Of a stretch of 64,000 nt of DNA, positions 1-64,000 are shown piece after piece. The stretch is from NCBI GenBank assembly GCA_051439505.1, contig JBFRWI010000100.1:32001-96000 (forward strand). The letters are read 5' to 3'. A program made the translations under genes and the position numbers. This DNA is from Hormoscilla sp. GTDB taxonomy: Bacteria > Cyanobacteriota > Cyanobacteriia > Cyanobacteriales > Desertifilaceae. A model generated the notes under the pieces. It saw only the letters and a program-made list of their open reading frames with translations. It was not told the origin of the DNA and did not search any database. Position 1 is the first letter of the stretch, and each line of letters opens with the position of its first letter.

Positions 1-138
1 TGCCGTGCCCCGGATGTGGGTTGTATTCAATTTTTACTGCCACAGAAGCGCGATCGCCTGCTGTGTAGTAGGCCGCTCGCTCCTGCTAATGTTATCAAAA
101 CTATTCTTTTTCAAAACCTATCTTTATCGAAAAGAAAG

Positions 139-321
139 CTAGGAATTTTTATCATTTTCTTTAACAGCAGATTTCTCAATCATATAGACCGACATCCCAA
201 CCAGAGTGCCAATTATTATTGGCGTTACTGGGTTTCCATTCGTCAAGACAAATCCAGCTATCGCACCAATACTGACAGATGCTATAAATCCTCGTGACAA
301 ACCTTTAGGGTTATTTTTCAT
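139..321 (-). CDS. Small hypothetical membrane protein (2 predicted TM segments)
   Basis: 60-aa ORF with two hydrophobic stretches around GNP; family not recognised. Confidence 0.45.
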   Translation of the reverse strand: MKNNPKGLSRGFIASVSIGAIAGFVLTNGNPVTPIIIGTLVGMSVYMIEKSAVKENDKNS

Positions 322-345
322 ATTGCAAATTCAATTCAACAATAG

Positions 346-445
346 GGAGCATCTCACTTTTGTAATCTAGCCCGCGCAGGCGGGCTTTGTTCGAGTAGCC
401 GGGCCCTTTAGGGTTCGGGCGGCGACGAAAATATGAGATGCAGCC
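346..445. repeat. Composite MITE/REP-like repeat: GCATCTCA...TGAGATGC ends around a TAGCCCGCGCAGGCGGGCT module
   Basis: Terminal inverted repeats visible; same internal module at ~8445, 9561, 9681, 41507, 51833, 58881 and inverted at ~20440-20520. Confidence 0.75.
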
Positions 446-819
446 CAACAATATCTTGTCAAAACCTGATATCTACCTTTCCAATAATCGATCGAGTTTA
501 ATGGGTTAAGCTCTGGGCTCTGGGGTGTTGATTATGTATATTTTTTGACTCCACCATCTACCCACTTCGGGAGCAAGTTGAAAGCGATAGCCATATAATC
601 GATACGCAGAGGGCGATCTATGCTTTGACATACCATCACAAAAATAGCATGATTTATTCTGTAATACCACCCCACAAAGTCAACACCCCAGTGAATATCC
701 CATGGTTGCCTGTGCTAACTGATGACCTGTCCTACTGGATGCATCTCACTTTTGCTGCGGCTATATTCACCAGTAGCCCAGAAAGCAGGTTTTTCAAAAA
801 AACCTGCTTTCTTAATTCT

Positions 820-1068
820 CTATTGATACGTTCCCTGTGATACGTTATAAATTGTGCGAGCGTGAGTGCTAACTGCGCCTGCCGGATCGCACATAACAGT
901 ATTAACAATTGTTGCAGCAGCATAACCAGCCAAACTACTAGCCACAGTCCTTGCTGTCTCTTTAACTGCTGGGCTCGCATCCCAGCTTTCACAAGCCTTA
1001 TACGTCAAGCCAGCAGCAGCGCCACTAGCGAGAGCTTCAGCTAACCTTGCAGGAACCTCAGAGTGCAT
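820..1068 (-). CDS. Hypothetical Ala-rich small protein
   Basis: 82-aa ATG ORF with AAGGAG RBS upstream on the minus strand. Confidence 0.55.
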   Translation of the reverse strand: MHSEVPARLAEALASGAAAGLTYKACESWDASPAVKETARTVASSLAGYAAATIVNTVMCDPAGAVSTHARTIYNVSQGTYQ

Positions 1069-1228
1069 AATGAAAATAACTCCTTAATCGCGGTACAACT
1101 TTTGTCTGTCAAGTCCTGCTATTGATTGCAATAAGCTTGACTTTTATTCATCCTAGCCATTAAATTTTCCTTTGAGCCGCCTAAAAAGTTGGATCTTTGT
1201 TGGGACTTTTTCCGTTAATTACCAGCTC

Positions 1229-1288
1229 AAATGTTGGGAAATGTTGCTAAATGCTGGGAAATGCTGGAAAATATTGGGAAATGTTGGG
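1229..1288. repeat. 10-bp tandem repeat (AAATGYTGGG-like) x6
   Basis: Directly visible; followed by a duplicated ATACTCCGCCGGTGGT at ~1322 and ~1344. Confidence 0.8.
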
Positions 1289-1455
1289 TATAATACAACT
1301 TATATCTTGCATCTTTCCCAATACTCCGCCGGTGGTTGCCAACATACTCCGCCGGTGGTAACCACTGGATCATAGCTATCGATGACAATATGTTAGGCTT
1401 ATTGACAATACTGCAAGATCTCAGATAAAAGCAACCTTGACATCTACCCGACTTT

Positions 1456-2862
1456 ATGGACCTTGACGAAGTGTTAAAACTTGCAGACGATCTAGTCTTT
1501 GCCAGAACCGGGAACCACCTCAATGACTTGCAAGAGATAATTCTGCGCGGGACGTGGTCAAAGGAAAGCTACGATAAAATTGCTAAGAAGGTCAACCTAT
1601 CTGAACCTCGCGTCAGAGAGGTAGGAATGGAATTATGGCAGATCCTTTCACAGAAATTGGGGGAAAAAGTTAAGAAATCAAACTTTAGAACGGTAATAAA
1701 GAGGCTACAAAAATCAAAGGTTTTAACCTTTGAACAAGAGGTTGTAGTAAGCGGTAGCTTCAATATTTGTGGAGAAACTAGACATCCGCCAGATATCCCC
1801 AACTCGCACCCAGACGATCGGGAAACCTCTAACGTCAAACAACCTCAAACTCAATATCGAGATTTAAGCGAAATGCCCGACTTGGGTGCTTTCTACGATC
1901 GCGCCTCGGAACTAGCGACCCTAAGAAGCTGGATTTTAGAACAAAGGTGCCGCCTGATAGCACTCACCGGAATGAGTGGCATCGGCAAAACCGCCTTAGC
2001 AGTGCAGCTGGTGCAACAAATCAAAGATGAGTTTGAGTACGTAGTCTGGTACAATCTCGAAACATTCCCCACCCCAGATAAATTTCAAGCACGTCTGATA
2101 AAGCTTTTCACCCAGTCAGAAAATCCCGATACATCTGCCACTAACCAGAAAAGCTTACCGCCGATCGAGTACTTGCAAAAGCATCGCTGCTTAGTCGTAT
2201 TGGATGACATTCACAACCTGTTCTGTAGCGGCGAATTGGCAGGCAAATATCAACCAGAATCCTCGGAATATCGCGCCCTATTCAAACAGATAGAAAAATT
2301 ATCCCATCAAAGTTGCTTTCTGCTCGTCGGTTGGGAGCAACCCAGAGAATTTCCGCCAGTTAAAAGTAAAAATCAGACCATTCGGACCTTACAACTGCGG
2401 GGTTTGTCCGCCGCCGATGCCGAGAAAATCCTCAAAGATAATGGCATAGAAGAAATCAAAAAATGCTCCGCACTCATGCACCATTACCAAGGCAACCCCT
2501 TATGGTCAAAAAGCGTGGCAACTCTCATGGTTGAGTTGGGAGGAGGCGTGACAGAGTTATTACCAGATGAGACGATATTGATAAGCGCAGATTTGCAAGA
2601 TATTTTCCAGCAGCAGTTCGATCGCCTATCGGCACTAGAAAAGCAAGTTATCTCATTAATAGCCCGATCGGGGGAGGCAGTCAAGCTCGCCAAATTGCTG
2701 GAAAATAGCATAATTCCACCTTCAGAGTTACTAAACGCCCTGCAATCTTTATCTCGGCGCTGCTTAATAGAACAGGAAGCTTCTTTGTACAAGCTGATAC
2801 CAGTAGTGAGGCAGTATGTGATATCTTCGATGCAGGATATCTCGCTCCCAGATTCATCCTAA
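1456..2862 (+). CDS. STAND/NB-ARC-type ATPase with N-terminal HTH-like domain and no C-terminal WD40 repeats
   Basis: Walker A GMSGIGKT, Walker B LVVLDD, GNPL motif; typical cyanobacterial N-terminus (LNDLQEIILRGTW). Confidence 0.85.
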   Translation: MDLDEVLKLADDLVFARTGNHLNDLQEIILRGTWSKESYDKIAKKVNLSEPRVREVGMELWQILSQKLGEKVKKSNFRTVIKRLQKSKVLTFEQEVVVSGSFNICGETRHPPDIPNSHPDDRETSNVKQPQTQYRDLSEMPDLGAFYDRASELATLRSWILEQRCRLIALTGMSGIGKTALAVQLVQQIKDEFEYVVWYNLETFPTPDKFQARLIKLFTQSENPDTSATNQKSLPPIEYLQKHRCLVVLDDIHNLFCSGELAGKYQPESSEYRALFKQIEKLSHQSCFLLVGWEQPREFPPVKSKNQTIRTLQLRGLSAADAEKILKDNGIEEIKKCSALMHHYQGNPLWSKSVATLMVELGGGVTELLPDETILISADLQDIFQQQFDRLSALEKQVISLIARSGEAVKLAKLLENSIIPPSELLNALQSLSRRCLIEQEASLYKLIPVVRQYVISSMQDISLPDSS

Positions 2863-2896
2863 AACCGGGTCACAAGTAGTTGATAGCCAACAGACA

Positions 2897-2962
2897 AGAA
2901 ACCGGGTTTCTTCGATCAATTTGGGGGCAAAAAGCAGCCATTTCCATAGAAACCCGGTTTCT
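2897..2962. repeat. Palindromic repeat GAAACCGGGTTTC-(loop)-GAAACCCGGTTTC
   Basis: Further copies at ~31311-31342, 53516-53583, 54396-54463 and 61907-61933. Confidence 0.8.
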
Positions 2963-3058
2963 GAACCCCCACGCGAGGTCTCCCCGTACCAACGGTTTTT
3001 GACCACACCCCCTAAAATCGGATGCCTATTCTCAAGAAGCAGAGTAAATATAGAGATA

Positions 3059-3264
3059 TATTGAATATTTATCCGGGCGCGATCGGGTTGGGGGTTGGGT
3101 TTCGTACCTCAACCCAACCTACGAATTATTGAATATTTACCCGGGCGCGATCGGGTTGGGGGTTGGGTTTCGTACCTCAACCCAACCTACGAATTATTGA
3201 ATATTTACCCGGGCGCGATCGGGTTGGGGGTTGGGTTTCGTGCCTCAACCCAACCTACGAATTA
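3059..3264. repeat. 68-bp tandem repeat x3 containing a GGTTGGGTT...AACCCAACCTAC REP-like hairpin
   Basis: Units start at 3059, 3127 and 3195 and are near-identical; related hairpins at ~31382, 36782 and 42670. Confidence 0.9.
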
Positions 3265-3267
3265 AAG

Positions 3268-3459
3268 TCAAGTTTGCGGTAGATTTTCCGGTGCGGGAAT
3301 TGCCTCGGGAGGTATCCAGATAACTCGACCATCCCGCCATACAGCTATAGGATTACCTGCTTGTTTGTGTTGCCAGAGTGCTTTTTCGACTGCCTGTTTC
3401 AACGCTAAATCTATCAAGGCTCCATCGGCAAAAATTTGAGCAATGTCCTTTTCCTTCAT
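3268..3459 (-). CDS. Small partner protein (putative antitoxin) of the zeta-like ATPase
   Basis: 63 aa with HKQAGNPIAVWRDGRVIWIPPE motif typical of genes downstream of this ATPase family. Confidence 0.7.
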   Translation of the reverse strand: MKEKDIAQIFADGALIDLALKQAVEKALWQHKQAGNPIAVWRDGRVIWIPPEAIPAPENLPQT

Positions 3460-3476
3460 TTCATGAATCCTCCTAA

Positions 3477-4085
3477 TTATATCGCGATACTTTCCCAGAT
3501 TTCATTATCGGATATATTCTCTTCAAAATTACCTCTACCAGATGCAATTAATCGAGGACTTCGGGAATCTAAATTTTCATATAAACGCCAGGTATCTGCT
3601 AAGGGGCGGTACAGTTGAAAAAAGTTCTTAAGTCCGGCATGATAGCGACGCCGAATAGTTGTTTCTGGTACGTCATGTCCGCCTTGCCTTACTCTTCCTT
3701 GCACCCGCGCGATCGCGAGTTCTGGGTTTTGCAACCACAAGAACACCAGCTGAAACAGATAACCGCTTGACCGTAAGTTGGCGATCCAAGGGGCAAAACT
3801 GCGGGTCGCTAAAGTTGTTTCAAAGGCAAAATTTACCCTTTCTTCTGCCAATTGTTGCAAGCGTTCTAGCATAATGCGTCCGGCGCGAAACGCGACTCTC
3901 TCTGGCGCAAATGCTGATAACCCTCGGGCGATCACGTCGGCATTAACGAATTCAGTAATTCCCAGGGTTTCTGGGAGCAAAGCAGGGGCCGCTGTCGATT
4001 TCCCAGCGCCATTTGGTCCGGCAATAAAATTATATGTGGCATAATTTATTCTATCCTCGTTCCCAGTCTCTGGCTGGGAATGCAC
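3477..4085 (-). CDS. Zeta-toxin-like/AAA_33 P-loop protein; native start appears frameshifted
   Basis: IAGPNGAGKST, FVNADVIA, FAFETTL, RVRQGGHDVP motifs; likely native ATG at 4042 is one base out of frame. Confidence 0.8.
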   Translation of the reverse strand: MHSQPETGNEDRINYATYNFIAGPNGAGKSTAAPALLPETLGITEFVNADVIARGLSAFAPERVAFRAGRIMLERLQQLAEERVNFAFETTLATRSFAPWIANLRSSGYLFQLVFLWLQNPELAIARVQGRVRQGGHDVPETTIRRRYHAGLKNFFQLYRPLADTWRLYENLDSRSPRLIASGRGNFEENISDNEIWESIAI

Positions 4086-4174
4086 CTTGGGAGGCTCTGC
4101 CTCCAGTGAAAGACAGCGGGCCCACTTGGAGGCAGAGCCTCGGGAGTACGTTCCCAGGCGGAGCCCGGGAACGA
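4056..4174. repeat. MITE-like element CTCGTTCCCAG...GGAGGCAGAGCCTC...GGGAACGAG
   Basis: Terminal inverted repeats; partial copies at ~27055-27105, 36852-36900 and 51718-51767. Confidence 0.75.
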
Positions 4175-4188
4175 GTTAAAATGCTTCC

Positions 4189-4241
4189 AGTGGGTTTTAA
4201 CCCACTTAAGCTGTTAGCCGGGGGTTTGAACCCCCGGCGGG
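4189..4241. repeat. Double-hairpin repeat AGTGGGTTTTAACCCACT...CCGGGGGTTTGAACCCCCGG
   Basis: Near-identical copy at ~42808-42861 and a variant at ~7176-7230. Confidence 0.8.
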
Positions 4242-4250
4242 CTGACTTTA

Positions 4251-6410
4251 TTATTGATCGTGTAACCGCATGGATAAGCTGATGCGCTTTAATTTCTCAT
4301 TCACTTCTAAGACCCGCACCTTGACCACCTGTCCCACCTTGACTATCTGCTTGGGGTCTTTAACAAAGCGGTCAGCTAATTTGGAAATATGCACTAAACC
4401 ATCCTGATGGACGCCGATATCTACAAATGCGCCAAAGTTGGCGACGTTAGTCACTATTCCTTCTAATTCCATTCCTGGTTTCAGGTCGGTGATTTCCTTA
4501 ATTCCCTCCTTAAATGTAGCATATTTGAACTCGGCACGGGGATCTCTTCCCGGTTTTTCCAGTTCCTTGATGATATCTTGCAGGGTTGGCAAACCTACTC
4601 GGTCCGAGACGTACTGCTTGAGGTCGATCGCCTTGACTCGATCGCCTGCTTGAGTTATCCCTGTTAAGGGAATCTCCAGACTAGATGCGATCGCCTGTAC
4701 GACCCCATAGCTTTCCGGATGCACCGCCGTATTATCCAAGGGGTTATCCCCACCGCGAATGCGCAAAAAACCTGCCGCCTGTTCAAATGCTTTCGGTCCC
4801 AGTTTTGATACCTTCAGCAGTTGCTGGCGATTTTTGAAGGCCCCATTATTATTGCGATAGGTAACAATATTCTTGGCCACGGTGGGGGTCACCCCAGAGA
4901 CAAAGGTCAGCAGTTCTTTGGAGGCGGTATTTAAATCTACCCCGACATAATTTACGCAGCTTTCTACCGTTTCTTCTAGCTTCTGCTTCAGCAACTTGCG
5001 ATCGACATCATGCTGGTATTGTCCCACACCAATGGACTTGGGATCGATCTTCACTAACTCCGCTAAGGGATCTTGCAAGCGCCGTCCGATACTGATGGCC
5101 CCCCTTACCGTTACGTCCAGGTCCGGAAATTCGGCGATCGCCACTTCGCTAGCTGAATAAACGGACGCACCCGATTCGTTTACCATTACTTTAATCGGTT
5201 TGCTTGCCAATGTGGCCAAAACTTCCGAGATGAACTCGTCTGTCTCCCGGGAAGCAGTGCCATTCCCGATCGCGATTAATTCTATTTTATACTTGGCGAT
5301 GAGATGGGCGATCGCCTGACGGGCCTGAGTACGCTGCTTTCCACTCTGGTGGGGGAATACCGCTTGATATTCCAAAAATTTCCCCGTCTCGTCCAGGACC
5401 GCTACCTTACAACCGGTTCGGAAACCAGGATCGATCGCCAATGTGGGTTTCATCCCCGCTGGCGGCGAAAGCAGTAATTCTCGCAAATTCGCAGCAAAGG
5501 TTTTAATTGATTCTACCTCAGCATAGGCTTTTTTCTCCGATCGCACTTGGTTTGTCAGAGAAGGTTTCAGCAGTCGCTGGAAAGCATCCTTCAGCATCCC
5601 CTGGTAAAGCGATCGCACTGCCGGTACTTTGGTATGAATTTCCGCCGACTCCAGGTAAGAGATCGCGAAGTCATCATTGCATGAGAGTTCAAACTTCAAG
5701 ACTTTCTCCGTCTCACCCCGCAGTAATGCTAGCAGATTATGGGGCGCAATATCCTTTACGTTAATCTGGAAATTGCGGTACATTTCAAACTTAGTGCTAC
5801 CTGGGGGATGATCGTCTTTAATGCGGGAGGAAAATACCCCTTCATCCAGCAGGTACTCTCGCAGGTAGGCCCGTAACTCCGCTTTTTCCGAGACCTCTTC
5901 TGCTAGAATATCAGCTGCACCTGCTAGTGCATCCTCTGCCGAGAGGATCTCCTTTTCCGCAGAAATATATTTTGCTGCTTCTGACTCCAAGGACAGGGGT
6001 TTGGCCTGAGGATGGTTCAGAGATTTGATGAATTCTGCTAGGGGTTGGAGACCTTTTTCCCTGGCAATGGTGGCCCGGGTCCGTCGCTTGGGTTTATAAG
6101 GTAGGTAGAGGTCTTCCAATTCCGTTTTCTGCAAGCAGGATTCTATTTTCGCTTTTAATGTTTCAGTCAGTTTCCCTTGAGATGCGATCGCCTCCAATAT
6201 GGTCGCCTTGCGTTCTTCCAGTTCCTGCAGATAGGTAAAGCGATCGGCAAGATCGCGCAACTGTATTTCGTCCAGAGAACCAGTCCGTTCTTTGCGGTAA
6301 CGGGCTATAAAAGGAATTGTTGCTCCCTCACTCAACAATGTCAGGGCATTATTTACCTGAGAGAGACTGATGTCAAGTTCTTGCGCTATGGTTTGAGGAA
6401 TGTTCAGCAT
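4251..6410 (-). CDS. tex: Tex family RNA-binding transcription accessory protein
   Basis: TIPFIARYRKERTG, IDPGFRTGCK, IGVGQYQHDV, C-terminal S1 domain. Confidence 0.95.
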   Translation of the reverse strand: MLNIPQTIAQELDISLSQVNNALTLLSEGATIPFIARYRKERTGSLDEIQLRDLADRFTYLQELEERKATILEAIASQGKLTETLKAKIESCLQKTELEDLYLPYKPKRRTRATIAREKGLQPLAEFIKSLNHPQAKPLSLESEAAKYISAEKEILSAEDALAGAADILAEEVSEKAELRAYLREYLLDEGVFSSRIKDDHPPGSTKFEMYRNFQINVKDIAPHNLLALLRGETEKVLKFELSCNDDFAISYLESAEIHTKVPAVRSLYQGMLKDAFQRLLKPSLTNQVRSEKKAYAEVESIKTFAANLRELLLSPPAGMKPTLAIDPGFRTGCKVAVLDETGKFLEYQAVFPHQSGKQRTQARQAIAHLIAKYKIELIAIGNGTASRETDEFISEVLATLASKPIKVMVNESGASVYSASEVAIAEFPDLDVTVRGAISIGRRLQDPLAELVKIDPKSIGVGQYQHDVDRKLLKQKLEETVESCVNYVGVDLNTASKELLTFVSGVTPTVAKNIVTYRNNNGAFKNRQQLLKVSKLGPKAFEQAAGFLRIRGGDNPLDNTAVHPESYGVVQAIASSLEIPLTGITQAGDRVKAIDLKQYVSDRVGLPTLQDIIKELEKPGRDPRAEFKYATFKEGIKEITDLKPGMELEGIVTNVANFGAFVDIGVHQDGLVHISKLADRFVKDPKQIVKVGQVVKVRVLEVNEKLKRISLSMRLHDQ

Positions 6411-6580
6411 CTGATGCTATTGATAATATGATCGCCTACCTTCCATTATACTACATAATCGCGGGGTGGGCGAAGCAAATGGAATCGGACATTTGTAAAT
6501 TCCTGACTTATCTTGTCGCCCAAATGCTTCGCCCCTACAGATATATATGCAAATATGAATTGTCGCTAATTTATGATTGA

Positions 6581-6979
6581 TTACTCTCCTGAAAGAACGT
6601 AGAGATCGACATCGATTTCGGCATTGAGTTTATTCACCCGATCGATAATCATTTTATCAAAATGAATTGCCAGTACTTGTCCATTCACATAGATGACGCA
6701 ATCAATTTCAGCGTCATGCTGAGTACAGAGTTCTGCCAAAGGCCCCCACCCCGGTTGAAGTTTTTCTAGCACATATTTAACGTGGTCTTCTAGTTCGGCA
6801 GACTTTTCCAACTGAGACTTCAGACTCCAACCATTTTGCTGGTGACGTATAGTCCCCTTTGGATGAATTAATTCACCCATTCTCCAAGTTTCGCTGGGAA
6901 TTATCCCCACTTTCTCAGTAATTTCTTCCGGATCGAATTCTCCAGTCAAGGTGAAAGATGCCAAAATTTACGATTCCAT
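6581..6979 (-). pseudogene. DUF4279-like protein (putative immunity) with a nonsense codon at position 4
   Basis: ATG GAA TCG TAA ATT TTG GCA TCT is in frame with the 127-aa ORF; FDPEEITEKVGIIPSETW...AEIDVDLY pattern. Confidence 0.65.
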
Positions 6980-7193
6980 CTTATACCGTTTTGGGAAAAT
7001 AGTGCTACAATTCACATTAGATTTATTATTTTCCAGAATAAGAGTTTATTTGTGTGGGTTAAGTGTAGCAAATTTTTAATAGGTCTTGTGCGGTTGGTTA
7101 CAATTAGGCTAAATCACCTACAAAAAACCGATTATTAATAAAAAACTGCTACACTTAATAATCGTTATCTTATCCAGTCGGTTTTAACCGACT

Positions 7194-8420
7194 TTAGCTA
7201 TTAGCAGGGGGTTTGAACCCCCTGCGGGCTGACAACGAAGCCAGAAAATTACTTGACAGCAATTGCTGGTACAGTTCCAGAGTTTGGAGACCGATCGCCC
7301 CCCAACTATAATGTCGGGCAGCATACTCCCGGGCATTGTCTCCCCGCTGCTGTCGGACCCCCCGATCGGCAAGTGCTATACCTAACTTATCATATAAATC
7401 CTCTACTTCACAAGCACAAACCCACCCCGCCTCAGCATCGCGGACCTCCTCCCAGATATACACTCCATCGGAAATTACCACAGGCGTACCCGCTGCCATC
7501 GCTTCCGCCACCGCAATGCCAAAGTTTTCATAGTAAGATGGCAAGACAAATAGATCGGCATCTTGTAGCAACCCGGCTTTTAATTCCCCCGATACAAAGC
7601 CCGTGATCGTGCTATACTGACCCAGAGGTGAAGACCGTACCCTTGCTTGCATTTTCCCTTCGTACTCCGGGTCTTGAGGATTACCACCTGCTAGCACAAA
7701 GTGGAACTCCACACCTTCAGCTAAAAGTTTCTCCAATGCTGGAATCAGTAAATCCAACCCCTTCTTCGGGTCAATGCGGGACATATATAGCAGCAAAGGC
7801 ACCTCAGCAGGTATATTCAATTGACGCCGTGCCATACCGGGTGCCGGAAATTCTGGCAGTTGCACTCCCAAAGGAATTACTACATCTGGAGTGGCAGTCC
7901 CGAAGCGATCGGAAACCTTAGCTTCCTGAGTGCTAGTAAAGTGAATGGCCGCAGCACCCGCTAAATTAGGACCTTCCAACAATGCAGTATAGATCCGCTT
8001 CAACTGCTTTTTCTTGCGTAGATCGGCCGGGTCCAAAGTACCCAGGGGACGCATCAGATAAGGCAGTTGGCGACGGCGGGCCACAGCAGCAGAAAAGGAA
8101 GATACCGGAGAGAACAAAGCATGAATGTGGGCGATATCAAATTCTGTAGCATGTTGAGATAGCCAGCGCAACAGGTCAATAGAAAACTTGTAGCGACGAA
8201 ATGGAGAACAGCGGAAATAGCGCATCTGATAGCCATCTTGTTCTACAGGTCTGTCCTTAGGCACGTCCAGTGGTGCTTGACCCGTATCTCCATTAGAATC
8301 AGTAGTTAGCACAGTTACCTCGGCACCGGCATCCGCAAGTGCTGCTGACAGTCCCAGCACCATCTGACTAGGACCGCCGTACACTAGGGATATTGAAGGG
8401 ACAATTTGCAGAATTCGCAT
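7194..8420 (-). CDS. hpsP: GT4 glycosyltransferase, hormogonium polysaccharide biosynthesis HpsP
   Basis: MRILQIVPSISLVYGGPSQMV start, PSYYENFGIAVAEAM; C-terminus runs into a repeat. Confidence 0.85.
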   Translation of the reverse strand: MRILQIVPSISLVYGGPSQMVLGLSAALADAGAEVTVLTTDSNGDTGQAPLDVPKDRPVEQDGYQMRYFRCSPFRRYKFSIDLLRWLSQHATEFDIAHIHALFSPVSSFSAAVARRRQLPYLMRPLGTLDPADLRKKKQLKRIYTALLEGPNLAGAAAIHFTSTQEAKVSDRFGTATPDVVIPLGVQLPEFPAPGMARRQLNIPAEVPLLLYMSRIDPKKGLDLLIPALEKLLAEGVEFHFVLAGGNPQDPEYEGKMQARVRSSPLGQYSTITGFVSGELKAGLLQDADLFVLPSYYENFGIAVAEAMAAGTPVVISDGVYIWEEVRDAEAGWVCACEVEDLYDKLGIALADRGVRQQRGDNAREYAARHYSWGAIGLQTLELYQQLLSSNFLASLSARRGFKPPANS

Positions 8421-8484
8421 GGTTTTCATTACCAATCATTTTAATAGCCCGCGCGGGCGGACTTAGTTTTTGTAGTGGCAGGTT

Positions 8485-9312
8485 TTAACCTGCCACTACA
8501 CTGCCCGATCGCCTGCCTATTGTAGCCATAATCTCTTCAGCATGAGTCCGTAGGATGGGGAAGCGACGGGCACATCGCTCTAAAATATTATTTATGTGAG
8601 GCGCGTCCTCAGCAAGGCTCGATCGCATCTCACGTTCCGTCAAGTCAGTTAAAATATTCAGGATATTAATTGCCAGAGATTCATCAGCATTATCCAGCAA
8701 ACTCAATAGCTTGTTCATAGCCCCGATCGCGCCCTGACAATACATAGCTGCGAGTAATTCAGCTTTAACAGAGAGGGAATGTTCAGCTCGAACATATTCA
8801 GCAAATTTTGGTAAGAGCTGTTCTGTGGCCAAAAGGCCAATAGAGTTAGCAGCAAATGCTCTAACCGAGTCATCTTCATCAACATCAAGCAGTGCCAGTT
8901 CCAGGGAATAAATTGCTTCAGAAACTCCTAATGATCCAAGTGCTTCTGCCGCCGATGCCCGCACCAGGGGAGAAGCGTCATTTCTGAGCAAATACTCGAT
9001 AGAAGCCACTGCTCGAATATCACTCAGTTCGGCCAGGGCCTCCACAACTTCCGACCTCACAATTTCTTCTGGGTCATCCAGAGAGTCCATGAGTGCAGCA
9101 CCAACAGATTCCAAATCTTGCCTTCCCAGATAACCCAATGCGTATGCTGCTGAGGAACGAATATCAGCAGCGGGGGACTTCAACAATCTCAGTATTTTCG
9201 GTGCAGATGCATAATCTTTATCATCAACCATATCCATCAGGGATGCCACTTGCAGCGTCGGCTCATCTGAATCATGCTTATCTAGCAATGCGTTAATATT
9301 TGCCCGTTCCAT
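8485..9312 (-). CDS. HEAT-repeat protein, putative immunity protein
   Basis: Repeated VR-x-AAEALG helices; ATG at 9312 lies just after the toxin-like gene. Confidence 0.8.
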   Translation of the reverse strand: MERANINALLDKHDSDEPTLQVASLMDMVDDKDYASAPKILRLLKSPAADIRSSAAYALGYLGRQDLESVGAALMDSLDDPEEIVRSEVVEALAELSDIRAVASIEYLLRNDASPLVRASAAEALGSLGVSEAIYSLELALLDVDEDDSVRAFAANSIGLLATEQLLPKFAEYVRAEHSLSVKAELLAAMYCQGAIGAMNKLLSLLDNADESLAINILNILTDLTEREMRSSLAEDAPHINNILERCARRFPILRTHAEEIMATIGRRSGSVVAG

Positions 9313-9340
9313 GATTTTTATCCACTCCACTTCAATTCTA

Positions 9341-9541
9341 TTACTGTTTGCGACGGCGTCGGCATCCTTTAGCTTTCTGAGTTGCCTTAATTTTCTGTAT
9401 TTTAGCAGTGTCGCGAGCAACTCTAGCCTCCGCCATCATAATTTCGAGCGCTTCGCAAATTGTTGTAGCTGAACCCTCTGAGATTAATTCGCGAACCTCA
9501 TTTAAGATTCCCGTGTCTGCGACATTTCCTTCTGATGTCAT
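9341..9541 (-). CDS. Stand-alone polymorphic-toxin Ntox34-like domain
   Basis: GNVAD (GNxxD), CEAL and KIKATQKAKGCR motifs in a 66-aa helical protein. Confidence 0.6.
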   Translation of the reverse strand: MTSEGNVADTGILNEVRELISEGSATTICEALEIMMAEARVARDTAKIQKIKATQKAKGCRRRRKQ

Positions 9542-9782
9542 GAGTTACGCTAATTTCTTTATAGCCCGCGCAGGCGGGCTTGGTTTGTGTAGCGGCAGGT
9601 TAAAACCTGCCGACTGGTGATGGGTGATTCCCAACCTATTGGTGATTGGTGGGCGATGCCCACCCTACCAATCATTTTAATAGCCCGCGCAGGCGGGCTT
9701 GGTTTGTGTAGCGGCAGGTTTTAACCTGCCGATTCAACCTGCCGATTCAACCTGCCGATTCAACCTACAGATTAAAAGATTG

Positions 9783-11576
9783 CTAACGCTTTGCCAACTT
9801 CTTAGCCTTCATCTTCCGCAGACGAATAGACTTAGGCGTCACCTCCACCAACTCATCAGATCCGATATATTCCAACGCGCGTTCTAAACTCATTTCCACA
9901 GGTGATTGCAACTGTACCAACTCATCCCCCGTAGCAGAACGCATGTTAGTCAACTGCTTAGTCTTACAGATATTCAAATCCAAATCTTGGGGGCGGTTAT
10001 GTTCCCCGATAATCATCCCTTTATACACCTTCGTCCCAGGGGTAATGAAGAATACCCCTCGGTCTTCAGCATTTTTCAGGGCGTAGAAAGTCGCCGTTCC
10101 TTCTTCAAAAGCAATCAGTACCCCATTGCGGCGGGTTTCCACTTCCCCACTCAAGGGACGATAGTCGAAAAAGCTGTGATTCATGATTCCCTCGCCCCGC
10201 GTCAGGCGCATGAATTCACCCCGAAAACCAATTAAACCCCGGGCCGGGATGATAAATTCTAACTGGGTGCGTCCGTTACCACTCATTTGCATATCCTGCA
10301 TTTCCCCCTTACGCTGTCCCAGTCTTTCGATGCAACCGCCTGCTGCTGTTTCGGGAACGTCCAAGATTAAGCATTCAAAGGGTTCGCAGGGTTGGCCCTT
10401 CACTTCCCGGTAGATCACTTGGGGTTGAGAAACCTGGAATTCATAGCCTTCCCGCCGCATGGTTTCGATTAAAATTCCCAGATGCAACTCTCCCCGTCCC
10501 GAGACCGCAAATTTATCTGGAGTGTCCGCTTCTTCTACCCGCAGGGCCACATTGGTTTCCAGTTCCCGCGATAGGCGATCGCGCAATTGCCGGGAAGTCA
10601 CGTAATCTCCCTCTTTCCCTGCGAAAGGCGAATCATTCACAGAGAAAGTCATCTGCAAAGTGGGTTCATCCACCTTAATCAAAGGTAAAGCTTGGGGTTC
10701 GTTCGGGCAAGTAATGGTCTCGCCAATATTAGCATCAGCGAAGCCGGCCACCGCCACAATATTCCCAGCGGAAGCTGACTCCAGGTCGATGCGCTTGAGA
10801 CCTTCAAACCCCATCAACTTGGAGATCTTGGCCTTGACAATATCCCCAGTTTCCGTGACGATCGCAGCTTGTTGACCTGCTTTAATCGTACCATTGTGAA
10901 TTCTGCCAATGACAATGCGACCCAGATATTCAGAATAATCCAGAGTCGTCACTTGCAACTGTAGGGGTTGATCCGGGTCACCTACCGGGGGCGAAACGTG
11001 ATGCAGAATTGACTCAAACAGGGGTTGCATATCCGTGCTTTCGGCATCTAAATCCTCTTTAGCATAACCTTGTATGCCCGAAGCAAACAGATAGGGAAAC
11101 TCGCATTGGTCGTCATCCGCACCCAATTCTAGGAACAGATCCAGCACTTTATTCACCGCGCCGTGGGGGTCCGCTTGGGGGCGATCGATCTTATTGACAA
11201 CTACAATGGGGCGCAAACCCTTTTCCAGGGCCTTTTTGAGCACAAAGCGAGTCTGAGGCATCGGGCCTTCATTAGCATCAACAATGAGGATACAGCCATC
11301 CACCATACCCAGGACCCGTTCCACCTCACCGCCAAAGTCAGCGTGACCGGGAGTATCGACAATGTTAATTAAGGTATCCTTGTACTTGACAGCGGTGTTT
11401 TTTGAGAGTATAGTAATGCCCCGTTCTCGTTCCAAGTCATTGGAGTCCATGACGCAGTCCGGCACATCTTCCCCTTCGCGGAAGATACCAGACTGTTTCA
11501 GGAGGGCGTCAACGAGAGTAGTTTTGCCGTGATCGACGTGGGCAATAATGGCTACGTTACGGATAGGAAGAGACAT
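9783..11576 (-). CDS. typA: Translational GTPase TypA/BipA
   Basis: [51 protein letters not shown]. Confidence 0.97.
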
Positions 11577-11971
11577 ACGCAATTCAAAATTCTTTCTTCA
11601 AAATTCAAAATGGGGAAACTCATTGAGCGTAAGGCTTTCAGAGGATCTGCCTATGCAATTTAAATGCACGACAGCTTAGGTACGTGAGTCAGTCTGTCGG
11701 CAGACTGGTATTGTGAAACATTTCTTAACGATTATAGCTTACCAGGTGGTGGGCGAGTACAAATGTACCATTCGAGTGCTGGGCCCCAGGATGCTGGGAC
11801 GATCGGCTAGGATAGAGAGATTACAGGAGTCAAGACAATCACAGGACGTAGGGTGGGCACCGCCCACCACCCGAAGCGCCACGCCCGCGCCAACTCAATA
11901 ATGTGTAAATCAGTCGGTCCACTTACTTAACATGGTGTATCATTGGAGTGCTGGGCAGCTAGAATAAGTTC

Positions 11972-12328
11972 ATGCAAGCACAACCGAGGGAGATTCGGAG
12001 TTACATTACGATAGATGGTAGAGTTCCTTTTGAAGAATGGCTGAATTCCCGGCGCGATTTTACAGCAGTGGTCAAGATAGAGAAAAGACTTGACCGAATT
12101 CGCCTTGGCCACCTGGGAAACTATCGGTCAGTGGGAGAAGGAGTCTATGAATTAAGGATTGATTATGGTCCGGGATATCGGGTATACTTCGGACAAATAG
12201 GAACAAGGATCGTAATTCTGTTATGTGGCGGGGATAAAAGCAGTCAACAGCAAGATATACGCAAAGCTAAGGAGTATTGGAGAGACTATGAAGAACTTGA
12301 AAACGATGACGGTGAAAACCCCTACTGA
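11972..12328 (+). CDS. Type II TA RelE/ParE-family toxin (addiction module killer type)
   Basis: SVGEGVYELRIDYGPGYRVYF, LLCGGDKSSQQQDI. Confidence 0.9.
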   Translation: MQAQPREIRSYITIDGRVPFEEWLNSRRDFTAVVKIEKRLDRIRLGHLGNYRSVGEGVYELRIDYGPGYRVYFGQIGTRIVILLCGGDKSSQQQDIRKAKEYWRDYEELENDDGENPY

Positions 12329-12722
12329 GTCGTCAGATGCTGTGTCTCCTGGGAGCAAGCTCCGGGAACCCTCCGCTACTCGCACTAACCGGAGGACTCA
12401 GCGGAGTAATAGCTACCAAGACTATCTCATAGAAACGCTCAAAGATCGAGTCCACGCTGCTGCTTATCTGACGGTACACTTGGAAGATGAAGACGGAGAC
12501 GCTGAAGAGGAACTGCTCATGAACGCACTTAGTAATGTCTTCCAGGCCCTGGGGGAACCCAATATGTCACCCGCATCGGCTAAACTGCATCTGGAAAAAC
12601 TAGATGATTTGCTCTCAAAGTCGGGAAGTGCAGTAATTTACAGTTTAACAGATTGGTTGGCGATCCTGGGTTTAAAACTTACTGTCACTGTGAATCAAGA
12701 TTTGGGCGATAATGGAGATTGA
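12288..12722 (+). CDS. Cognate antitoxin/DNA-binding protein
   Basis: Overlaps the toxin 3' end; SYQDYLIETLKD...AAAYL and LGLKLTVTV motifs; start uncertain. Confidence 0.75.
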   Translation: MKNLKTMTVKTPTESSDAVSPGSKLREPSATRTNRRTQRSNSYQDYLIETLKDRVHAAAYLTVHLEDEDGDAEEELLMNALSNVFQALGEPNMSPASAKLHLEKLDDLLSKSGSAVIYSLTDWLAILGLKLTVTVNQDLGDNGD

Positions 12723-12741
12723 GATTTTGCCCGATCGCCCT

Positions 12742-13227
12742 CTAAGCCCTCTGGAACTGACCTCCGGGAGTAATATACCCCACCATATGGGAATATTGGG
12801 TCCGACTGTCAAAATTCACCTCTGTCAATTCTCTATCCAAGTGAATAGATGAGCTTTCATCTTTACTCACAAACACCATCATGCAATCATGCAATTTTCT
12901 TCGCTCTGGCTCGATCAAATCATTAATGATCAACTCGATAAAATCCTTTTTGCTTGGCAAAGAAGAACGCAGTAACTGAATTTTTACGCCCATTCGATCG
13001 CCCTGCGTACCGGTCATAATATACTCCGACGATCTGTCAGGAATTTTAGTGAGATATTGATGGGGTTGATGAATCTTCAACCACTCCAATACCGCTGTTT
13101 CTGTTGCAGCGATAGATTCATATAACCTATCCATATAAGCATAGAAAGCATCATCATCATCTCGATTAGCGAGCATGTATGCGCGGAGTTCTTTGCGATT
13201 CATTTCCTGAAAGTTAGGTTTCATCAT
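12742..13227 (-). CDS. DUF6887-like protein with C-terminal extension
   Basis: KPNFQEMNRKELRAYMLANRDDDDAFYAYMDRL N-terminus. Confidence 0.7.
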   Translation of the reverse strand: MMKPNFQEMNRKELRAYMLANRDDDDAFYAYMDRLYESIAATETAVLEWLKIHQPHQYLTKIPDRSSEYIMTGTQGDRMGVKIQLLRSSLPSKKDFIELIINDLIEPERRKLHDCMMVFVSKDESSSIHLDRELTEVNFDSRTQYSHMVGYITPGGQFQRA

Positions 13228-13397
13228 TCGTCTACCAAATCACCTTTTTGATCGATCAAAAACTGAATGTCCTCTCCTGCCTGGATGTATATGTAACCCG
13301 TGCGTTCGTCAATCCGCACGATATAAATCGGCACATACATCTTTGTCAAATCATAGCATATAATAAAGCATTTCAATGCCTGGGCTGCTGTAGGAAT
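13224..13397 (-). CDS. DUF6888-like small protein (not in the ORF track; ATT start)
   Basis: Hand translation IPTAAQALKCFIICYDLTKMYVPIYIVRIDERTGYIYIQAGEDIQFLIDQKGDLVDE*; ATGA overlap with the DUF6887-like gene; AGGGGG RBS. Confidence 0.65.
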   Translation of the reverse strand: MPTAAQALKCFIICYDLTKMYVPIYIVRIDERTGYIYIQAGEDIQFLIDQKGDLVDE

Positions 13398-13428
13398 AAT
13401 CTTTACCCCCTGACGTTCTTCATCCTTG

Positions 13429-13458
13429 ACTATACAATCCCAAATGGCCCCATGTCAA
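13429..13458 (-). promoter_or_regulatory. Putative sigma70 promoter TTGACA-N18-TATAGT
   Basis: Near-consensus -35/-10 about 30 nt upstream of the DUF6888-like gene. Confidence 0.5.
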
Positions 13459-13619
13459 GCCCCAGGACACCCGATCGCGTAGCGGCTGCGCAGCAGCATC
13501 GCCCCTAGGGCCTAAACCGATCGCCGGTGACAAGCAAGCCAAATTTTCCATCGCCCTGTCCTCTGCGTCAAGAAGTTGATAAAATAGAATATAGAAATTT
13601 GAAAGGGAGTATTGCAGGT

Positions 13620-13904
13620 ATGGATATGCAAGCGCTCAGAGAGCGTGCCGAGCTTACTCGCACTGAAGTAGCATATAAGCTAGGAGTAAGCGAAACCAGC
13701 GTCCGCAACTGGGAAAGGGGCCGGACTGAACCGACAATGACACCGCAAAAATACTTAGAAGCATTGAATTTATTCCAATGTACGCCAGAAGAATTAGCCG
13801 CAGCAAGCGAAAAGTCCCTCAACCAAGACCACAAGGGCAAACCCGGAAGGCCCAAACGGATAGTCAAAAATGAAACTGATAAGCGGAAATTATCTGAATC
13901 ATGA
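13620..13904 (+). CDS. XRE-family HTH protein
   Basis: LRERAELTRTEVAYKLGVSETSVRNWERGRTEP. Confidence 0.85.
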   Translation: MDMQALRERAELTRTEVAYKLGVSETSVRNWERGRTEPTMTPQKYLEALNLFQCTPEELAAASEKSLNQDHKGKPGRPKRIVKNETDKRKLSES

Positions 13905-14045
13905 CATAAAAATTGCATCGGTACTATTGCAAGTAATTCAGTAGCAAGAGGCGATCGATCTATCAGCCGTTTCGGAGTTCCCCATCGGCAAGGGAACGAG
14001 TCCAACTCCAAGTCCGCCAAAAGCCAGTCAATCACCAGTCCCAAC

Positions 14046-14642
14046 ATGCTATCAGAAAAATTTACCGAAGCCCTCACCTTTGCCACGGAACTTCACGCTA
14101 CCCAGAAGCGTAAGGGTTCGGGCGTTCCCTATATTGCTCATTTGTTAGGCACGGCCAGTATTGTTCTAGAATATGGAGCTAACGAAGCTGAGGCGATCGC
14201 CGCCTTACTCCACGATGCCATCGAAGATCAAGGGGGTACACCGACTAGAGAAGCAATTCGCCGCCGGTTTGGGGATGCTGTCACGGCCATTGTGGATGGA
14301 TGCACGGATGCTGACAGCATCCCCAAACCCCCCTGGCGACAGCGCAAAGAAGCTTATATTGCTAGCATTCCCACCGCCTCAGCCTCAGTGCGACTGGTGA
14401 CAGCAGCAGATAAACTGTACAATGCTAGATCGATACTCAAAGATTATCGGGTATTGGGAGAGGAACTCTGGCAGCGTTTCGCTGGCGGCAAAGCAGGCAC
14501 CCTCTGGTATTACCGGGCCCTGGTAGAAGCATTGCGCGCAGCAGCATCAACGCCTCTGGTAGAAGAATTAGACCGGGTAGTTACTCAGATAGAACAGCTA
14601 GCATCCGATTCCCCAGTTAAGATGTCGTCCATCGTAAACTAA
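14046..14642 (+). CDS. HD-domain protein, RelA/SpoT hydrolase-like (small alarmone hydrolase type)
   Basis: HATQKRKGSGVPYIAH, AALLHDAIED, ADKLYNARS. Confidence 0.85.
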   Translation: MLSEKFTEALTFATELHATQKRKGSGVPYIAHLLGTASIVLEYGANEAEAIAALLHDAIEDQGGTPTREAIRRRFGDAVTAIVDGCTDADSIPKPPWRQRKEAYIASIPTASASVRLVTAADKLYNARSILKDYRVLGEELWQRFAGGKAGTLWYYRALVEALRAAASTPLVEELDRVVTQIEQLASDSPVKMSSIVN

Positions 14643-14686
14643 GAATTACACGAGTACCTCAGATTAGAGAAGGATTCACTATTACA

Positions 14687-15106
14687 ATGGCAGAAGCAAC
14701 AGAGCAAAAGCCCGCTGGCAAAAAAGCCAAGCCACCCGCACTGGAAGACAAGCCCTTTGCTGAGTTTATCGGGGAGCATTACCTGCCCGCCTTAGAGACC
14801 AAACTGGCAAGTCAGGGAATTTCTCAATTAGACCTCAAGTTTGTCAAGCAAAAAATTCCCATCATCGGTCTGGAGAAAGAGCCTGAGTGCTGGCAAGTGA
14901 TTGGCAACTGGGCCGATCGCCAGTTTAGCGTCTACTTCCTCAAAGAAGACATCAAAGGAGAGCGAGCCTTTTCCTACGCCATGGGGGGCAGCAAGCCAGC
15001 TGCTCTAGAACCATTCTTAATTGACGAGCGGAAGATTACCCTAGACTTGCTGGTGTTTGGCGTCCTACAGCGGCTCAACGGTCAAAAATGGCTGGCCTTA
15101 AATTAA
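14687..15106 (+). CDS. ndhV: DUF2996 protein, NDH-1 subunit NdhV
   Basis: KPPALEDKPFAEFI, EPFLIDERKITLDLL, QRLNGQKWL. Confidence 0.8.
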   Translation: MAEATEQKPAGKKAKPPALEDKPFAEFIGEHYLPALETKLASQGISQLDLKFVKQKIPIIGLEKEPECWQVIGNWADRQFSVYFLKEDIKGERAFSYAMGGSKPAALEPFLIDERKITLDLLVFGVLQRLNGQKWLALN

Positions 15107-15597
15107 CCTTGCAACTCGTGGAATTCGTAAAGGACAATCCCCGTATCCGGGTGATTGCCAATGGTAGCATAGTCAGCCTTGACCATTTCTAGCAAAACGG
15201 ATTCCACTTCGCTAAAGCCCACCCCCGTTTCCATCACCCCTTGGGTAACGGATAATTTGCCCCCCCGGGCTTCAGCAGCCTTGAGGAGTTTCACCATCAG
15301 CTGATCCCGGGTGGGCATTGCTGGGGGAGCTTTAGCCACCACTTGCTGGGCCACTGCCTTTTGCTCGGTAGGTACGCCAGTTGGGGACAAGCCATATTTG
15401 GCTCTAAAATTGGCATTGTGCTCTTCGACCATATCAGAAATCAAGAACAAATCCACAAACTGCCCGATGCCCAATAAGCCCCCAGTACAGAGCCACAAGA
15501 GACCTGTGGCAAATTTTCGGTTATAAATGCGATGCAGCCCAGAAGCCCCAAACAGGAAGCCGAGCCAAAGTAAATAGCTGGTACTAACTTGATTCAT
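15103..15597 (-). CDS. TM2/NINE-domain membrane protein
   Basis: YLLW...GLHRIY...GLLWLCTGGLLGIGQFVDLFLI. Confidence 0.85.
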   Translation of the reverse strand: MNQVSTSYLLWLGFLFGASGLHRIYNRKFATGLLWLCTGGLLGIGQFVDLFLISDMVEEHNANFRAKYGLSPTGVPTEQKAVAQQVVAKAPPAMPTRDQLMVKLLKAAEARGGKLSVTQGVMETGVGFSEVESVLLEMVKADYATIGNHPDTGIVLYEFHELQG

Positions 15598-15637
15598 TGC
15601 CGTAACTGATAGATTTAGTTCTAATATAAATGTTTAT

Positions 15638-15760
15638 CCGTTACATAAGACTTACCCAAAGCTCCCCACATGTGGACCGCTTTGGAACTTACTTCCTGCA
15701 ACATCGCTGGTAGTGTCGGCACTGACCAGTCCGCAGGCTAACACCACCTAACTGGCGGCT
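15638..15760 (-). ncRNA. Putative TnpB omegaRNA (reRNA) scaffold
   Basis: Lies at the tnpB 3' end/right end; hairpins such as CTGGT...ACCAG and CCAAAGC...GCTTTGG; boundaries inferred. Confidence 0.5.
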
Positions 15761-16836
15761 ATCTCCAAATTAATGGAGGCATTCAAGTCTCGATCTATTT
15801 CCAGGCCACAGTTGTCACACCGGAAGATTCTTTCTGATAAGGGCTGCTCGTCTTTTTTTGTGTGACATCTAGAACAGGTCTTAGTTGAGGGATACCATTG
15901 GTCAACCACAACTAAGGTCGAACCATACAACTCACACTTGTACTCCAACTGCCGTCTGAATTCGTAGAAACCCATGTCACCAATAGCTTTGGCTAGCTTG
16001 TGGTTTGCCACCATACCAGACACATTCAAGTCCTCAATTCCTATCCGGCCGTGGTTTTTGGCCAAATATGTCGTGAGTTTGTGTAATGTATCTTTGCGGA
16101 TGTTAGCTATCTTTCGATGCAGACGAGCTATTTTGACTTGGGCTTTTTTCCAATTTGCCGAGCCGATCTTTCTTCTCCGATTCAGCCATTGTAGTCGCGA
16201 GAGTTGTTTTTCATATTTTCGATAGCTTTTAGCGCCATCAAAAACTTCACCGGTCGATAAAACTGCCAGAGTTTTTATGCCTAAATCCACCCCTACTACC
16301 GGAGAGGGTTTTGGGTGGTTTACTGGCTCAACTTCCAGTTGAAAGCTGATAAACCAGCGATCGGCAGTTCTGGATCTGGTTACAGACTTCGGCTGAGAAC
16401 CGACTGGTAGTCTTTCATATGTTCTCAGCCAACCAATCTTAGGGACTTTGATCCCAAAATGGTCAAGTTTAATGGAGCCATCTAAAGTAAAGCTATCACC
16501 ACGACCTTTTTTCTTAAACCTGGGCGGTTTACTTATCTTTTTGAATGCCCGCCTCCAAGCTTCACGTAGCTGTCTCAAGGCATATTGTGGGGCACACTTG
16601 CTGACCTCGTAATACCAGGGATACTCATGTTTTACTAGGGCAACCAACCACTTATGCAGGTCAATTGCTGTTGGAAATTTTATTTTCTCTTCTGGATTGT
16701 CCCGATTGTGGTCAAGTATCTGTTTTGTCAGACCCAATCCCCAGTTCCAAGCATGACGGGCTACCCCCGCGTGTTTTGCTAGTAGTGTGCGTTGCTTGTT
16801 GTTTAATTTTAGCTCGGTCTTAAAACCTAATAACAT
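15748..16836 (-). CDS. tnpB: RNA-guided endonuclease TnpB
   Basis: RuvC motifs VGVDLG, IGIEDL and DRDLNAS; Zn finger CSRC/CDNC; MLLGFKTELKLNN start. Confidence 0.95.
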   Translation of the reverse strand: MLLGFKTELKLNNKQRTLLAKHAGVARHAWNWGLGLTKQILDHNRDNPEEKIKFPTAIDLHKWLVALVKHEYPWYYEVSKCAPQYALRQLREAWRRAFKKISKPPRFKKKGRGDSFTLDGSIKLDHFGIKVPKIGWLRTYERLPVGSQPKSVTRSRTADRWFISFQLEVEPVNHPKPSPVVGVDLGIKTLAVLSTGEVFDGAKSYRKYEKQLSRLQWLNRRRKIGSANWKKAQVKIARLHRKIANIRKDTLHKLTTYLAKNHGRIGIEDLNVSGMVANHKLAKAIGDMGFYEFRRQLEYKCELYGSTLVVVDQWYPSTKTCSRCHTKKDEQPLSERIFRCDNCGLEIDRDLNASINLEIAAS

Positions 16837-17144
16837 ACATCCTCCACCGCATTAGCTTATCTTTGCGGATCGTGATATCCTTGATTTAATTTATTTAAGG
16901 AAGGGAGCTTAATGCTTCCTTTTTCTTAATTTTTATTATAGCAATCCCTACCTCAGAAACCTATCCGAAATAACACCTAATTTGATTAATCGGGCCAAAT
17001 ATATTGATTCGACACGAGCCCCTTACCCAATTCGGCAACAATGTAAAAAGGTGTCAAACAATTTACTTACAGCTACAAACCCCCCGCCAGTGGTTATCAT
17101 GTTTAGTGTAGGTGCTGCGCCAGTTTACCCCAACTATCCGACCT

Positions 17145-18788
17145 ATGGGACAATTACGGAATTTACTACTGATTGCTTCGATCGGGGCTTTGACATTGCA
17201 GCCCATCTCGACAGTGCTGGCTCAAGCAGATACCAGTATAGAGAGTCCTGCTCCTGAGCCGGCAGATACGATACCGAGTTCTCCCACCACCGATCCAGAT
17301 GATGAGTCCCCAGATGAAGCCAGGGACATCACGACCGAGGAGGAGACAGCAGCAGAAACCCCCAGTCCCGAAGAACTTCAGCGCCATCAGACCTTAGCTG
17401 AAGCCGACAAGCTGTATCGGGAGGGATCTCTTGAGGCAGCGGAACAGCTATATCGGCAAGCAAAACCCCCCTTCGATCGAGAGACTTCGGAAGCTTCTCG
17501 ACAGTCGCGGCCAAAAATAATCGAAGACCCGGCAGAACTGTCCCCAGCTGGAAAGGTTTACTGGCGGGAGTATCAGGCGGGGTTAGCACGGGGACTGGAA
17601 ACAAGGATATTCGTGCCCCTCAAACTCCTAGTCGATCGATATCCCGAATTTATCCCCGGCCATCTGCATCTAGCGCAGGCACTCACAGATGAGGGACGTT
17701 CTGATGAAGCATTGCAGCTGCTGGAACGGGCGGCCCAACGCTATCCCGATCGACCTGATTTACTCAGAGCTAAAATTGCTGCTCAGGTAGAGGCGGAAAA
17801 CTGGTTAGATGCTTCCCTGACGGCACGAGAATTTGCTCTCCTAAACCCGGAACATCCCTCAGCGGCAGAGTTTACCCAGTTGGCAGACGAGCATCTGGAA
17901 CGCTTTAAGTTGCATCTGAGAAGAAGGGTGCGGGGAAATGCGATCGGCAACGCGGTGGTAGGAACCCTGGGTTACGCCCTGATGGGCAACATTTTTGGTC
18001 CCCTCTCTGCTTTAGAAACTACCCTGCTATTGCTGCGGGGGGAGTCTGGTGTCGGAGAAAAGCTCGCCAATCGACTTGTCAAACGGCTGCCGATGGTAGA
18101 AGATGAAGAAGTGCTCTCCTATGTGGGGGAGATGGGAGAGAAACTGGCTCAACTGACCGGGCGGGATGACTTTGAATATGAATTTTATGTCGTTCTGGAT
18201 GAAAATCTCAATGCCTTTGCTCTACCGGGCGGGAAAATCTTTGTCAATGCTGGTGCGATCGTCCAAACCAAGTCGGAAGCGGAATTAGCAGGATTACTAG
18301 CTCACGAACTTTCCCATACCGTCCTTTCCCACGGATTTCAATTAGTCACCAAGGGCAGCCTCACCTCTAATGTAGTTCAGTATATCCCCTATGCCGGGGG
18401 CATCGCCTCTCGTCTGTTAGTATTCAGCTACAGTCGGGATATGGAACGACAAGCAGATCTAGTGGGGACTCGCATCCTCGCTTCTTCGGACTATGCCGCC
18501 GATGGGATGCGAAATCTGATGGTAACTCTAGACAATCAAGATCGACCATCTCCTCCCGCTTGGCTTTCTACTCACCCGGACACCTCAGCAAGGGTAGAAT
18601 ATCTGGAAGCGGTGATTATCAGCAATGGCTACAACCGCTATGCTTATGAAGGGGTGGAACGACATGCCCAGATCCAAGCAAGGGTGAAGCAGCTGTTAGA
18701 GGAGCAAAAGGAACAAGAAGAGGAAGCAGACGTTGAGCAAGAAACTCAGCCCTCAGAGGAAGAGCAAGAACATGAAGTTGAGTCTTGA
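17145..18788 (+). CDS. M48-family Zn metallopeptidase with TPR-like region, secreted
   Basis: Signal peptide, NAFALPGG, HELSH, E-x-QAD, STHP. Confidence 0.9.
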   Translation: MGQLRNLLLIASIGALTLQPISTVLAQADTSIESPAPEPADTIPSSPTTDPDDESPDEARDITTEEETAAETPSPEELQRHQTLAEADKLYREGSLEAAEQLYRQAKPPFDRETSEASRQSRPKIIEDPAELSPAGKVYWREYQAGLARGLETRIFVPLKLLVDRYPEFIPGHLHLAQALTDEGRSDEALQLLERAAQRYPDRPDLLRAKIAAQVEAENWLDASLTAREFALLNPEHPSAAEFTQLADEHLERFKLHLRRRVRGNAIGNAVVGTLGYALMGNIFGPLSALETTLLLLRGESGVGEKLANRLVKRLPMVEDEEVLSYVGEMGEKLAQLTGRDDFEYEFYVVLDENLNAFALPGGKIFVNAGAIVQTKSEAELAGLLAHELSHTVLSHGFQLVTKGSLTSNVVQYIPYAGGIASRLLVFSYSRDMERQADLVGTRILASSDYAADGMRNLMVTLDNQDRPSPPAWLSTHPDTSARVEYLEAVIISNGYNRYAYEGVERHAQIQARVKQLLEEQKEQEEEADVEQETQPSEEEQEHEVES

Positions 18789-19256
18789 GAGTTAGTTATT
18801 GCGCTTTAGTGCTCAAACCATTTGTCGTTAAAGACACAGAATTCCATTTTGTTACAAAAATTAATGTTGTGTTGCAAATATTAACGAAAATCGGGGCAGG
18901 CACTACAGGAAAACTCTGGTAGACTGAAGGAGTTGCGATCTTGTTGCCCAAAAACTTACACATCTCTCATATTTGGGGGAAGTATCAGTAAGAGAAAGCT
19001 ATTTAGCGGTATAAAAAAATGTCATGTTTCCGTATAATATAGCAGATCGGGCGCTCGTCTTACTTGAGATCGGCTCCAGAGCGCAAGTCCACTTGCTTTT
19101 TGCGAGGCAAGTCCACTAAGCTGGCTGCGACAGCCTGACCTGTCGAAAGATGCGGATGTTATACTTGCACCTATCTAGCTGTTAGATTTGTGAGGGTTAA
19201 ACGCAGCACGTGCAAACACAGCAGCAACAACGATAATAATAGGAGTAGACACGCTT

Positions 19257-20333
19257 ATGGTACAAGCAGCTGAAAAACCAGCCTTTCAAGAGTTGCGACC
19301 TGGGATTAAAGCCCCAGCTAAGGAAACGATCCTGACGCCTCGGTTCTACACTACCGACTTCGACGAGATGGAGAAAATGGATCTCTCGGTGAACGAGGCG
19401 GAGCTCAAAGCCATATTAGAGGAGTTCCGGGCTGATTACAATCGCCATCACTTCGTCCGGGATGCGGAGTTCGAGCAATCCTGGGACCATCTGGATGAGG
19501 AGACTCGCCGGTTGTTTGTGGAGTTTCTGGAGCGTTCCTGCACGGCGGAGTTCTCTGGTTTCCTACTCTATAAGGAACTGGGACGCCGGATCAAGAAGAA
19601 AAATCCGTTGCTGGCGGAATGCTTTACTCTGATGTCCCGGGATGAGGCCCGTCACGCGGGTTTCCTGAATAAGGCGATGTCAGATTTCAATCTGGCCCTG
19701 GATTTGGGATTCCTCACGAAGAATCATCAGTATACGTTCTTTAAGCCCAAGTTTATTTTCTACGCTACTTACCTGTCCGAGAAGATCGGCTATTGGCGGT
19801 ATATCAAGATTTATCGCCACCTGGAAGCTCATCCAGAAGACCGCATTTATCCGATTTTCCGGTTCTTTGAGAATTGGTGTCAGGATGAAAACCGCCACGG
19901 TGACTTCTTTGATGCGGTGATGCGGACCCAACCCCAGATCTTAAATGATTGGAAGGCGCGGCTGTGGTCTCGGTTCTTCCTGCTGTCGGTGTTCGCGACG
20001 ATGTATCTCAATGACGTGCAGCGATCGGGCTTCTATGCCTCGATCGGGCTGAATGCGCGAGAATATGATAAGGAAGTCATTGAGAAGACTAATGAGACGG
20101 CGGGGCGGGTGTTCCCCATTATCCTGGATGTGAAGAATCCCGAATTCTATCGCCGCTTGGAAGTTTGCGTCAAGACGAATGAGAAACTGACGGCAATTGT
20201 GAAATCCAAGACTCCCAAGTTCCTGCAATTGATTCAGAAGCTACCTCATTACATCTCTAATGGCTGGCAGTTCCTGCGCCTGTATTTGATGAAGCCGATT
20301 AATGTTGCTAATCTAGAAGGTACGGTGCGCTAA
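19257..20333 (+). CDS. acsF: Mg-protoporphyrin IX monomethyl ester oxidative cyclase
   Basis: [28 protein letters not shown] and DENRH di-iron motifs. Confidence 0.97.
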
Positions 20334-20413
20334 TTTATTCTCCATCGGAACCATTCACACTCCCCAACACCCACATCCCCACCCTCAAGGGTGGGGCTAC
20401 AGGAACGAAGCAA

Positions 20414-21202
20414 TTGTCTAAGCGAGCGCAGCGCGGCAACCGCCTGCGCGGGCTAGTTACGCCCCCACATCCCCACCCTCAAGGGTGGGGCTACAGGAAC
20501 GAAGCCCGCCTGCGCGGGCTACCGATATTAGTGACGATTCTGAGTATAATTCTGGCAGCAGCCCCAGCTTGGTGTCAACCTCTGCCGCCGTCTGAGTTAG
20601 ACTTAAGTCCGGAAATAATCGAGTCCAGTCCTGTTTTACAGCGTTGGCAGCGTCAGGTGCCTTCTGTCTGGTCGGACATTAAACATGACCCCAGTTTTCC
20701 TACGCGCCTGCGCCTGGGTTATTCTCTGTTTCCCGACTCTGATGCTGCGGGATTTCATTTTGGCCTGGAGGATCTGTTTGTCGGACGCACTGGGTTAACT
20801 ATTAGTGCAGATTATTATGGCACGGGCGATCGGCCCGCGGACGGTCCGAAAAATCGCACTTCCTACGGTGGGGACTTACGTTACTACCTGCGTCCTTTAG
20901 GGAGTTACATCAATATCGCACCTGTGGTAGGATATCGCTATCTGGAAACTGATGGTGATGTCAGGGATGGGATTAATCTCGGTTTGCGTTTATTGTTAGT
21001 TCCCTCTCGGGGTGGCGGTGCGGATATTGCTTTAACTCAAACTTTTGTCTCTCCCGGTGGCAGTGCCGAGGTAGGGATAACAACCTTGTCTTTTGGCTAT
21101 GCCCTTACCCCCCATTTGCGCTTATCTACAGATATCCAGCAGCAAAATACCCCGGACAACAAAGATAGTCGCTTCGGCATACTTTTGGAGTGGATGCCTT
21201 AA
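20414..21202 (+). CDS. Conserved-type cyanobacterial exported protein, beta-barrel-like; true start uncertain
   Basis: Signal-like segment, SPVLQRW...DPSFPTR, alternating beta strands; the first ~35 codons are repeat-derived. Confidence 0.65.
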   Translation: MSKRAQRGNRLRGLVTPPHPHPQGWGYRNEARLRGLPILVTILSIILAAAPAWCQPLPPSELDLSPEIIESSPVLQRWQRQVPSVWSDIKHDPSFPTRLRLGYSLFPDSDAAGFHFGLEDLFVGRTGLTISADYYGTGDRPADGPKNRTSYGGDLRYYLRPLGSYINIAPVVGYRYLETDGDVRDGINLGLRLLLVPSRGGGADIALTQTFVSPGGSAEVGITTLSFGYALTPHLRLSTDIQQQNTPDNKDSRFGILLEWMP

Positions 21203-21339
21203 GTAGTTCGTAGTTCGTAGTTCGTAGTTCGTAGTTATGATCCGCCCGTCACGTAATCATGCGGGTTTGAGGTTTTTCGATCTCGACGGTCTCGGAGTTT
21301 GAGTAGCTGTCGAACTGACGTTCGTCACCCTCGTAATTG

Positions 21340-22521
21340 TCAATTCGCCATTGTCAATTTGCCATTGTCAATTGTCCCGTCGCCATTGTCAATTTGCCAT
21401 TGTCCATTCGCAATTAGCGATCGCCTACGGGCCGTACAATCTAACATACCGCGGATGGTTTTAGAGATCGCCCCTGCGAGGGCAGGGGGGACGGCGTTAC
21501 CAAGCTGTCGGGCGATCGCGGTTTTGCTGCCCATAAAGCGAAAGTCATCTGGGAACCCCATCAATCTTGCGGCCTCCCGGTGGGTAATGGGTCGATGTTT
21601 TTCCGGATGGAGATAGCGTCCTTTTTCTGGCTTAAAGAATTCAGTTCTAATAGTTACTGAAGGTCTATCCCACCATAAGCGACCGAAGAGATCTGTTCCC
21701 TGATAAGTTGGGTTCACCCAGCAAGGCGGACTCAATTCTGGGGCATTTTTGATCAGGTCAAAACGGTTGCCTCCTGGGGGCACGGCTTGGTAACGTGCTA
21801 AACTTTTCTCCGTGGGCCTGCGTGCAAAATGTAAATCTAGAGGTGGGTCAACTGGGCGGATATTTGTTCCTTCTGGATCTGGTAAATCACCAATTGCGTC
21901 CCGTAAAGTCAGCCACCTATTCTCATGGGTAGGTTGGGGTGGGAATTTAGGCGATCGGATATTTTGCTGCCAACCGATAATCACTGCCCGTTTGCGAGTT
22001 TGCGGTACGCCATAATTGGCAGAATTGAGCACCCCCGCAATGATATTAAATCCTAATGAAGCTGCACAATCGGAGATTTGCTGAAACTCATCCGATCGTA
22101 AAATATCTGGCACGTTTTCGATCACAAACACCAATGCCTGGGAAGCTTTTACCACCTGCATGAAGGGTTGCCAGAGAGTCCGACGGCGATCGCCTGCTCG
22201 CTTTCTGTTCAGTCTACTGAAACCCTGACATGGGATCCCGCCAATAATTACATCTGCTTTGGGAATTTCTGGTTTTTCAGCTAGCCATTCTTCTAGATCG
22301 GCCATTACCGCATTTTTGCCATCAAGATTAGCCTTATAAGTTGCTATAGCAGCTCGATTATTGTCTATAGCCAGAATACTCTTAAATCCACCGCCAAATC
22401 GCGGATCTGTAAATCCTAGGGTCATCCCCCCTGCCCCTGAGAACAGGTCAATCAGGCGATATTTAATGATTTCGGGTTCTCTGAATATACTATAATCTAG
22501 TTGCAAATCTGCTATGTTCAT
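21340..22521 (-). CDS. Orphan C5 DNA cytosine methyltransferase
   Basis: DLFSGAGG, PCQGFS, ENV, YGVPQTRKR, QLGNAVPP; C-terminus reads into heptamer repeats. Confidence 0.92.
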   Translation of the reverse strand: MNIADLQLDYSIFREPEIIKYRLIDLFSGAGGMTLGFTDPRFGGGFKSILAIDNNRAAIATYKANLDGKNAVMADLEEWLAEKPEIPKADVIIGGIPCQGFSRLNRKRAGDRRRTLWQPFMQVVKASQALVFVIENVPDILRSDEFQQISDCAASLGFNIIAGVLNSANYGVPQTRKRAVIIGWQQNIRSPKFPPQPTHENRWLTLRDAIGDLPDPEGTNIRPVDPPLDLHFARRPTEKSLARYQAVPPGGNRFDLIKNAPELSPPCWVNPTYQGTDLFGRLWWDRPSVTIRTEFFKPEKGRYLHPEKHRPITHREAARLMGFPDDFRFMGSKTAIARQLGNAVPPALAGAISKTIRGMLDCTARRRSLIANGQWQIDNGDGTIDNGKLTMAN

Positions 22522-22667
22522 CCTTGCTTGTTCGTCACTGATTGTTCTACAGAGTCTCTTACCAGGCTCTGCTTGCGAACGTTATCATCATAATTTTATA
22601 ACATACAACCTAAGTTGGCAACCCTAATCAAACTTGCAATAGTTAGTGGTTAGTAGTTAGTAGTTAG

Positions 22668-22834
22668 GGGTGCATCTCACTTTTGCACGGGCGAAGCATT
22701 CGGGCAATAAATGATGACAGAAGATGACAAATTTTCGGCCCGAATGCTAGCTGCTGCGCAGCCGCTGCGCTTTTACGCAGTGCGCGTAGCGCTACGCCCC
22801 TACAGATGGATATGCTTGCGGTCCAGATGCACCC
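22668..22834. repeat. MITE-like element GGGTGCATCT...AGATGCACCC with internal palindromes
   Basis: Perfect 10-bp TIR; related copy at 34448-34544. Confidence 0.75.
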
Positions 22835-22856
22835 GTAGTTAGCGAACAACTGACAA

Positions 22857-23645
22857 CTATCTACTATTCTCAATTTGTTCTAGCTTTGTCCCACAATGTT
22901 TGCAGAATTTCGCATCAGCATCATGAAAATACAAGCCGCACCCGGGACAAGGCATTTCTATGTGATTAGCAGTTTTGACTAAGTGTTTGATCAAATCTCC
23001 TACCTGCCAGGGGATCAGGGCAATTCCTGTTACAATCATAAATAATGTCATCCAGCGCCCCCCTTCTGATACGGGGGTAATATCACCAAATCCTACCGTT
23101 GTCATGGTGACGATCGAGAAATAAACGGCATCGAAGAATGTCCGGAAAGCTTCTGAATTTACCGCATGTTCTACTTGATAAATTAACCCCGAGTAGATAA
23201 AGATAATTGCGAACAAGGTAAAGAGGATCCTTGCTAAAATTACACCATCTTCTTGATTGATGATGCCCAACCAAGTTTTGCTAGTAATAAATCGCATTAG
23301 ATGCAAGATGCGTAACCAGCGAAAGATGAGTATGAAGCTAACATCTATTACTCCCAAGAAAAAGGGCAGAATGACGACTAAATCGATTAAAGAATAGATT
23401 GATAACAAATACTTGACTTTCTGTTCTGCGCACCAGAGTCGGAGTAGATATTCGACGGCAAAGCAGATGATAATCAAAGTATTGATAGCTTTCAGGGTCA
23501 GCAGCAATTCTGGTGGAATTCTGTAAGTTTCTATTACAAAAATTACTGAAGATAATAAAACTAATCCAGTAATTATTAAGTTCACGACCCTTCCTGCTGG
23601 AGTTTCTACTGCTAGGTAAAAAGCTACCTTTTCTCGCAGTGACAT
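22857..23645 (-). CDS. Voltage-gated potassium channel-type ion transporter
   Basis: TMTTVGFGD filter, S4-like Arg helix, C-terminal CxxC...CxxC ribbon. Confidence 0.9.
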   Translation of the reverse strand: MSLREKVAFYLAVETPAGRVVNLIITGLVLLSSVIFVIETYRIPPELLLTLKAINTLIIICFAVEYLLRLWCAEQKVKYLLSIYSLIDLVVILPFFLGVIDVSFILIFRWLRILHLMRFITSKTWLGIINQEDGVILARILFTLFAIIFIYSGLIYQVEHAVNSEAFRTFFDAVYFSIVTMTTVGFGDITPVSEGGRWMTLFMIVTGIALIPWQVGDLIKHLVKTANHIEMPCPGCGLYFHDADAKFCKHCGTKLEQIENSR

Positions 23646-23713
23646 GGGTTGCTGAAGTCCGGTTTCAGGATACATAATTTTAATTTGTCTCATTACAGGT
23701 TATTATTGTCTAA

Positions 23714-23745
23714 AAAAATCCCAGCTTTATTAGTCTGGGATTTTT
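23714..23745. terminator. Putative intrinsic terminator hairpin
   Basis: AAAAATCCCAG...CTGGGATTTTT just downstream of the 23778-24221 gene. Confidence 0.55.
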
Positions 23746-23777
23746 AAATCGAATCCATATTGTGCGATCGTCTGATA

Positions 23778-24221
23778 TTACTTGACCAGAGTCAGTTCCC
23801 GATCGGCAGTTTCTGTAGCTGGGGTTTCTTCAGTAACAGTTACCTCGGTCAGGACTGTCTCTACTACATACTCGGAAGCAGTTTCAGCATTGGCCTCGGG
23901 AACCTCGGCGATGTCGGTGGGATCCTGACGGCGCCGACTGGTGATGCCAACGGCACCCAAACCAGCAACGGTGGCAACTCCGGCAGCTGCGATCGCGGCC
24001 CATTTGCCAGACTTCCAGTCCTTCACATTGAAAGTGGTCGATGAGGTTTGACTTGCCCCTTCAACGGAAGTCTGCTTCATTTTGCTAAACATGCAAGCTT
24101 CAGCGGGATTGACAGCAGCCAGCAGGGCCCCACTGGCGATCGCGGCGGCTGCTAAGATCGAGGTCAGAGATGATTGCTTTGAGATCGTGGTCATGTTTAA
24201 GGATGATTGCTTAAAGGACAT
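23778..24221 (-). CDS. Hypothetical exported, membrane-anchored protein
   Basis: Signal peptide ending AEA, second hydrophobic helix followed by RRR, acidic tail. Confidence 0.7.
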   Translation of the reverse strand: MSFKQSSLNMTTISKQSSLTSILAAAAIASGALLAAVNPAEACMFSKMKQTSVEGASQTSSTTFNVKDWKSGKWAAIAAAGVATVAGLGAVGITSRRRQDPTDIAEVPEANAETASEYVVETVLTEVTVTEETPATETADRELTLVK

Positions 24222-24326
24222 GCTCCCTCACGGGGGGAGCGGTTTAGTGATACAACATTACAGAAATTAAAACACATTCTCGATCGAAATGCAAGGCGAA
24301 ATGCAAGGATGGGGGAGAATTTACTC

Positions 24327-24712
24327 TTACTCCAGTGCCAATTCGGCCATCACCGGGAAGTGATCGGAAGGCCAAATCCCTTGCCACTGCCCGGTTTCCA
24401 CCTGCGCTGCTTGCAACTGAGTCCACAGCAGCGAAACCCTTGCCAGTAAAATCGTGGTAGGTCTGCTGACTTTCCCATTCCACCCCAGCAAGGGCGTCTA
24501 GCAGTGTTCTGCCGTTTAAGAGGCGATCGCCCCCGACACTCTGATATTCTGGCAGCAGGCGGTGCCTATCTAGCAGCTGGTGGGCCTGGCCTTCCTGGGT
24601 GCCGATGAGATCGGGTTCTGCTTGCAAGACTACTGCATCCCGTCGCACTGTCCAGGCATCCCCGATCGGGCTTATCATACCGCAGGTTAAAGCTGATGAT
24701 TTTTAGTTTCAT
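24327..24712 (-). pseudogene. Endonuclease/exonuclease/phosphatase (EEP) family remnant
   Basis: MKLKIISFNLRYDKPD, PDLIGTQEG, TYHDFTG and WPSDHFPV fragments in shifting frames; much shorter than a full gene. Confidence 0.8.
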
Positions 24713-24760
24713 ATTTTGTCAATTGTTATAGCATTTCTCTGATTAGTGTAATATGATGTT

Positions 24761-24833
24761 GGAGATTGCTTCGGGGGGGGGAATTCAATGGGATCATAAC
24801 TTAATCGCTACTTTCCCCCCCCTCGCAATGACA
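24761..24833. repeat. Half copy of the GTCATTGCGAG(G)n/(C)nGAAGCAATC repeat family
   Basis: Other copies at ~36930-37028, 37492-37770, 55674-55857 and 62154-62313. Confidence 0.8.
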
Positions 24834-24905
24834 AATAGGCACACCCAAACTATACCACATCAATTTTATAAGTGCTATAATTGCCAATTGTTAATTGACA
24901 GAAAA

Positions 24906-25553
24906 TCATTCTGTTTGCTGCTTTTTGACAAACAAAGTGCGATAAACAGGTTTGCCACCTGCCAGAGTAGCAATTTCCCGTTCCGTGGGGACTGGTAGAG
25001 GGTTTTCTGCTAGCCAGTTGTCCATCTCTTTTTCCTCAAAGTCAGGATGTGCGGAAAAGCGATCGCGCATTATCCCGGCCACAAACTCCAGATCTGACTG
25101 TAGGAAGACCTCTCCTCCCATAGCCAGGTGTGGGGCCAAATCAGCTACCAACTCTGGCTGGATCATCCGGCGTTTCCTGTGGCGATTTTTGAACCAGGGG
25201 TCGGGAAATTGGATCGTCACCCGCTGCAACACCCCAGTTGGCAAAGAACTCAGCAGCGGTTGCAACGAGTTATTCACATTCACAAACAGGTAATGGAGAT
25301 TGGTTAAACCCAACTGCGATCGCAACTCATTTGCTTCCGACACTAGGGGTTTGCGGATTTCCAAGCCCAGAAAGTTCCAATCCGGTTGCAGTTGAGCCAT
25401 CTTCAGTAAAAACCGCCCCCTAGCACAGCCAATATCCAACAGCAGGGGTTTATACCGATCGGCATAAATCTGAGGCCAGTCGGGAGGACTGATTGCGGTC
25501 TGATATTTTTCGCATAGTGGGTTGACATGTTGGCGGACTCGCACTCGTACCAA
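24906..25553 (-). CDS. trmB: tRNA (guanine-N7)-methyltransferase
   Basis: RVRQHVNPL, DIGCARG, GLEIR, FPDPWFKNRHRKRR. Confidence 0.95.
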   Translation of the reverse strand: MVRVRVRQHVNPLCEKYQTAISPPDWPQIYADRYKPLLLDIGCARGRFLLKMAQLQPDWNFLGLEIRKPLVSEANELRSQLGLTNLHYLFVNVNNSLQPLLSSLPTGVLQRVTIQFPDPWFKNRHRKRRMIQPELVADLAPHLAMGGEVFLQSDLEFVAGIMRDRFSAHPDFEEKEMDNWLAENPLPVPTEREIATLAGGKPVYRTLFVKKQQTE

Positions 25554-25637
25554 GATTCATTCCTCCATAATTTAATTTTTCCTTTAGGATCGAAGTATAA
25601 GTGCCTTAGTTACTGTCAGCATCAAGGGAATCGGCAT

Positions 25638-26738
25638 ATGAGACTAAATTTTCGCTTCGCTGTTGTCAGCGATCTACATATCGCACTCCCCCATACCATC
25701 TGGGACCATCCTCACCGATTTCATCTAGTGGAGGTGTCTATCCCCGCCTTAGAGATCATCTTAGAACATCTGGGACAGTTGGATCTAGATTTTCTGCTGT
25801 TACCGGGAGACTTGACCCAGCATGGGGAACCGGATAACCATGCTTGGTTGCAACAGCGTTTAGCCCAGCTGCCTTATCCAGTTTACGTCGTGCCTGGCAA
25901 TCATGACGTGCCCCTGCCCCAGTCTAACGGACATTCGATCGGGCTTAATGATTTTCCCCATTATTACGGTAAATGCGGCTATGAAAACCCCGATCGCCTT
26001 TATTATAGCTGTGGAATTATGCCCGGGGTGCGGCTCATTGGGCTCAATTCTAACATATTTGACGCCGATGGTCAGCAGTTAGGATGTATGGATGAAGCCC
26101 AGTTGACTTGGTTGGAGGGGGTTTTGGCATCAGCTAGAGAAGAATTGGTAATGGTGATGATCCATCATAATGTTATCGAGCATTTGCCTCGTCAATCTAG
26201 CCATCAGTTGGGGCGTCGCTATATGTTGGATAATGCACCCGTACTATTGCAGATGCTGCGGGATGCTGGGGTGCAGCTAATCTTTACTGGACATTTGCAC
26301 GTTCAGGATATTGCCTGCGATCGGGGCATCTATGAGATTACCACGGGTTCTCTGGTCAGCTATCCTCATCCCTACCGCATCTTACATTTCCAGATGGATA
26401 GCAAAGGTAGAAAGCAGTTGTCCGTAGAGTCACATCGGATAGAAGCAGTACCCGGTTGGCCAACTCTGGCCGAAACTTCCCGAGAATGGATCGGGTCCCG
26501 TTCCCATCCCTTCATGCTGAAACTCCTGACCCAGCCACCTGCGAGTTTACCAGAAAAGCAGGCTTGCGAATTAGTCAGCAGCCTGCGCTATTTCTGGGCA
26601 GATATTGCTTATGGCGATGCTATGTTTAATTTCCCCCATTTTCCCCCAGCTACCCGCAAATACTTCGAGAGTTTTAGCGCCATGGGCCCGGATGGCACTC
26701 CCCAGGCGATCGACAATTATGCAACACTTTTACTCTAA
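25638..26738 (+). CDS. Calcineurin-like metallophosphoesterase
   Basis: SDLH, GDLT, GNHD and GHLH motifs. Confidence 0.9.
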   Translation: MRLNFRFAVVSDLHIALPHTIWDHPHRFHLVEVSIPALEIILEHLGQLDLDFLLLPGDLTQHGEPDNHAWLQQRLAQLPYPVYVVPGNHDVPLPQSNGHSIGLNDFPHYYGKCGYENPDRLYYSCGIMPGVRLIGLNSNIFDADGQQLGCMDEAQLTWLEGVLASAREELVMVMIHHNVIEHLPRQSSHQLGRRYMLDNAPVLLQMLRDAGVQLIFTGHLHVQDIACDRGIYEITTGSLVSYPHPYRILHFQMDSKGRKQLSVESHRIEAVPGWPTLAETSREWIGSRSHPFMLKLLTQPPASLPEKQACELVSSLRYFWADIAYGDAMFNFPHFPPATRKYFESFSAMGPDGTPQAIDNYATLLL

Positions 26739-27104
26739 ACTGATGCACCCGTGGTCATTTATTCGTTATGAGTATTGTTTGCGGCTTAATATACAGGCGA
26801 ACTTACAATTTGGTTGGGGTTAGCTTATTCCATTAGATTATCGGGTTTGTCGGGTTGAATATTGGCCTGCTATAATTAAGAGTCAGGATATCCTTAATCA
26901 ACCCTCGACAAGCACGATCGTTCCGTCATCAACTTCATGTACCGGTGCGGGGAGTCCGCACCCCTGGGTCCACCGGTTGTGCGATCCAGCGCTCCCCGAG
27001 CGATCGGGAGACAGGCCCCCGGCGGGGTAACGAGACAAAACGAGATACCAGACAAAGGAGGCAGATCCTCAGGGGGCCAGTTCCCTGGATCTGCCAGGGA
27101 ACGA

Positions 27105-27334
27105 GATATTTAAAATGCGGCATATGATATTTGATATGGGCCATATGATATTTGATATGCGGCATATGATATTTAAAATGCGGCATATGATATTTAAAAT
27201 GCGGCATATGATATTTGATATGCGGCATATGATATTTGATATGCGGCATATGATATTTGATATGCCGCATATGATATTTATATGGCCCATATGATATTTG
27301 ATATGCGGCATATGATATTTGATATGCCGCATAT
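27105..27334. repeat. 21-bp tandem array x11 (GATATTTGATATGCGGCATAT)
   Basis: Units counted by hand; one unit is 20 bp. Confidence 0.95.
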
Positions 27335-27455
27335 CAAATTTAATTTGCGACTGGTGGGAACGTGAGAAGCTTGTGGGGGCTTGTCCGGTGGCGTTCCGGG
27401 TTCCGTGGGAGGCCCGGAAACGAGAATATATGGGTTCATTTTCGGATGGGAGCGC

Positions 27456-27593
27456 ATGTGGCCGGTGTACGGCAACAGAGAATTGGCAGATGCCCAGAGT
27501 TAATTGTTGAATGTGGTCGGTGTACGGCAACAGAGAATTGGCAGCTGCCCAGAGTTAATTGTTGAATGTGGCCAGTGTACGGCAACAGAGAAT
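27456..27593. repeat. 55-bp tandem repeat x2.5
   Basis: Units start at 27456, 27511 and 27566. Confidence 0.9.
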
Positions 27594-27756
27594 GGGTGTG
27601 GTCAAAAGTAGTTGCTCCGGGATCCCCCCCAAACCCCCCCCTTCCACGGCCCTTCGGCTCACGCTCAGGGACTGCATCAAAAAAAATTCGGGAATGATGA
27701 TGATGTTACTCTCGCGCCCGCCCCGGCCTCAGGCGATCGGGGGTTGTGGGGCGATC

Positions 27757-28145
27757 GTCGGTGGAATTGGGGCATAATATATTAAACATTTTTAACAGTA
27801 TCGGTAGGTGTACGGCATCGATAACATTGGGTTCCCAACCAAAAGATATATAACGCCGTACACCGGTTGTGCGAGGGGCGATCGTCTCTGGGGGCGATCG
27901 GGCATGGGGCCGGGGCACGGCGATAATAATATTGTCATTATTAGCGAAAGATTTCGGATGCCGTGCCCCTACAGAAATTGACGAACAATGGGGCGAGCGT
28001 CGGTGGGATTGGGGTACAATATGTTAAACATTTTTAACAGCATTGGTAGCTGTACGGCATCGATAACATTGGGTTCGCAACCGAAAATTATATAACGCCG
28101 TACACCGGTTGTGCGATGGGCGATCTCTTCTGGGGGCGATCGGGC
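27757..28145. repeat. Two ~145-bp direct repeats with TGTACGGC...GCCGTACA stems, separated by a GGGGCACGGC...GCCGTGCCCC REP
   Basis: 27757-27903 versus ~27999-28145 align by eye. Confidence 0.8.
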
Positions 28146-28243
28146 GGCGAGTTGAGACCAAGAGGGGGTGCGATGGAAACATGTGCGATCGCCTCTACAG
28201 GAATAGATCATGTATAATGGATAATTATCGTCGGTAATAAATC

Positions 28244-28699
28244 ATGAAAAACGCACTTGACATTGCTAGTTACTTCCTGCGCCGTGTAGACAGAGAGGCG
28301 GGGGATACCATTTCTCCCCTCAAGCTGCAAAAGTTGGTATATTACGCTCAAGCATGGAGTTTAGTATTGAGAAATAAACCTCTGTTTGAACAAGATATTG
28401 AAGCCTGGGTTTCTGGTCCAGTTGTGCGGGATGTATGGGATGAATATCTGGCTTATAAATATAGAGATATTCCCGCACCAGCAGATTTAGATATAGAATT
28501 GGCATCCGATGAAATAGATGTGCTAGAAGAAGTATGGAATGTTTATGGAGAATTGAGTGCTAAACGCCTTCAGGATCTGACAAAATCCGAAACCCCTTGG
28601 CTCAACGCTCGCCAAGGTTTGGAACCGGCGCAAAAATCAACGAATGTCATATCTCATGACGACATGAAGTCCTACTATGGGGAGTTTGTGGAAGCTTAG
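28244..28699 (+). CDS. SocA/Panacea (DUF4065) antitoxin
   Basis: ISPLKLQKLVYYAQAW, IEAWVSGPVV, ETPW. Confidence 0.9.
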   Translation: MKNALDIASYFLRRVDREAGDTISPLKLQKLVYYAQAWSLVLRNKPLFEQDIEAWVSGPVVRDVWDEYLAYKYRDIPAPADLDIELASDEIDVLEEVWNVYGELSAKRLQDLTKSETPWLNARQGLEPAQKSTNVISHDDMKSYYGEFVEA

Positions 28700-28815
28700 G
28701 TGAGTAAAAAGCAGAAGATAAAAAAGCCCGCTCAGCAGAAAACAGTCAGGCAGATATCTGAGAAGGCGGTCGCCAAATTAACTGGTAGTACCGATGAGGA
28801 ACATCCTAGCTTAAC
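28700..28815 (+). pseudogene. Probable truncated toxin gene abutting the Panacea antitoxin
   Basis: GTG start immediately after the antitoxin stop; Lys-rich N-terminus up to STDEEHPS, then a REP-like GGTGGGCGGTGCCCA sequence. Confidence 0.5.
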
Positions 28816-28943
28816 AGACTCAATTAGGGTGGGCGGTGCCCAGCGGACATTTATTCATAATTATTCTGAAGGAAATCTAAAATATATTGCCAGAGGTGAA
28901 AAAAAAGGATACAGTCAAATTAGAGAGCAGCAGAGGTACGCAG

Positions 28944-31289
28944 ATGAGACAAAGAAGAAAATCATTCATCCAGAGAAAGGCAAAATTAAGGCATTGGTTC
29001 GGGCGCTGGCAGTTGCGCCTGTTCCTGGGGTTGCTTCTACTCTGCTTGACGGTACGCGCCCTCCCCTATATCGCCCCTATCCATAGCAGCGATATCGAAC
29101 AAAATCAACAGGCGATCGAGTTTACGGACCGCAACGGACTTGCTTTGGGAACTATTCTCACTCGCAACCAGGAAAATACCGCAGTGGTGAGTCTCTCCCA
29201 AGTATCGGATTATTTTATCGACGCGATTATCGCTGCTGAAGATCAGCGCTATTATCAACATGGGGCCCTGGATATGCAGGCGATCGCCCGTTCTTTGTTA
29301 GAAGCGATGCAAGCAAAGCAGATCGTCAGCGGTGCATCGACAATTACCATGCAATTGGCACGGATGCTAGACCCCAGTCCCCGCACCATCCCTAATAAAA
29401 TTCGGGAAGTTTGGCTGTCCTGGCGCTTAACTGCTGGCATGAGTAAAGCGGAAATTCTGGAAGCTTACATTAATAGATTGCCAATGGGTGGTAATATCTA
29501 TGGAGTAGAAGCAGCGGCCCGGACTTATTTCGGCATTCCCGCAGCAGACCTGAATTTGGCCCAAGCAACTCTCCTGGCAGCTATTCCTAACGATCCTACG
29601 GACCTCAATCCTTATAGTAATTGGCAAGGGTTGAAGCAACGACAAGCTTACGCGATCGATCGCCTGGTAGCAGACGAGTACATTACCCGCACGGAAGGCG
29701 ATCGGGCCTTGGCAGAAAAGATTTCTTTGCAACCGCGCGACAAAGGAATTATCGCCGCCCCCCATTTTCTGTTCTTTGTCGCCCAGCAACTCCATCAGCA
29801 GCATCCTGCTGTAGTGAAAACAACCATCGATCGCCCCTTGCAGCAGTTTGTGGAAGCGCAAGTGCAGCAAGTAATTGACGATCTGGAAGCCAATAACGTT
29901 GGCAATGCCGCTGCCTTAGTCATAGATAATCAGACTGGGGAAATTTTAGCCTATGTTGGTTCGGCAGATTACAATGATACTGGCAAGTTAGGTCGCAATG
30001 ATGGGGTGCAAGCTTTGCGACAACCGGGCAGTACCCTCAAACCTTTTCTCTACGAGTTTGCCTTAGAAAAACGTCTCATTCATCCCAATACGATCTTGGC
30101 AGACGTACCCACCCATTATCCCATTCCCGGTGCCAAACTCTACAGTCCTTTAGATTACAGCGAAACCTTTCACGGACCGGTACGAGTGCGCCTCGCCTTG
30201 GCCAATTCTTTGAATATTCCCGCAGTCCGCGTCTTGGAAAAAGTGGGAGTAGAAAATTTCCTTACCCGCCTGCATCAGCTAGGATTTTCACATCTGGACG
30301 AGTCTCCAGAATATTATGGTTTGGGGTTGGCCCTCGGTAGCGGCGAAGTCAGTCTCTGGGAGTTGGCCCGCGCCTACCTTACCCTCGCCCGAACAGGAGA
30401 TGCGATCGGGTTATCTGTTACCCCTATAGAAACCTCTGAGAAGCAAGAGATTGATGCTTCACCTAGGGGCCGATCGACAATGGCATTAATTGCAGATATG
30501 TTGAGTGACCCCCACGCCCGGGCGATCGAATTTGGCGTAGACTCGGTATTGAACTTGCCCTTCCCCGCAGCAGTGAAAACCGGGACATCTTCTAATTATC
30601 GGGATACCTGGACCGTAGGGTTTACTCAAGACTATACCGTGGCAACTTGGGTCGGGAATTTTAATGGCGATCGCATGGAAGAGGTATCTGGAGTCACGGG
30701 TGCAGCACCACTTTGGCGGCGGATTATGCTACACTTACATGAAACTTCCGAACCGCCAGCATTTCCCCCACCCGAACATCTCGTAACTCGACCGATCTGC
30801 GCCCTTTCCGGGTTGCGACCGACTCCCGCCTGTCCTGCTGTCGTGCGAGAATATTTCTATCCTGAAGACTTGGCCGAGTACGATCGCCATCTCGACAGTT
30901 TCTATCAGCTAGTATCTTCCGAAAGTGGCGATCGCGAATATCGGATCGACTTGCCTCCAGAATACGACGAATGGGTCGCCATGCAGCAGGCCCCCGCTTT
31001 ATTTGCCAGGGACTTAAAAATTGTCTCCCCTCGGAATGGAGATGTTTTCTTGCTAGAACCTGCGTCCCGGGTCGAGTTCAAACTTGCTGGCCTAGAGGAT
31101 GAAGCTGTAGAATGGTGGTTAAACGGGAAAAAACTTGCCAGGGGACCGGAACATCATTTATTCTGGTCATTGCAACCCGGTAACTGGACCTTGCAAGTGA
31201 AAGCTGGAGAAAAAAGCGATCGGGTGAATTTTGAGGTCCTGTTGGCCGAACATCGACCCACACCCCGGGGCTTTTCGATCGGCAATTAG
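28944..31289 (+). CDS. pbpC: Penicillin-binding protein 1C
   Basis: AEDQRYYQH, GASTITMQLAR, GSTLKPF, SLN, KTGTS and C-terminal PBP1C domain. Confidence 0.92.
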   Translation: MRQRRKSFIQRKAKLRHWFGRWQLRLFLGLLLLCLTVRALPYIAPIHSSDIEQNQQAIEFTDRNGLALGTILTRNQENTAVVSLSQVSDYFIDAIIAAEDQRYYQHGALDMQAIARSLLEAMQAKQIVSGASTITMQLARMLDPSPRTIPNKIREVWLSWRLTAGMSKAEILEAYINRLPMGGNIYGVEAAARTYFGIPAADLNLAQATLLAAIPNDPTDLNPYSNWQGLKQRQAYAIDRLVADEYITRTEGDRALAEKISLQPRDKGIIAAPHFLFFVAQQLHQQHPAVVKTTIDRPLQQFVEAQVQQVIDDLEANNVGNAAALVIDNQTGEILAYVGSADYNDTGKLGRNDGVQALRQPGSTLKPFLYEFALEKRLIHPNTILADVPTHYPIPGAKLYSPLDYSETFHGPVRVRLALANSLNIPAVRVLEKVGVENFLTRLHQLGFSHLDESPEYYGLGLALGSGEVSLWELARAYLTLARTGDAIGLSVTPIETSEKQEIDASPRGRSTMALIADMLSDPHARAIEFGVDSVLNLPFPAAVKTGTSSNYRDTWTVGFTQDYTVATWVGNFNGDRMEEVSGVTGAAPLWRRIMLHLHETSEPPAFPPPEHLVTRPICALSGLRPTPACPAVVREYFYPEDLAEYDRHLDSFYQLVSSESGDREYRIDLPPEYDEWVAMQQAPALFARDLKIVSPRNGDVFLLEPASRVEFKLAGLEDEAVEWWLNGKKLARGPEHHLFWSLQPGNWTLQVKAGEKSDRVNFEVLLAEHRPTPRGFSIGN

Positions 31290-31502
31290 ATCCCGGAATG
31301 CCAGAATTAAGAAACCCGGTTTTTCGGGAAAACCGGGTTTCTGGGTACCGAGGCGATCGGCAATTTTATCAGCGTACAGTCGTAGGTTGGGTTTCGTGCG
31401 GAAACCCAACCCGCGATATGTTGTTGGCGCTGGACTTGTTGGGTAACTTTCGACAACCCAACCTACGAATGTCTTTATCAACTACGAACCTCGGCAAACC
31501 CT

Positions 31503-31526
31503 ATCGAGTAAATATTGATAACTCAT
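31503..31526 (-). pseudogene. 8-codon VapC (PIN) N-terminal stub MSYQYLLD
   Basis: ATGA overlap with the vapB stop; matches the usual PIN start Y-L-L-D(TN), then the similarity stops. Confidence 0.65.
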
Positions 31527-31774
31527 CCGTCAGCACTCAAGCAAATATCATCAAGTGGTGGTAGGCATCCATCCACATCTGGGAACGAATCCGGAACATC
31601 TTTTAGAGTTTTGAGCAAAGCGAGGAGAGAGGTGGTGGGTACGGGTTCAATAATTAAACGATCGCCCTCTTTCCGGAAAGTCACTTCTGTATTCGGTAAG
31701 CTAAACTCCGAGGGGATTGTCAATACTTGATTGTGACCGTTCTTGCCTAAATAAACATGGTAGGACTCGTGCAT
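31523..31774 (-). CDS. AbrB/VapB-type antitoxin
   Basis: NGHNQVLTIPSEF...RKEGDRLIIEP...SLLALL. Confidence 0.85.
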   Translation of the reverse strand: MHESYHVYLGKNGHNQVLTIPSEFSLPNTEVTFRKEGDRLIIEPVPTTSLLALLKTLKDVPDSFPDVDGCLPPLDDICLSADG

Positions 31775-31857
31775 TTTTTCCTCTTCTAACCAAAACTTAC
31801 CTTCCATAGCTTCACCTTCTTAATTTTTAGGAGAATGGGCAAATGCTAAAGCGTTTA

Positions 31858-33042
31858 CTACGAACCCTGGATCTTCGATCGCACTTTTTCTATCTGCTCC
31901 ATAAAATATTCTGAATCGACTTTCAACTCGGAAGCTAACCCTAATCCATCATTAAATGCTTCTAATGCTTCCTCATATTCTTCTTGACTTACATGAATCT
32001 GACCGATCAACTCGTAGGTCTTCATCTTACCATACATGTCATAGGATCGATCGTGTACATACAGTAACTGCTGATAAACCACTAAGGCAAACTCGGCCCG
32101 ATCGGTCTCTCGATACAGTTCCCCCAACCTTGATAAGGCTATCCCAGCATCGCTAAACTGCTGTAAAGATGCTGCTAACTCGTAAGCGGCTCGATAATAT
32201 TCAGCAGCAGCTTCTATTTTTCCCGTAGCTACATGGTCAGCACCGATGCTGATTTGCAATTCCGGAATCTCTGTTAAATTATCCCCTTCCAGGTATAATT
32301 CCACTAGCTGGTTTTTCACGCCGATCGCCCGATCGGGCATTTCCCCTCGATCGTAAATGTATGCTAGTTCCCGTCCATATATTACCTGACTGGCGCGATC
32401 GCCCTCGGACACCGCTAAGGCCAGCAACTCTTGATATGCTGTTGCTGCTTCGGCGTAATCAAACCAACTCAGATGCAATTGACCGATCCTATTTAAGATC
32501 TCCGCGATTTTTTCCCTATCCGACGATTCCCTAGTATCGGCGATGATTTCTTTATAAACTGCAAGGGCTAAATCATGCGATCGCATCTGTTCGTAAGCGG
32601 ACCCCAGAGATCGCAATAGCACCATATCCTGGGATGATGAAGCTTGTTCCCGCAGCGACTGCAACCGCCCCTTAATTACTGATAACTCCTCCGACCGATT
32701 TTCCCCCCAGGCGATCGCCCCCACTCTCCCCAAAGCTTCCACTTCCGCCATCGGCCCCAAACTCCGTCGCAGTCGTAACTCTCGATACCAAATTGCAAAC
32801 GCTTTGGTGGTATCACCTTCGTCTAGCTGCCTCATGGCCCGATCGTGTAACCCGTCCAATTGGGCCAGGAAATCCTGCTGTTCTCTGGGAGACATCGGTT
32901 CTTGAGGCAGCAGCGGATCGGGTTCAGTCATCTCCAACGGACTGGGAGGCAAGCGATCGCCCTTCTTGGCCCACACCCCTGGAGATCCGGCAAAAGTCAT
33001 TACTAACAACAAAGTCAAGGCCAGCAGTTTTTGTCCTTTCAT
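31858..33042 (-). CDS. Exported TPR-repeat protein
   Basis: Signal peptide and multiple TPR-like helices. Confidence 0.85.
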   Translation of the reverse strand: MKGQKLLALTLLLVMTFAGSPGVWAKKGDRLPPSPLEMTEPDPLLPQEPMSPREQQDFLAQLDGLHDRAMRQLDEGDTTKAFAIWYRELRLRRSLGPMAEVEALGRVGAIAWGENRSEELSVIKGRLQSLREQASSSQDMVLLRSLGSAYEQMRSHDLALAVYKEIIADTRESSDREKIAEILNRIGQLHLSWFDYAEAATAYQELLALAVSEGDRASQVIYGRELAYIYDRGEMPDRAIGVKNQLVELYLEGDNLTEIPELQISIGADHVATGKIEAAAEYYRAAYELAASLQQFSDAGIALSRLGELYRETDRAEFALVVYQQLLYVHDRSYDMYGKMKTYELIGQIHVSQEEYEEALEAFNDGLGLASELKVDSEYFMEQIEKVRSKIQGS

Positions 33043-33117
33043 TTGCCAATTACCCATACGCTCTTTGCTTAACTGTGTCATAATAGAAGCATTTTGAATA
33101 GCAAAAGCGAGGCACAG

Positions 33118-34395
33118 GTGAAAATTGCAGTCGTTGGCAGCGGAGGTCGAGAACATGCCATTACCAGAACTTTATTGCGATCGCCCCAGGTGGAACGAGT
33201 CTTCTGCATACCGGGCAATGGCGGCACGGCCACTACGGACCGCTGTCAGAACCTAGCTTTGGGGGTCGATGACTTCCCCGGCATCGGACAATTTTGCTCC
33301 GATAATCAGATATCCCTGGTAGTAGTCGGTCCGGAATTGCCTCTATCCCAGGGTATTACAGACTACCTACAACAGCAACAAATTCCTGTTTTCGGTCCCA
33401 CCCAGGCCGGGGCTCAAATTGAGTCCAGTAAAGCTTGGGCAAAAGCATTGATGGCAACAGCGGAGATCCCGACGGCCTTCGCTTCTGTATTTACAGATGC
33501 TAACACGGCGAAAGCCTACGTGCAAACAGGAAAACTCCCGATCGTCATTAAAGCAGATGGCTTGGCCGCTGGTAAGGGCGTTACCGTTGCTACTACTTTA
33601 GCAGAGGCAGAAGCCGCGATCGATGCTGCCATGACAGGTAAATTTGGGGCGGCGGGTTCGAGACTTCTAATTGAAGAATGTTTATATGGTCAAGAAGTCT
33701 CCATTCTCGCTTTAACTGACGGTCAAGCAATTATACCCCTATTGAGCGCCCAAGACCACAAGCGTATTGGCGAAGGAGATACGGGCCCTAATACTGGCGG
33801 TATGGGTGCCTATGCCCCCGCTCCCATTATTACCCCAAACCTGATGCAACGCATTCACAAAGAAATTCTTTCCCCTGCCGTGCAGGCAATGGCCGATCGG
33901 GGTATAGTTTACCGAGGCGTTCTCTATGCTGGTTTGATGATTACTCCCTCCGGGGATCCCAAGGTAATCGAATTTAACTGTCGTTTTGGCGATCCCGAAA
34001 TTCAAGCTATTCTCCCCCTCCTGGAAACTCCTTTAGCAGAAATACTCTACGCTACCGCAACTGGACGCTTGGCAAAAATAGGCCCGATAGCCTGGAAGGA
34101 GGAAGTATCTGCCTGCGTCGTCCTGGCAGCTAATGGTTATCCCGAAAGCTACGAGAAAGGTAAAGTAATTACAGGGATCGATCGGGCGGAAGCATCGGGT
34201 GCAATTGTCTTCCAAGCGGGCAGCAAACTGCAAGGAGAACAACTACTCACCAATGGCGGTCGCGTCCTCAACATTGTAGCAACGGACTCCACCTTTGAGC
34301 AAGCATTTGCCCGCGCATATGCTGCCGTAGACTGCATCGAATTTGCCGGTATGTACTGCCGACGCGATATCGGTCACCGCGTGATTAAACCATGA
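33118..34395 (+). CDS. purD: Phosphoribosylamine--glycine ligase
   Basis: VGSGGREHA, KADGLAAGKGV, QDHKR, EFNCRFGDPE. Confidence 0.97.
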   Translation: MKIAVVGSGGREHAITRTLLRSPQVERVFCIPGNGGTATTDRCQNLALGVDDFPGIGQFCSDNQISLVVVGPELPLSQGITDYLQQQQIPVFGPTQAGAQIESSKAWAKALMATAEIPTAFASVFTDANTAKAYVQTGKLPIVIKADGLAAGKGVTVATTLAEAEAAIDAAMTGKFGAAGSRLLIEECLYGQEVSILALTDGQAIIPLLSAQDHKRIGEGDTGPNTGGMGAYAPAPIITPNLMQRIHKEILSPAVQAMADRGIVYRGVLYAGLMITPSGDPKVIEFNCRFGDPEIQAILPLLETPLAEILYATATGRLAKIGPIAWKEEVSACVVLAANGYPESYEKGKVITGIDRAEASGAIVFQAGSKLQGEQLLTNGGRVLNIVATDSTFEQAFARAYAAVDCIEFAGMYCRRDIGHRVIKP

Positions 34396-34597
34396 CTGCC
34401 GTGATGTCTTCATCATATCACCCAACTAACAACTAACAACTAACAACGGGTGCATCTCAATGCATGGGCGTTAGCGCAGCGGCTGCTGCGCAGCCGCTAC
34501 GCTAACGCCCCTACATATATATTCGCTTGCGGTCCAGATGCACCCACTGACAACTGACCACTAACAACTGACCACTAACAACTGACCACTAACAGAT

Positions 34598-36712
34598 ATG
34601 AGCGCCTTACTAAAGAAGATTAGAGAAATTCTAGCAAACTGGTGGTCGGAGTTTACCCTCCAAACCAGATTGATGGCAGCCGCAACCTTGGCAGTAAGTT
34701 TAATTATGAGCGGTTTGACCTTCTGGGCAGTGAATAGCATTCAACTGGATGCCCGCCTCAGCGATACCCGCTTCGGTCGCGACCTGGGTCTACTTTTAGT
34801 TTCTAATGTAGCACCCTTCGTCGCCGAAGATAATCTTACAGAATTAGCTCGCTTTTCCCAACGCTTCTATGACACTACTGATAATATTCGCTATATGCTG
34901 TACGCCGATGTAGAGGGCAATATTTTCTTCGGAATACCTTTTTGGGAGTCGGAAGTGCATAGTTCCCTGACCATTCGGCGACGAATGCAATTACCGATAG
35001 ATTTCAGTCAGAATGGCCAGTTTCCCTTCGTCCGACAGCATCAGACCCCCTCCGGACAAGTCACCGATGTCTTCGTTCCGATTATACATTCAGATCGATA
35101 TTTGGGAGTCTTGGCCTTGGGCATTAATCCTAACCCGACTGCGGCCACCTCTTCCAATCTGACTCGGGATGTGACGATCGCGGTGTTTGTCTCGATCTGG
35201 GTAATGGTAATCCTGGGTGGAGTATTTAATGCCTTGACGATCACCAAACCCATTAAAGAATTGCTAGTAGGGGTGAAAAACATTGCTGCTGGGAATTTCA
35301 AGCAGCGAGTCGATCTCCCCTTGAGTGGAGAACTGGGAGAATTAATCGGTGGTTTCAACGAAATGGCGGAACGACTAGAACGCTATGAAGAACAAAATAT
35401 TGAAGAACTGACCGCTGAAAAAGTCAAGCTGGAAACCCTAGTATCCACGATCGCTGACGGTGCGGTGTTGCTAGATCCCGATTTACGGGTGATGCTAGTG
35501 AACCCCACGGCACAACGTATTTTTGGCTGGGAAGATAAATCCGTGCTAGGCTCTCAGGTACTGGATAAACTGCCCCCCCTCGTGCAGGTGAAACTGATGC
35601 GACCCCTGCATGAAATTGCCGCTGGGCTTATGCCCACAGCAACTAAGGATGGTGCCGAATTTCGCATCACTCTTACCGAACCGGTAAACCGGACCATCCG
35701 GATTGTACTGACAACTTTACTCTCCCACCGCGCCACGGGAGAAGAGTCCCTCTGTAAAAACTGTCTCCACGATCGGGAGGATACCTGTAGGTCCTCCGAT
35801 CGCCCCCATGTCACGGAATGCTTCCTGTACGAACATCATGCCAGCAATTATATAATCGAGCAATACCGGGAAAGCTTGAAGGGAATTGCCATCACCGTGC
35901 AAGACATTACTCGGGAAGTAGAATTGAACGAGGCCAAGTCCCAGTTTATCAGCAACGTCTCTCACGAGTTAAGGACGCCTCTATTTAATATTAAAGGATT
36001 TATCGAGACCCTTTACGAGTACGGCGAAGAACTCAGCCAAGTAGAACGTCACGATTTCCTGGAAACGGCCAACCACGAGACCGATCGCCTGACGCGCCTG
36101 GTAAACGACGTGTTAGACTTGTCCCGACTAGAATCATCCTGTCGGATCTATCATTTAAATTCCGTATACATCAGTCAACCTATAGAACAAACCCTGCGGA
36201 ATTGTCAGCTAAATGCGAAGGATAAAGGAATAGAACTGCGGCAGGAGATAGAACCGAATTTGCCCCCAATATTGGGAAACTACGACCTCTTGCTGCAAGT
36301 ATTCACCAATCTCGTGGGGAACGCCCTGAAGTTCACCGAACCCGGGGGGCGAGTAATGATTAGGGCCTATTTGTTAGCAGATGCCTTACCAGAACTAATG
36401 ATAGATCCTAAAGGACCAGCGGTGCGGATCGAGATCGCCGACACGGGAGCTGGCATTGACAAGCAGGACCAACAAGCGATATTCGATCGGTTTTTCCGGG
36501 TGGAGAACCGAGTTCACACCTTAGAAGGTACGGGTTTGGGTCTGTCGATCGTTAGGAATATAATAGAGAAGCATCAGACTCGGATCCAGTTAGTGAGTGA
36601 AGTAGGAGTAGGGACGACGTTCTGGTTCGACCTAGCGGTATATCAAGAAAAGGAGGTATCAGCAGAAGATGTCATTCCAGGGCGGGAATCTTACCTATCC
36701 GAGGTCTCGTAG
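34598..36712 (+). CDS. nblS: Sensor histidine kinase NblS/Hik33 (TM-HAMP-PAS-HisKA-HATPase) with an extra Cys-rich insert
   Basis: WWSEFTLQTRLMAAAT, SNVSHELRTPLFNIK, RVENRVHTLEGTGLGL; adjacent to purD. Confidence 0.95.
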   Translation: MSALLKKIREILANWWSEFTLQTRLMAAATLAVSLIMSGLTFWAVNSIQLDARLSDTRFGRDLGLLLVSNVAPFVAEDNLTELARFSQRFYDTTDNIRYMLYADVEGNIFFGIPFWESEVHSSLTIRRRMQLPIDFSQNGQFPFVRQHQTPSGQVTDVFVPIIHSDRYLGVLALGINPNPTAATSSNLTRDVTIAVFVSIWVMVILGGVFNALTITKPIKELLVGVKNIAAGNFKQRVDLPLSGELGELIGGFNEMAERLERYEEQNIEELTAEKVKLETLVSTIADGAVLLDPDLRVMLVNPTAQRIFGWEDKSVLGSQVLDKLPPLVQVKLMRPLHEIAAGLMPTATKDGAEFRITLTEPVNRTIRIVLTTLLSHRATGEESLCKNCLHDREDTCRSSDRPHVTECFLYEHHASNYIIEQYRESLKGIAITVQDITREVELNEAKSQFISNVSHELRTPLFNIKGFIETLYEYGEELSQVERHDFLETANHETDRLTRLVNDVLDLSRLESSCRIYHLNSVYISQPIEQTLRNCQLNAKDKGIELRQEIEPNLPPILGNYDLLLQVFTNLVGNALKFTEPGGRVMIRAYLLADALPELMIDPKGPAVRIEIADTGAGIDKQDQQAIFDRFFRVENRVHTLEGTGLGLSIVRNIIEKHQTRIQLVSEVGVGTTFWFDLAVYQEKEVSAEDVIPGRESYLSEVS

Positions 36713-37070
36713 AAAACAGTAGCGAAATAACTATTGCCATTGCTAGAGGCAAATGCTAACATCAATAAAGGGATGATTACTGTAGGTTGGGTTTCCGAAC
36801 TAAACCCAACCAGATGTTGCCGATCGGCTTGGCGAAGAAGGTATATTACCCGGGAGGCAGAGCCTCATTTTGACGTTCCCTACCAGAGACAGGGAACGAG
36901 ACAAGATCTCTCGGTTAAGGACATAGGTTGTCATTGCGAGGGGGGGGTCAACCGCGAGCAATTTATGGGAAATTGAGTCGCGCAGCGTTGCGAGGCACGA
37001 AGCAATCCCCCCCCCGAAGCAATCTCCCTGTTCGCTGCTTAACCGAGAAGTATTGGGGAACGAGATATGA

Positions 37071-37424
37071 TTACAAAGAGATCAGCAAGCTGAAGATTAC
37101 CAACCCCAGCAGCACTAACCAGGCCATATTCCGCCTGACCCATAATTTAATTCCTTGACTGCTGAAGATATTTCTGTTAAGATTGTACTCAACAATTGGT
37201 TCGGAAATATCTTGGTAGAGAGTACAATCTCTAGCATGGGGGCGTTGGGGAAAGTTACAGGTATCATCGGCGTGGTAAGTGCAACTGTTGCACAAAGGTT
37301 CGTCCCCCGTAGCGCGGTGTAAAGGGATGCCCGGATGACCGAATGCTTTCAGGACCAGACCGCAATGGGGACAGGTAACTGCTTGAGAATTGATAGATTT
37401 GTGACAGCGAGGACAATTGGACAT
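37071..37424 (-). CDS. Zinc-ribbon plus second Cys-cluster protein with C-terminal TM anchor
   Basis: CPRC...CPHC, KAFGHPGIPLH, CNSC...C...C, hydrophobic C-terminus. Confidence 0.85.
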   Translation of the reverse strand: MSNCPRCHKSINSQAVTCPHCGLVLKAFGHPGIPLHRATGDEPLCNSCTYHADDTCNFPQRPHARDCTLYQDISEPIVEYNLNRNIFSSQGIKLWVRRNMAWLVLLGLVIFSLLISL

Positions 37425-37466
37425 GAGATAATTGTGATCTTCTACGTTATTTATGTTAAGATATTA

Positions 37467-37803
37467 TATTAGACTGCCACTGACTTAAGGTGTCATTGCG
37501 AGGGGGGAGACAAAAAAAAATTTCCCGAGTAATACTAGCAAGCCCCCCTCGCAATGACAAATAGGATTTTGAGGGTGGTAGTCAGCGCTATTAGACTGCC
37601 ACTGACTTAAGGTGTCATTGCGAGGGGGGGGAATAAAAATAAATTTCCCGAGTAATGCTAGCAAGCCCCCCGAAGCAATCTCATGCCTAGTCGAAAACTG
37701 GAGATTGCTTCGGGGGCTTAACTCATAGTCAGACATAAGTTAACTATTGGTAGCCCCCCTCGCAATGACAAATAGGATTTTGGGGGCGGTAGTCAGCGCT
37801 ATT
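37467..37803. repeat. 122-bp tandem duplication built from the GTCATTGCGAG repeat
   Basis: TATTAGACTGCCACTGACTTAAGGTGTCATTGCGAG at ~37467 and ~37589. Confidence 0.85.
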
Positions 37804-37868
37804 CGACGCGGATGTGGTATGTTAAGATATCATATTAACGGCGACCCAGACCATCCAGAGGAACAGTC

Positions 37869-39752
37869 ATGATCTACTGTCTGAACCCGAACTGCTTAAA
37901 TCCTCAAAATCCAGATAACCATCGCTTTTGCCAGAGTTGCGGCGCGAAGTTAATCCCGCAATTGTTAAACCGCTTCGCTATTCTGGAAAGATTGGGGGAA
38001 GGAGGATTTGGCAAAACCTATCGGGCCACTGACGGCCATCGGATGAAGGCCAATTCCGTGGTCAAGCAGTTCGCCCCGGCCCCCGAAATGCAGCAGGCGA
38101 TGGGCAGCAACCCCCAACTGCGGGACAAGATGCTGGAATTGTTTGCCCGGGAGGCAACTCAATTGTTAGAATTGGGGCAGCATCCCCAAATTCCGGCTTT
38201 GTTTGCTTACTTTCAAGCGGACTTGCAATTGCCAGCAGGCACATATCCTTATTTATATCTCGCCCAGGAATATGTAGAAGGGGAGAACTTACTGCAAGCC
38301 TTGACACAGAAACAAGCTTTTGACGAAGCTGAGGTAAGGTCTATCTTAGCTGACTTGTTACCGATTCTGGACTTGATTCACAGTCGGGGAGTGATTCATC
38401 GGGATATAAAACCCGAGAATATCATGCAGCGTCGGAGTGACAAGAGATTGGTGTTGATTGATTTCGGCGTTTCCAAGCAAGCAACGGGAACGAGTCTGCC
38501 ACTCGGAAGTACCGTCGGCACTATGGGAAGTGGCAAAACGACAGCGGGAACACTGGGATACGCGCCACCGGAACAAATGCTTTACGGTAAAGCTTATGCT
38601 GCTAGCGACCTTTATGCCCTGGGGGCAACTTGCATTCATTTACTGACGGGAGAAAATCCTTTCTTTCTGTTTGAACCGATGGATAGTCGGTGGTTGTGGC
38701 AAGAAAGCTTGCAAAGGCAAGGAAAATCTGTCAGTCCCCAGTTAACTCAGGTAATAGAGGGCCTGCTGCGGGAAAAACCGAAGGACCGCTATCAGTCAGC
38801 TACTGAGGTATTAGCAGCATTAAACTCTAAGACAGGCCAGTCCGTTCCCTTATCAACTATTATTTCCATGCCCCGTAAAACGGGCGCTGCCCACCAGGCC
38901 AACCCTCAATCAAAGGCGAATACCTTGCCAACCTTTGAATTTGAAGTAGTGATAATAGACAAGGGAGGCCGAGAAACCAGCGATCGCCGTTTGCGGGCCG
39001 AATTTTATCGGGAAGACTTGGGAAATGGCGTGATACTGGAAATGGTCTCTATTCCCGGGGGCAAGTTTACTATCGGTTCTCCCGAAAGCGAGGTGGGACG
39101 ACAGAAAACTGAAGGTCCCCAGCGAGAAGTGACCATATCTCCTTTCTTTATGGGCAAGTTTCCCATCACTCAAGCCCAGTGGCAAGCGGTGATGGGCAAT
39201 AACCCATCTAAATTTAAAGGAGCAAATCGACCCGTAGAAAATGTATCCTGGAATGATGCGGTAGAATTTTGTCAGCAACTTTCCCGCAAGACCGGGAAAA
39301 CCTATCGCCTGCCCAGCGAGGCTCAATGGGAATATGCCTGTCGCGCTGGTACTACCACGCCCTTTCATTTTGGGGAGACAATTACTGCGGACCTGGCGAA
39401 CTACAATGGTATGAACACCTATGGCCAAGAACCGAAAGGATCGTATCGCGAACAAACCACCCCCGTCGGTTATTTCCAAGTGGCGAACAACTTTGGGTTG
39501 TACGACATACACGGAAATGTCTGGGAATGGTGTGCCGACCCCTGGCACGAGACCTATCGCGGCATTCTTGCCGATGGCAGCATTTGGGAATTTGGCGGCG
39601 ATGACTCATTCCGGATGCTGCGCGGCGGTAGCTGGGTCAACTATCCCGCGAATTGTCGCCGCGCCTATCGCGGTAGGAATTCTCCGGGCGACGGGAACAC
39701 CTTCGTCGGTTTGCGGGTTGTTGTTGGGGGTGCTGTTGTGCGGACTCTTTAA
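37869..39752 (+). CDS. Ser/Thr kinase (4-Cys N-terminal motif) fused to an FGE-sulfatase/CLec domain; likely DGR target
   Basis: YCLNPNC, GEGGFG, HRDIKPEN, DFG; RLPSEAQWEYACRAG, GNVWEW, RGGSW. Confidence 0.92.
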   Translation: MIYCLNPNCLNPQNPDNHRFCQSCGAKLIPQLLNRFAILERLGEGGFGKTYRATDGHRMKANSVVKQFAPAPEMQQAMGSNPQLRDKMLELFAREATQLLELGQHPQIPALFAYFQADLQLPAGTYPYLYLAQEYVEGENLLQALTQKQAFDEAEVRSILADLLPILDLIHSRGVIHRDIKPENIMQRRSDKRLVLIDFGVSKQATGTSLPLGSTVGTMGSGKTTAGTLGYAPPEQMLYGKAYAASDLYALGATCIHLLTGENPFFLFEPMDSRWLWQESLQRQGKSVSPQLTQVIEGLLREKPKDRYQSATEVLAALNSKTGQSVPLSTIISMPRKTGAAHQANPQSKANTLPTFEFEVVIIDKGGRETSDRRLRAEFYREDLGNGVILEMVSIPGGKFTIGSPESEVGRQKTEGPQREVTISPFFMGKFPITQAQWQAVMGNNPSKFKGANRPVENVSWNDAVEFCQQLSRKTGKTYRLPSEAQWEYACRAGTTTPFHFGETITADLANYNGMNTYGQEPKGSYREQTTPVGYFQVANNFGLYDIHGNVWEWCADPWHETYRGILADGSIWEFGGDDSFRMLRGGSWVNYPANCRRAYRGRNSPGDGNTFVGLRVVVGGAVVRTL

Positions 39753-39928
39753 CCCCTTGGCTATGGGTGCCCTCTTGCCCTTTTCCCTCATCGCCGCAGC
39801 CCGATCGCATTTGTGCAGTAAAATGTAGGCAAGCCGTAAAGTTGGTTACGTAGAACGGTGGTTGGGGGGCGATCGGCATTACCGTAAGGAATGAAAGCAA
39901 TGAAAATATTAACAGATTATCTGGAAGT

Positions 39929-40147
39929 ATGGCCTCAAATGTAAAAGTCTGGTATGACAAAGAAGGAGACTATCTGGAAGTGATATTTTCAGATAAACCC
40001 GGTTATATGCAGGAAACAAACAACGATGCGGTGATGGAAATGGTGGATGAAGAAGGTAATATTTTAGGATTTTCGATCTTGGCGGTGAGTCGTCTGTCAC
40101 AGTCAAAGCCATTAGTGGCTGAATTAGCCGGTAAGGGAGAATTATAA
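39929..40147 (+). CDS. DUF2283-like small protein, copy 1
   Basis: VKVWYDKEGDYLEV...VDEEGNILGFSIL. Confidence 0.8.
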   Translation: MASNVKVWYDKEGDYLEVIFSDKPGYMQETNNDAVMEMVDEEGNILGFSILAVSRLSQSKPLVAELAGKGEL

Positions 40148-40207
40148 TAGGAACATGCAGGCTTTCTGGGCCCCGAACTTCCGCGTAAGGACAATTTGGA
40201 GGATAGG

Positions 40208-40453
40208 ATGAAAGAAGTGACCTTGAATGAAATCCAAAACGATTTCCCCGGGTATCTAAAACTAGCCGAAGACGAGGAAATAGTCATTATGCAAGATGGC
40301 AAACCCGCCGGGATGCTGATTAACTTTAACTCATCTGAAGATTGGTTTGATTATTGGTTGGAGGGGGATCCGCGCTTCCTGCGTCGCATTCAGTCTGCTA
40401 GAGAAAACATCCGAGCAGGACGAAGTGTTAAACTAGAAGATGTCGAGCTATAA
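40208..40453 (+). CDS. Phd/YefM-family antitoxin (orphan)
   Basis: YLKLAEDEEIVIMQDGKPAGML...DPRFLRRI; GGAGG RBS. Confidence 0.8.
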   Translation: MKEVTLNEIQNDFPGYLKLAEDEEIVIMQDGKPAGMLINFNSSEDWFDYWLEGDPRFLRRIQSARENIRAGRSVKLEDVEL

Positions 40454-40505
40454 AATCCCGATCGGATAGTTCCCTGTAGAAAGCAGGGAACGCGCTGCTT
40501 TTTAT

Positions 40506-40745
40506 ATGAGGAGGGTGGTGGAAATGGAAATGTCCGATGAACTTCGTGCCGAGTACGATTTGCGGCGTTTGCGTGTCAGGAAAGTAGGTCCTGGAAGAAA
40601 AAGTTTGGGCGAGACGATAATTCATCTAGAACCAGATGTAGCAGCAGTGTTTCCCAATTCAGGATCGGTGAATGAGGCGCTGAGGTTTTTGATTAGGATC
40701 GCTAAGGAGAACAAACAAGCAATATCTTCACAGTATCCAAGATGA
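40506..40745 (+). CDS. BrnA/CopG-like putative antitoxin (orphan)
   Basis: DELRAEYDL...LEPDVAAVFPNSGSVNEALRFL. Confidence 0.7.
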   Translation: MRRVVEMEMSDELRAEYDLRRLRVRKVGPGRKSLGETIIHLEPDVAAVFPNSGSVNEALRFLIRIAKENKQAISSQYPR

Positions 40746-41222
40746 TGTATAATTTGTAAGCAGCTAGGTTGACGAGCGTTTGCAAAGAGGACGGCGATCG
40801 CAGTAGACCTTAAGAGTAAACGAGGGGTTGGGGGGCGGCGATCGCCCTGACTGCAAAGAGTGAAAGCAATAAAAATCAGAGCAGATTATCTGGTAATAAC
40901 TAAGGGAAGTCGGTTGGGTATCAGAGGTTATGGATGCCGTGCCCCTACCGCAATGTGATGATTACGTCACATATCCCAAAAAAATGCGATCGCAAATGAA
41001 CTGTAGGTGTACGGCATCAACAGATTATCTAATGGATGAAAATGTCACTGCCGCCGTGCCCCGGCCCGATGTGATAACTGCCGAGGTACAAAAAATGCGA
41101 GCGCACCCGTTGTGCCCCGAAAAAATCCCATCCCACAGGCCGGGGCAGGACTTGCATGCGATCGCGCAGGCCGGGGCACGGCGTGACAAATATTTCGGTT
41201 GGGTATCAGACGATCTGGAAGT

Positions 41223-41438
41223 ATGGCATCAAATGTAAAAGTATGGTATGACAAGGAAGGGGACTATCTGGAAGTGATATTTTCAGATAAACCCGGTTAT
41301 ATGCAGGAAACAAACAACGATGCGGTGATGGAAATGGTAGATGAAGAAGGTAATATTTTAGGATTTTCGATCTTGGCGGTGAGTCGTCTGTCACGGTCAA
41401 AGCCATTAGTAGCTGAATTAGTCGGTAAGGGAGAATAG
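41223..41438 (+). CDS. DUF2283-like small protein, copy 2
   Basis: Near-identical to 39929-40147 at DNA and protein level. Confidence 0.8.
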   Translation: MASNVKVWYDKEGDYLEVIFSDKPGYMQETNNDAVMEMVDEEGNILGFSILAVSRLSRSKPLVAELVGKGE

Positions 41439-41611
41439 CAAAGCATAGTTCGTAGTAGGGACTTTAGTCCCGATATGGGCAAGGGGTGCATCCCAGTTTT
41501 GCAATATAGCCCGCGCAGGCGGGCTTTGTATCTGTAGCCGGACCCTTTAGGGTTCGGGCGGTAACGCAAATGTGAGATGCTAAAGTCCTCACTACAAACA
41601 TTACTATAAAG

Positions 41612-42667
41612 ATGAACAAGATGATGGCAGAATTACAGGAGATCCAAGCAGCAGCAGGGGCAACCTTTGTAGATGGAGTTGCAGTTAGTTTCGGTAACGA
41701 ACCGGCGGGAATAGCAGCTGCCCGATCGGGGGTAGCGCTGTGCGATCGCGCCCACTGGGGTCGCATCCAGCTTACAGGGGCCGATCGGGTGCGCTTTTTA
41801 CACAACCAGACTACCAACGATTTTCAAATCCGCAAACCCGGACAGGGATGCGATACAGTATTCGTGACATCAACGGCCCGCACCATTGACCTAGCAACAG
41901 CTTACATTACCGAAGATGCTATATTGTTGCTAGTCTCTCCCGGGCGCTGTCAGCAGTTAATGCAATTGATGGACCGCTATATCTTCCCGATGGATAAGGT
42001 AGAATTGCAGGATATTAGCGATCGCACTGCTTGTTTCAGCCTCCTAGGGCCCGAGAGTGATGCCTTGATGGAAAATATCTTGGGGACAAAAACCCTAATT
42101 GGTCAAGCCGAACATTCTCATGCTATCTTCCCATTAGAGGATATAGAAGTGCGAGTAGCTGTGGGGAATGGGTTAGGAATGCCCGGATACACCCTCATGG
42201 TTCCAGCCCCAGCAGCAGGGAAATTATGGAGTAAGATCGCAGCAGCAGGGGCAGTACCCATGGGCGATCGGGGGTGGGAAGAACTGCGCATCCAGCAAGG
42301 ACGCCCCCAACCAGACAGGGAACTGACAGAAGATTATAATCCTCTAGAAGCAGGGTTGTGGCAAACTATTTCCTTTGAGAAAGGTTGCTATATCGGACAA
42401 GAGACGATCGCGCGCCTGAACACCTACAAAGGAGTGAAGCAGCAACTCTGGGGAATAAAACTGCAAGGCCCCGCAGAACCGGGAACTGTAATAATGGTAG
42501 GAGAAGAAAAGGTGGGGAAACTGACAAGTTACGCCCAAACAGACCGAGGAGACATTGGGTTAGGTTACATCAGGACTAAAGCAGGGGGTGCAGGACTGCA
42601 AGTGCAAGTAGGAGAAACCGCAGGAGAAGTGGTAGATGTCTCCTTCCTGACTCACGAGTACGTGTAA
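41612..42667 (+). CDS. ygfZ: Folate-binding YgfZ/GcvT-family protein
   Basis: KGCYIGQETIARL signature. Confidence 0.92.
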   Translation: MNKMMAELQEIQAAAGATFVDGVAVSFGNEPAGIAAARSGVALCDRAHWGRIQLTGADRVRFLHNQTTNDFQIRKPGQGCDTVFVTSTARTIDLATAYITEDAILLLVSPGRCQQLMQLMDRYIFPMDKVELQDISDRTACFSLLGPESDALMENILGTKTLIGQAEHSHAIFPLEDIEVRVAVGNGLGMPGYTLMVPAPAAGKLWSKIAAAGAVPMGDRGWEELRIQQGRPQPDRELTEDYNPLEAGLWQTISFEKGCYIGQETIARLNTYKGVKQQLWGIKLQGPAEPGTVIMVGEEKVGKLTSYAQTDRGDIGLGYIRTKAGGAGLQVQVGETAGEVVDVSFLTHEYV

Positions 42668-42916
42668 CTGTAGGTTGGGTTGAGGTACGAAACCCAACCC
42701 AAGCGCTAAAGCGCTTACTACAAACGGGGCGTGGTCCCAAACCCAACCCAAGCGCTAAAGCGCTTACTACAAACGGGGCGAAAATTTCCGGAAACAGACA
42801 ATATTTTTAGTGGGTTTTAACCCACTTAAGCTTTTAGCCGGGGGTTTGAACCCCCGGCGGGCCATGAGACTCAGCGGGATAACTACGGATAACTACAAAC
42901 CTGGCACCAATAATAA

Positions 42917-44737
42917 TCAAGCTGGAGATAATACTTCAGCATTTTCTTGATTCTGAAAGTACAGGGACCAAAATTTGGAATTGCGATCGTTGAGGAGCGC
43001 TTGATAGGTTCCTTCTTCAATAATGCGCCCCCGCTCCATCACGTAGATGCGATCGACATTTTGCAGGGTTGAGACCCGATGGGCAATCATAATCATAGTT
43101 GTATCGGGTAGCTCAGCGTCAAGTTTTGCTTGAATTTTTTGCTCAGTTTGGCTGTCCAGAGAAGAGGTTGCTTCATCCAAAATCAGGATCTGGGGCTCCC
43201 GACAAAGCGCCCGGGCGATCGCGAGACGCTGACGTTCTCCTCCAGAAAGCCGATATCCCTTCTCTCCAATTAAGGTATCGATACCTTGGGGTAAGCGAGC
43301 AATAACTTCTTCCAGTTGAGCGATCGCGATCGCCTTCTCCAAAAGTCCAGGAGAAACTTGACCCATCAGGGTCAAATTTTCCCGCAGAGTCATGTTAAAC
43401 AACTCAGAGTCCTGGGGAACCACAGACAAATACTGAGTTAGGCGATCGTGGTTAATGCTATTCAGTACCACATCATCGAATCTGATCTCCCCTGCGTCAG
43501 TAGGATAGAGTCCCAAGAGCAGTTGACTGAGAGTGCTCTTACCGCTACCGGAAGCCCCCACAATTCCCACGCGACTATTCCGGGGAATCGTCAGGGATAT
43601 CTGTTCCAAGGCGAAAGACTGCTCGCGATTGGGAAACCCAAAAGTAACCCGATCGCAAACAATTTTATGCCATTCCTTGGGAAAATCATCCTGTCCCCGA
43701 ACAATTGTTCCTTGCTCCTCAAAAATTGGCATCATCCGGGCAACAGTCGTCTTAGATTTGACAACCTTCTGGAGCAGATTATTGCTTTGTTGGGCGGCAA
43801 TTATTAAATCATTAAAATAGGTAAAGTAAGGAATTAATACTCCCACTGTCATGATTCCCGCCAGGACTTTTGAGGATACCAGATACAGAAAAACGCCCAT
43901 TGATACAGCATTCAGCAAGTGAAATAGTATCCACATCAAAATAGACAAATCACGCACCAATAATTGCTGTTGTTGCACGGCCTGCTCGCGATTCGTTACT
44001 GTATTTTGGACTGATTCCGCCGCCCCGATACTTTTAACAGTAACCACATTGCTAGCACCCTCAAAATAAAACCCGCTGGAAGATTCTCGCAATTGATTCA
44101 ACCGATACTGTTGTAATTCGAGCTGACGATAAAAGGTAGTTTGGACTGCAAAAAATATCCCCAGATGCGCGAAGCATAAAAGACAGAGGTCCCAATCCAA
44201 CGCCATGAACGTTATGACAACCCCCACAAACTTGACCGCCACGGGCAAAACATCGTTATAAAGCAGCATGCTTGCTGCTGCTAAAGCACCAGCCCCCTCT
44301 TGAACTCTTGTTACTTTATTCCCCGTATTTTCCTGGTCGTGCCACATCAGAGAATTTTCCATCAGGCGTCCGAACCCCTTTACCCGAGCATTATAGTCGA
44401 TAAAAATCTCGAAAGTTCGCAGGTATCTTTTACTCACAAGGCGTAACACAGAGACAACTCCCCAGGAAACTGTCAGCCCACCAATGTACCAGTATAAAAG
44501 TGAGCGGGAATCTCCATCTGTATATCCTGTTAGATAGTCTACAGTTTTGCCCAGAATCAATGGGGGAATCAGGAAATCGAAGAACGCGATGGAAATAACG
44601 GTAGTCCAAAACAGGCAAGGCCAGCGATTTTCTTCGAGAAAGTACCAAAACACTTTCGCCAAGTCAAACCAACTGAACGCTGGAGATAAATTATCCATCT
44701 GATGGGAATTGGGTTGTGCTGTTAAGTTATCGCTCAT
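42917..44737 (-). CDS. ABC exporter, fused TMD-NBD (ABCB-type)
   Basis: GASGSGKS, LSGGERQR, ILDEATSSLD. Confidence 0.92.
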   Translation of the reverse strand: MSDNLTAQPNSHQMDNLSPAFSWFDLAKVFWYFLEENRWPCLFWTTVISIAFFDFLIPPLILGKTVDYLTGYTDGDSRSLLYWYIGGLTVSWGVVSVLRLVSKRYLRTFEIFIDYNARVKGFGRLMENSLMWHDQENTGNKVTRVQEGAGALAAASMLLYNDVLPVAVKFVGVVITFMALDWDLCLLCFAHLGIFFAVQTTFYRQLELQQYRLNQLRESSSGFYFEGASNVVTVKSIGAAESVQNTVTNREQAVQQQQLLVRDLSILMWILFHLLNAVSMGVFLYLVSSKVLAGIMTVGVLIPYFTYFNDLIIAAQQSNNLLQKVVKSKTTVARMMPIFEEQGTIVRGQDDFPKEWHKIVCDRVTFGFPNREQSFALEQISLTIPRNSRVGIVGASGSGKSTLSQLLLGLYPTDAGEIRFDDVVLNSINHDRLTQYLSVVPQDSELFNMTLRENLTLMGQVSPGLLEKAIAIAQLEEVIARLPQGIDTLIGEKGYRLSGGERQRLAIARALCREPQILILDEATSSLDSQTEQKIQAKLDAELPDTTMIMIAHRVSTLQNVDRIYVMERGRIIEEGTYQALLNDRNSKFWSLYFQNQENAEVLSPA

Positions 44738-44764
44738 AGTGGTTAAATTGACAATTCAGCATGA

Positions 44765-46474
44765 TTACTTAGGAAATTCGTAGCTAGCAGCAGGCATTAG
44801 CCGCCAATCTCGATCGGGCGTTATCTGTAAAACTTGCTGATGATACTTTACCAGAGAGGGACGGTGTCCTACACTCAGAAAAGTCGTGCTGGTTGCTTGC
44901 AAGCGTTGATAGAGAAGTTCCTCATTTTCTACATCCAGGGCGCTAGTAGCTTCGTCGAGAATAGCATAATCAGGTTGACTCAGCAAGAGTCTGGCAAAAG
45001 CAAGGCGTTGTTGTTCCCCGAGGGAAAGCATGGCAGCAAAGTCAGTTTCCCGATCGAACCCGCCGACTCGTTCCGGTAAATTAGCAAGATTAACTGCTTG
45101 CAAAACTTGATGCAGTTCTGAGTCCGTAACATCCCGAATGGTGTGAGGATAGAGGAGTTGGTCCCGCAGACTGCCTAAAATCATGTAGGGACGCTGGGGT
45201 AAAAATAGCATTTCCGACAAATTGGGGCGTTCGATCTTCCCCGTGCCAGATGTCCACAAACCCGCGATCGCCCGTAACAGGGAACTCTTACCACAGCCAC
45301 TATCTCCGACAACCAGTAAACTACCTCTTGGCGGCAATTCCACCGACAGATCCCGAAATAGCGTCTGTTGATAGTTAGGCGTTTGCAATGTTAGATGGGA
45401 CACTGCTAAAGCCTCTGTTTTCCGGAAATCGATCATGCGTCGAGCTTCAGGGGCGAATTCTTGCTTTTCCAACATTGTTTCTAAAGCCTCTAAACGCTCG
45501 ACCGCCGCTGCAAACTTGCTGATATTGCCTAACTTCCGCAGTCCCAGAGACAAACTTTGCTGGAGTCGCACCATATTCGATCTTCCTTCAACGAACGCCC
45601 CCACCTCCAAATTTCCCGATAAAACTCTGGGAGCCAAAACTAGGATATTCAATACTGTCGGCAGTCTCTGGAAAATATTATCAAATGTCCTTAAATACAA
45701 CTGCTGCCAGTTGATGATTTTCCGATCGTTTTTGACGATCGTATGCAATCTCGTTTTAATCTCTTGAGTCTCCCGTTCTTCTCCCTGATAAAATGCGATC
45801 GATTCAGCATTTTCTCTAATCCTGATTAAGCCAAACCGAAAGTCAGCTTCTTTCTTAAATTTCAGGAAATTGAGCCTGGTTAATCTTCTCCCGAAAAATC
45901 CAAATCCAATTATATTACCAAGGATGCCATAAATCAGAACCACAACCAACAATTCTTTGGAGATCAGCCAGATGGCTACACTTGTAGCCATCAATCCCGA
46001 GATTGTATCCAGCACCACAGTCAATACAGTTAAAGACTCCGTTGTAAAAGTATCAATGTCTTGAGCAATTCGCTGGTCTGGGTTATCTATCTGAGAATTG
46101 GATCCGATGTTGTAGTAAGAGCGATCGCTAAAATATTCCCCCAAAAAACGACGAGTCATCCACCTACGCCAGTAGAGTGCCAGTTGGTTGGGCAAATATT
46201 CTTTAGCTGCTGCTACTGGGATATAGACTAACAGCACTCCCAAGAACGTCAGCACCGCTGGCACCAATTTATCGCTCGACTGGGCTGCTAGGGCTGAGGT
46301 CATGTTGCCAGACTGACGGTTGAGGGCGACATTCAAGGTTGAGAAGGCAAAGATTGTTGCCCATGATAATATTAACAGACTCCAAGCGCCAAATTTTTCT
46401 GGGGAAACCCAATAAGGTTTGGCGATCGCCCAACACCGGAGCAAAAATTTCCTGTTTGCCATTCTATTTGCCAT
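44765..46474 (-). CDS. ABCD/YddA-like fused ABC transporter
   Basis: DNPDQRI, RIRENAESIAFY, GDSGCGKSS, LSLGEQQR. Confidence 0.92.
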   Translation of the reverse strand: MANRMANRKFLLRCWAIAKPYWVSPEKFGAWSLLILSWATIFAFSTLNVALNRQSGNMTSALAAQSSDKLVPAVLTFLGVLLVYIPVAAAKEYLPNQLALYWRRWMTRRFLGEYFSDRSYYNIGSNSQIDNPDQRIAQDIDTFTTESLTVLTVVLDTISGLMATSVAIWLISKELLVVVLIYGILGNIIGFGFFGRRLTRLNFLKFKKEADFRFGLIRIRENAESIAFYQGEERETQEIKTRLHTIVKNDRKIINWQQLYLRTFDNIFQRLPTVLNILVLAPRVLSGNLEVGAFVEGRSNMVRLQQSLSLGLRKLGNISKFAAAVERLEALETMLEKQEFAPEARRMIDFRKTEALAVSHLTLQTPNYQQTLFRDLSVELPPRGSLLVVGDSGCGKSSLLRAIAGLWTSGTGKIERPNLSEMLFLPQRPYMILGSLRDQLLYPHTIRDVTDSELHQVLQAVNLANLPERVGGFDRETDFAAMLSLGEQQRLAFARLLLSQPDYAILDEATSALDVENEELLYQRLQATSTTFLSVGHRPSLVKYHQQVLQITPDRDWRLMPAASYEFPK

Positions 46475-46501
46475 GTCGTCATTTGTCAGTTGTTGATCAT
46501 T

Positions 46502-48217
46502 TTAGGTTTCCTGGTCATCCCTGTCAACAGAAGTTACCTGCCACTGTCGTTCGGCGGAGATTTTCAATACTTGTTGATGATACTTAACCAGAGAGGGGCG
46601 ATGTCCGACACTCACAAAGGTCGTGTTTGTTGCTTGCAGGCGTTGATAAAGACGTTCCTCATTTGTTATATCTAGGGCGCTAGTGGCTTCATCCAATATA
46701 ACGTAGGGGCGTTGGGAGAGCAGTACTCTAGCAAAGGCTAGACGTTGTTGTTCTCCGAGGGACAGCATCGATGTCCAGTCTGCTTCGGTATCCAATCCCC
46801 CAACTCGTGCGGGTAATTCTGCCAGATTTACTTCTGCCAAGACTTGATGCAGTTCGGCGTCAGTAACATCCTGACTGGTCTGGGGATAAAGCAGTTGGTC
46901 CCGCAGGGTACCTAATATCATATAGGGACGCTGGGGTAAAAATAGCATTTCCGACAAATTGGGTCGTGAGATTAAACCAGTGCCAGACTTCCACAAGCCC
47001 GCGATCGCCCTCATCAAGGAACTCTTACCAAAGCCGCTAGGTCCCTGCACTAGCAACCCCGTTCCCTGGGGAATCTCTACTGATAAATCTGCCAACAAAG
47101 TCCGTTGATAGTCAGGAGTTTGTAATGTTATATCGGATAAATTTAATCTATCTTCTTCCCGGGTATCAATCCTACTTATTCCTTCTGGGTCCGGGCCTTG
47201 TGATTTTTCTAGAGTGCTCACTAAATATTCTATTCTTAACACCGCTGCCAAAATCTCACTTAAAATCGGCAAGACTCCCATATACAAACCAAAACCGTTG
47301 ACTAAATATCGGATATTACCCGCCGCTTCGATAATTTTACCGACCTCTACCTCTCCTGATAAAATTGGAGCCGCTAAAATTATGACTGGCACCAAGTAAG
47401 GAACCCCTCTGAACAAATTCTCAAACATCTTGAGGTAATATTGCCACCGCAGGATTTTATTCTGATTAGCGAATGCCTGAACGAAGCGCATATCTGTCTG
47501 GTGAAACTCCCGGTCTTCTCCCTGGTAAAATGCGATCGCTTCAGCATTTTCGCGCACCCTGACTAAGCTAGAACGAAAATCCCCTTCTTTTCGCCGTTGC
47601 TGCAAGTTCAGTCTCGTCAATACCTTGCCAAAAAAACCAAATAGTATCAGAGCGCTAATCAGGCCATAAATCAGTAAAACAATTACAAGTACTGGGGAAA
47701 TTTCACCTAGGGCTATACTGTTGAACAGCACCAATGAAGGTCCTACTATCACCAATAAGGAGAACATCGCCAAAATCCCGCTCGTAAATGTCTGGATATC
47801 TTCAGCTAGCCGCTGGTCTGGGTTGTCGATGTCCGGCTGCCATGTTAACTTATAGTAGGCCCGATCGGCCATATATTTCCCCAGCAAACGCAATGTCAGC
47901 CAGCGCCGCCAGTATAGAGCCAATAAATTGTAGGAATACAACCAGCAAACATTAGTGAGGGCCCAAAGCCCTATGCCACCAAAGAAGTTTAGCATCCCCT
48001 GCCACAATCTTACTTCATCCCCCGCTGCCATGGCTGAAGTCATACTCCCCAATTGACGGAATACGAACGGGCCCACCGCCGAGTGGCCTAGAGAACCTCC
48101 CACCATCAGTACGAAGAGACCCCAGGCCCTAAATTTTTCTTCGGAAACAAAATAGGGGTAGACAATGGCCAATATCCTGCGCAGCAGTTGCCAGTTAGAT
48201 CGACGCGATGAATTCAT
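46502..48217 (-). CDS. ABCD/YddA-like fused ABC transporter (paralogue)
   Basis: DNPDQRL, RVRENAEAIAFY, GPSGFGKSS, LSLGEQQR. Confidence 0.92.
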   Translation of the reverse strand: MNSSRRSNWQLLRRILAIVYPYFVSEEKFRAWGLFVLMVGGSLGHSAVGPFVFRQLGSMTSAMAAGDEVRLWQGMLNFFGGIGLWALTNVCWLYSYNLLALYWRRWLTLRLLGKYMADRAYYKLTWQPDIDNPDQRLAEDIQTFTSGILAMFSLLVIVGPSLVLFNSIALGEISPVLVIVLLIYGLISALILFGFFGKVLTRLNLQQRRKEGDFRSSLVRVRENAEAIAFYQGEDREFHQTDMRFVQAFANQNKILRWQYYLKMFENLFRGVPYLVPVIILAAPILSGEVEVGKIIEAAGNIRYLVNGFGLYMGVLPILSEILAAVLRIEYLVSTLEKSQGPDPEGISRIDTREEDRLNLSDITLQTPDYQRTLLADLSVEIPQGTGLLVQGPSGFGKSSLMRAIAGLWKSGTGLISRPNLSEMLFLPQRPYMILGTLRDQLLYPQTSQDVTDAELHQVLAEVNLAELPARVGGLDTEADWTSMLSLGEQQRLAFARVLLSQRPYVILDEATSALDITNEERLYQRLQATNTTFVSVGHRPSLVKYHQQVLKISAERQWQVTSVDRDDQET

Positions 48218-48245
48218 TTTTTCTCTCTACTGATGGATGTGAAAC

Positions 48246-48515
48246 CTATGATACATTACCACAGTCGCCGGATGGGAGCAGATGCCGTGGGATTATCCCT
48301 GGCACATCCCCAGGATGAACCCTACTATACCAGACTTCCTCTGGCAACAGTAACACCATTGGGCCATTGCCGCATTTTCCCAAGCATCTGACGCCTTTGA
48401 CATCTACTCCCTCGATGGGAGAGTCTTGAAAAGCAGCCAGTACCTTAGCTGCGCCGTACTTGCGACAGCTAGTATGCTGGCAAACCAGGACTATTTTAGT
48501 TTCTGTCTGAGCCAT
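48246..48515 (-). CDS. Thioredoxin-like (2Fe-2S) ferredoxin
   Basis: VCQHTSC...CLGKCGNGP...WYSRV. Confidence 0.85.
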   Translation of the reverse strand: MAQTETKIVLVCQHTSCRKYGAAKVLAAFQDSPIEGVDVKGVRCLGKCGNGPMVLLLPEEVWYSRVHPGDVPGIIPRHLLPSGDCGNVS

Positions 48516-48683
48516 TGTCAATCCGGGGGGAAATTTTCCGGAAATGGTCGGGAACCTTTCGTACTCTACTAGATTCTCCACTGCTATCGCTTCGGTCCTC
48601 ACCAGTTGGCGGCCAGGCGATCGCCGGCTGGACCAGACCCCGCGAGCATATCCATATCCTAGAGCAAAAGGAGAATAAAAGCA

Positions 48684-50606
48684 ATGAGCATCATCAAATT
48701 ACTGGCAGTCGCCGCCGCTAGTGCCGCTATTTCCCTGACAGTAGTAGAAGCGAAGGCCGCATCGATCGCCCCTGTTGGATTTGAGATTACCGGAAATCTT
48801 GTCGCCCAACAGGGGAACAATTCCAGTTATCAAGGGAATGGCCAGCTAATTTGGAACCGCACTCTTGACCCGCGCCACGATCTTATTAACGAAGTCACTC
48901 TCATCAAGGGCCGGTCTCCCCAAGTCACCCTGGTTTTAGAGACAACCAATAATCTCGAATACCGTATTGATGGTAGCATAGGTCTGGCCGGGAATCAAGG
49001 TTTTCAAATGGACTTGATTCAGGTAAACGACCTCCCAGCGGAAGGGGTGTTATTCGTAGGAGAAAATGGCGAACTTCGGGCGATGTCACCGCTAGCAGCA
49101 GGATTTGACTTCCAAGAGTTATCAGTAGATTTCCAAGCAAAACAGCATTCTCAGACCGAGATCCTGATGGATATCTTCGCGACGGGAAGCGGTCAATTCT
49201 CGATCGCGGGTACGCCAACGGAGTCCCTGAGTCGGGCCACCGTTGTCGTTACGAAAGAAAATTATGTCGCCATGTCTTTTCGGGGTAAAGACAACCGTCT
49301 GATGCGTTTTGCCGGTCAACTGGTGCGCCGAGATGCTAACAGTCTGACTATTAACTTTACTAACTATGGCAAGGCCAAAGCAACGGGGACTCTCAACGTA
49401 CAGTACGGTCCTAACAACTCTATTTCTGCCCTCAATGGTAACGGCACCATTGAAGGTCAGCGCTTCTCAATCAATTTTAACAACTCCCAATCTCAGGCAC
49501 AACAGAATCAGGCACAACAGAATCAGGGACAACAGAATCTCAATCTATCCCAAAATGGACGGGGTCGGTTCTCTTTTGCAGGTGAAAATAGAGTGCTACA
49601 AACTGCCACAGTTGTTGCTAATGCTAACGGGGATGTGAAGATCTCGCTGCGCGATCGGCAAAATCAGGCGATCGCCTTCAGGGGTAAAGTGATGCGCCGC
49701 ACCGCCAACAGTCTGCTGGTTAACCTGACAGACTCCGGCAGTTTCCAGTCCGTTCAAGGAAGACTCGGCATTGTCTATAACGCTAATGACAATTCTATCT
49801 CCTCCCTGAAAGGGAACGGCATGGTTGACGGTCAGGAATTCTCCCTCAATTTTAATAACTCTCAAGCTACTGGAGAAACTCCCCAGTTACCAGCAAATAT
49901 TAATCTCTCCCAGTCAGGACGGGGTCGGTTCTCTTGGGCCGGTGAAAATCAAGTCCTACAAACTGCCACAGTTGTTGCTAACCGTAACGGAAATGTGAAT
50001 ATCAACCTGCGCGATCGGCAAAATCAAGTTATCTCCTTGGCAGGCCAACTGCTGCGCCAAAATGCCGACACCCTGCTGGTCAACCTCACTAACTTTAGTA
50101 GTTTCTCCTCGGTAGAAGGTCAAGTCAGGATCTCTTACAGCGCCGACAAGAATGAAATATCCTCGATCGCGGGGAAAGGAAATCTTGACGGTCGGGAATT
50201 CTCTCTCAATTTTAGCAACTCTCAAACTACGGGACAAACTCCTCAGCTACAAGAGAAGATTAATCTCTCTGGAAACGGACGGGGTCGGTTAGCTTTGGCA
50301 GGTGAAAATCAAGTCCTACAAACTGCCACAGTTGTTGCTAACACTAACGGCGATGTCAGTATCTCTTTGCGCGATCGGGAAAATCAAGCGATCTCCTTGG
50401 GCGGTCAACTGCTGCGCCAAAATGCCGACACCCTGTTAGTTAACCTGACTAACTCTGGCAGTTTTGAGTCCGTAGAAGGTCGAGTCAGGATCGAGTACAG
50501 CGCTGACAACAATTCTATCTCCTCCATCAGAGGGAAAGGAACCATTGACGGTCAGGAATTCTCTCTCGGGTTTAATAACTCTCAAACCACCGGACAAAAT
50601 CCCTAG
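48684..50606 (+). CDS. Secreted protein with tandem 120-aa beta-rich repeats
   Basis: Signal peptide; GGGGTCGGTT recurs at 49561, 49921 and 50281 (360-nt period). Confidence 0.85.
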   Translation: MSIIKLLAVAAASAAISLTVVEAKAASIAPVGFEITGNLVAQQGNNSSYQGNGQLIWNRTLDPRHDLINEVTLIKGRSPQVTLVLETTNNLEYRIDGSIGLAGNQGFQMDLIQVNDLPAEGVLFVGENGELRAMSPLAAGFDFQELSVDFQAKQHSQTEILMDIFATGSGQFSIAGTPTESLSRATVVVTKENYVAMSFRGKDNRLMRFAGQLVRRDANSLTINFTNYGKAKATGTLNVQYGPNNSISALNGNGTIEGQRFSINFNNSQSQAQQNQAQQNQGQQNLNLSQNGRGRFSFAGENRVLQTATVVANANGDVKISLRDRQNQAIAFRGKVMRRTANSLLVNLTDSGSFQSVQGRLGIVYNANDNSISSLKGNGMVDGQEFSLNFNNSQATGETPQLPANINLSQSGRGRFSWAGENQVLQTATVVANRNGNVNINLRDRQNQVISLAGQLLRQNADTLLVNLTNFSSFSSVEGQVRISYSADKNEISSIAGKGNLDGREFSLNFSNSQTTGQTPQLQEKINLSGNGRGRLALAGENQVLQTATVVANTNGDVSISLRDRENQAISLGGQLLRQNADTLLVNLTNSGSFESVEGRVRIEYSADNNSISSIRGKGTIDGQEFSLGFNNSQTTGQNP

Positions 50607-50697
50607 GGATAAAATAATATAAATTTGTTAATTGCGAATTGCTAATGGAAAAGAATCCCTTCACCATTAACAATTCGCAATTCACTATTAGCAATTA

Positions 50698-51672
50698 TCA
50701 ATCTGCCGAGAGTCCCTTGGATGCTAACCATTCGCGATTATAAAGTCGTGATTGATAACGGGCCCCACCATCGCAAAGTACAGTCACGATCGTATGACCC
50801 GGTCCCATCTGCTTAGCCAAGGCCACAGCAGCACCAACATTAATGCCCACGGAACCTCCCATAAATAGCCCATCTTTCCGCAGCAACTGATATATTACCC
50901 GCACGCATTCCGGATCGTCAATCTGGATCGCATCATCGATCGGGACATCTTGCATATTTCCCGTGATGCGAGAATTACCAATGCCTTCAGTAATCGATCG
51001 GCCCTCAGCTTTCGGTTCCCCGGTCTTCACATAACTATACAGCCCACTGCCCATGGGGTCTGCCAAGACATTTTGAACTTTAGCATTCTTTTCTTTCAGA
51101 TACATCGCCACCCCGGCAAAGGTGCCACCCGTACCCGTTGAGGCCACCCAGCCATCAACTTTACCATCGGTTTGGGCCCAAATTTCCGGACCAGTAGTTT
51201 CATAATGGGCCCGTCGGTTAGCTAGATTATCAAACTGATTGGCCCAGATCGCATTTTCCATCTCAGCGGCGATTCTGCCAGACAGCTTGACATAATTGTT
51301 AGGGTCTTTGTACGGTACCGCCGGGACCGTTTGCACGTCGGCACCCAAGGTGCGCAAGGCATCTATCTTCTCTTGGGATTGGGTTTCGGGAATGATAATC
51401 TTGCACTTATAGCCTTTAGCATTGCAAATATGGGCTAAACCAATCCCCGTATTGCCAGCAGTGCCCTCAACTACCGTGCCACCGGGTTTAAGTAAACCTT
51501 TTTCTTCAGCATCTTGAATAATGTAAAGTGCGGCCCGGTCCTTCACGGAACCCCCCGGATTGAGAAATTCAGCCTTTCCCAGGATTTCGCAACCCGTTTC
51601 CTCGCTGAAGCTGTTGATGCGGATTAAGGGCGTGTTCCCCACGGTGCCGACGAAGCCTGCTTTTATATCCAT
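50698..51672 (-). CDS. cysK: Cysteine synthase
   Basis: KAEFLNPGGSVKDR, TAGNTG, GTGGT. Confidence 0.9.
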   Translation of the reverse strand: MDIKAGFVGTVGNTPLIRINSFSEETGCEILGKAEFLNPGGSVKDRAALYIIQDAEEKGLLKPGGTVVEGTAGNTGIGLAHICNAKGYKCKIIIPETQSQEKIDALRTLGADVQTVPAVPYKDPNNYVKLSGRIAAEMENAIWANQFDNLANRRAHYETTGPEIWAQTDGKVDGWVASTGTGGTFAGVAMYLKEKNAKVQNVLADPMGSGLYSYVKTGEPKAEGRSITEGIGNSRITGNMQDVPIDDAIQIDDPECVRVIYQLLRKDGLFMGGSVGINVGAAVALAKQMGPGHTIVTVLCDGGARYQSRLYNREWLASKGLSAD

Positions 51673-51902
51673 ATGTTCTTCCAGTTCTAAGTGTCTCAGA
51701 TATTGTATACCTTAAACTGGAGGCAGAGCCTCGACGAGGGCGTTCCCAGTCTCCGGCTGGGAACGAGAGGGTAAAAATGGGTGCGATCGCAAGTAGTTGA
51801 TAGTCATATCTGGTATATCTGGTGATACATTATAGCCCGCGCAGGCGGGCTTTGTACCTGTAGCCGGACCCTTTAGGGTTCGGGCGCGATGTCCAGAAAC
51901 TT

Positions 51903-52541
51903 TTACTTATTCGGTTGAGGGGTCATCCGCAGGTAGGGCTTGACTTCGGTGTAACCTTTGGGGAATTTTTCCTTCAGGACTTCTGGGTCTTTCAGGGAGG
52001 GGACGATCACGCAGTCGCCGCCATCTTTCCAGTTGACTGGGGTAGCGACGCTGTGGTTGTCTGTCAACTGCAAGGAGTCGATCACCCGCAAGATTTCGTC
52101 GAAGTTGCGTCCGGTACTGGCGGGGTAGGTGAGGGTGAGGCGGAGTTTCTTGTTGGAGTCGATGATGAAGACAGAACGCACCGTCAAGGTATTGCTGGCG
52201 CGAGGGTGGATCATGTCGTAGAGGTCCGAGACCTTCTTGTCGGGATCCGCTAAGATGGGATAGTTGACGGTGGTCTTCTGGGTTTCGTTGATATCCCCGA
52301 TCCAGCCTTTGTGAGACTCGACGCTATCGACGCTGAGGGCGATCGGCTTGACGTTACGCTTGTCAAATTCCGGTTTCAGGCGGGCGACTTCCCCCAGTTC
52401 GGTAGTGCAAACGGGGGTATAGTCGGCGGGGTGGGAGAATAGGATCACCCAGCTATCCCCTGCCCAGGTGTAAAAGTCGATTTCACCTTCAGAGGACGCT
52501 TGGGTGAAGTTGGGGACATAGTCCCCTAGTCTGAGAGTCAT
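51903..52541 (-). CDS. 1-Cys peroxiredoxin (Prx6 type)
   Basis: FSHPADYTPVCTTE, YPASTGRNFDE. Confidence 0.95.
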   Translation of the reverse strand: MTLRLGDYVPNFTQASSEGEIDFYTWAGDSWVILFSHPADYTPVCTTELGEVARLKPEFDKRNVKPIALSVDSVESHKGWIGDINETQKTTVNYPILADPDKKVSDLYDMIHPRASNTLTVRSVFIIDSNKKLRLTLTYPASTGRNFDEILRVIDSLQLTDNHSVATPVNWKDGGDCVIVPSLKDPEVLKEKFPKGYTEVKPYLRMTPQPNK

Positions 52542-52714
52542 AACCTAGTTCCTGTGGTTTGCTACTAAAATTGTTTCCAACTTTACATTTTCCCACATCA
52601 CCTTGATGCTGCTCTCAGATAATTTTCGATTTTCCTCAGAAAAGCCATTGCATTTGCTGATGGACTGTATTAAGTTTAGTGATATGTTATCTTCGCCCTT
52701 AAATAGGATTGCCT

Positions 52715-53017
52715 ATGTTCCAGTTCCTGTATTTTATACTACATGCCCTCGATCCGTTTCTGGTGCCGATTTGCTTTGTCTGTGCCTGGATGTTAGTGCT
52801 GATGGTAGGTTGGAGTCTCTGGGGGGCCCTGCGATCGGGCCTTGCGAGGGCCCAGCTGATGCACCAGATCCCCTGTACCGGCTGTGAGTTTTTCACCAAT
52901 GATTACCGGCTCAAATGTACGGTGCGGCCTCAAATTGCCAATACGGAGAAGGCGATCGCCTGTTCTGACTATTGTGCGAAAAAAAATCCTTTCAGTATAG
53001 CTAGCCAAGATGAGTAA
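52715..53017 (+). CDS. Small cyanobacterial membrane protein with Cys motif
   Basis: TM helix followed by HQIPCTGC...LKCTV...ACSDY. Confidence 0.75.
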   Translation: MFQFLYFILHALDPFLVPICFVCAWMLVLMVGWSLWGALRSGLARAQLMHQIPCTGCEFFTNDYRLKCTVRPQIANTEKAIACSDYCAKKNPFSIASQDE

Positions 53018-53034
53018 ATTTATCTGGGAATATC

Positions 53035-53496
53035 GTGGTAGACTATAGCAAGTTAAGGGCTTTACTAGCGGAAAAAAACTGGCAAGGAGCCGACGTAGAA
53101 ACGAGAAGATTGATGTTGTCTATTGCGGGGGCAGATAGGCGATCGGATCTTTTGCTAACGGCAACAGATATTCAGGAATTTCCCTGTACTGAACTGCGGA
53201 CTATTGACAAGGTTTGGGTAGAGTACAGTGAAGGACATTTTGGTTTTTCTGTCATCAAAGGCATTTATGCAGAAGTGGGAAAAGATTACTCCCAGTTAGC
53301 GGAACGGGTAGGTTGGCGGGCCGGGGAAAAATGGATAAAATACCAGGAAGTAAATTTTACAGGTAATGCCCCTGTAGGACATTTACCCATTACGTGGTTA
53401 GTCCCGAGTTCTTTTTGGATGTATTGGCTAGCACGTTTTGCTAGCGCGGGTTGGAGGTTACTATTAGAACGGGCCGAAGCTTGTCAATTATCGTAG
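53035..53496 (+). CDS. GUN4-domain protein
   Basis: VDYSKLRALL...WQGADVET...IDKVW..YSEGHFGFSV...GHLP. Confidence 0.85.
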   Translation: MVDYSKLRALLAEKNWQGADVETRRLMLSIAGADRRSDLLLTATDIQEFPCTELRTIDKVWVEYSEGHFGFSVIKGIYAEVGKDYSQLAERVGWRAGEKWIKYQEVNFTGNAPVGHLPITWLVPSSFWMYWLARFASAGWRLLLERAEACQLS

Positions 53497-53680
53497 CAAT
53501 AAATCGGCTTGTGACAAGAAACCGGGTTTCTGCGATATCCTCTGGTATGTACCCAGGGTTGAACAGAGAAACCCGGTTTCTGACCGGGGTTTCCGGATGT
53601 GTCTAGTGCAGCCAAAAGGGTAGTGGTAAAGATGTAATGATTTGGCTACGGCAGAGTGAGGCTAGAAGCCTCTAAAATCA

Positions 53681-54040
53681 TTAGTTGAAAACGGGCGACA
53701 CGTTAAGGAGAACCCTTCCGATGTTCTCTATCCGGACGAAATCTCTTGCAACTGCGCCAGGAGGATAAATGCTGTCAATAGCTCCTGGCGAACCGCAGGG
53801 GACAAAATTAGGCTGGGTGAGTGGCATGGGGCTACTGGAAACGGTGAAAGAGTATACGCCGACTTCTGGCGGTTCGCAAGAGACTGCCGATATTTCAAAT
53901 TGGGGGACGAGGGGACCCTCGAACGTCTCCCCTGGCACGATGATGTCAGCGTTTGCGGGAAGAACGATGGTCCCGACGAGGGCGATCGCAACGGCCACCG
54001 CTGCGAACCACCTGGTAATCAGACTTAAGTACTGTTTCAT
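53681..54040 (-). CDS. Hypothetical secreted protein
   Basis: Signal peptide ending PANA; two Cys. Confidence 0.65.
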   Translation of the reverse strand: MKQYLSLITRWFAAVAVAIALVGTIVLPANADIIVPGETFEGPLVPQFEISAVSCEPPEVGVYSFTVSSSPMPLTQPNFVPCGSPGAIDSIYPPGAVARDFVRIENIGRVLLNVSPVFN

Positions 54041-54532
54041 TGAGTTTTACCTTTTTAGATATACGTTGTTTAGTCAATAGCAGTCGCCAAGGTAGTTAGG
54101 ACAAAAGTCAGCCTTCTGCCCTCAGCTTTCTGCCTTTTGCGATCGTAACCCAGAAGTACACAACTCGGTTGAGAGGGTCTCTAGGATGGTTGCCGATGCC
54201 TCCGAACGCAAGTGATTGACCTGCATCATTTAATGACAATACACCTTTATCCACCTTTTTGCAAAAAAACATCCACGCCCGAGAGTAACTGTCGAACTGA
54301 GGCATCACAAGAGCGCTATCTACTGTCCCCTTTTTCCCTTTAAACGCAGTGTAGGTGCCGGTGGTCACGGGGGCGATCGTCTCTCGGGTGTGGCAAGAAA
54401 CCGGGTTTGGGGCGACAACCTCAGGGTCTTTGCCCGGGGTGGAAAAGAGAAACCCGGTTTCTGACCTCGGGTGGGGGGCGCGATGCCCGATCGGGAGGCG
54501 AGTCCCACAACCGGGAAGTTCTTCGCCTGATT

Positions 54533-55570
54533 TCAGCTTTGCACTTGAAATTCCTCTGGAGAGATTCCCCAATTTACCCAGCGAATTGCCTCCTGTGCTG
54601 ATTCTACATCAGGAGGCACCCGCAAGGCATGAATGAATCCGGTGCTGGGGCAGGTCATTTTCAATAAATAAATTGGTTCGACATCTACATCTGCATCGAT
54701 TTTCAATAAAGTATATTTCTGCCAAGTATCTAGGGCGATCGCCTGCAACTCTTGCAGCATTTTCTCATAACCAATTCCCTGAATTAAGACCCGCCGCAGT
54801 TCGGCATTTTCCTCTGTTAAAATCCACTGTGATCGCCACTGATGGGGGTGTAGTTTACCGTACTTTTCAGGTAATATAACTCCTTGACTTGCATAAACAC
54901 TCAAACCATCTGCATATTGAATCGCCGGTGCCCCTTCTGCATGGAGACGTTGTTGGTCGTCCAGGGAAAGAATGCTAGGGCGCGAGCAAACAATACAAGT
55001 CTTTTCAAAGGGAAAAATCCAACCTGCGTTTTTCATCAATAGCTGATATATATCCCACATTGGTTGATGAGGTTGACAATTCAATTCGGAAATACAATAA
55101 TCTAACAAACTGCCATTACTAACAAAATTTTCTGTCCCCATGCTATAAAACTGATCTATCTCAATGCCGATTTTGTTGTAAATCATTTCGGCGATCGCAC
55201 TTATTTCCGTTCTAATTATTTCTTCTCTTTCTTTAAGATATTTAAATAAATCATGATGCATCTGGGAACCAATTTTTACTTTCAGCTTAATTATCATTTC
55301 TTGGTTTAATTCCTTGACAATATCGGTCAGTTCTGTCCTATAGGGCGAGAGATTCATAAAAATATGTTGGCAAGCATAAGCTGGACCGTCCGCAAAAATT
55401 ATTTCTGGTTCCTTTTTGCATATTAAGGCATAGGCAGCTTGGACCGCTTCTCTTGCCTTGCTTGGATCTAGGGATGCAGTTGATGTCGCAATTTTCCACC
55501 ATTTTTCCTCGTAGACTGACATCATAGCTTCTTGTGCTGGCGTCAGTCCCTCGATTAAAGTTTGCGACAT
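54533..55570 (-). CDS. DUF6745-like protein
   Basis: RLHAEGAPAIQYADG, EENAELRRVLIQGIGY, MTCPSTG..HALRVPP. Confidence 0.8.
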   Translation of the reverse strand: MSQTLIEGLTPAQEAMMSVYEEKWWKIATSTASLDPSKAREAVQAAYALICKKEPEIIFADGPAYACQHIFMNLSPYRTELTDIVKELNQEMIIKLKVKIGSQMHHDLFKYLKEREEIIRTEISAIAEMIYNKIGIEIDQFYSMGTENFVSNGSLLDYCISELNCQPHQPMWDIYQLLMKNAGWIFPFEKTCIVCSRPSILSLDDQQRLHAEGAPAIQYADGLSVYASQGVILPEKYGKLHPHQWRSQWILTEENAELRRVLIQGIGYEKMLQELQAIALDTWQKYTLLKIDADVDVEPIYLLKMTCPSTGFIHALRVPPDVESAQEAIRWVNWGISPEEFQVQS

Positions 55571-55904
55571 CGGTATCCTCCTGATTTTACCTTGTTTGCT
55601 AATTATACATCGAAATGCACCCCCATGAGAAGCATTTCATATTTCGATACTTCGTAGGTTTTGAATATAGGTTGTCATTGCGAGGGGGGACTCCGCGATT
55701 AGCTTATGCTTTCATCATCGTTAACCCCCCCCCGAAGCAATCCCCCGCCCCATATGAGATGAAGATCACTGCGGCGTTGTCGGTGAGATTGCTTCGGGGG
55801 GATCATCATCACTTGGATCCCTAAAATGTCGATTTGGGTTTCCCCCTCGCAATGACATCCCTTGAAGTATTGTCTTATATTTACTAGCATACCACGAGCC
55901 GCCA

Positions 55905-56615
55905 TTAATGAGATGAGCCCGTTTCTTGAATATAGAGCGATCGCCCGATCGGGGTAGCCAAGTCCGGTCGGCCAACTTCGCACAGGGCCCGATCGCGAAT
56001 ACGGCAAGAGTCGCAGAGACCACAGGGAGTTTCTCCGCCCTGATAGCAAGAGTAAGTCTCCTGAATGGGAACCCCTAGCTGCAAGGCGCGACGGACGATA
56101 TCCGCTTTAGAATCTTTAACTAAGGGGGCGACCAATTGAGGGGCCTTACCTTCCAGTCCCACTTTCGATGATAAATTAGCCAACTGTTGAAAAGCAGCCA
56201 AATATTCAGGGCGACAGTCAGGATAGCCCGAATAGTCTACCGCATTAATGCCCAGATAGATAGCAGACGCCCCCTTTGCTTCCGCCAGGGAAAGGGCGAT
56301 CGCGATAAAGACAGTATTGCGTCCGGGCACATAGGTAACAGGAATTATCCCCGGTTTTACGCCCTCGGTAGGTACGGAAACATTTAGGTCAGTGAGGGCC
56401 GAACCTCCCCACTGGGATAAATTAACATCGATGATATAATGTTCGGCCAGGTGCAACTTTTGGGCAATAGTTTGGGCAGCGAATATTTCCCGATCGTGCC
56501 GTTGGCCGTAACGAAAGGATAGGGCGATAGTTTGGTAGCCATCGGCAACAGCTTGGGCGGCGGTAGTAGAGGAGTCCAGTCCCCCAGACAGGAGGGCGAT
56601 CGCCATTTCAGTCAT
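55905..56615 (-). CDS. queC: 7-cyano-7-deazaguanine synthase
   Basis: SGGLDS, YVPGRN, GYPDCR, CGLCDSC. Confidence 0.95.
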
Positions 56616-56616
56616 T

Positions 56617-57219
56617 TTATTTTATCTCCAAAAACTTGTGAGTTTGTAAACTAAAGCGCCAGGACGGGTGCTGCAAGATGTAGGCAAAAACGAGGCGACG
56701 ACTATAGGAAGTATTCCACTCAGGTTGCAGGTACATCATCGCAGAATCTTTCACCTTCAGGGCCTCTTGATCTGCCCATTCTAGATCCTGGGGGTGGGCA
56801 ACGACAACCTTCAGTTCATCAGCATGAGGATAGACAGAGGGGTGAGGAGGCTGAAAAGTTTTGGGAGAAAGGGTTACCCAGTCAAAACTGCCAGTGAAAG
56901 GATGAGCACCAGAAGTTTCTAAATGGACTCGCAGGTGAGACTTTCGGAGTGCATCAGAGAGGGGAGTAAGGTCATGCATCAAAGGTTCTCCGCCAGTAAC
57001 GACCACAATAGCAGGAGAAGCAGCAACAGCTTCTGCCACCAGATCGGGAACAGTCCGCTGGGGATGAAGCTGTGGGTTCCAAGACTCCTTGGTATCGCAC
57101 CAAGAACAATGGACATCGCAACCCCCCAAGCGGATAAAGAAGGCGCTGACACCAGTCCAGGCACCTTCTCCCTGGAGGGAGTGAAAGGTTTCTACTACGG
57201 GGTAAGTGACTTGAGTCAT
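56617..57219 (-). CDS. queE: 7-carboxy-7-deazaguanine synthase (radical SAM)
   Basis: [29 protein letters not shown]. Confidence 0.95.
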
Positions 57220-57367
57220 ACTCGGATCTCGGGCTACAAACCAGTATAGGGGCGAACTGTCCCTTGACAATTATAATTTCACATTCTATCATCCTTGTCA
57301 AGGAACTGGACTTTGTGCTATCCTGAGAAGGTAGTAATTTTCGTCATTATCGATCAGTAGCAGTTTA

Positions 57368-57637
57368 ATGAGTGATGAGTCAGTGGGGGATGGGGCCCTA
57401 GCAAAAGATCGAATAATCGCCTATGAACTAGCTGTTTCCCAGCAGCAAGCAAAGGAGTTAGCAGGAGACTTACAGCAATTTGAAGCCCAGTATAAAATGT
57501 CATCATCTGATTTTGCACGGCGCTTCCAAGCAGGAGAATTAGGGGATGATGTTGATTTTGTCGAGTGGAATGCCTTTTATCAAATGTGGTGTTCTGTACA
57601 AAAACGCCTGCCGATTCTGGAATCTGAGCTAGACTGA
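57368..57637 (+). CDS. Putative antitoxin (TumA-like), partner absent
   Basis: FEAQYKMSSSDF.RRFQAGELGDDVDFVEW motif. Confidence 0.6.
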   Translation: MSDESVGDGALAKDRIIAYELAVSQQQAKELAGDLQQFEAQYKMSSSDFARRFQAGELGDDVDFVEWNAFYQMWCSVQKRLPILESELD

Positions 57638-58046
57638 TGCTGTCAGTTTGCCATCAACCTGGTTTCTTATCCAAAAGTGAGATACTCCTTTTGCCTGAAA
57701 TAGGGGCGATCGCCTTTACCGGGACGACGGGACTAGGGGCGATCGCCTGACATTCATTCTTCTGACAGACTCAACGGCAGCATTGCGTTTTTCTATCTCC
57801 TCTTGAGAACAGCGGGGCCGATCGCTCAACAATGGCATACCTCTTGGCACCCGCCTACGAGTTTTCTGAATCATCGAAACCAACTCCATTCTTCATTCTT
57901 TCACATTAGTTTAGCATCCAATGGGCTGCGATCGCCATCTGCTGCCCGGCGATCTGACTACTTTCACAATAACCCCCGATCGCGTCATGTGATATCATAT
58001 CATAATCAGGGGAAATCTTGGTGGGCGGTGCCCACCCTACAAAACA

Positions 58047-58152
58047 ATTAGCCATTAGCAATTAGCAATTAACAATTAGCAATTAACAATTAACAATTAG
58101 CCATTAGCAATTAGCAATTAGCAATTAGCAATTAGCCATTAGCCATTAACAA
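58047..58152. repeat. STRR-type heptamer tandem array (ATTAGCA/ATTAACA/ATTAGCC)
   Basis: About 15 heptamers; other heptamer runs at ~21204, 21336, 22640, 34423, 34545 and 50630. Confidence 0.9.
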
Positions 58153-58155
58153 TCT

Positions 58156-58797
58156 TCAATAGATCTGCTCTAAGCGACGAAACTCTCTTTCCACTTCCTC
58201 CCACAGAGAACGGTTATGGGGGTCGGTTTTCAGAGCCTTTTTCAGATAAACTCTCGCCTTATTCACCTGCTTTTTATCGATCAGATGACTGCCCCAAAGT
58301 TGATAGACGATCGCCTGCCACTGACGCACCTCCCGGTCCTGAGGAAAGCGCCCCGCCAGTGCTTCCACAAGGGCGATCGCCCGTGGTAATTTCCGTGCAA
58401 TAAACAATTCTTGCAACTGTTTATAGGAACTATCTTTCAGCTTCTGGTCAGCTTCTGACAGCGGTTTTACATATTCATATTTTTGCTCTTTTTGCTCTTT
58501 TTGCTCTGTTTCATTTTTTGAACTCTTGGTCTTTACCTTCACCTTCACCGTTGTCTGAGGTGGCTCCTGTTTTCTCTCACTTCCCTGGGGCGCTTTAGTA
58601 TCTGACGATACAACGCCCAGGAGAAACTTGTAAGCGTCCGTCAATTGGATAAACTTCTGGGAGGCAAGCTTATCAGTAGAATTGACATCAGGATGATACT
58701 GGCGTGCCAACCGGCGGTAAGAAGACTTGATCTCCGCCAAAGACGCCCCAGGTCTTAACCCCAACAGTCGATAGCACTCGGGAATATCCATAATCAA
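58156..58797 (-). CDS. DnaJ-domain protein with C-terminal TPR-like helices
   Basis: YRRLARQYHPD. Confidence 0.9.
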   Translation of the reverse strand: MIMDIPECYRLLGLRPGASLAEIKSSYRRLARQYHPDVNSTDKLASQKFIQLTDAYKFLLGVVSSDTKAPQGSERKQEPPQTTVKVKVKTKSSKNETEQKEQKEQKYEYVKPLSEADQKLKDSSYKQLQELFIARKLPRAIALVEALAGRFPQDREVRQWQAIVYQLWGSHLIDKKQVNKARVYLKKALKTDPHNRSLWEEVEREFRRLEQIY

Positions 58798-58829
58798 AAA
58801 TGGCAGAATTTTTTCAATTCTGCCATTTT
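58797..58829. terminator. Hairpin AAAATGGCAGAATT...AATTCTGCCATTTT
   Basis: 14-bp perfect stem between clpP and the J-domain gene. Confidence 0.45.
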
Positions 58830-58951
58830 GTAAGCTAGATTAACAAATGGGAAACGGGTGCATCTGGTATGCAAGTAATCTAGCCCGCGCAGGCGGGCGC
58901 AAGTTCAGTGTAGCCGGGCCCTTTAGGGTTCGGGCACCTGGGAAACGAAAA

Positions 58952-59560
58952 TCATTGCCTTGCTACATCCCGGTCCTGGATCACCCGGTCAATCAGACCG
59001 TACTCCTGGGCCTCTTCAGCAGACATGAAATAATCGCGATCGGTATCCTTTTGAATTTTTTCGATTGATTGACCCGTGTGCTTGACTAACAGCTCGTTTA
59101 GCTGCTCGCGAGTCCGGAGAATCTGCTTCGCTTCGATCTGGATATCAGTCGCTTGTCGGCGTCCAATCCCGCCGAGGGGTTGATGGATCATAATCCGCGA
59201 ATTAGGCAATGCCAACCGCTTACCCTTGCTTCCTGCTGCCAACAGGAAAGCACCCATACTAGCAGCGAGACCGACACAAATCGTTACCACCTCACACTTG
59301 ATATGCTGCATGGTATCGTAAATCGCCATGCCCGCAGTCACCGAGCCACCTGGAGAGTTGATGTAGACATAAATCGGTTTGCTCGGATCGTCAGAGTCCA
59401 GGTAGAGCATCACTGCTACAATTGAATTAGCCAGGGAATCTGTAACTTCCCGACCGAGAAAGATAATCCGCTCCTGATAGAGACGATCGTAAATACTAAT
59501 CCACCGCTCGTAGGGACTACCAGGCATGCGGTAAGGAACACTGGGAACACCGATAGGCAT
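58952..59560 (-). CDS. clpP: ATP-dependent Clp protease proteolytic subunit (ClpP3-type)
   Basis: [28 protein letters not shown]. Confidence 0.95.
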
Positions 59561-59601
59561 AGGACAACTCTACTCTTTATCAAAATTGAATGAAATAGGA
59601 A

Positions 59602-60288
59602 CTAAGTCAAGGCAGGTACGGGTTGAGGCAGTTCTTTGGTACTTTCCAAGACCTTGTCGATCAGGCCATATTCTTTTGCCTCTTCGGGGGTCAGATAGAA
59701 CATCCGGTCCATATCCTGGGCAATCTTCTCTACTGGTTGACCCGTATTTTGGGAGAAGATACTCAGCATGGTTGCCTTATTGTCTAGAACTTCCTTGGCC
59801 CGGATTTGAATATCCGTAGCTTGACCCTGAGTTCCGGTCCTCGGCTGGTTGAGGACAATTGTAGCATGGCCCAGACTGGCTCTGGACCCCTTGGTGCCCG
59901 CTGAGAGAATCATCGCCGCTGTCCCCATCGCTTGACCGATGCAGATCGTATTTACAGGGGGCTTGATGTACTTCAGGGTATCGCAGATGGCAAAGGCTTC
60001 GGTTTCAAAGCCGATCGCCTCTCCACCATACCAAGAGGTGCCTGTCGAGTTAATGTAAAAGTAGATCGGCTTCTCTGGGTTATCAAATTCTAGGTAAAGC
60101 AATTGAGCGACGATCAGTTCTGTTACGTCTATGCCGACTCTCTGCTTGAGATCGTCGTCGGAAAATAAGGGCAAACCCAGATAGACAATGCGTTCCTTCA
60201 GCAATAAGGAAGCTAAATCTGGGGGTGGTGTCCGATAATATGCATCTCCGTAGTATGCAGATTGAGCAGCCCGAATCGGTGAGTTCAT
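59602..60288 (-). CDS. clpR: Non-catalytic Clp subunit ClpR
   Basis: RTPPPDLASLLLKERI, INSTGT; catalytic Ser/His absent; upstream of clpP. Confidence 0.9.
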   Translation of the reverse strand: MNSPIRAAQSAYYGDAYYRTPPPDLASLLLKERIVYLGLPLFSDDDLKQRVGIDVTELIVAQLLYLEFDNPEKPIYFYINSTGTSWYGGEAIGFETEAFAICDTLKYIKPPVNTICIGQAMGTAAMILSAGTKGSRASLGHATIVLNQPRTGTQGQATDIQIRAKEVLDNKATMLSIFSQNTGQPVEKIAQDMDRMFYLTPEEAKEYGLIDKVLESTKELPQPVPALT

Positions 60289-60635
60289 TTTGCGTTACGG
60301 CCTAAACCACTGTCGTTTTACTTATGGTAGCTTGGAACTGCCTACTATTGGTGATTGCCGATGGCGGATTGCCGAATCGGCTCAAAATGTGCGAGCACCG
60401 GTACTCTGATATAACTGTGAGATAACCGGTGAGTCTGGAACAATATACAGATAACTGACAACTAACGGACAGGGAAGACTACGCTGGACGGGATAGGGGA
60501 GACTCAGGGGAGACTACGCCGGATGTGACAAGGGATGGCTTATGCTGGTGAATGCCAGGTTGGGCTCCGAAGCGGTTGCCTCAGTGCAGTTATCTGGAGT
60601 GTTATCATATTATGGGAAATCGGGAGTTTTGTGTT

Positions 60636-61883
60636 ATGAGAGTTGGTCTAAAAGCTGCCTTGAGTGATGCCAATATTGATGAGCGATCGCCTTCTAATCA
60701 GCGTCAGCTAGCGATTTCCACTGAAGCGATCGCCTCCACTGACTTGTCCGGGTCCAGGTCCGTGCCCCTGAATTTGTGCCTCATTCTGGACCACAGCGGT
60801 TCCATGGGTGGGCGTCCTCTGAAAACGGTTAAACAGGCAGCCCAGCAGCTTGTAGACCGGCTGAACCCAGGCGATCGCCTCTCGGTAGTAGTCTTCGATC
60901 ATAGGGCGAAAGTGATAGTCCCCAACGGCGAGATCTCCGACCCGCGCAGCATTAAGCGTCAGATCGACAAGCTGCGTGCAGATGGGGGAACTGCCATTGA
61001 CGAGGGGTTGCGGTTGGGAATTGAAGAACTAGGAAAAGGTAAAAAAGATACAGTCTCCCAAGCATTTTTGCTAACAGATGGCGAAAACGAGCATGGGTCT
61101 AATGATAAATGCCTCAAATTTGCCAAGTTGGCAACGGAGTATAATTTAACATTGAATACCCTGGGATTTGGGGCCCACTGGAACCAGGATATTTTAGAAG
61201 CCATTGCCGATGCTGGGGGCGGTACGATGGCTTATATTGAGCGCCCCGAACAGGCAGTAGATGAATTTGGACGCCTGTTTAATCGCATTCAGTCTGTGGG
61301 GTTAACCAATGCCTACCTGCGCCTATCTCTGATGCCCAAGGTCCGTCTCGCGGAACTCAAACCTATTGCCCAGGTGTCCCCGGATGCGATCGAACTGCCA
61401 GTACAACCGGAAGGGGATGCCTTCGTGGTGCGTCTGGGAGACTTGATGACGGGGGATCCGCGAGTAGTGCTAGCAAATCTTTACATCGGTCAGTTGTCCC
61501 TGGGAAGTCAGGCGATCGCCCAAGTGCAAATACAATACGATGACCCATCTGTCGGTCAAGAGGGTTTGCGATCGGAAAATCTCCGAGTTGAGGCCAATGT
61601 GGTCAGCGCTTACCAACCAGCTATCAACCCAGAGGTGCAACCCCACGTGCTAGCTTTGGCTAAATATCGGCAAACTAAGATAGCGGAAACTAGACTGCAA
61701 CAGGGCGATCGATCGGGGGCTGCGACCTTACTGCAAACTGCCGCCAAAACCGCCTTGCAAATGGGTGACAAAGGCGCTGCTACAGTCCTGCAAGAGAATG
61801 CCACCCGTTTGCAATCAGGAGAAGAACTCTCCGATGAGGATAAAAAGAAAACCCGCATTGTCTCTAAGACGATTTTGCAGTAG
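60636..61883 (+). CDS. VWA-domain protein
   Basis: LDHSGSM MIDAS motif, LLTDG. Confidence 0.9.
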   Translation: MRVGLKAALSDANIDERSPSNQRQLAISTEAIASTDLSGSRSVPLNLCLILDHSGSMGGRPLKTVKQAAQQLVDRLNPGDRLSVVVFDHRAKVIVPNGEISDPRSIKRQIDKLRADGGTAIDEGLRLGIEELGKGKKDTVSQAFLLTDGENEHGSNDKCLKFAKLATEYNLTLNTLGFGAHWNQDILEAIADAGGGTMAYIERPEQAVDEFGRLFNRIQSVGLTNAYLRLSLMPKVRLAELKPIAQVSPDAIELPVQPEGDAFVVRLGDLMTGDPRVVLANLYIGQLSLGSQAIAQVQIQYDDPSVGQEGLRSENLRVEANVVSAYQPAINPEVQPHVLALAKYRQTKIAETRLQQGDRSGAATLLQTAAKTALQMGDKGAATVLQENATRLQSGEELSDEDKKKTRIVSKTILQ

Positions 61884-62355
61884 TTTTTGCCCGCTAGTGA
61901 ATGGGCGAAACCCGGTTCAAAAACCGGGTTTCTGGGCTACTCCTGAAACCGTCCCTCCAGCAAGGAACGATCGCGTTCGCGGGAATCACGCTTCGTGATT
62001 ACTACAAACAGGTAAATACGAGAACAAATCGATACCCTTCATATCAATGGCAAAAACTTCAAACCGGGATTAAAAACCCTTTGCCGTTTTGTTCTCGTGT
62101 CAAGGGTAAGGTGGGCACCGCCCACCTTACTTAGAATGGCACTGAAATAAGCTGTCATTGCGAGGGGGGATCGCTTCGAGGGGCAATTATCGGGACATCG
62201 GACTGCCCCCCGAAGCAATCTCCTACCCGCCAAATAAGCGAGGAGATTGCTTCGGGGGGAGTTAACTTATAAGCAGCACAAGTTAACCCCTCTAAGCCCC
62301 CCTCGCAATGACAAATTAGGATATTTTGGTTTAAGTCAGTGCTATTCCACATTAT

Positions 62356-63435
62356 TTAGGCGATCGCCTCAGCCTGTGGACGGGCAAAGACCATCCGACC
62401 AGCTGAAGTTTGCAGGGCCCCAGTCACAACTACTCGGACTTCGGTACCAATATGCTTTCCTGCTTCTTCGACCACCACCATCGTGCCATCATCCAGATAA
62501 CCAACACCTTGCTGGGGTTCTCTCCCTTGCTTGACAATTTTCAAATTGATGTGGTCTCCCGGGAGATAGGCCGGACGAATTGCTTGGGCCAAGTCGTTAA
62601 CATTTAATACGGGCACCTTTTGCAAGCTAGCAACTTTGTTTAAGTTGTAGTCATTGGTCAAGAGGGTGGCGTTTATTTCTTGGGCTAAATGCACTAACTT
62701 GGCATCGACTGTGTGAATCTCTTCATAGTCAGCGGGGTGGATAACTACCCTTTCTGAGTAAGCTTCTTTCAGTCGGTTCAGAATATCCAAACCTCGCCGT
62801 CCCCGGATTCGTTTTTGATCGTTGGCCGAATCTGCTATTATTTGCAACTCTTGTAAGACGAAATGGGGCACCAGAATTTGTCCTTCGATAAATCCAGTGG
62901 CGAATAGTTCCTCAATGCGACCGTCGATAATGCAACTGGTATCCAGAATCTTGCTAGTTGCTGGCTTCAGGGTGCCTTCTGCTAGCAACATGGTTTCCAC
63001 GCTGTTGGGATTAATCAGTCTCAAGAAGGACCGACCGTGGGTATCTGCCAGTCCCATGCCGGAGACGGCAAAAATGATACTGACTAAGACTGCTGCCAAG
63101 GGTTTAATGAAGCTAAATTCCTTGGGAATCGGCAACAGGAAAATCGGTGCTAGCATTAAGTTTGCTACTAATAGCCCCATCACTAGGCCAGTGGTACGGG
63201 TCAGCAGCACTTCTACCGACATCTGCCGGACTTGGTTTTCTAGACGGCGGTAGGAGGTTTGGGCGAGTAATCCTACGGCACCGCCAATTATGGCACTAAA
63301 ACCAGCAGTTACCGATCGCAAGCCTTCTTGATTGCTGACTTGTGCTAGTGTATGGTGGGGTAGCAACTCAATCCCGTAGAAACCGATACCCACTCCTGTG
63401 AGGATGAATGAAATTATAATGATTGCATCAAGCAT
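62356..63435 (-). CDS. PIN/TRAM-domain membrane protein (YacL/Ycf81-like)
   Basis: LDTSCIIDGR, TNDYNLNKVA, GYLDDGTMVVVE, QTSAGRM. Confidence 0.92.
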   Translation of the reverse strand: MLDAIIIISFILTGVGIGFYGIELLPHHTLAQVSNQEGLRSVTAGFSAIIGGAVGLLAQTSYRRLENQVRQMSVEVLLTRTTGLVMGLLVANLMLAPIFLLPIPKEFSFIKPLAAVLVSIIFAVSGMGLADTHGRSFLRLINPNSVETMLLAEGTLKPATSKILDTSCIIDGRIEELFATGFIEGQILVPHFVLQELQIIADSANDQKRIRGRRGLDILNRLKEAYSERVVIHPADYEEIHTVDAKLVHLAQEINATLLTNDYNLNKVASLQKVPVLNVNDLAQAIRPAYLPGDHINLKIVKQGREPQQGVGYLDDGTMVVVEEAGKHIGTEVRVVVTGALQTSAGRMVFARPQAEAIA

Positions 63436-63901
63436 AGTTATATACCTTGAGTTGGGTTTTCCGATCGTCTGGCCTGTGTATCCTGGGATCGCTAGTCGCG
63501 CTGCCCAGGATGGGCGGGAAACTCTCTTACAGCTCACAAGCTTTATCTTTATTATATCGGAGGAGTTGATAGAGATGTTTATTTCCCACTTTCTGATAAT
63601 GAACTTATTGTACGATATTTATGCATCGTCGGAGAAGAAATTTAATTAATTTTTTGTAATTGGACCTTGCCCCCGTGCTCGGAATTGCCACCGCTCTCAC
63701 CCTGTGGGCCGATCGGTCGGCTGCCCGATCGGGCGGGAGGCACTCGGACTGACAGTATTGATTATCCTAATTTTTGGCAGCGGTAGTGGTGAGGAAGCTC
63801 GCAAATACTTTATGATTTTATAATGATTGTCTTGAGAATTTGTCAGTCGGCCCCACCCACCAAGGACTAAAGTCCTTACTACGAACCTAATAGATTCTGC
63901 C

Positions 63902-64000
63902 ATGCCTCCATCGGCTTATCTACATATTCCTTTCTGCCGCCGTCGGTGCTATTACTGTGATTTTCCGGTGTCGGTGGTGGGCGACCGCACTTGGGGAGAG
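63902..64000 (+). CDS. hemW: Radical SAM heme chaperone HemW/HemN-like, 5' part only
   Basis: Hand translation MPPSAYLHIPFCRRRCYYCDFPVSVVGD; runs off the window. Confidence 0.85.
   Translation, partial: MPPSAYLHIPFCRRRCYYCDFPVSVVGDRTWGE

Follow-up and report, generated by a model that had tools for sequence, protein, structure and literature searches.

How did a sensor histidine kinase that is conserved from cyanobacteria to plastids (NblS, also called Hik33 or DspA; Ycf26 in plastids) come to carry 45 extra residues with four Cys in its PAS domain, and what might they add to the kinase? The locus that raises this question lies in a 64,000-nucleotide stretch of DNA, called the window here, and was singled out in an earlier note made from the sequence. 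In its accessible text, a recent review has the PAS domain proposed in redox sensing by NblS, with the mechanism open (PMC13421787). The available portion of a 2025 preprint describes NblS orthologues as being without additional domains by SMART annotation and NblS as being without redox-active Cys, and it favors signaling via the membrane and the HAMP region (bioRxiv 10.1101/2025.01.21.633742). The NblS of the window departs from the "no additional domain" description of that preprint in having a 45-residue Cys4 insert.

The NblS of the window and its PAS insert

The gene encodes a full-length NblS orthologue that scores 1105 bits against the NCBIfam equivalog NF045911 (cut-off 1000), is present in single copy in the genome, and has the same domain order as NblS/Hik33/DspA elsewhere, HAMP-PAS-HisKA-HATPase with the NblS-specific N-terminal region in front. 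As family traits, NblS/Hik33 kinases phosphorylate and dephosphorylate RpaB and associate with an RC47-like complex. It differs by the Cys4 insert in its PAS domain and is thus a variant of the family and not a non-member. For both NblS and the product of the neighboring gene, the closest named relatives are from Hormoscilla (91% and 89%). Coordinates are collected in Table 1. As an observation apart, the interval between purD and nblS (34422-34596) holds 7-nt tandem repeats and a hairpin with 27-bp arms (34460-34516).

Table 1. Features of the nblS locus (nucleotide positions in the window; residue numbers refer to the respective protein)
Feature	Position	Strand	Details
purD	33094..34395	+	upstream of nblS; context only
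nblS/hik33 sensor histidine kinase	34598..36712	+	704 aa; NF045911 above cut-off
NblS domains			HAMP 212-261, PAS from 278, HisKA 446-513, HATPase 561-680 (residues)
PAS domain including insert	35423..35923	+	residues 276-442; core fold predicted intact
Inserted Cys4 module	35723..35830	+	36 aa, C386-x2-C389-x7-C397-x10-C408, last residue Tyr411; between last two PAS strands
Variable linker of insert	35831..35857	+	9 aa
Neighboring gene (likely donor)	37071..37424	-	117 aa; N-terminal zinc ribbon, linker, Cys4 module, C-terminal hydrophobic helix
Neighbor's copy of Cys4 module	37215..37322	-	residues 35-70; inverted relative to nblS copy, ~1.4 kb away (inverted pair I8)
Neighbor's zinc ribbon	37362..37415	-	Cys4, 7, 18, 21; PF13248 25.8 bits, just below cut-off 27; absent from NblS copy

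The earlier note had claimed 45 extra residues in a place where the usual NblS has none, and both parts of this claim were confirmed. The extra codons at 35723-35857 encode residues 376-420 and with them the pattern C-x2-C-x7-C-x10-C (Cys386, 389, 397, and 408) in the last hairpin of the PAS domain, a position at which each of the 23 insert-free PAS regions compared shows nothing but a short turn. The module aligns with residues 35-70 of the neighbor without gaps and with 18 of 36 residues identical (50%; BLASTP, E 2e-12), and the DNA of the two copies is also gap-free in alignment. The reported match with the neighbor and its four Cys therefore stands, except that the His of its Arg-Pro-His motif is not general (6 of 38 inserts and 7 of 51 neighbors). 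Both junctions of the insert, on which the claim depends, are spanned by a contig of run X5 from another study (35054-36668) and by a contig of run X11, an RNA library of a relative (35546-36538, ~90% alike). Because these contigs cross both junctions and the insert is found in other genomes, an assembly artefact is ruled out. The nblS insert and the neighbor are the only two convincing copies of the module in the 6.47-Mb genome, which likewise disposes of a mobile multicopy element.

An AlphaFold2 model of the PAS domain with its insert gave pLDDT values of 80-93 for the PAS core blocks except one loop. The insert was placed between the last two PAS strands, which we take to be H and I in the usual PAS naming, at a pLDDT of ~50 that is too low for Cys geometry. 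At that same low confidence (~50), the first insert residues prolong strand H and the last Cys lies in a short strand; strand I runs directly into the linker to HisKA. Fold searches with this model returned PAS domains only (best Z 11.7, rmsd 2.6 over 110 residues), and the Pfam PAS match of NblS is above cut-off, the PAS fold being by prediction retained around the insert.

The module itself found no useful match in Pfam, NCBIfam, or PDB sequences, and the insert alone drew only DUF6248 from Pfam (E 0.06). The neighbor's N-terminal CxxC...CxxC comes near the PF13248 cut-off and so resembles the PF13248/PF12773 zinc ribbon families, whereas the captured part is the neighbor's second module, which has another spacing and alone matches neither family. 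With one CxxC, two single Cys, and no profile match, the module is not a zinc ribbon or DZR domain as these are defined. Among 1.84 billion representatives, 61 matches have the module alone in small proteins of ~50-120 aa, and it is therefore probably an autonomous mini-domain. ESM Atlas, queried with one standalone module protein, gave look-alike unnamed clusters with a few Chloroflexota and Planctomycetota records. Several further records deserve mention in their own right. Proteins P0175, P0176, and P0178-P0191 (47-121 aa) form a family made up of this Cys4 module, in many cases preceded by a hydrophobic helix, with no useful Pfam match and a likely origin outside cyanobacteria; P0172 has the module in a 274-aa protein ahead of a hydrophobic segment. 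In P0158, a single and possibly chimeric record, the N-terminus of the neighbor's family is fused to what is presumably an FKBP-type isomerase.

Distribution, conservation, and decay

The insert is a fixed trait of ~176 genomes from 26 genera and four families (f1, f32, f38, and f60 in our coding), in which it occupies the same site at near-identical length; the f32 share of this total was mostly matched by profile, with few members inspected residue by residue. It is present in 14 of 14 genomes of the window's own family, f1 (once interrupted by a contig end), and in 139 of 144 genomes of f32, or 126 of 127 of good quality and 15 of 15 genera. Four of the five f32 misses are genomes less than 90% complete, and the search of the fifth yielded no nblS at all. 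Family f38 contributes 19 genomes, a count of carriers and not a share of a family total, and f60, from another order, has the insert in 4 of 8. A profile of the insert and its junctions was run against 401 genomes of the order and 401 drawn from the class. It matched 58 of the former at a threshold of E<=1e-24, all from f1, f32, or f38, and direct inspection recovered two more carriers that had missed this threshold; it matched 10 of the latter, which added f60. The insert was not found in any other family searched. Among the NblS of other orders listed with a readable PAS end, 28 of 28 had the short turn and no insert. Given the short turn elsewhere and the insert in four families, the insert does not belong to the standard make-up of NblS, in agreement with the earlier note, and it is not local to one genome. 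Mapping across orthologues places it in those four families among the ones searched, a reach wider than that of a local oddity. The ~176 carriers, with f32 as an example, rule out a strain-specific or recent event.

Named carriers among database proteins, a set not matched to the coded families of the genome set, are Microcoleus vaginatus, Tychonema, Planktothrix agardhii, Limnoraphis robusta, Capilliphycus, Limnospira fusiformis, Oxynema aestuarii, Desertifilum, and Hormoscilla. Of 126 database matches, 120 were listed, and the long proteins among these all have NblS-type Pfam sets, and the Cys pattern is present in 104 of 104 long-PAS NblS proteins, which were found with a query that itself bears the Cys. 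An Arthrospira orthologue is listed without comment in the accessible part of PMC2853384. Literature searches, with subscription papers on Hik33 subdomains outside their reach, returned no description of the insert or of the neighbor.

All four Cys and the final Tyr are invariant in the 38 inserts compared from the four families, at a mean between-family identity of 0.46 (range 0.36-0.55, with exposed positions strongly diverged). The four Cys are also invariant in 51 of 51 neighbors, and the Cys codons alternate between TGT and TGC. Gly6, Arg27, Pro28, Glu32, and Tyr36 of the insert module are well kept (33-38 of 38), while three residues found in all 51 neighbors have partly been lost from the inserts (Tyr16 kept in 13 of 38, Asp19 in 7, and Ala30 in 23). 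Retention of the fold-core residues together with drift at Tyr16 and Asp19 favors a metal core over a shared binding face. When dN/dS was pooled over ten within-genus groups, the module gave 0.144, about eight times the value of the DHp region (0.018). The strand before the module gave 0.047, the PAS front 0.142 (raised by one misregistered group), and the linker 0.255 (raised by another group). With invariant Cys, a dN/dS of 0.144, and carriers in four families, the old and selected insertion proposed in the earlier note is well founded.

Conservation of the Cys does have exceptions, so that the note's expectation of Cys kept among insert-bearing orthologues applies to the 38 inserts compared and not to every carrier lineage. 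In genus g193 (f60), the insert site of all four genomes holds a shorter remnant that lacks Cys. Among five low-scoring f32 genomes inspected, one of genus g83 has lost Cys3 and another of the same genus has a shortened last spacing. These losses indicate that the module is dispensable in some lineages, and the g193 remnant indicates that it is lost by decay and not by clean excision. Judging from this type of loss, it is unlikely that the many families now showing the exact ancestral turn ever contained the insert. Because g193 tolerates a Cys-free loop, the Cys elsewhere are probably kept for more than protection of the fold. Two separate peculiarities of nblS were seen in these comparisons: the NblS of the f60 carriers (L095-L098, 4 of 4) has a Pro-rich extension with one Cys in the ATPase domain, and the nblS of L221 (G536, a genome 72% complete) has an in-frame TGA in the PAS region that is possibly a sequence error.

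The neighboring gene and the origin of the insert

The neighbor, labeled "zinc ribbon domain-containing protein" in the database, is transcribed convergently with nblS. Its linker ahead of the Cys4 module has a conserved Lys-Ala-x-Gly-His-Pro-Gly, and its C-terminal hydrophobic helix is a predicted membrane anchor. A model of the protein was poor (pLDDT 61, with low confidence at the Cys4 module); Foldseek with this model gave no match at E<=0.001, and the model is too poor to inform on the fold. Promoter and terminator scans of the locus gave nothing informative. The gene is flanked at 36770-37060 and 37460-37810 by several families of short repeats, both direct and inverted. In other runs, contig depth over them is very high, which marks them as dispersed multicopy repeats. 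Beyond these, 37869-39752 encodes a Ser/Thr kinase joined to a domain of the FGE-sulfatase type and bearing a Cys motif at its N-terminus. Fusions of this type are a common architecture in cyanobacteria.

The insert was likely copied long ago from this adjacent zinc ribbon gene, as judged from sequence comparison. The module profile matches 276 of 401 genomes of the order, so the neighbor's family is wider than the insert, and one homologue is named from Anthocerotibacter; the gene is older than the insert. Both genes are present in 20 insert-free genomes, and in 11 of these they converge within 2 kb; they also adjoin in four genomes of other orders. Neighbor-type flanks are kept on both sides of the insert, and some carriers retain the neighbor's Gln-Asp after the module's Tyr. 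Since the genes converge, the two module copies form an inverted pair, of the kind that a template switch or some other local inverted duplication would leave. An insert resembles foreign neighbors about as closely as the neighbor in its own genome, and there is no sign of ongoing gene conversion. Of the local exchange suggested in the earlier note, then, derivation from the adjacent gene is supported and continued exchange is not. The widespread NblS variant that arose by this old, selected domain capture is real and apparently unreported. Module copies have multiplied elsewhere too, in tandem duplicates of the neighbor-type module in f36 (G077:C42:78582-79087, G228:C108:57021-57635, and G293:C13:45402-46004) and in additional copies in G001 and G194.

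Whether the capture happened once was approached through trees. The shared boundaries make a single event likely. One clade of carriers is not rejected for NblS without the insert columns (p-AU 0.148), for RpoB+RpoC2 (0.628; a quick backbone tree with deep branches unresolved, on 29 of 30 genomes, one being dropped for missing rpoB), or for the module (0.903). The free NblS tree requires 4 changes, at least 2 of them forced by well-supported branches, and one clade appears in 0 of 200 bootstrap trees. Left out of the trees were 8 near-duplicate or truncated f1 rows, other close duplicates, 2 further rows, and 9 long branches. Lateral spread or repeated capture is possible, and in the accessible parts of PMC13659356 and PMC13492139 the tree of these families is not settled. 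Two frames in the backbone set, L217 (G078 rpoB, 1349 aa) and L186 (G017 rpoC2, 1588 aa), are ~200 aa longer than those of relatives, which suggests insertions such as inteins.

The earlier note had also raised the idea that the shared module pairs the kinase with its membrane-anchored neighbor. A coupling of this sort, or a fusion that internalized an ancestral interaction, would agree with the old adjacency across orders and with the predicted membrane location of both proteins. However, the standalone gene was found in only 24 of 37 carriers (f1 11 of 14, f32 9 of 10, f38 4 of 9, and f60 0 of 4). It was not found in the other 13, two single-contig genomes included, and it adjoins nblS, the synteny that the note proposed to check, in 8 of the 37. 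The genes are also convergent and form no operon, and RpaB (HLR1) sites are not enriched upstream of 49 neighbors (mean best score 11.4, against 11.5 for shuffled sequence). With the Tyr/Asp surface drifted as well, an obligate pair appears unlikely, an optional or ancestral interaction is possible, and pairing as the explanation of the module is very improbable. Separately, five f38 genomes (L064, L067, L070, L074, and L075; genera g40, g54, and g69) share a fifth conserved Cys, located in the linker, and they are also the five of f38 that yielded no standalone gene; they form one branch and so count as a single observation.

What the module may do in NblS

The explanation we favor, to which we give a probability of roughly 0.4, is that the insert folds around Zn2+ and adds a thiol-redox or metal input that tunes NblS. 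Here, we infer the Zn ligation and any regulatory effect, and the site in the PAS hairpin is a prediction of the model. The first and last strands of the module would prolong the PAS hairpin, whose second strand enters the helix to HisKA. If the Cys4 site were oxidized or lost its metal, this hairpin would loosen, and the loosened hairpin would bias NblS between phosphorylation and dephosphorylation of RpaB, an input that would add to the membrane/HAMP route proposed for all NblS. We prefer a metal input because the Cys core and a few fold residues are kept and not a surface, because the Cys persist in 26 genera though g193 tolerates a Cys-free loop, and because the insert sits on the strand feeding the output helix. 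Cys4-Zn centers are able to act as redox switches, as in Hsp33. Against the Zn-redox reading are the decay in g193 and g83, which makes the module dispensable in some lineages, and the analogies that Cys4 Zn sites are usually structural and that the 2025 preprint favors membrane/HAMP signaling.

Two characterized kinases offer points of comparison, here as far as the accessible text of the sources goes. Staphylococcus aureus WalK is also a membrane kinase with a cytoplasmic PAS domain and a lineage-restricted site on it, for metal in WalK and putatively so here, and its PAS matches the NblS PAS model (4mn5, Z 8.3). Zn2+ on the WalK PAS lowers kinase activity (PMC6624279). As described there, however, the WalK site is made of His/Asp/His/Glu on the PAS surface and has moderate affinity, whereas NblS has a separate inserted Cys4 module with Cys as candidate ligands. 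Hik2/CSK is likewise a cyanobacterial kinase, and the sensory domain of Hik2 with its Cys-bound cofactor links electron flow to transcription (PMC13421787), but Hik2/CSK is soluble, has a GAF domain with a [3Fe-4S] cluster, and shows no family match to the module.

These comparisons also frame the rival explanations. A purely structural Zn module, which would provide a docking or dimer-clamping surface on PAS and sense nothing, is in keeping with the statement in PMC6624279 that Zn sites of four Cys are as a rule structural and of high affinity, and with the retention of Gly6, Arg27, Pro28, Glu32, and Tyr36 alongside the Cys. Divergence at the exposed positions would be unusual for a conserved binding face, however, and we consider this explanation rather unlikely. 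The four invariant Cys within 23 residues could instead hold an iron-sulfur cluster and make NblS a direct electron or oxygen sensor in the manner of the Hik2 Fe-S GAF domain, Hik2 being reported in the available text to bind [3Fe-4S] (PMC13421787). This is quite improbable, as the module matches no Fe-S family or solved chain and the neighbor's other Cys domain is a zinc ribbon. Decay in two genera, a dN/dS far above that of the DHp region, and the fact that most cyanobacteria manage without the insert would all suit a tolerated passenger that was fixed in an ancestor and keeps its Cys only so that the loop stays folded and the kinase unharmed. Yet a Cys-free loop is viable and the module nevertheless persists in 26 genera, and a mere passenger is decidedly unlikely. 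Returning to the metal-input reading, a fuller version of it, that an undescribed metal-thiolate mini-domain captured from the neighbor rewired the central photosynthetic stress kinase throughout a filamentous branch to read cytoplasmic redox or metal directly, is possible but doubtful.

The locus also exemplifies, in clean form, the capture of a domain from an adjacent gene. It may serve as a marker by which to group the carrier families, and it gives access to a mini-domain absent from the catalogs and to an uncharacterized cyanobacterial membrane protein. How NblS senses redox state and signals to RpaB is, in the accessible text of the 2026 review, perhaps the most significant open mechanism (PMC13421787). 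In the natural variant, mutation can be aimed at four defined residues, and the module can be moved into model strains. Its filamentous carriers include taxa of importance in soil crusts, in blooms, and in food production (named ones are Microcoleus vaginatus, Planktothrix agardhii, and Limnospira fusiformis, the last from the spirulina genus), and if the insert does bind metal, it would give them a redox or metal input that laboratory model strains lack. If real, a metal-thiolate site here would be without precedent as a cofactor site among NblS/Hik33 proteins, and the module would then stand for a small sensor family of its own, new and with standalone members outside cyanobacteria.
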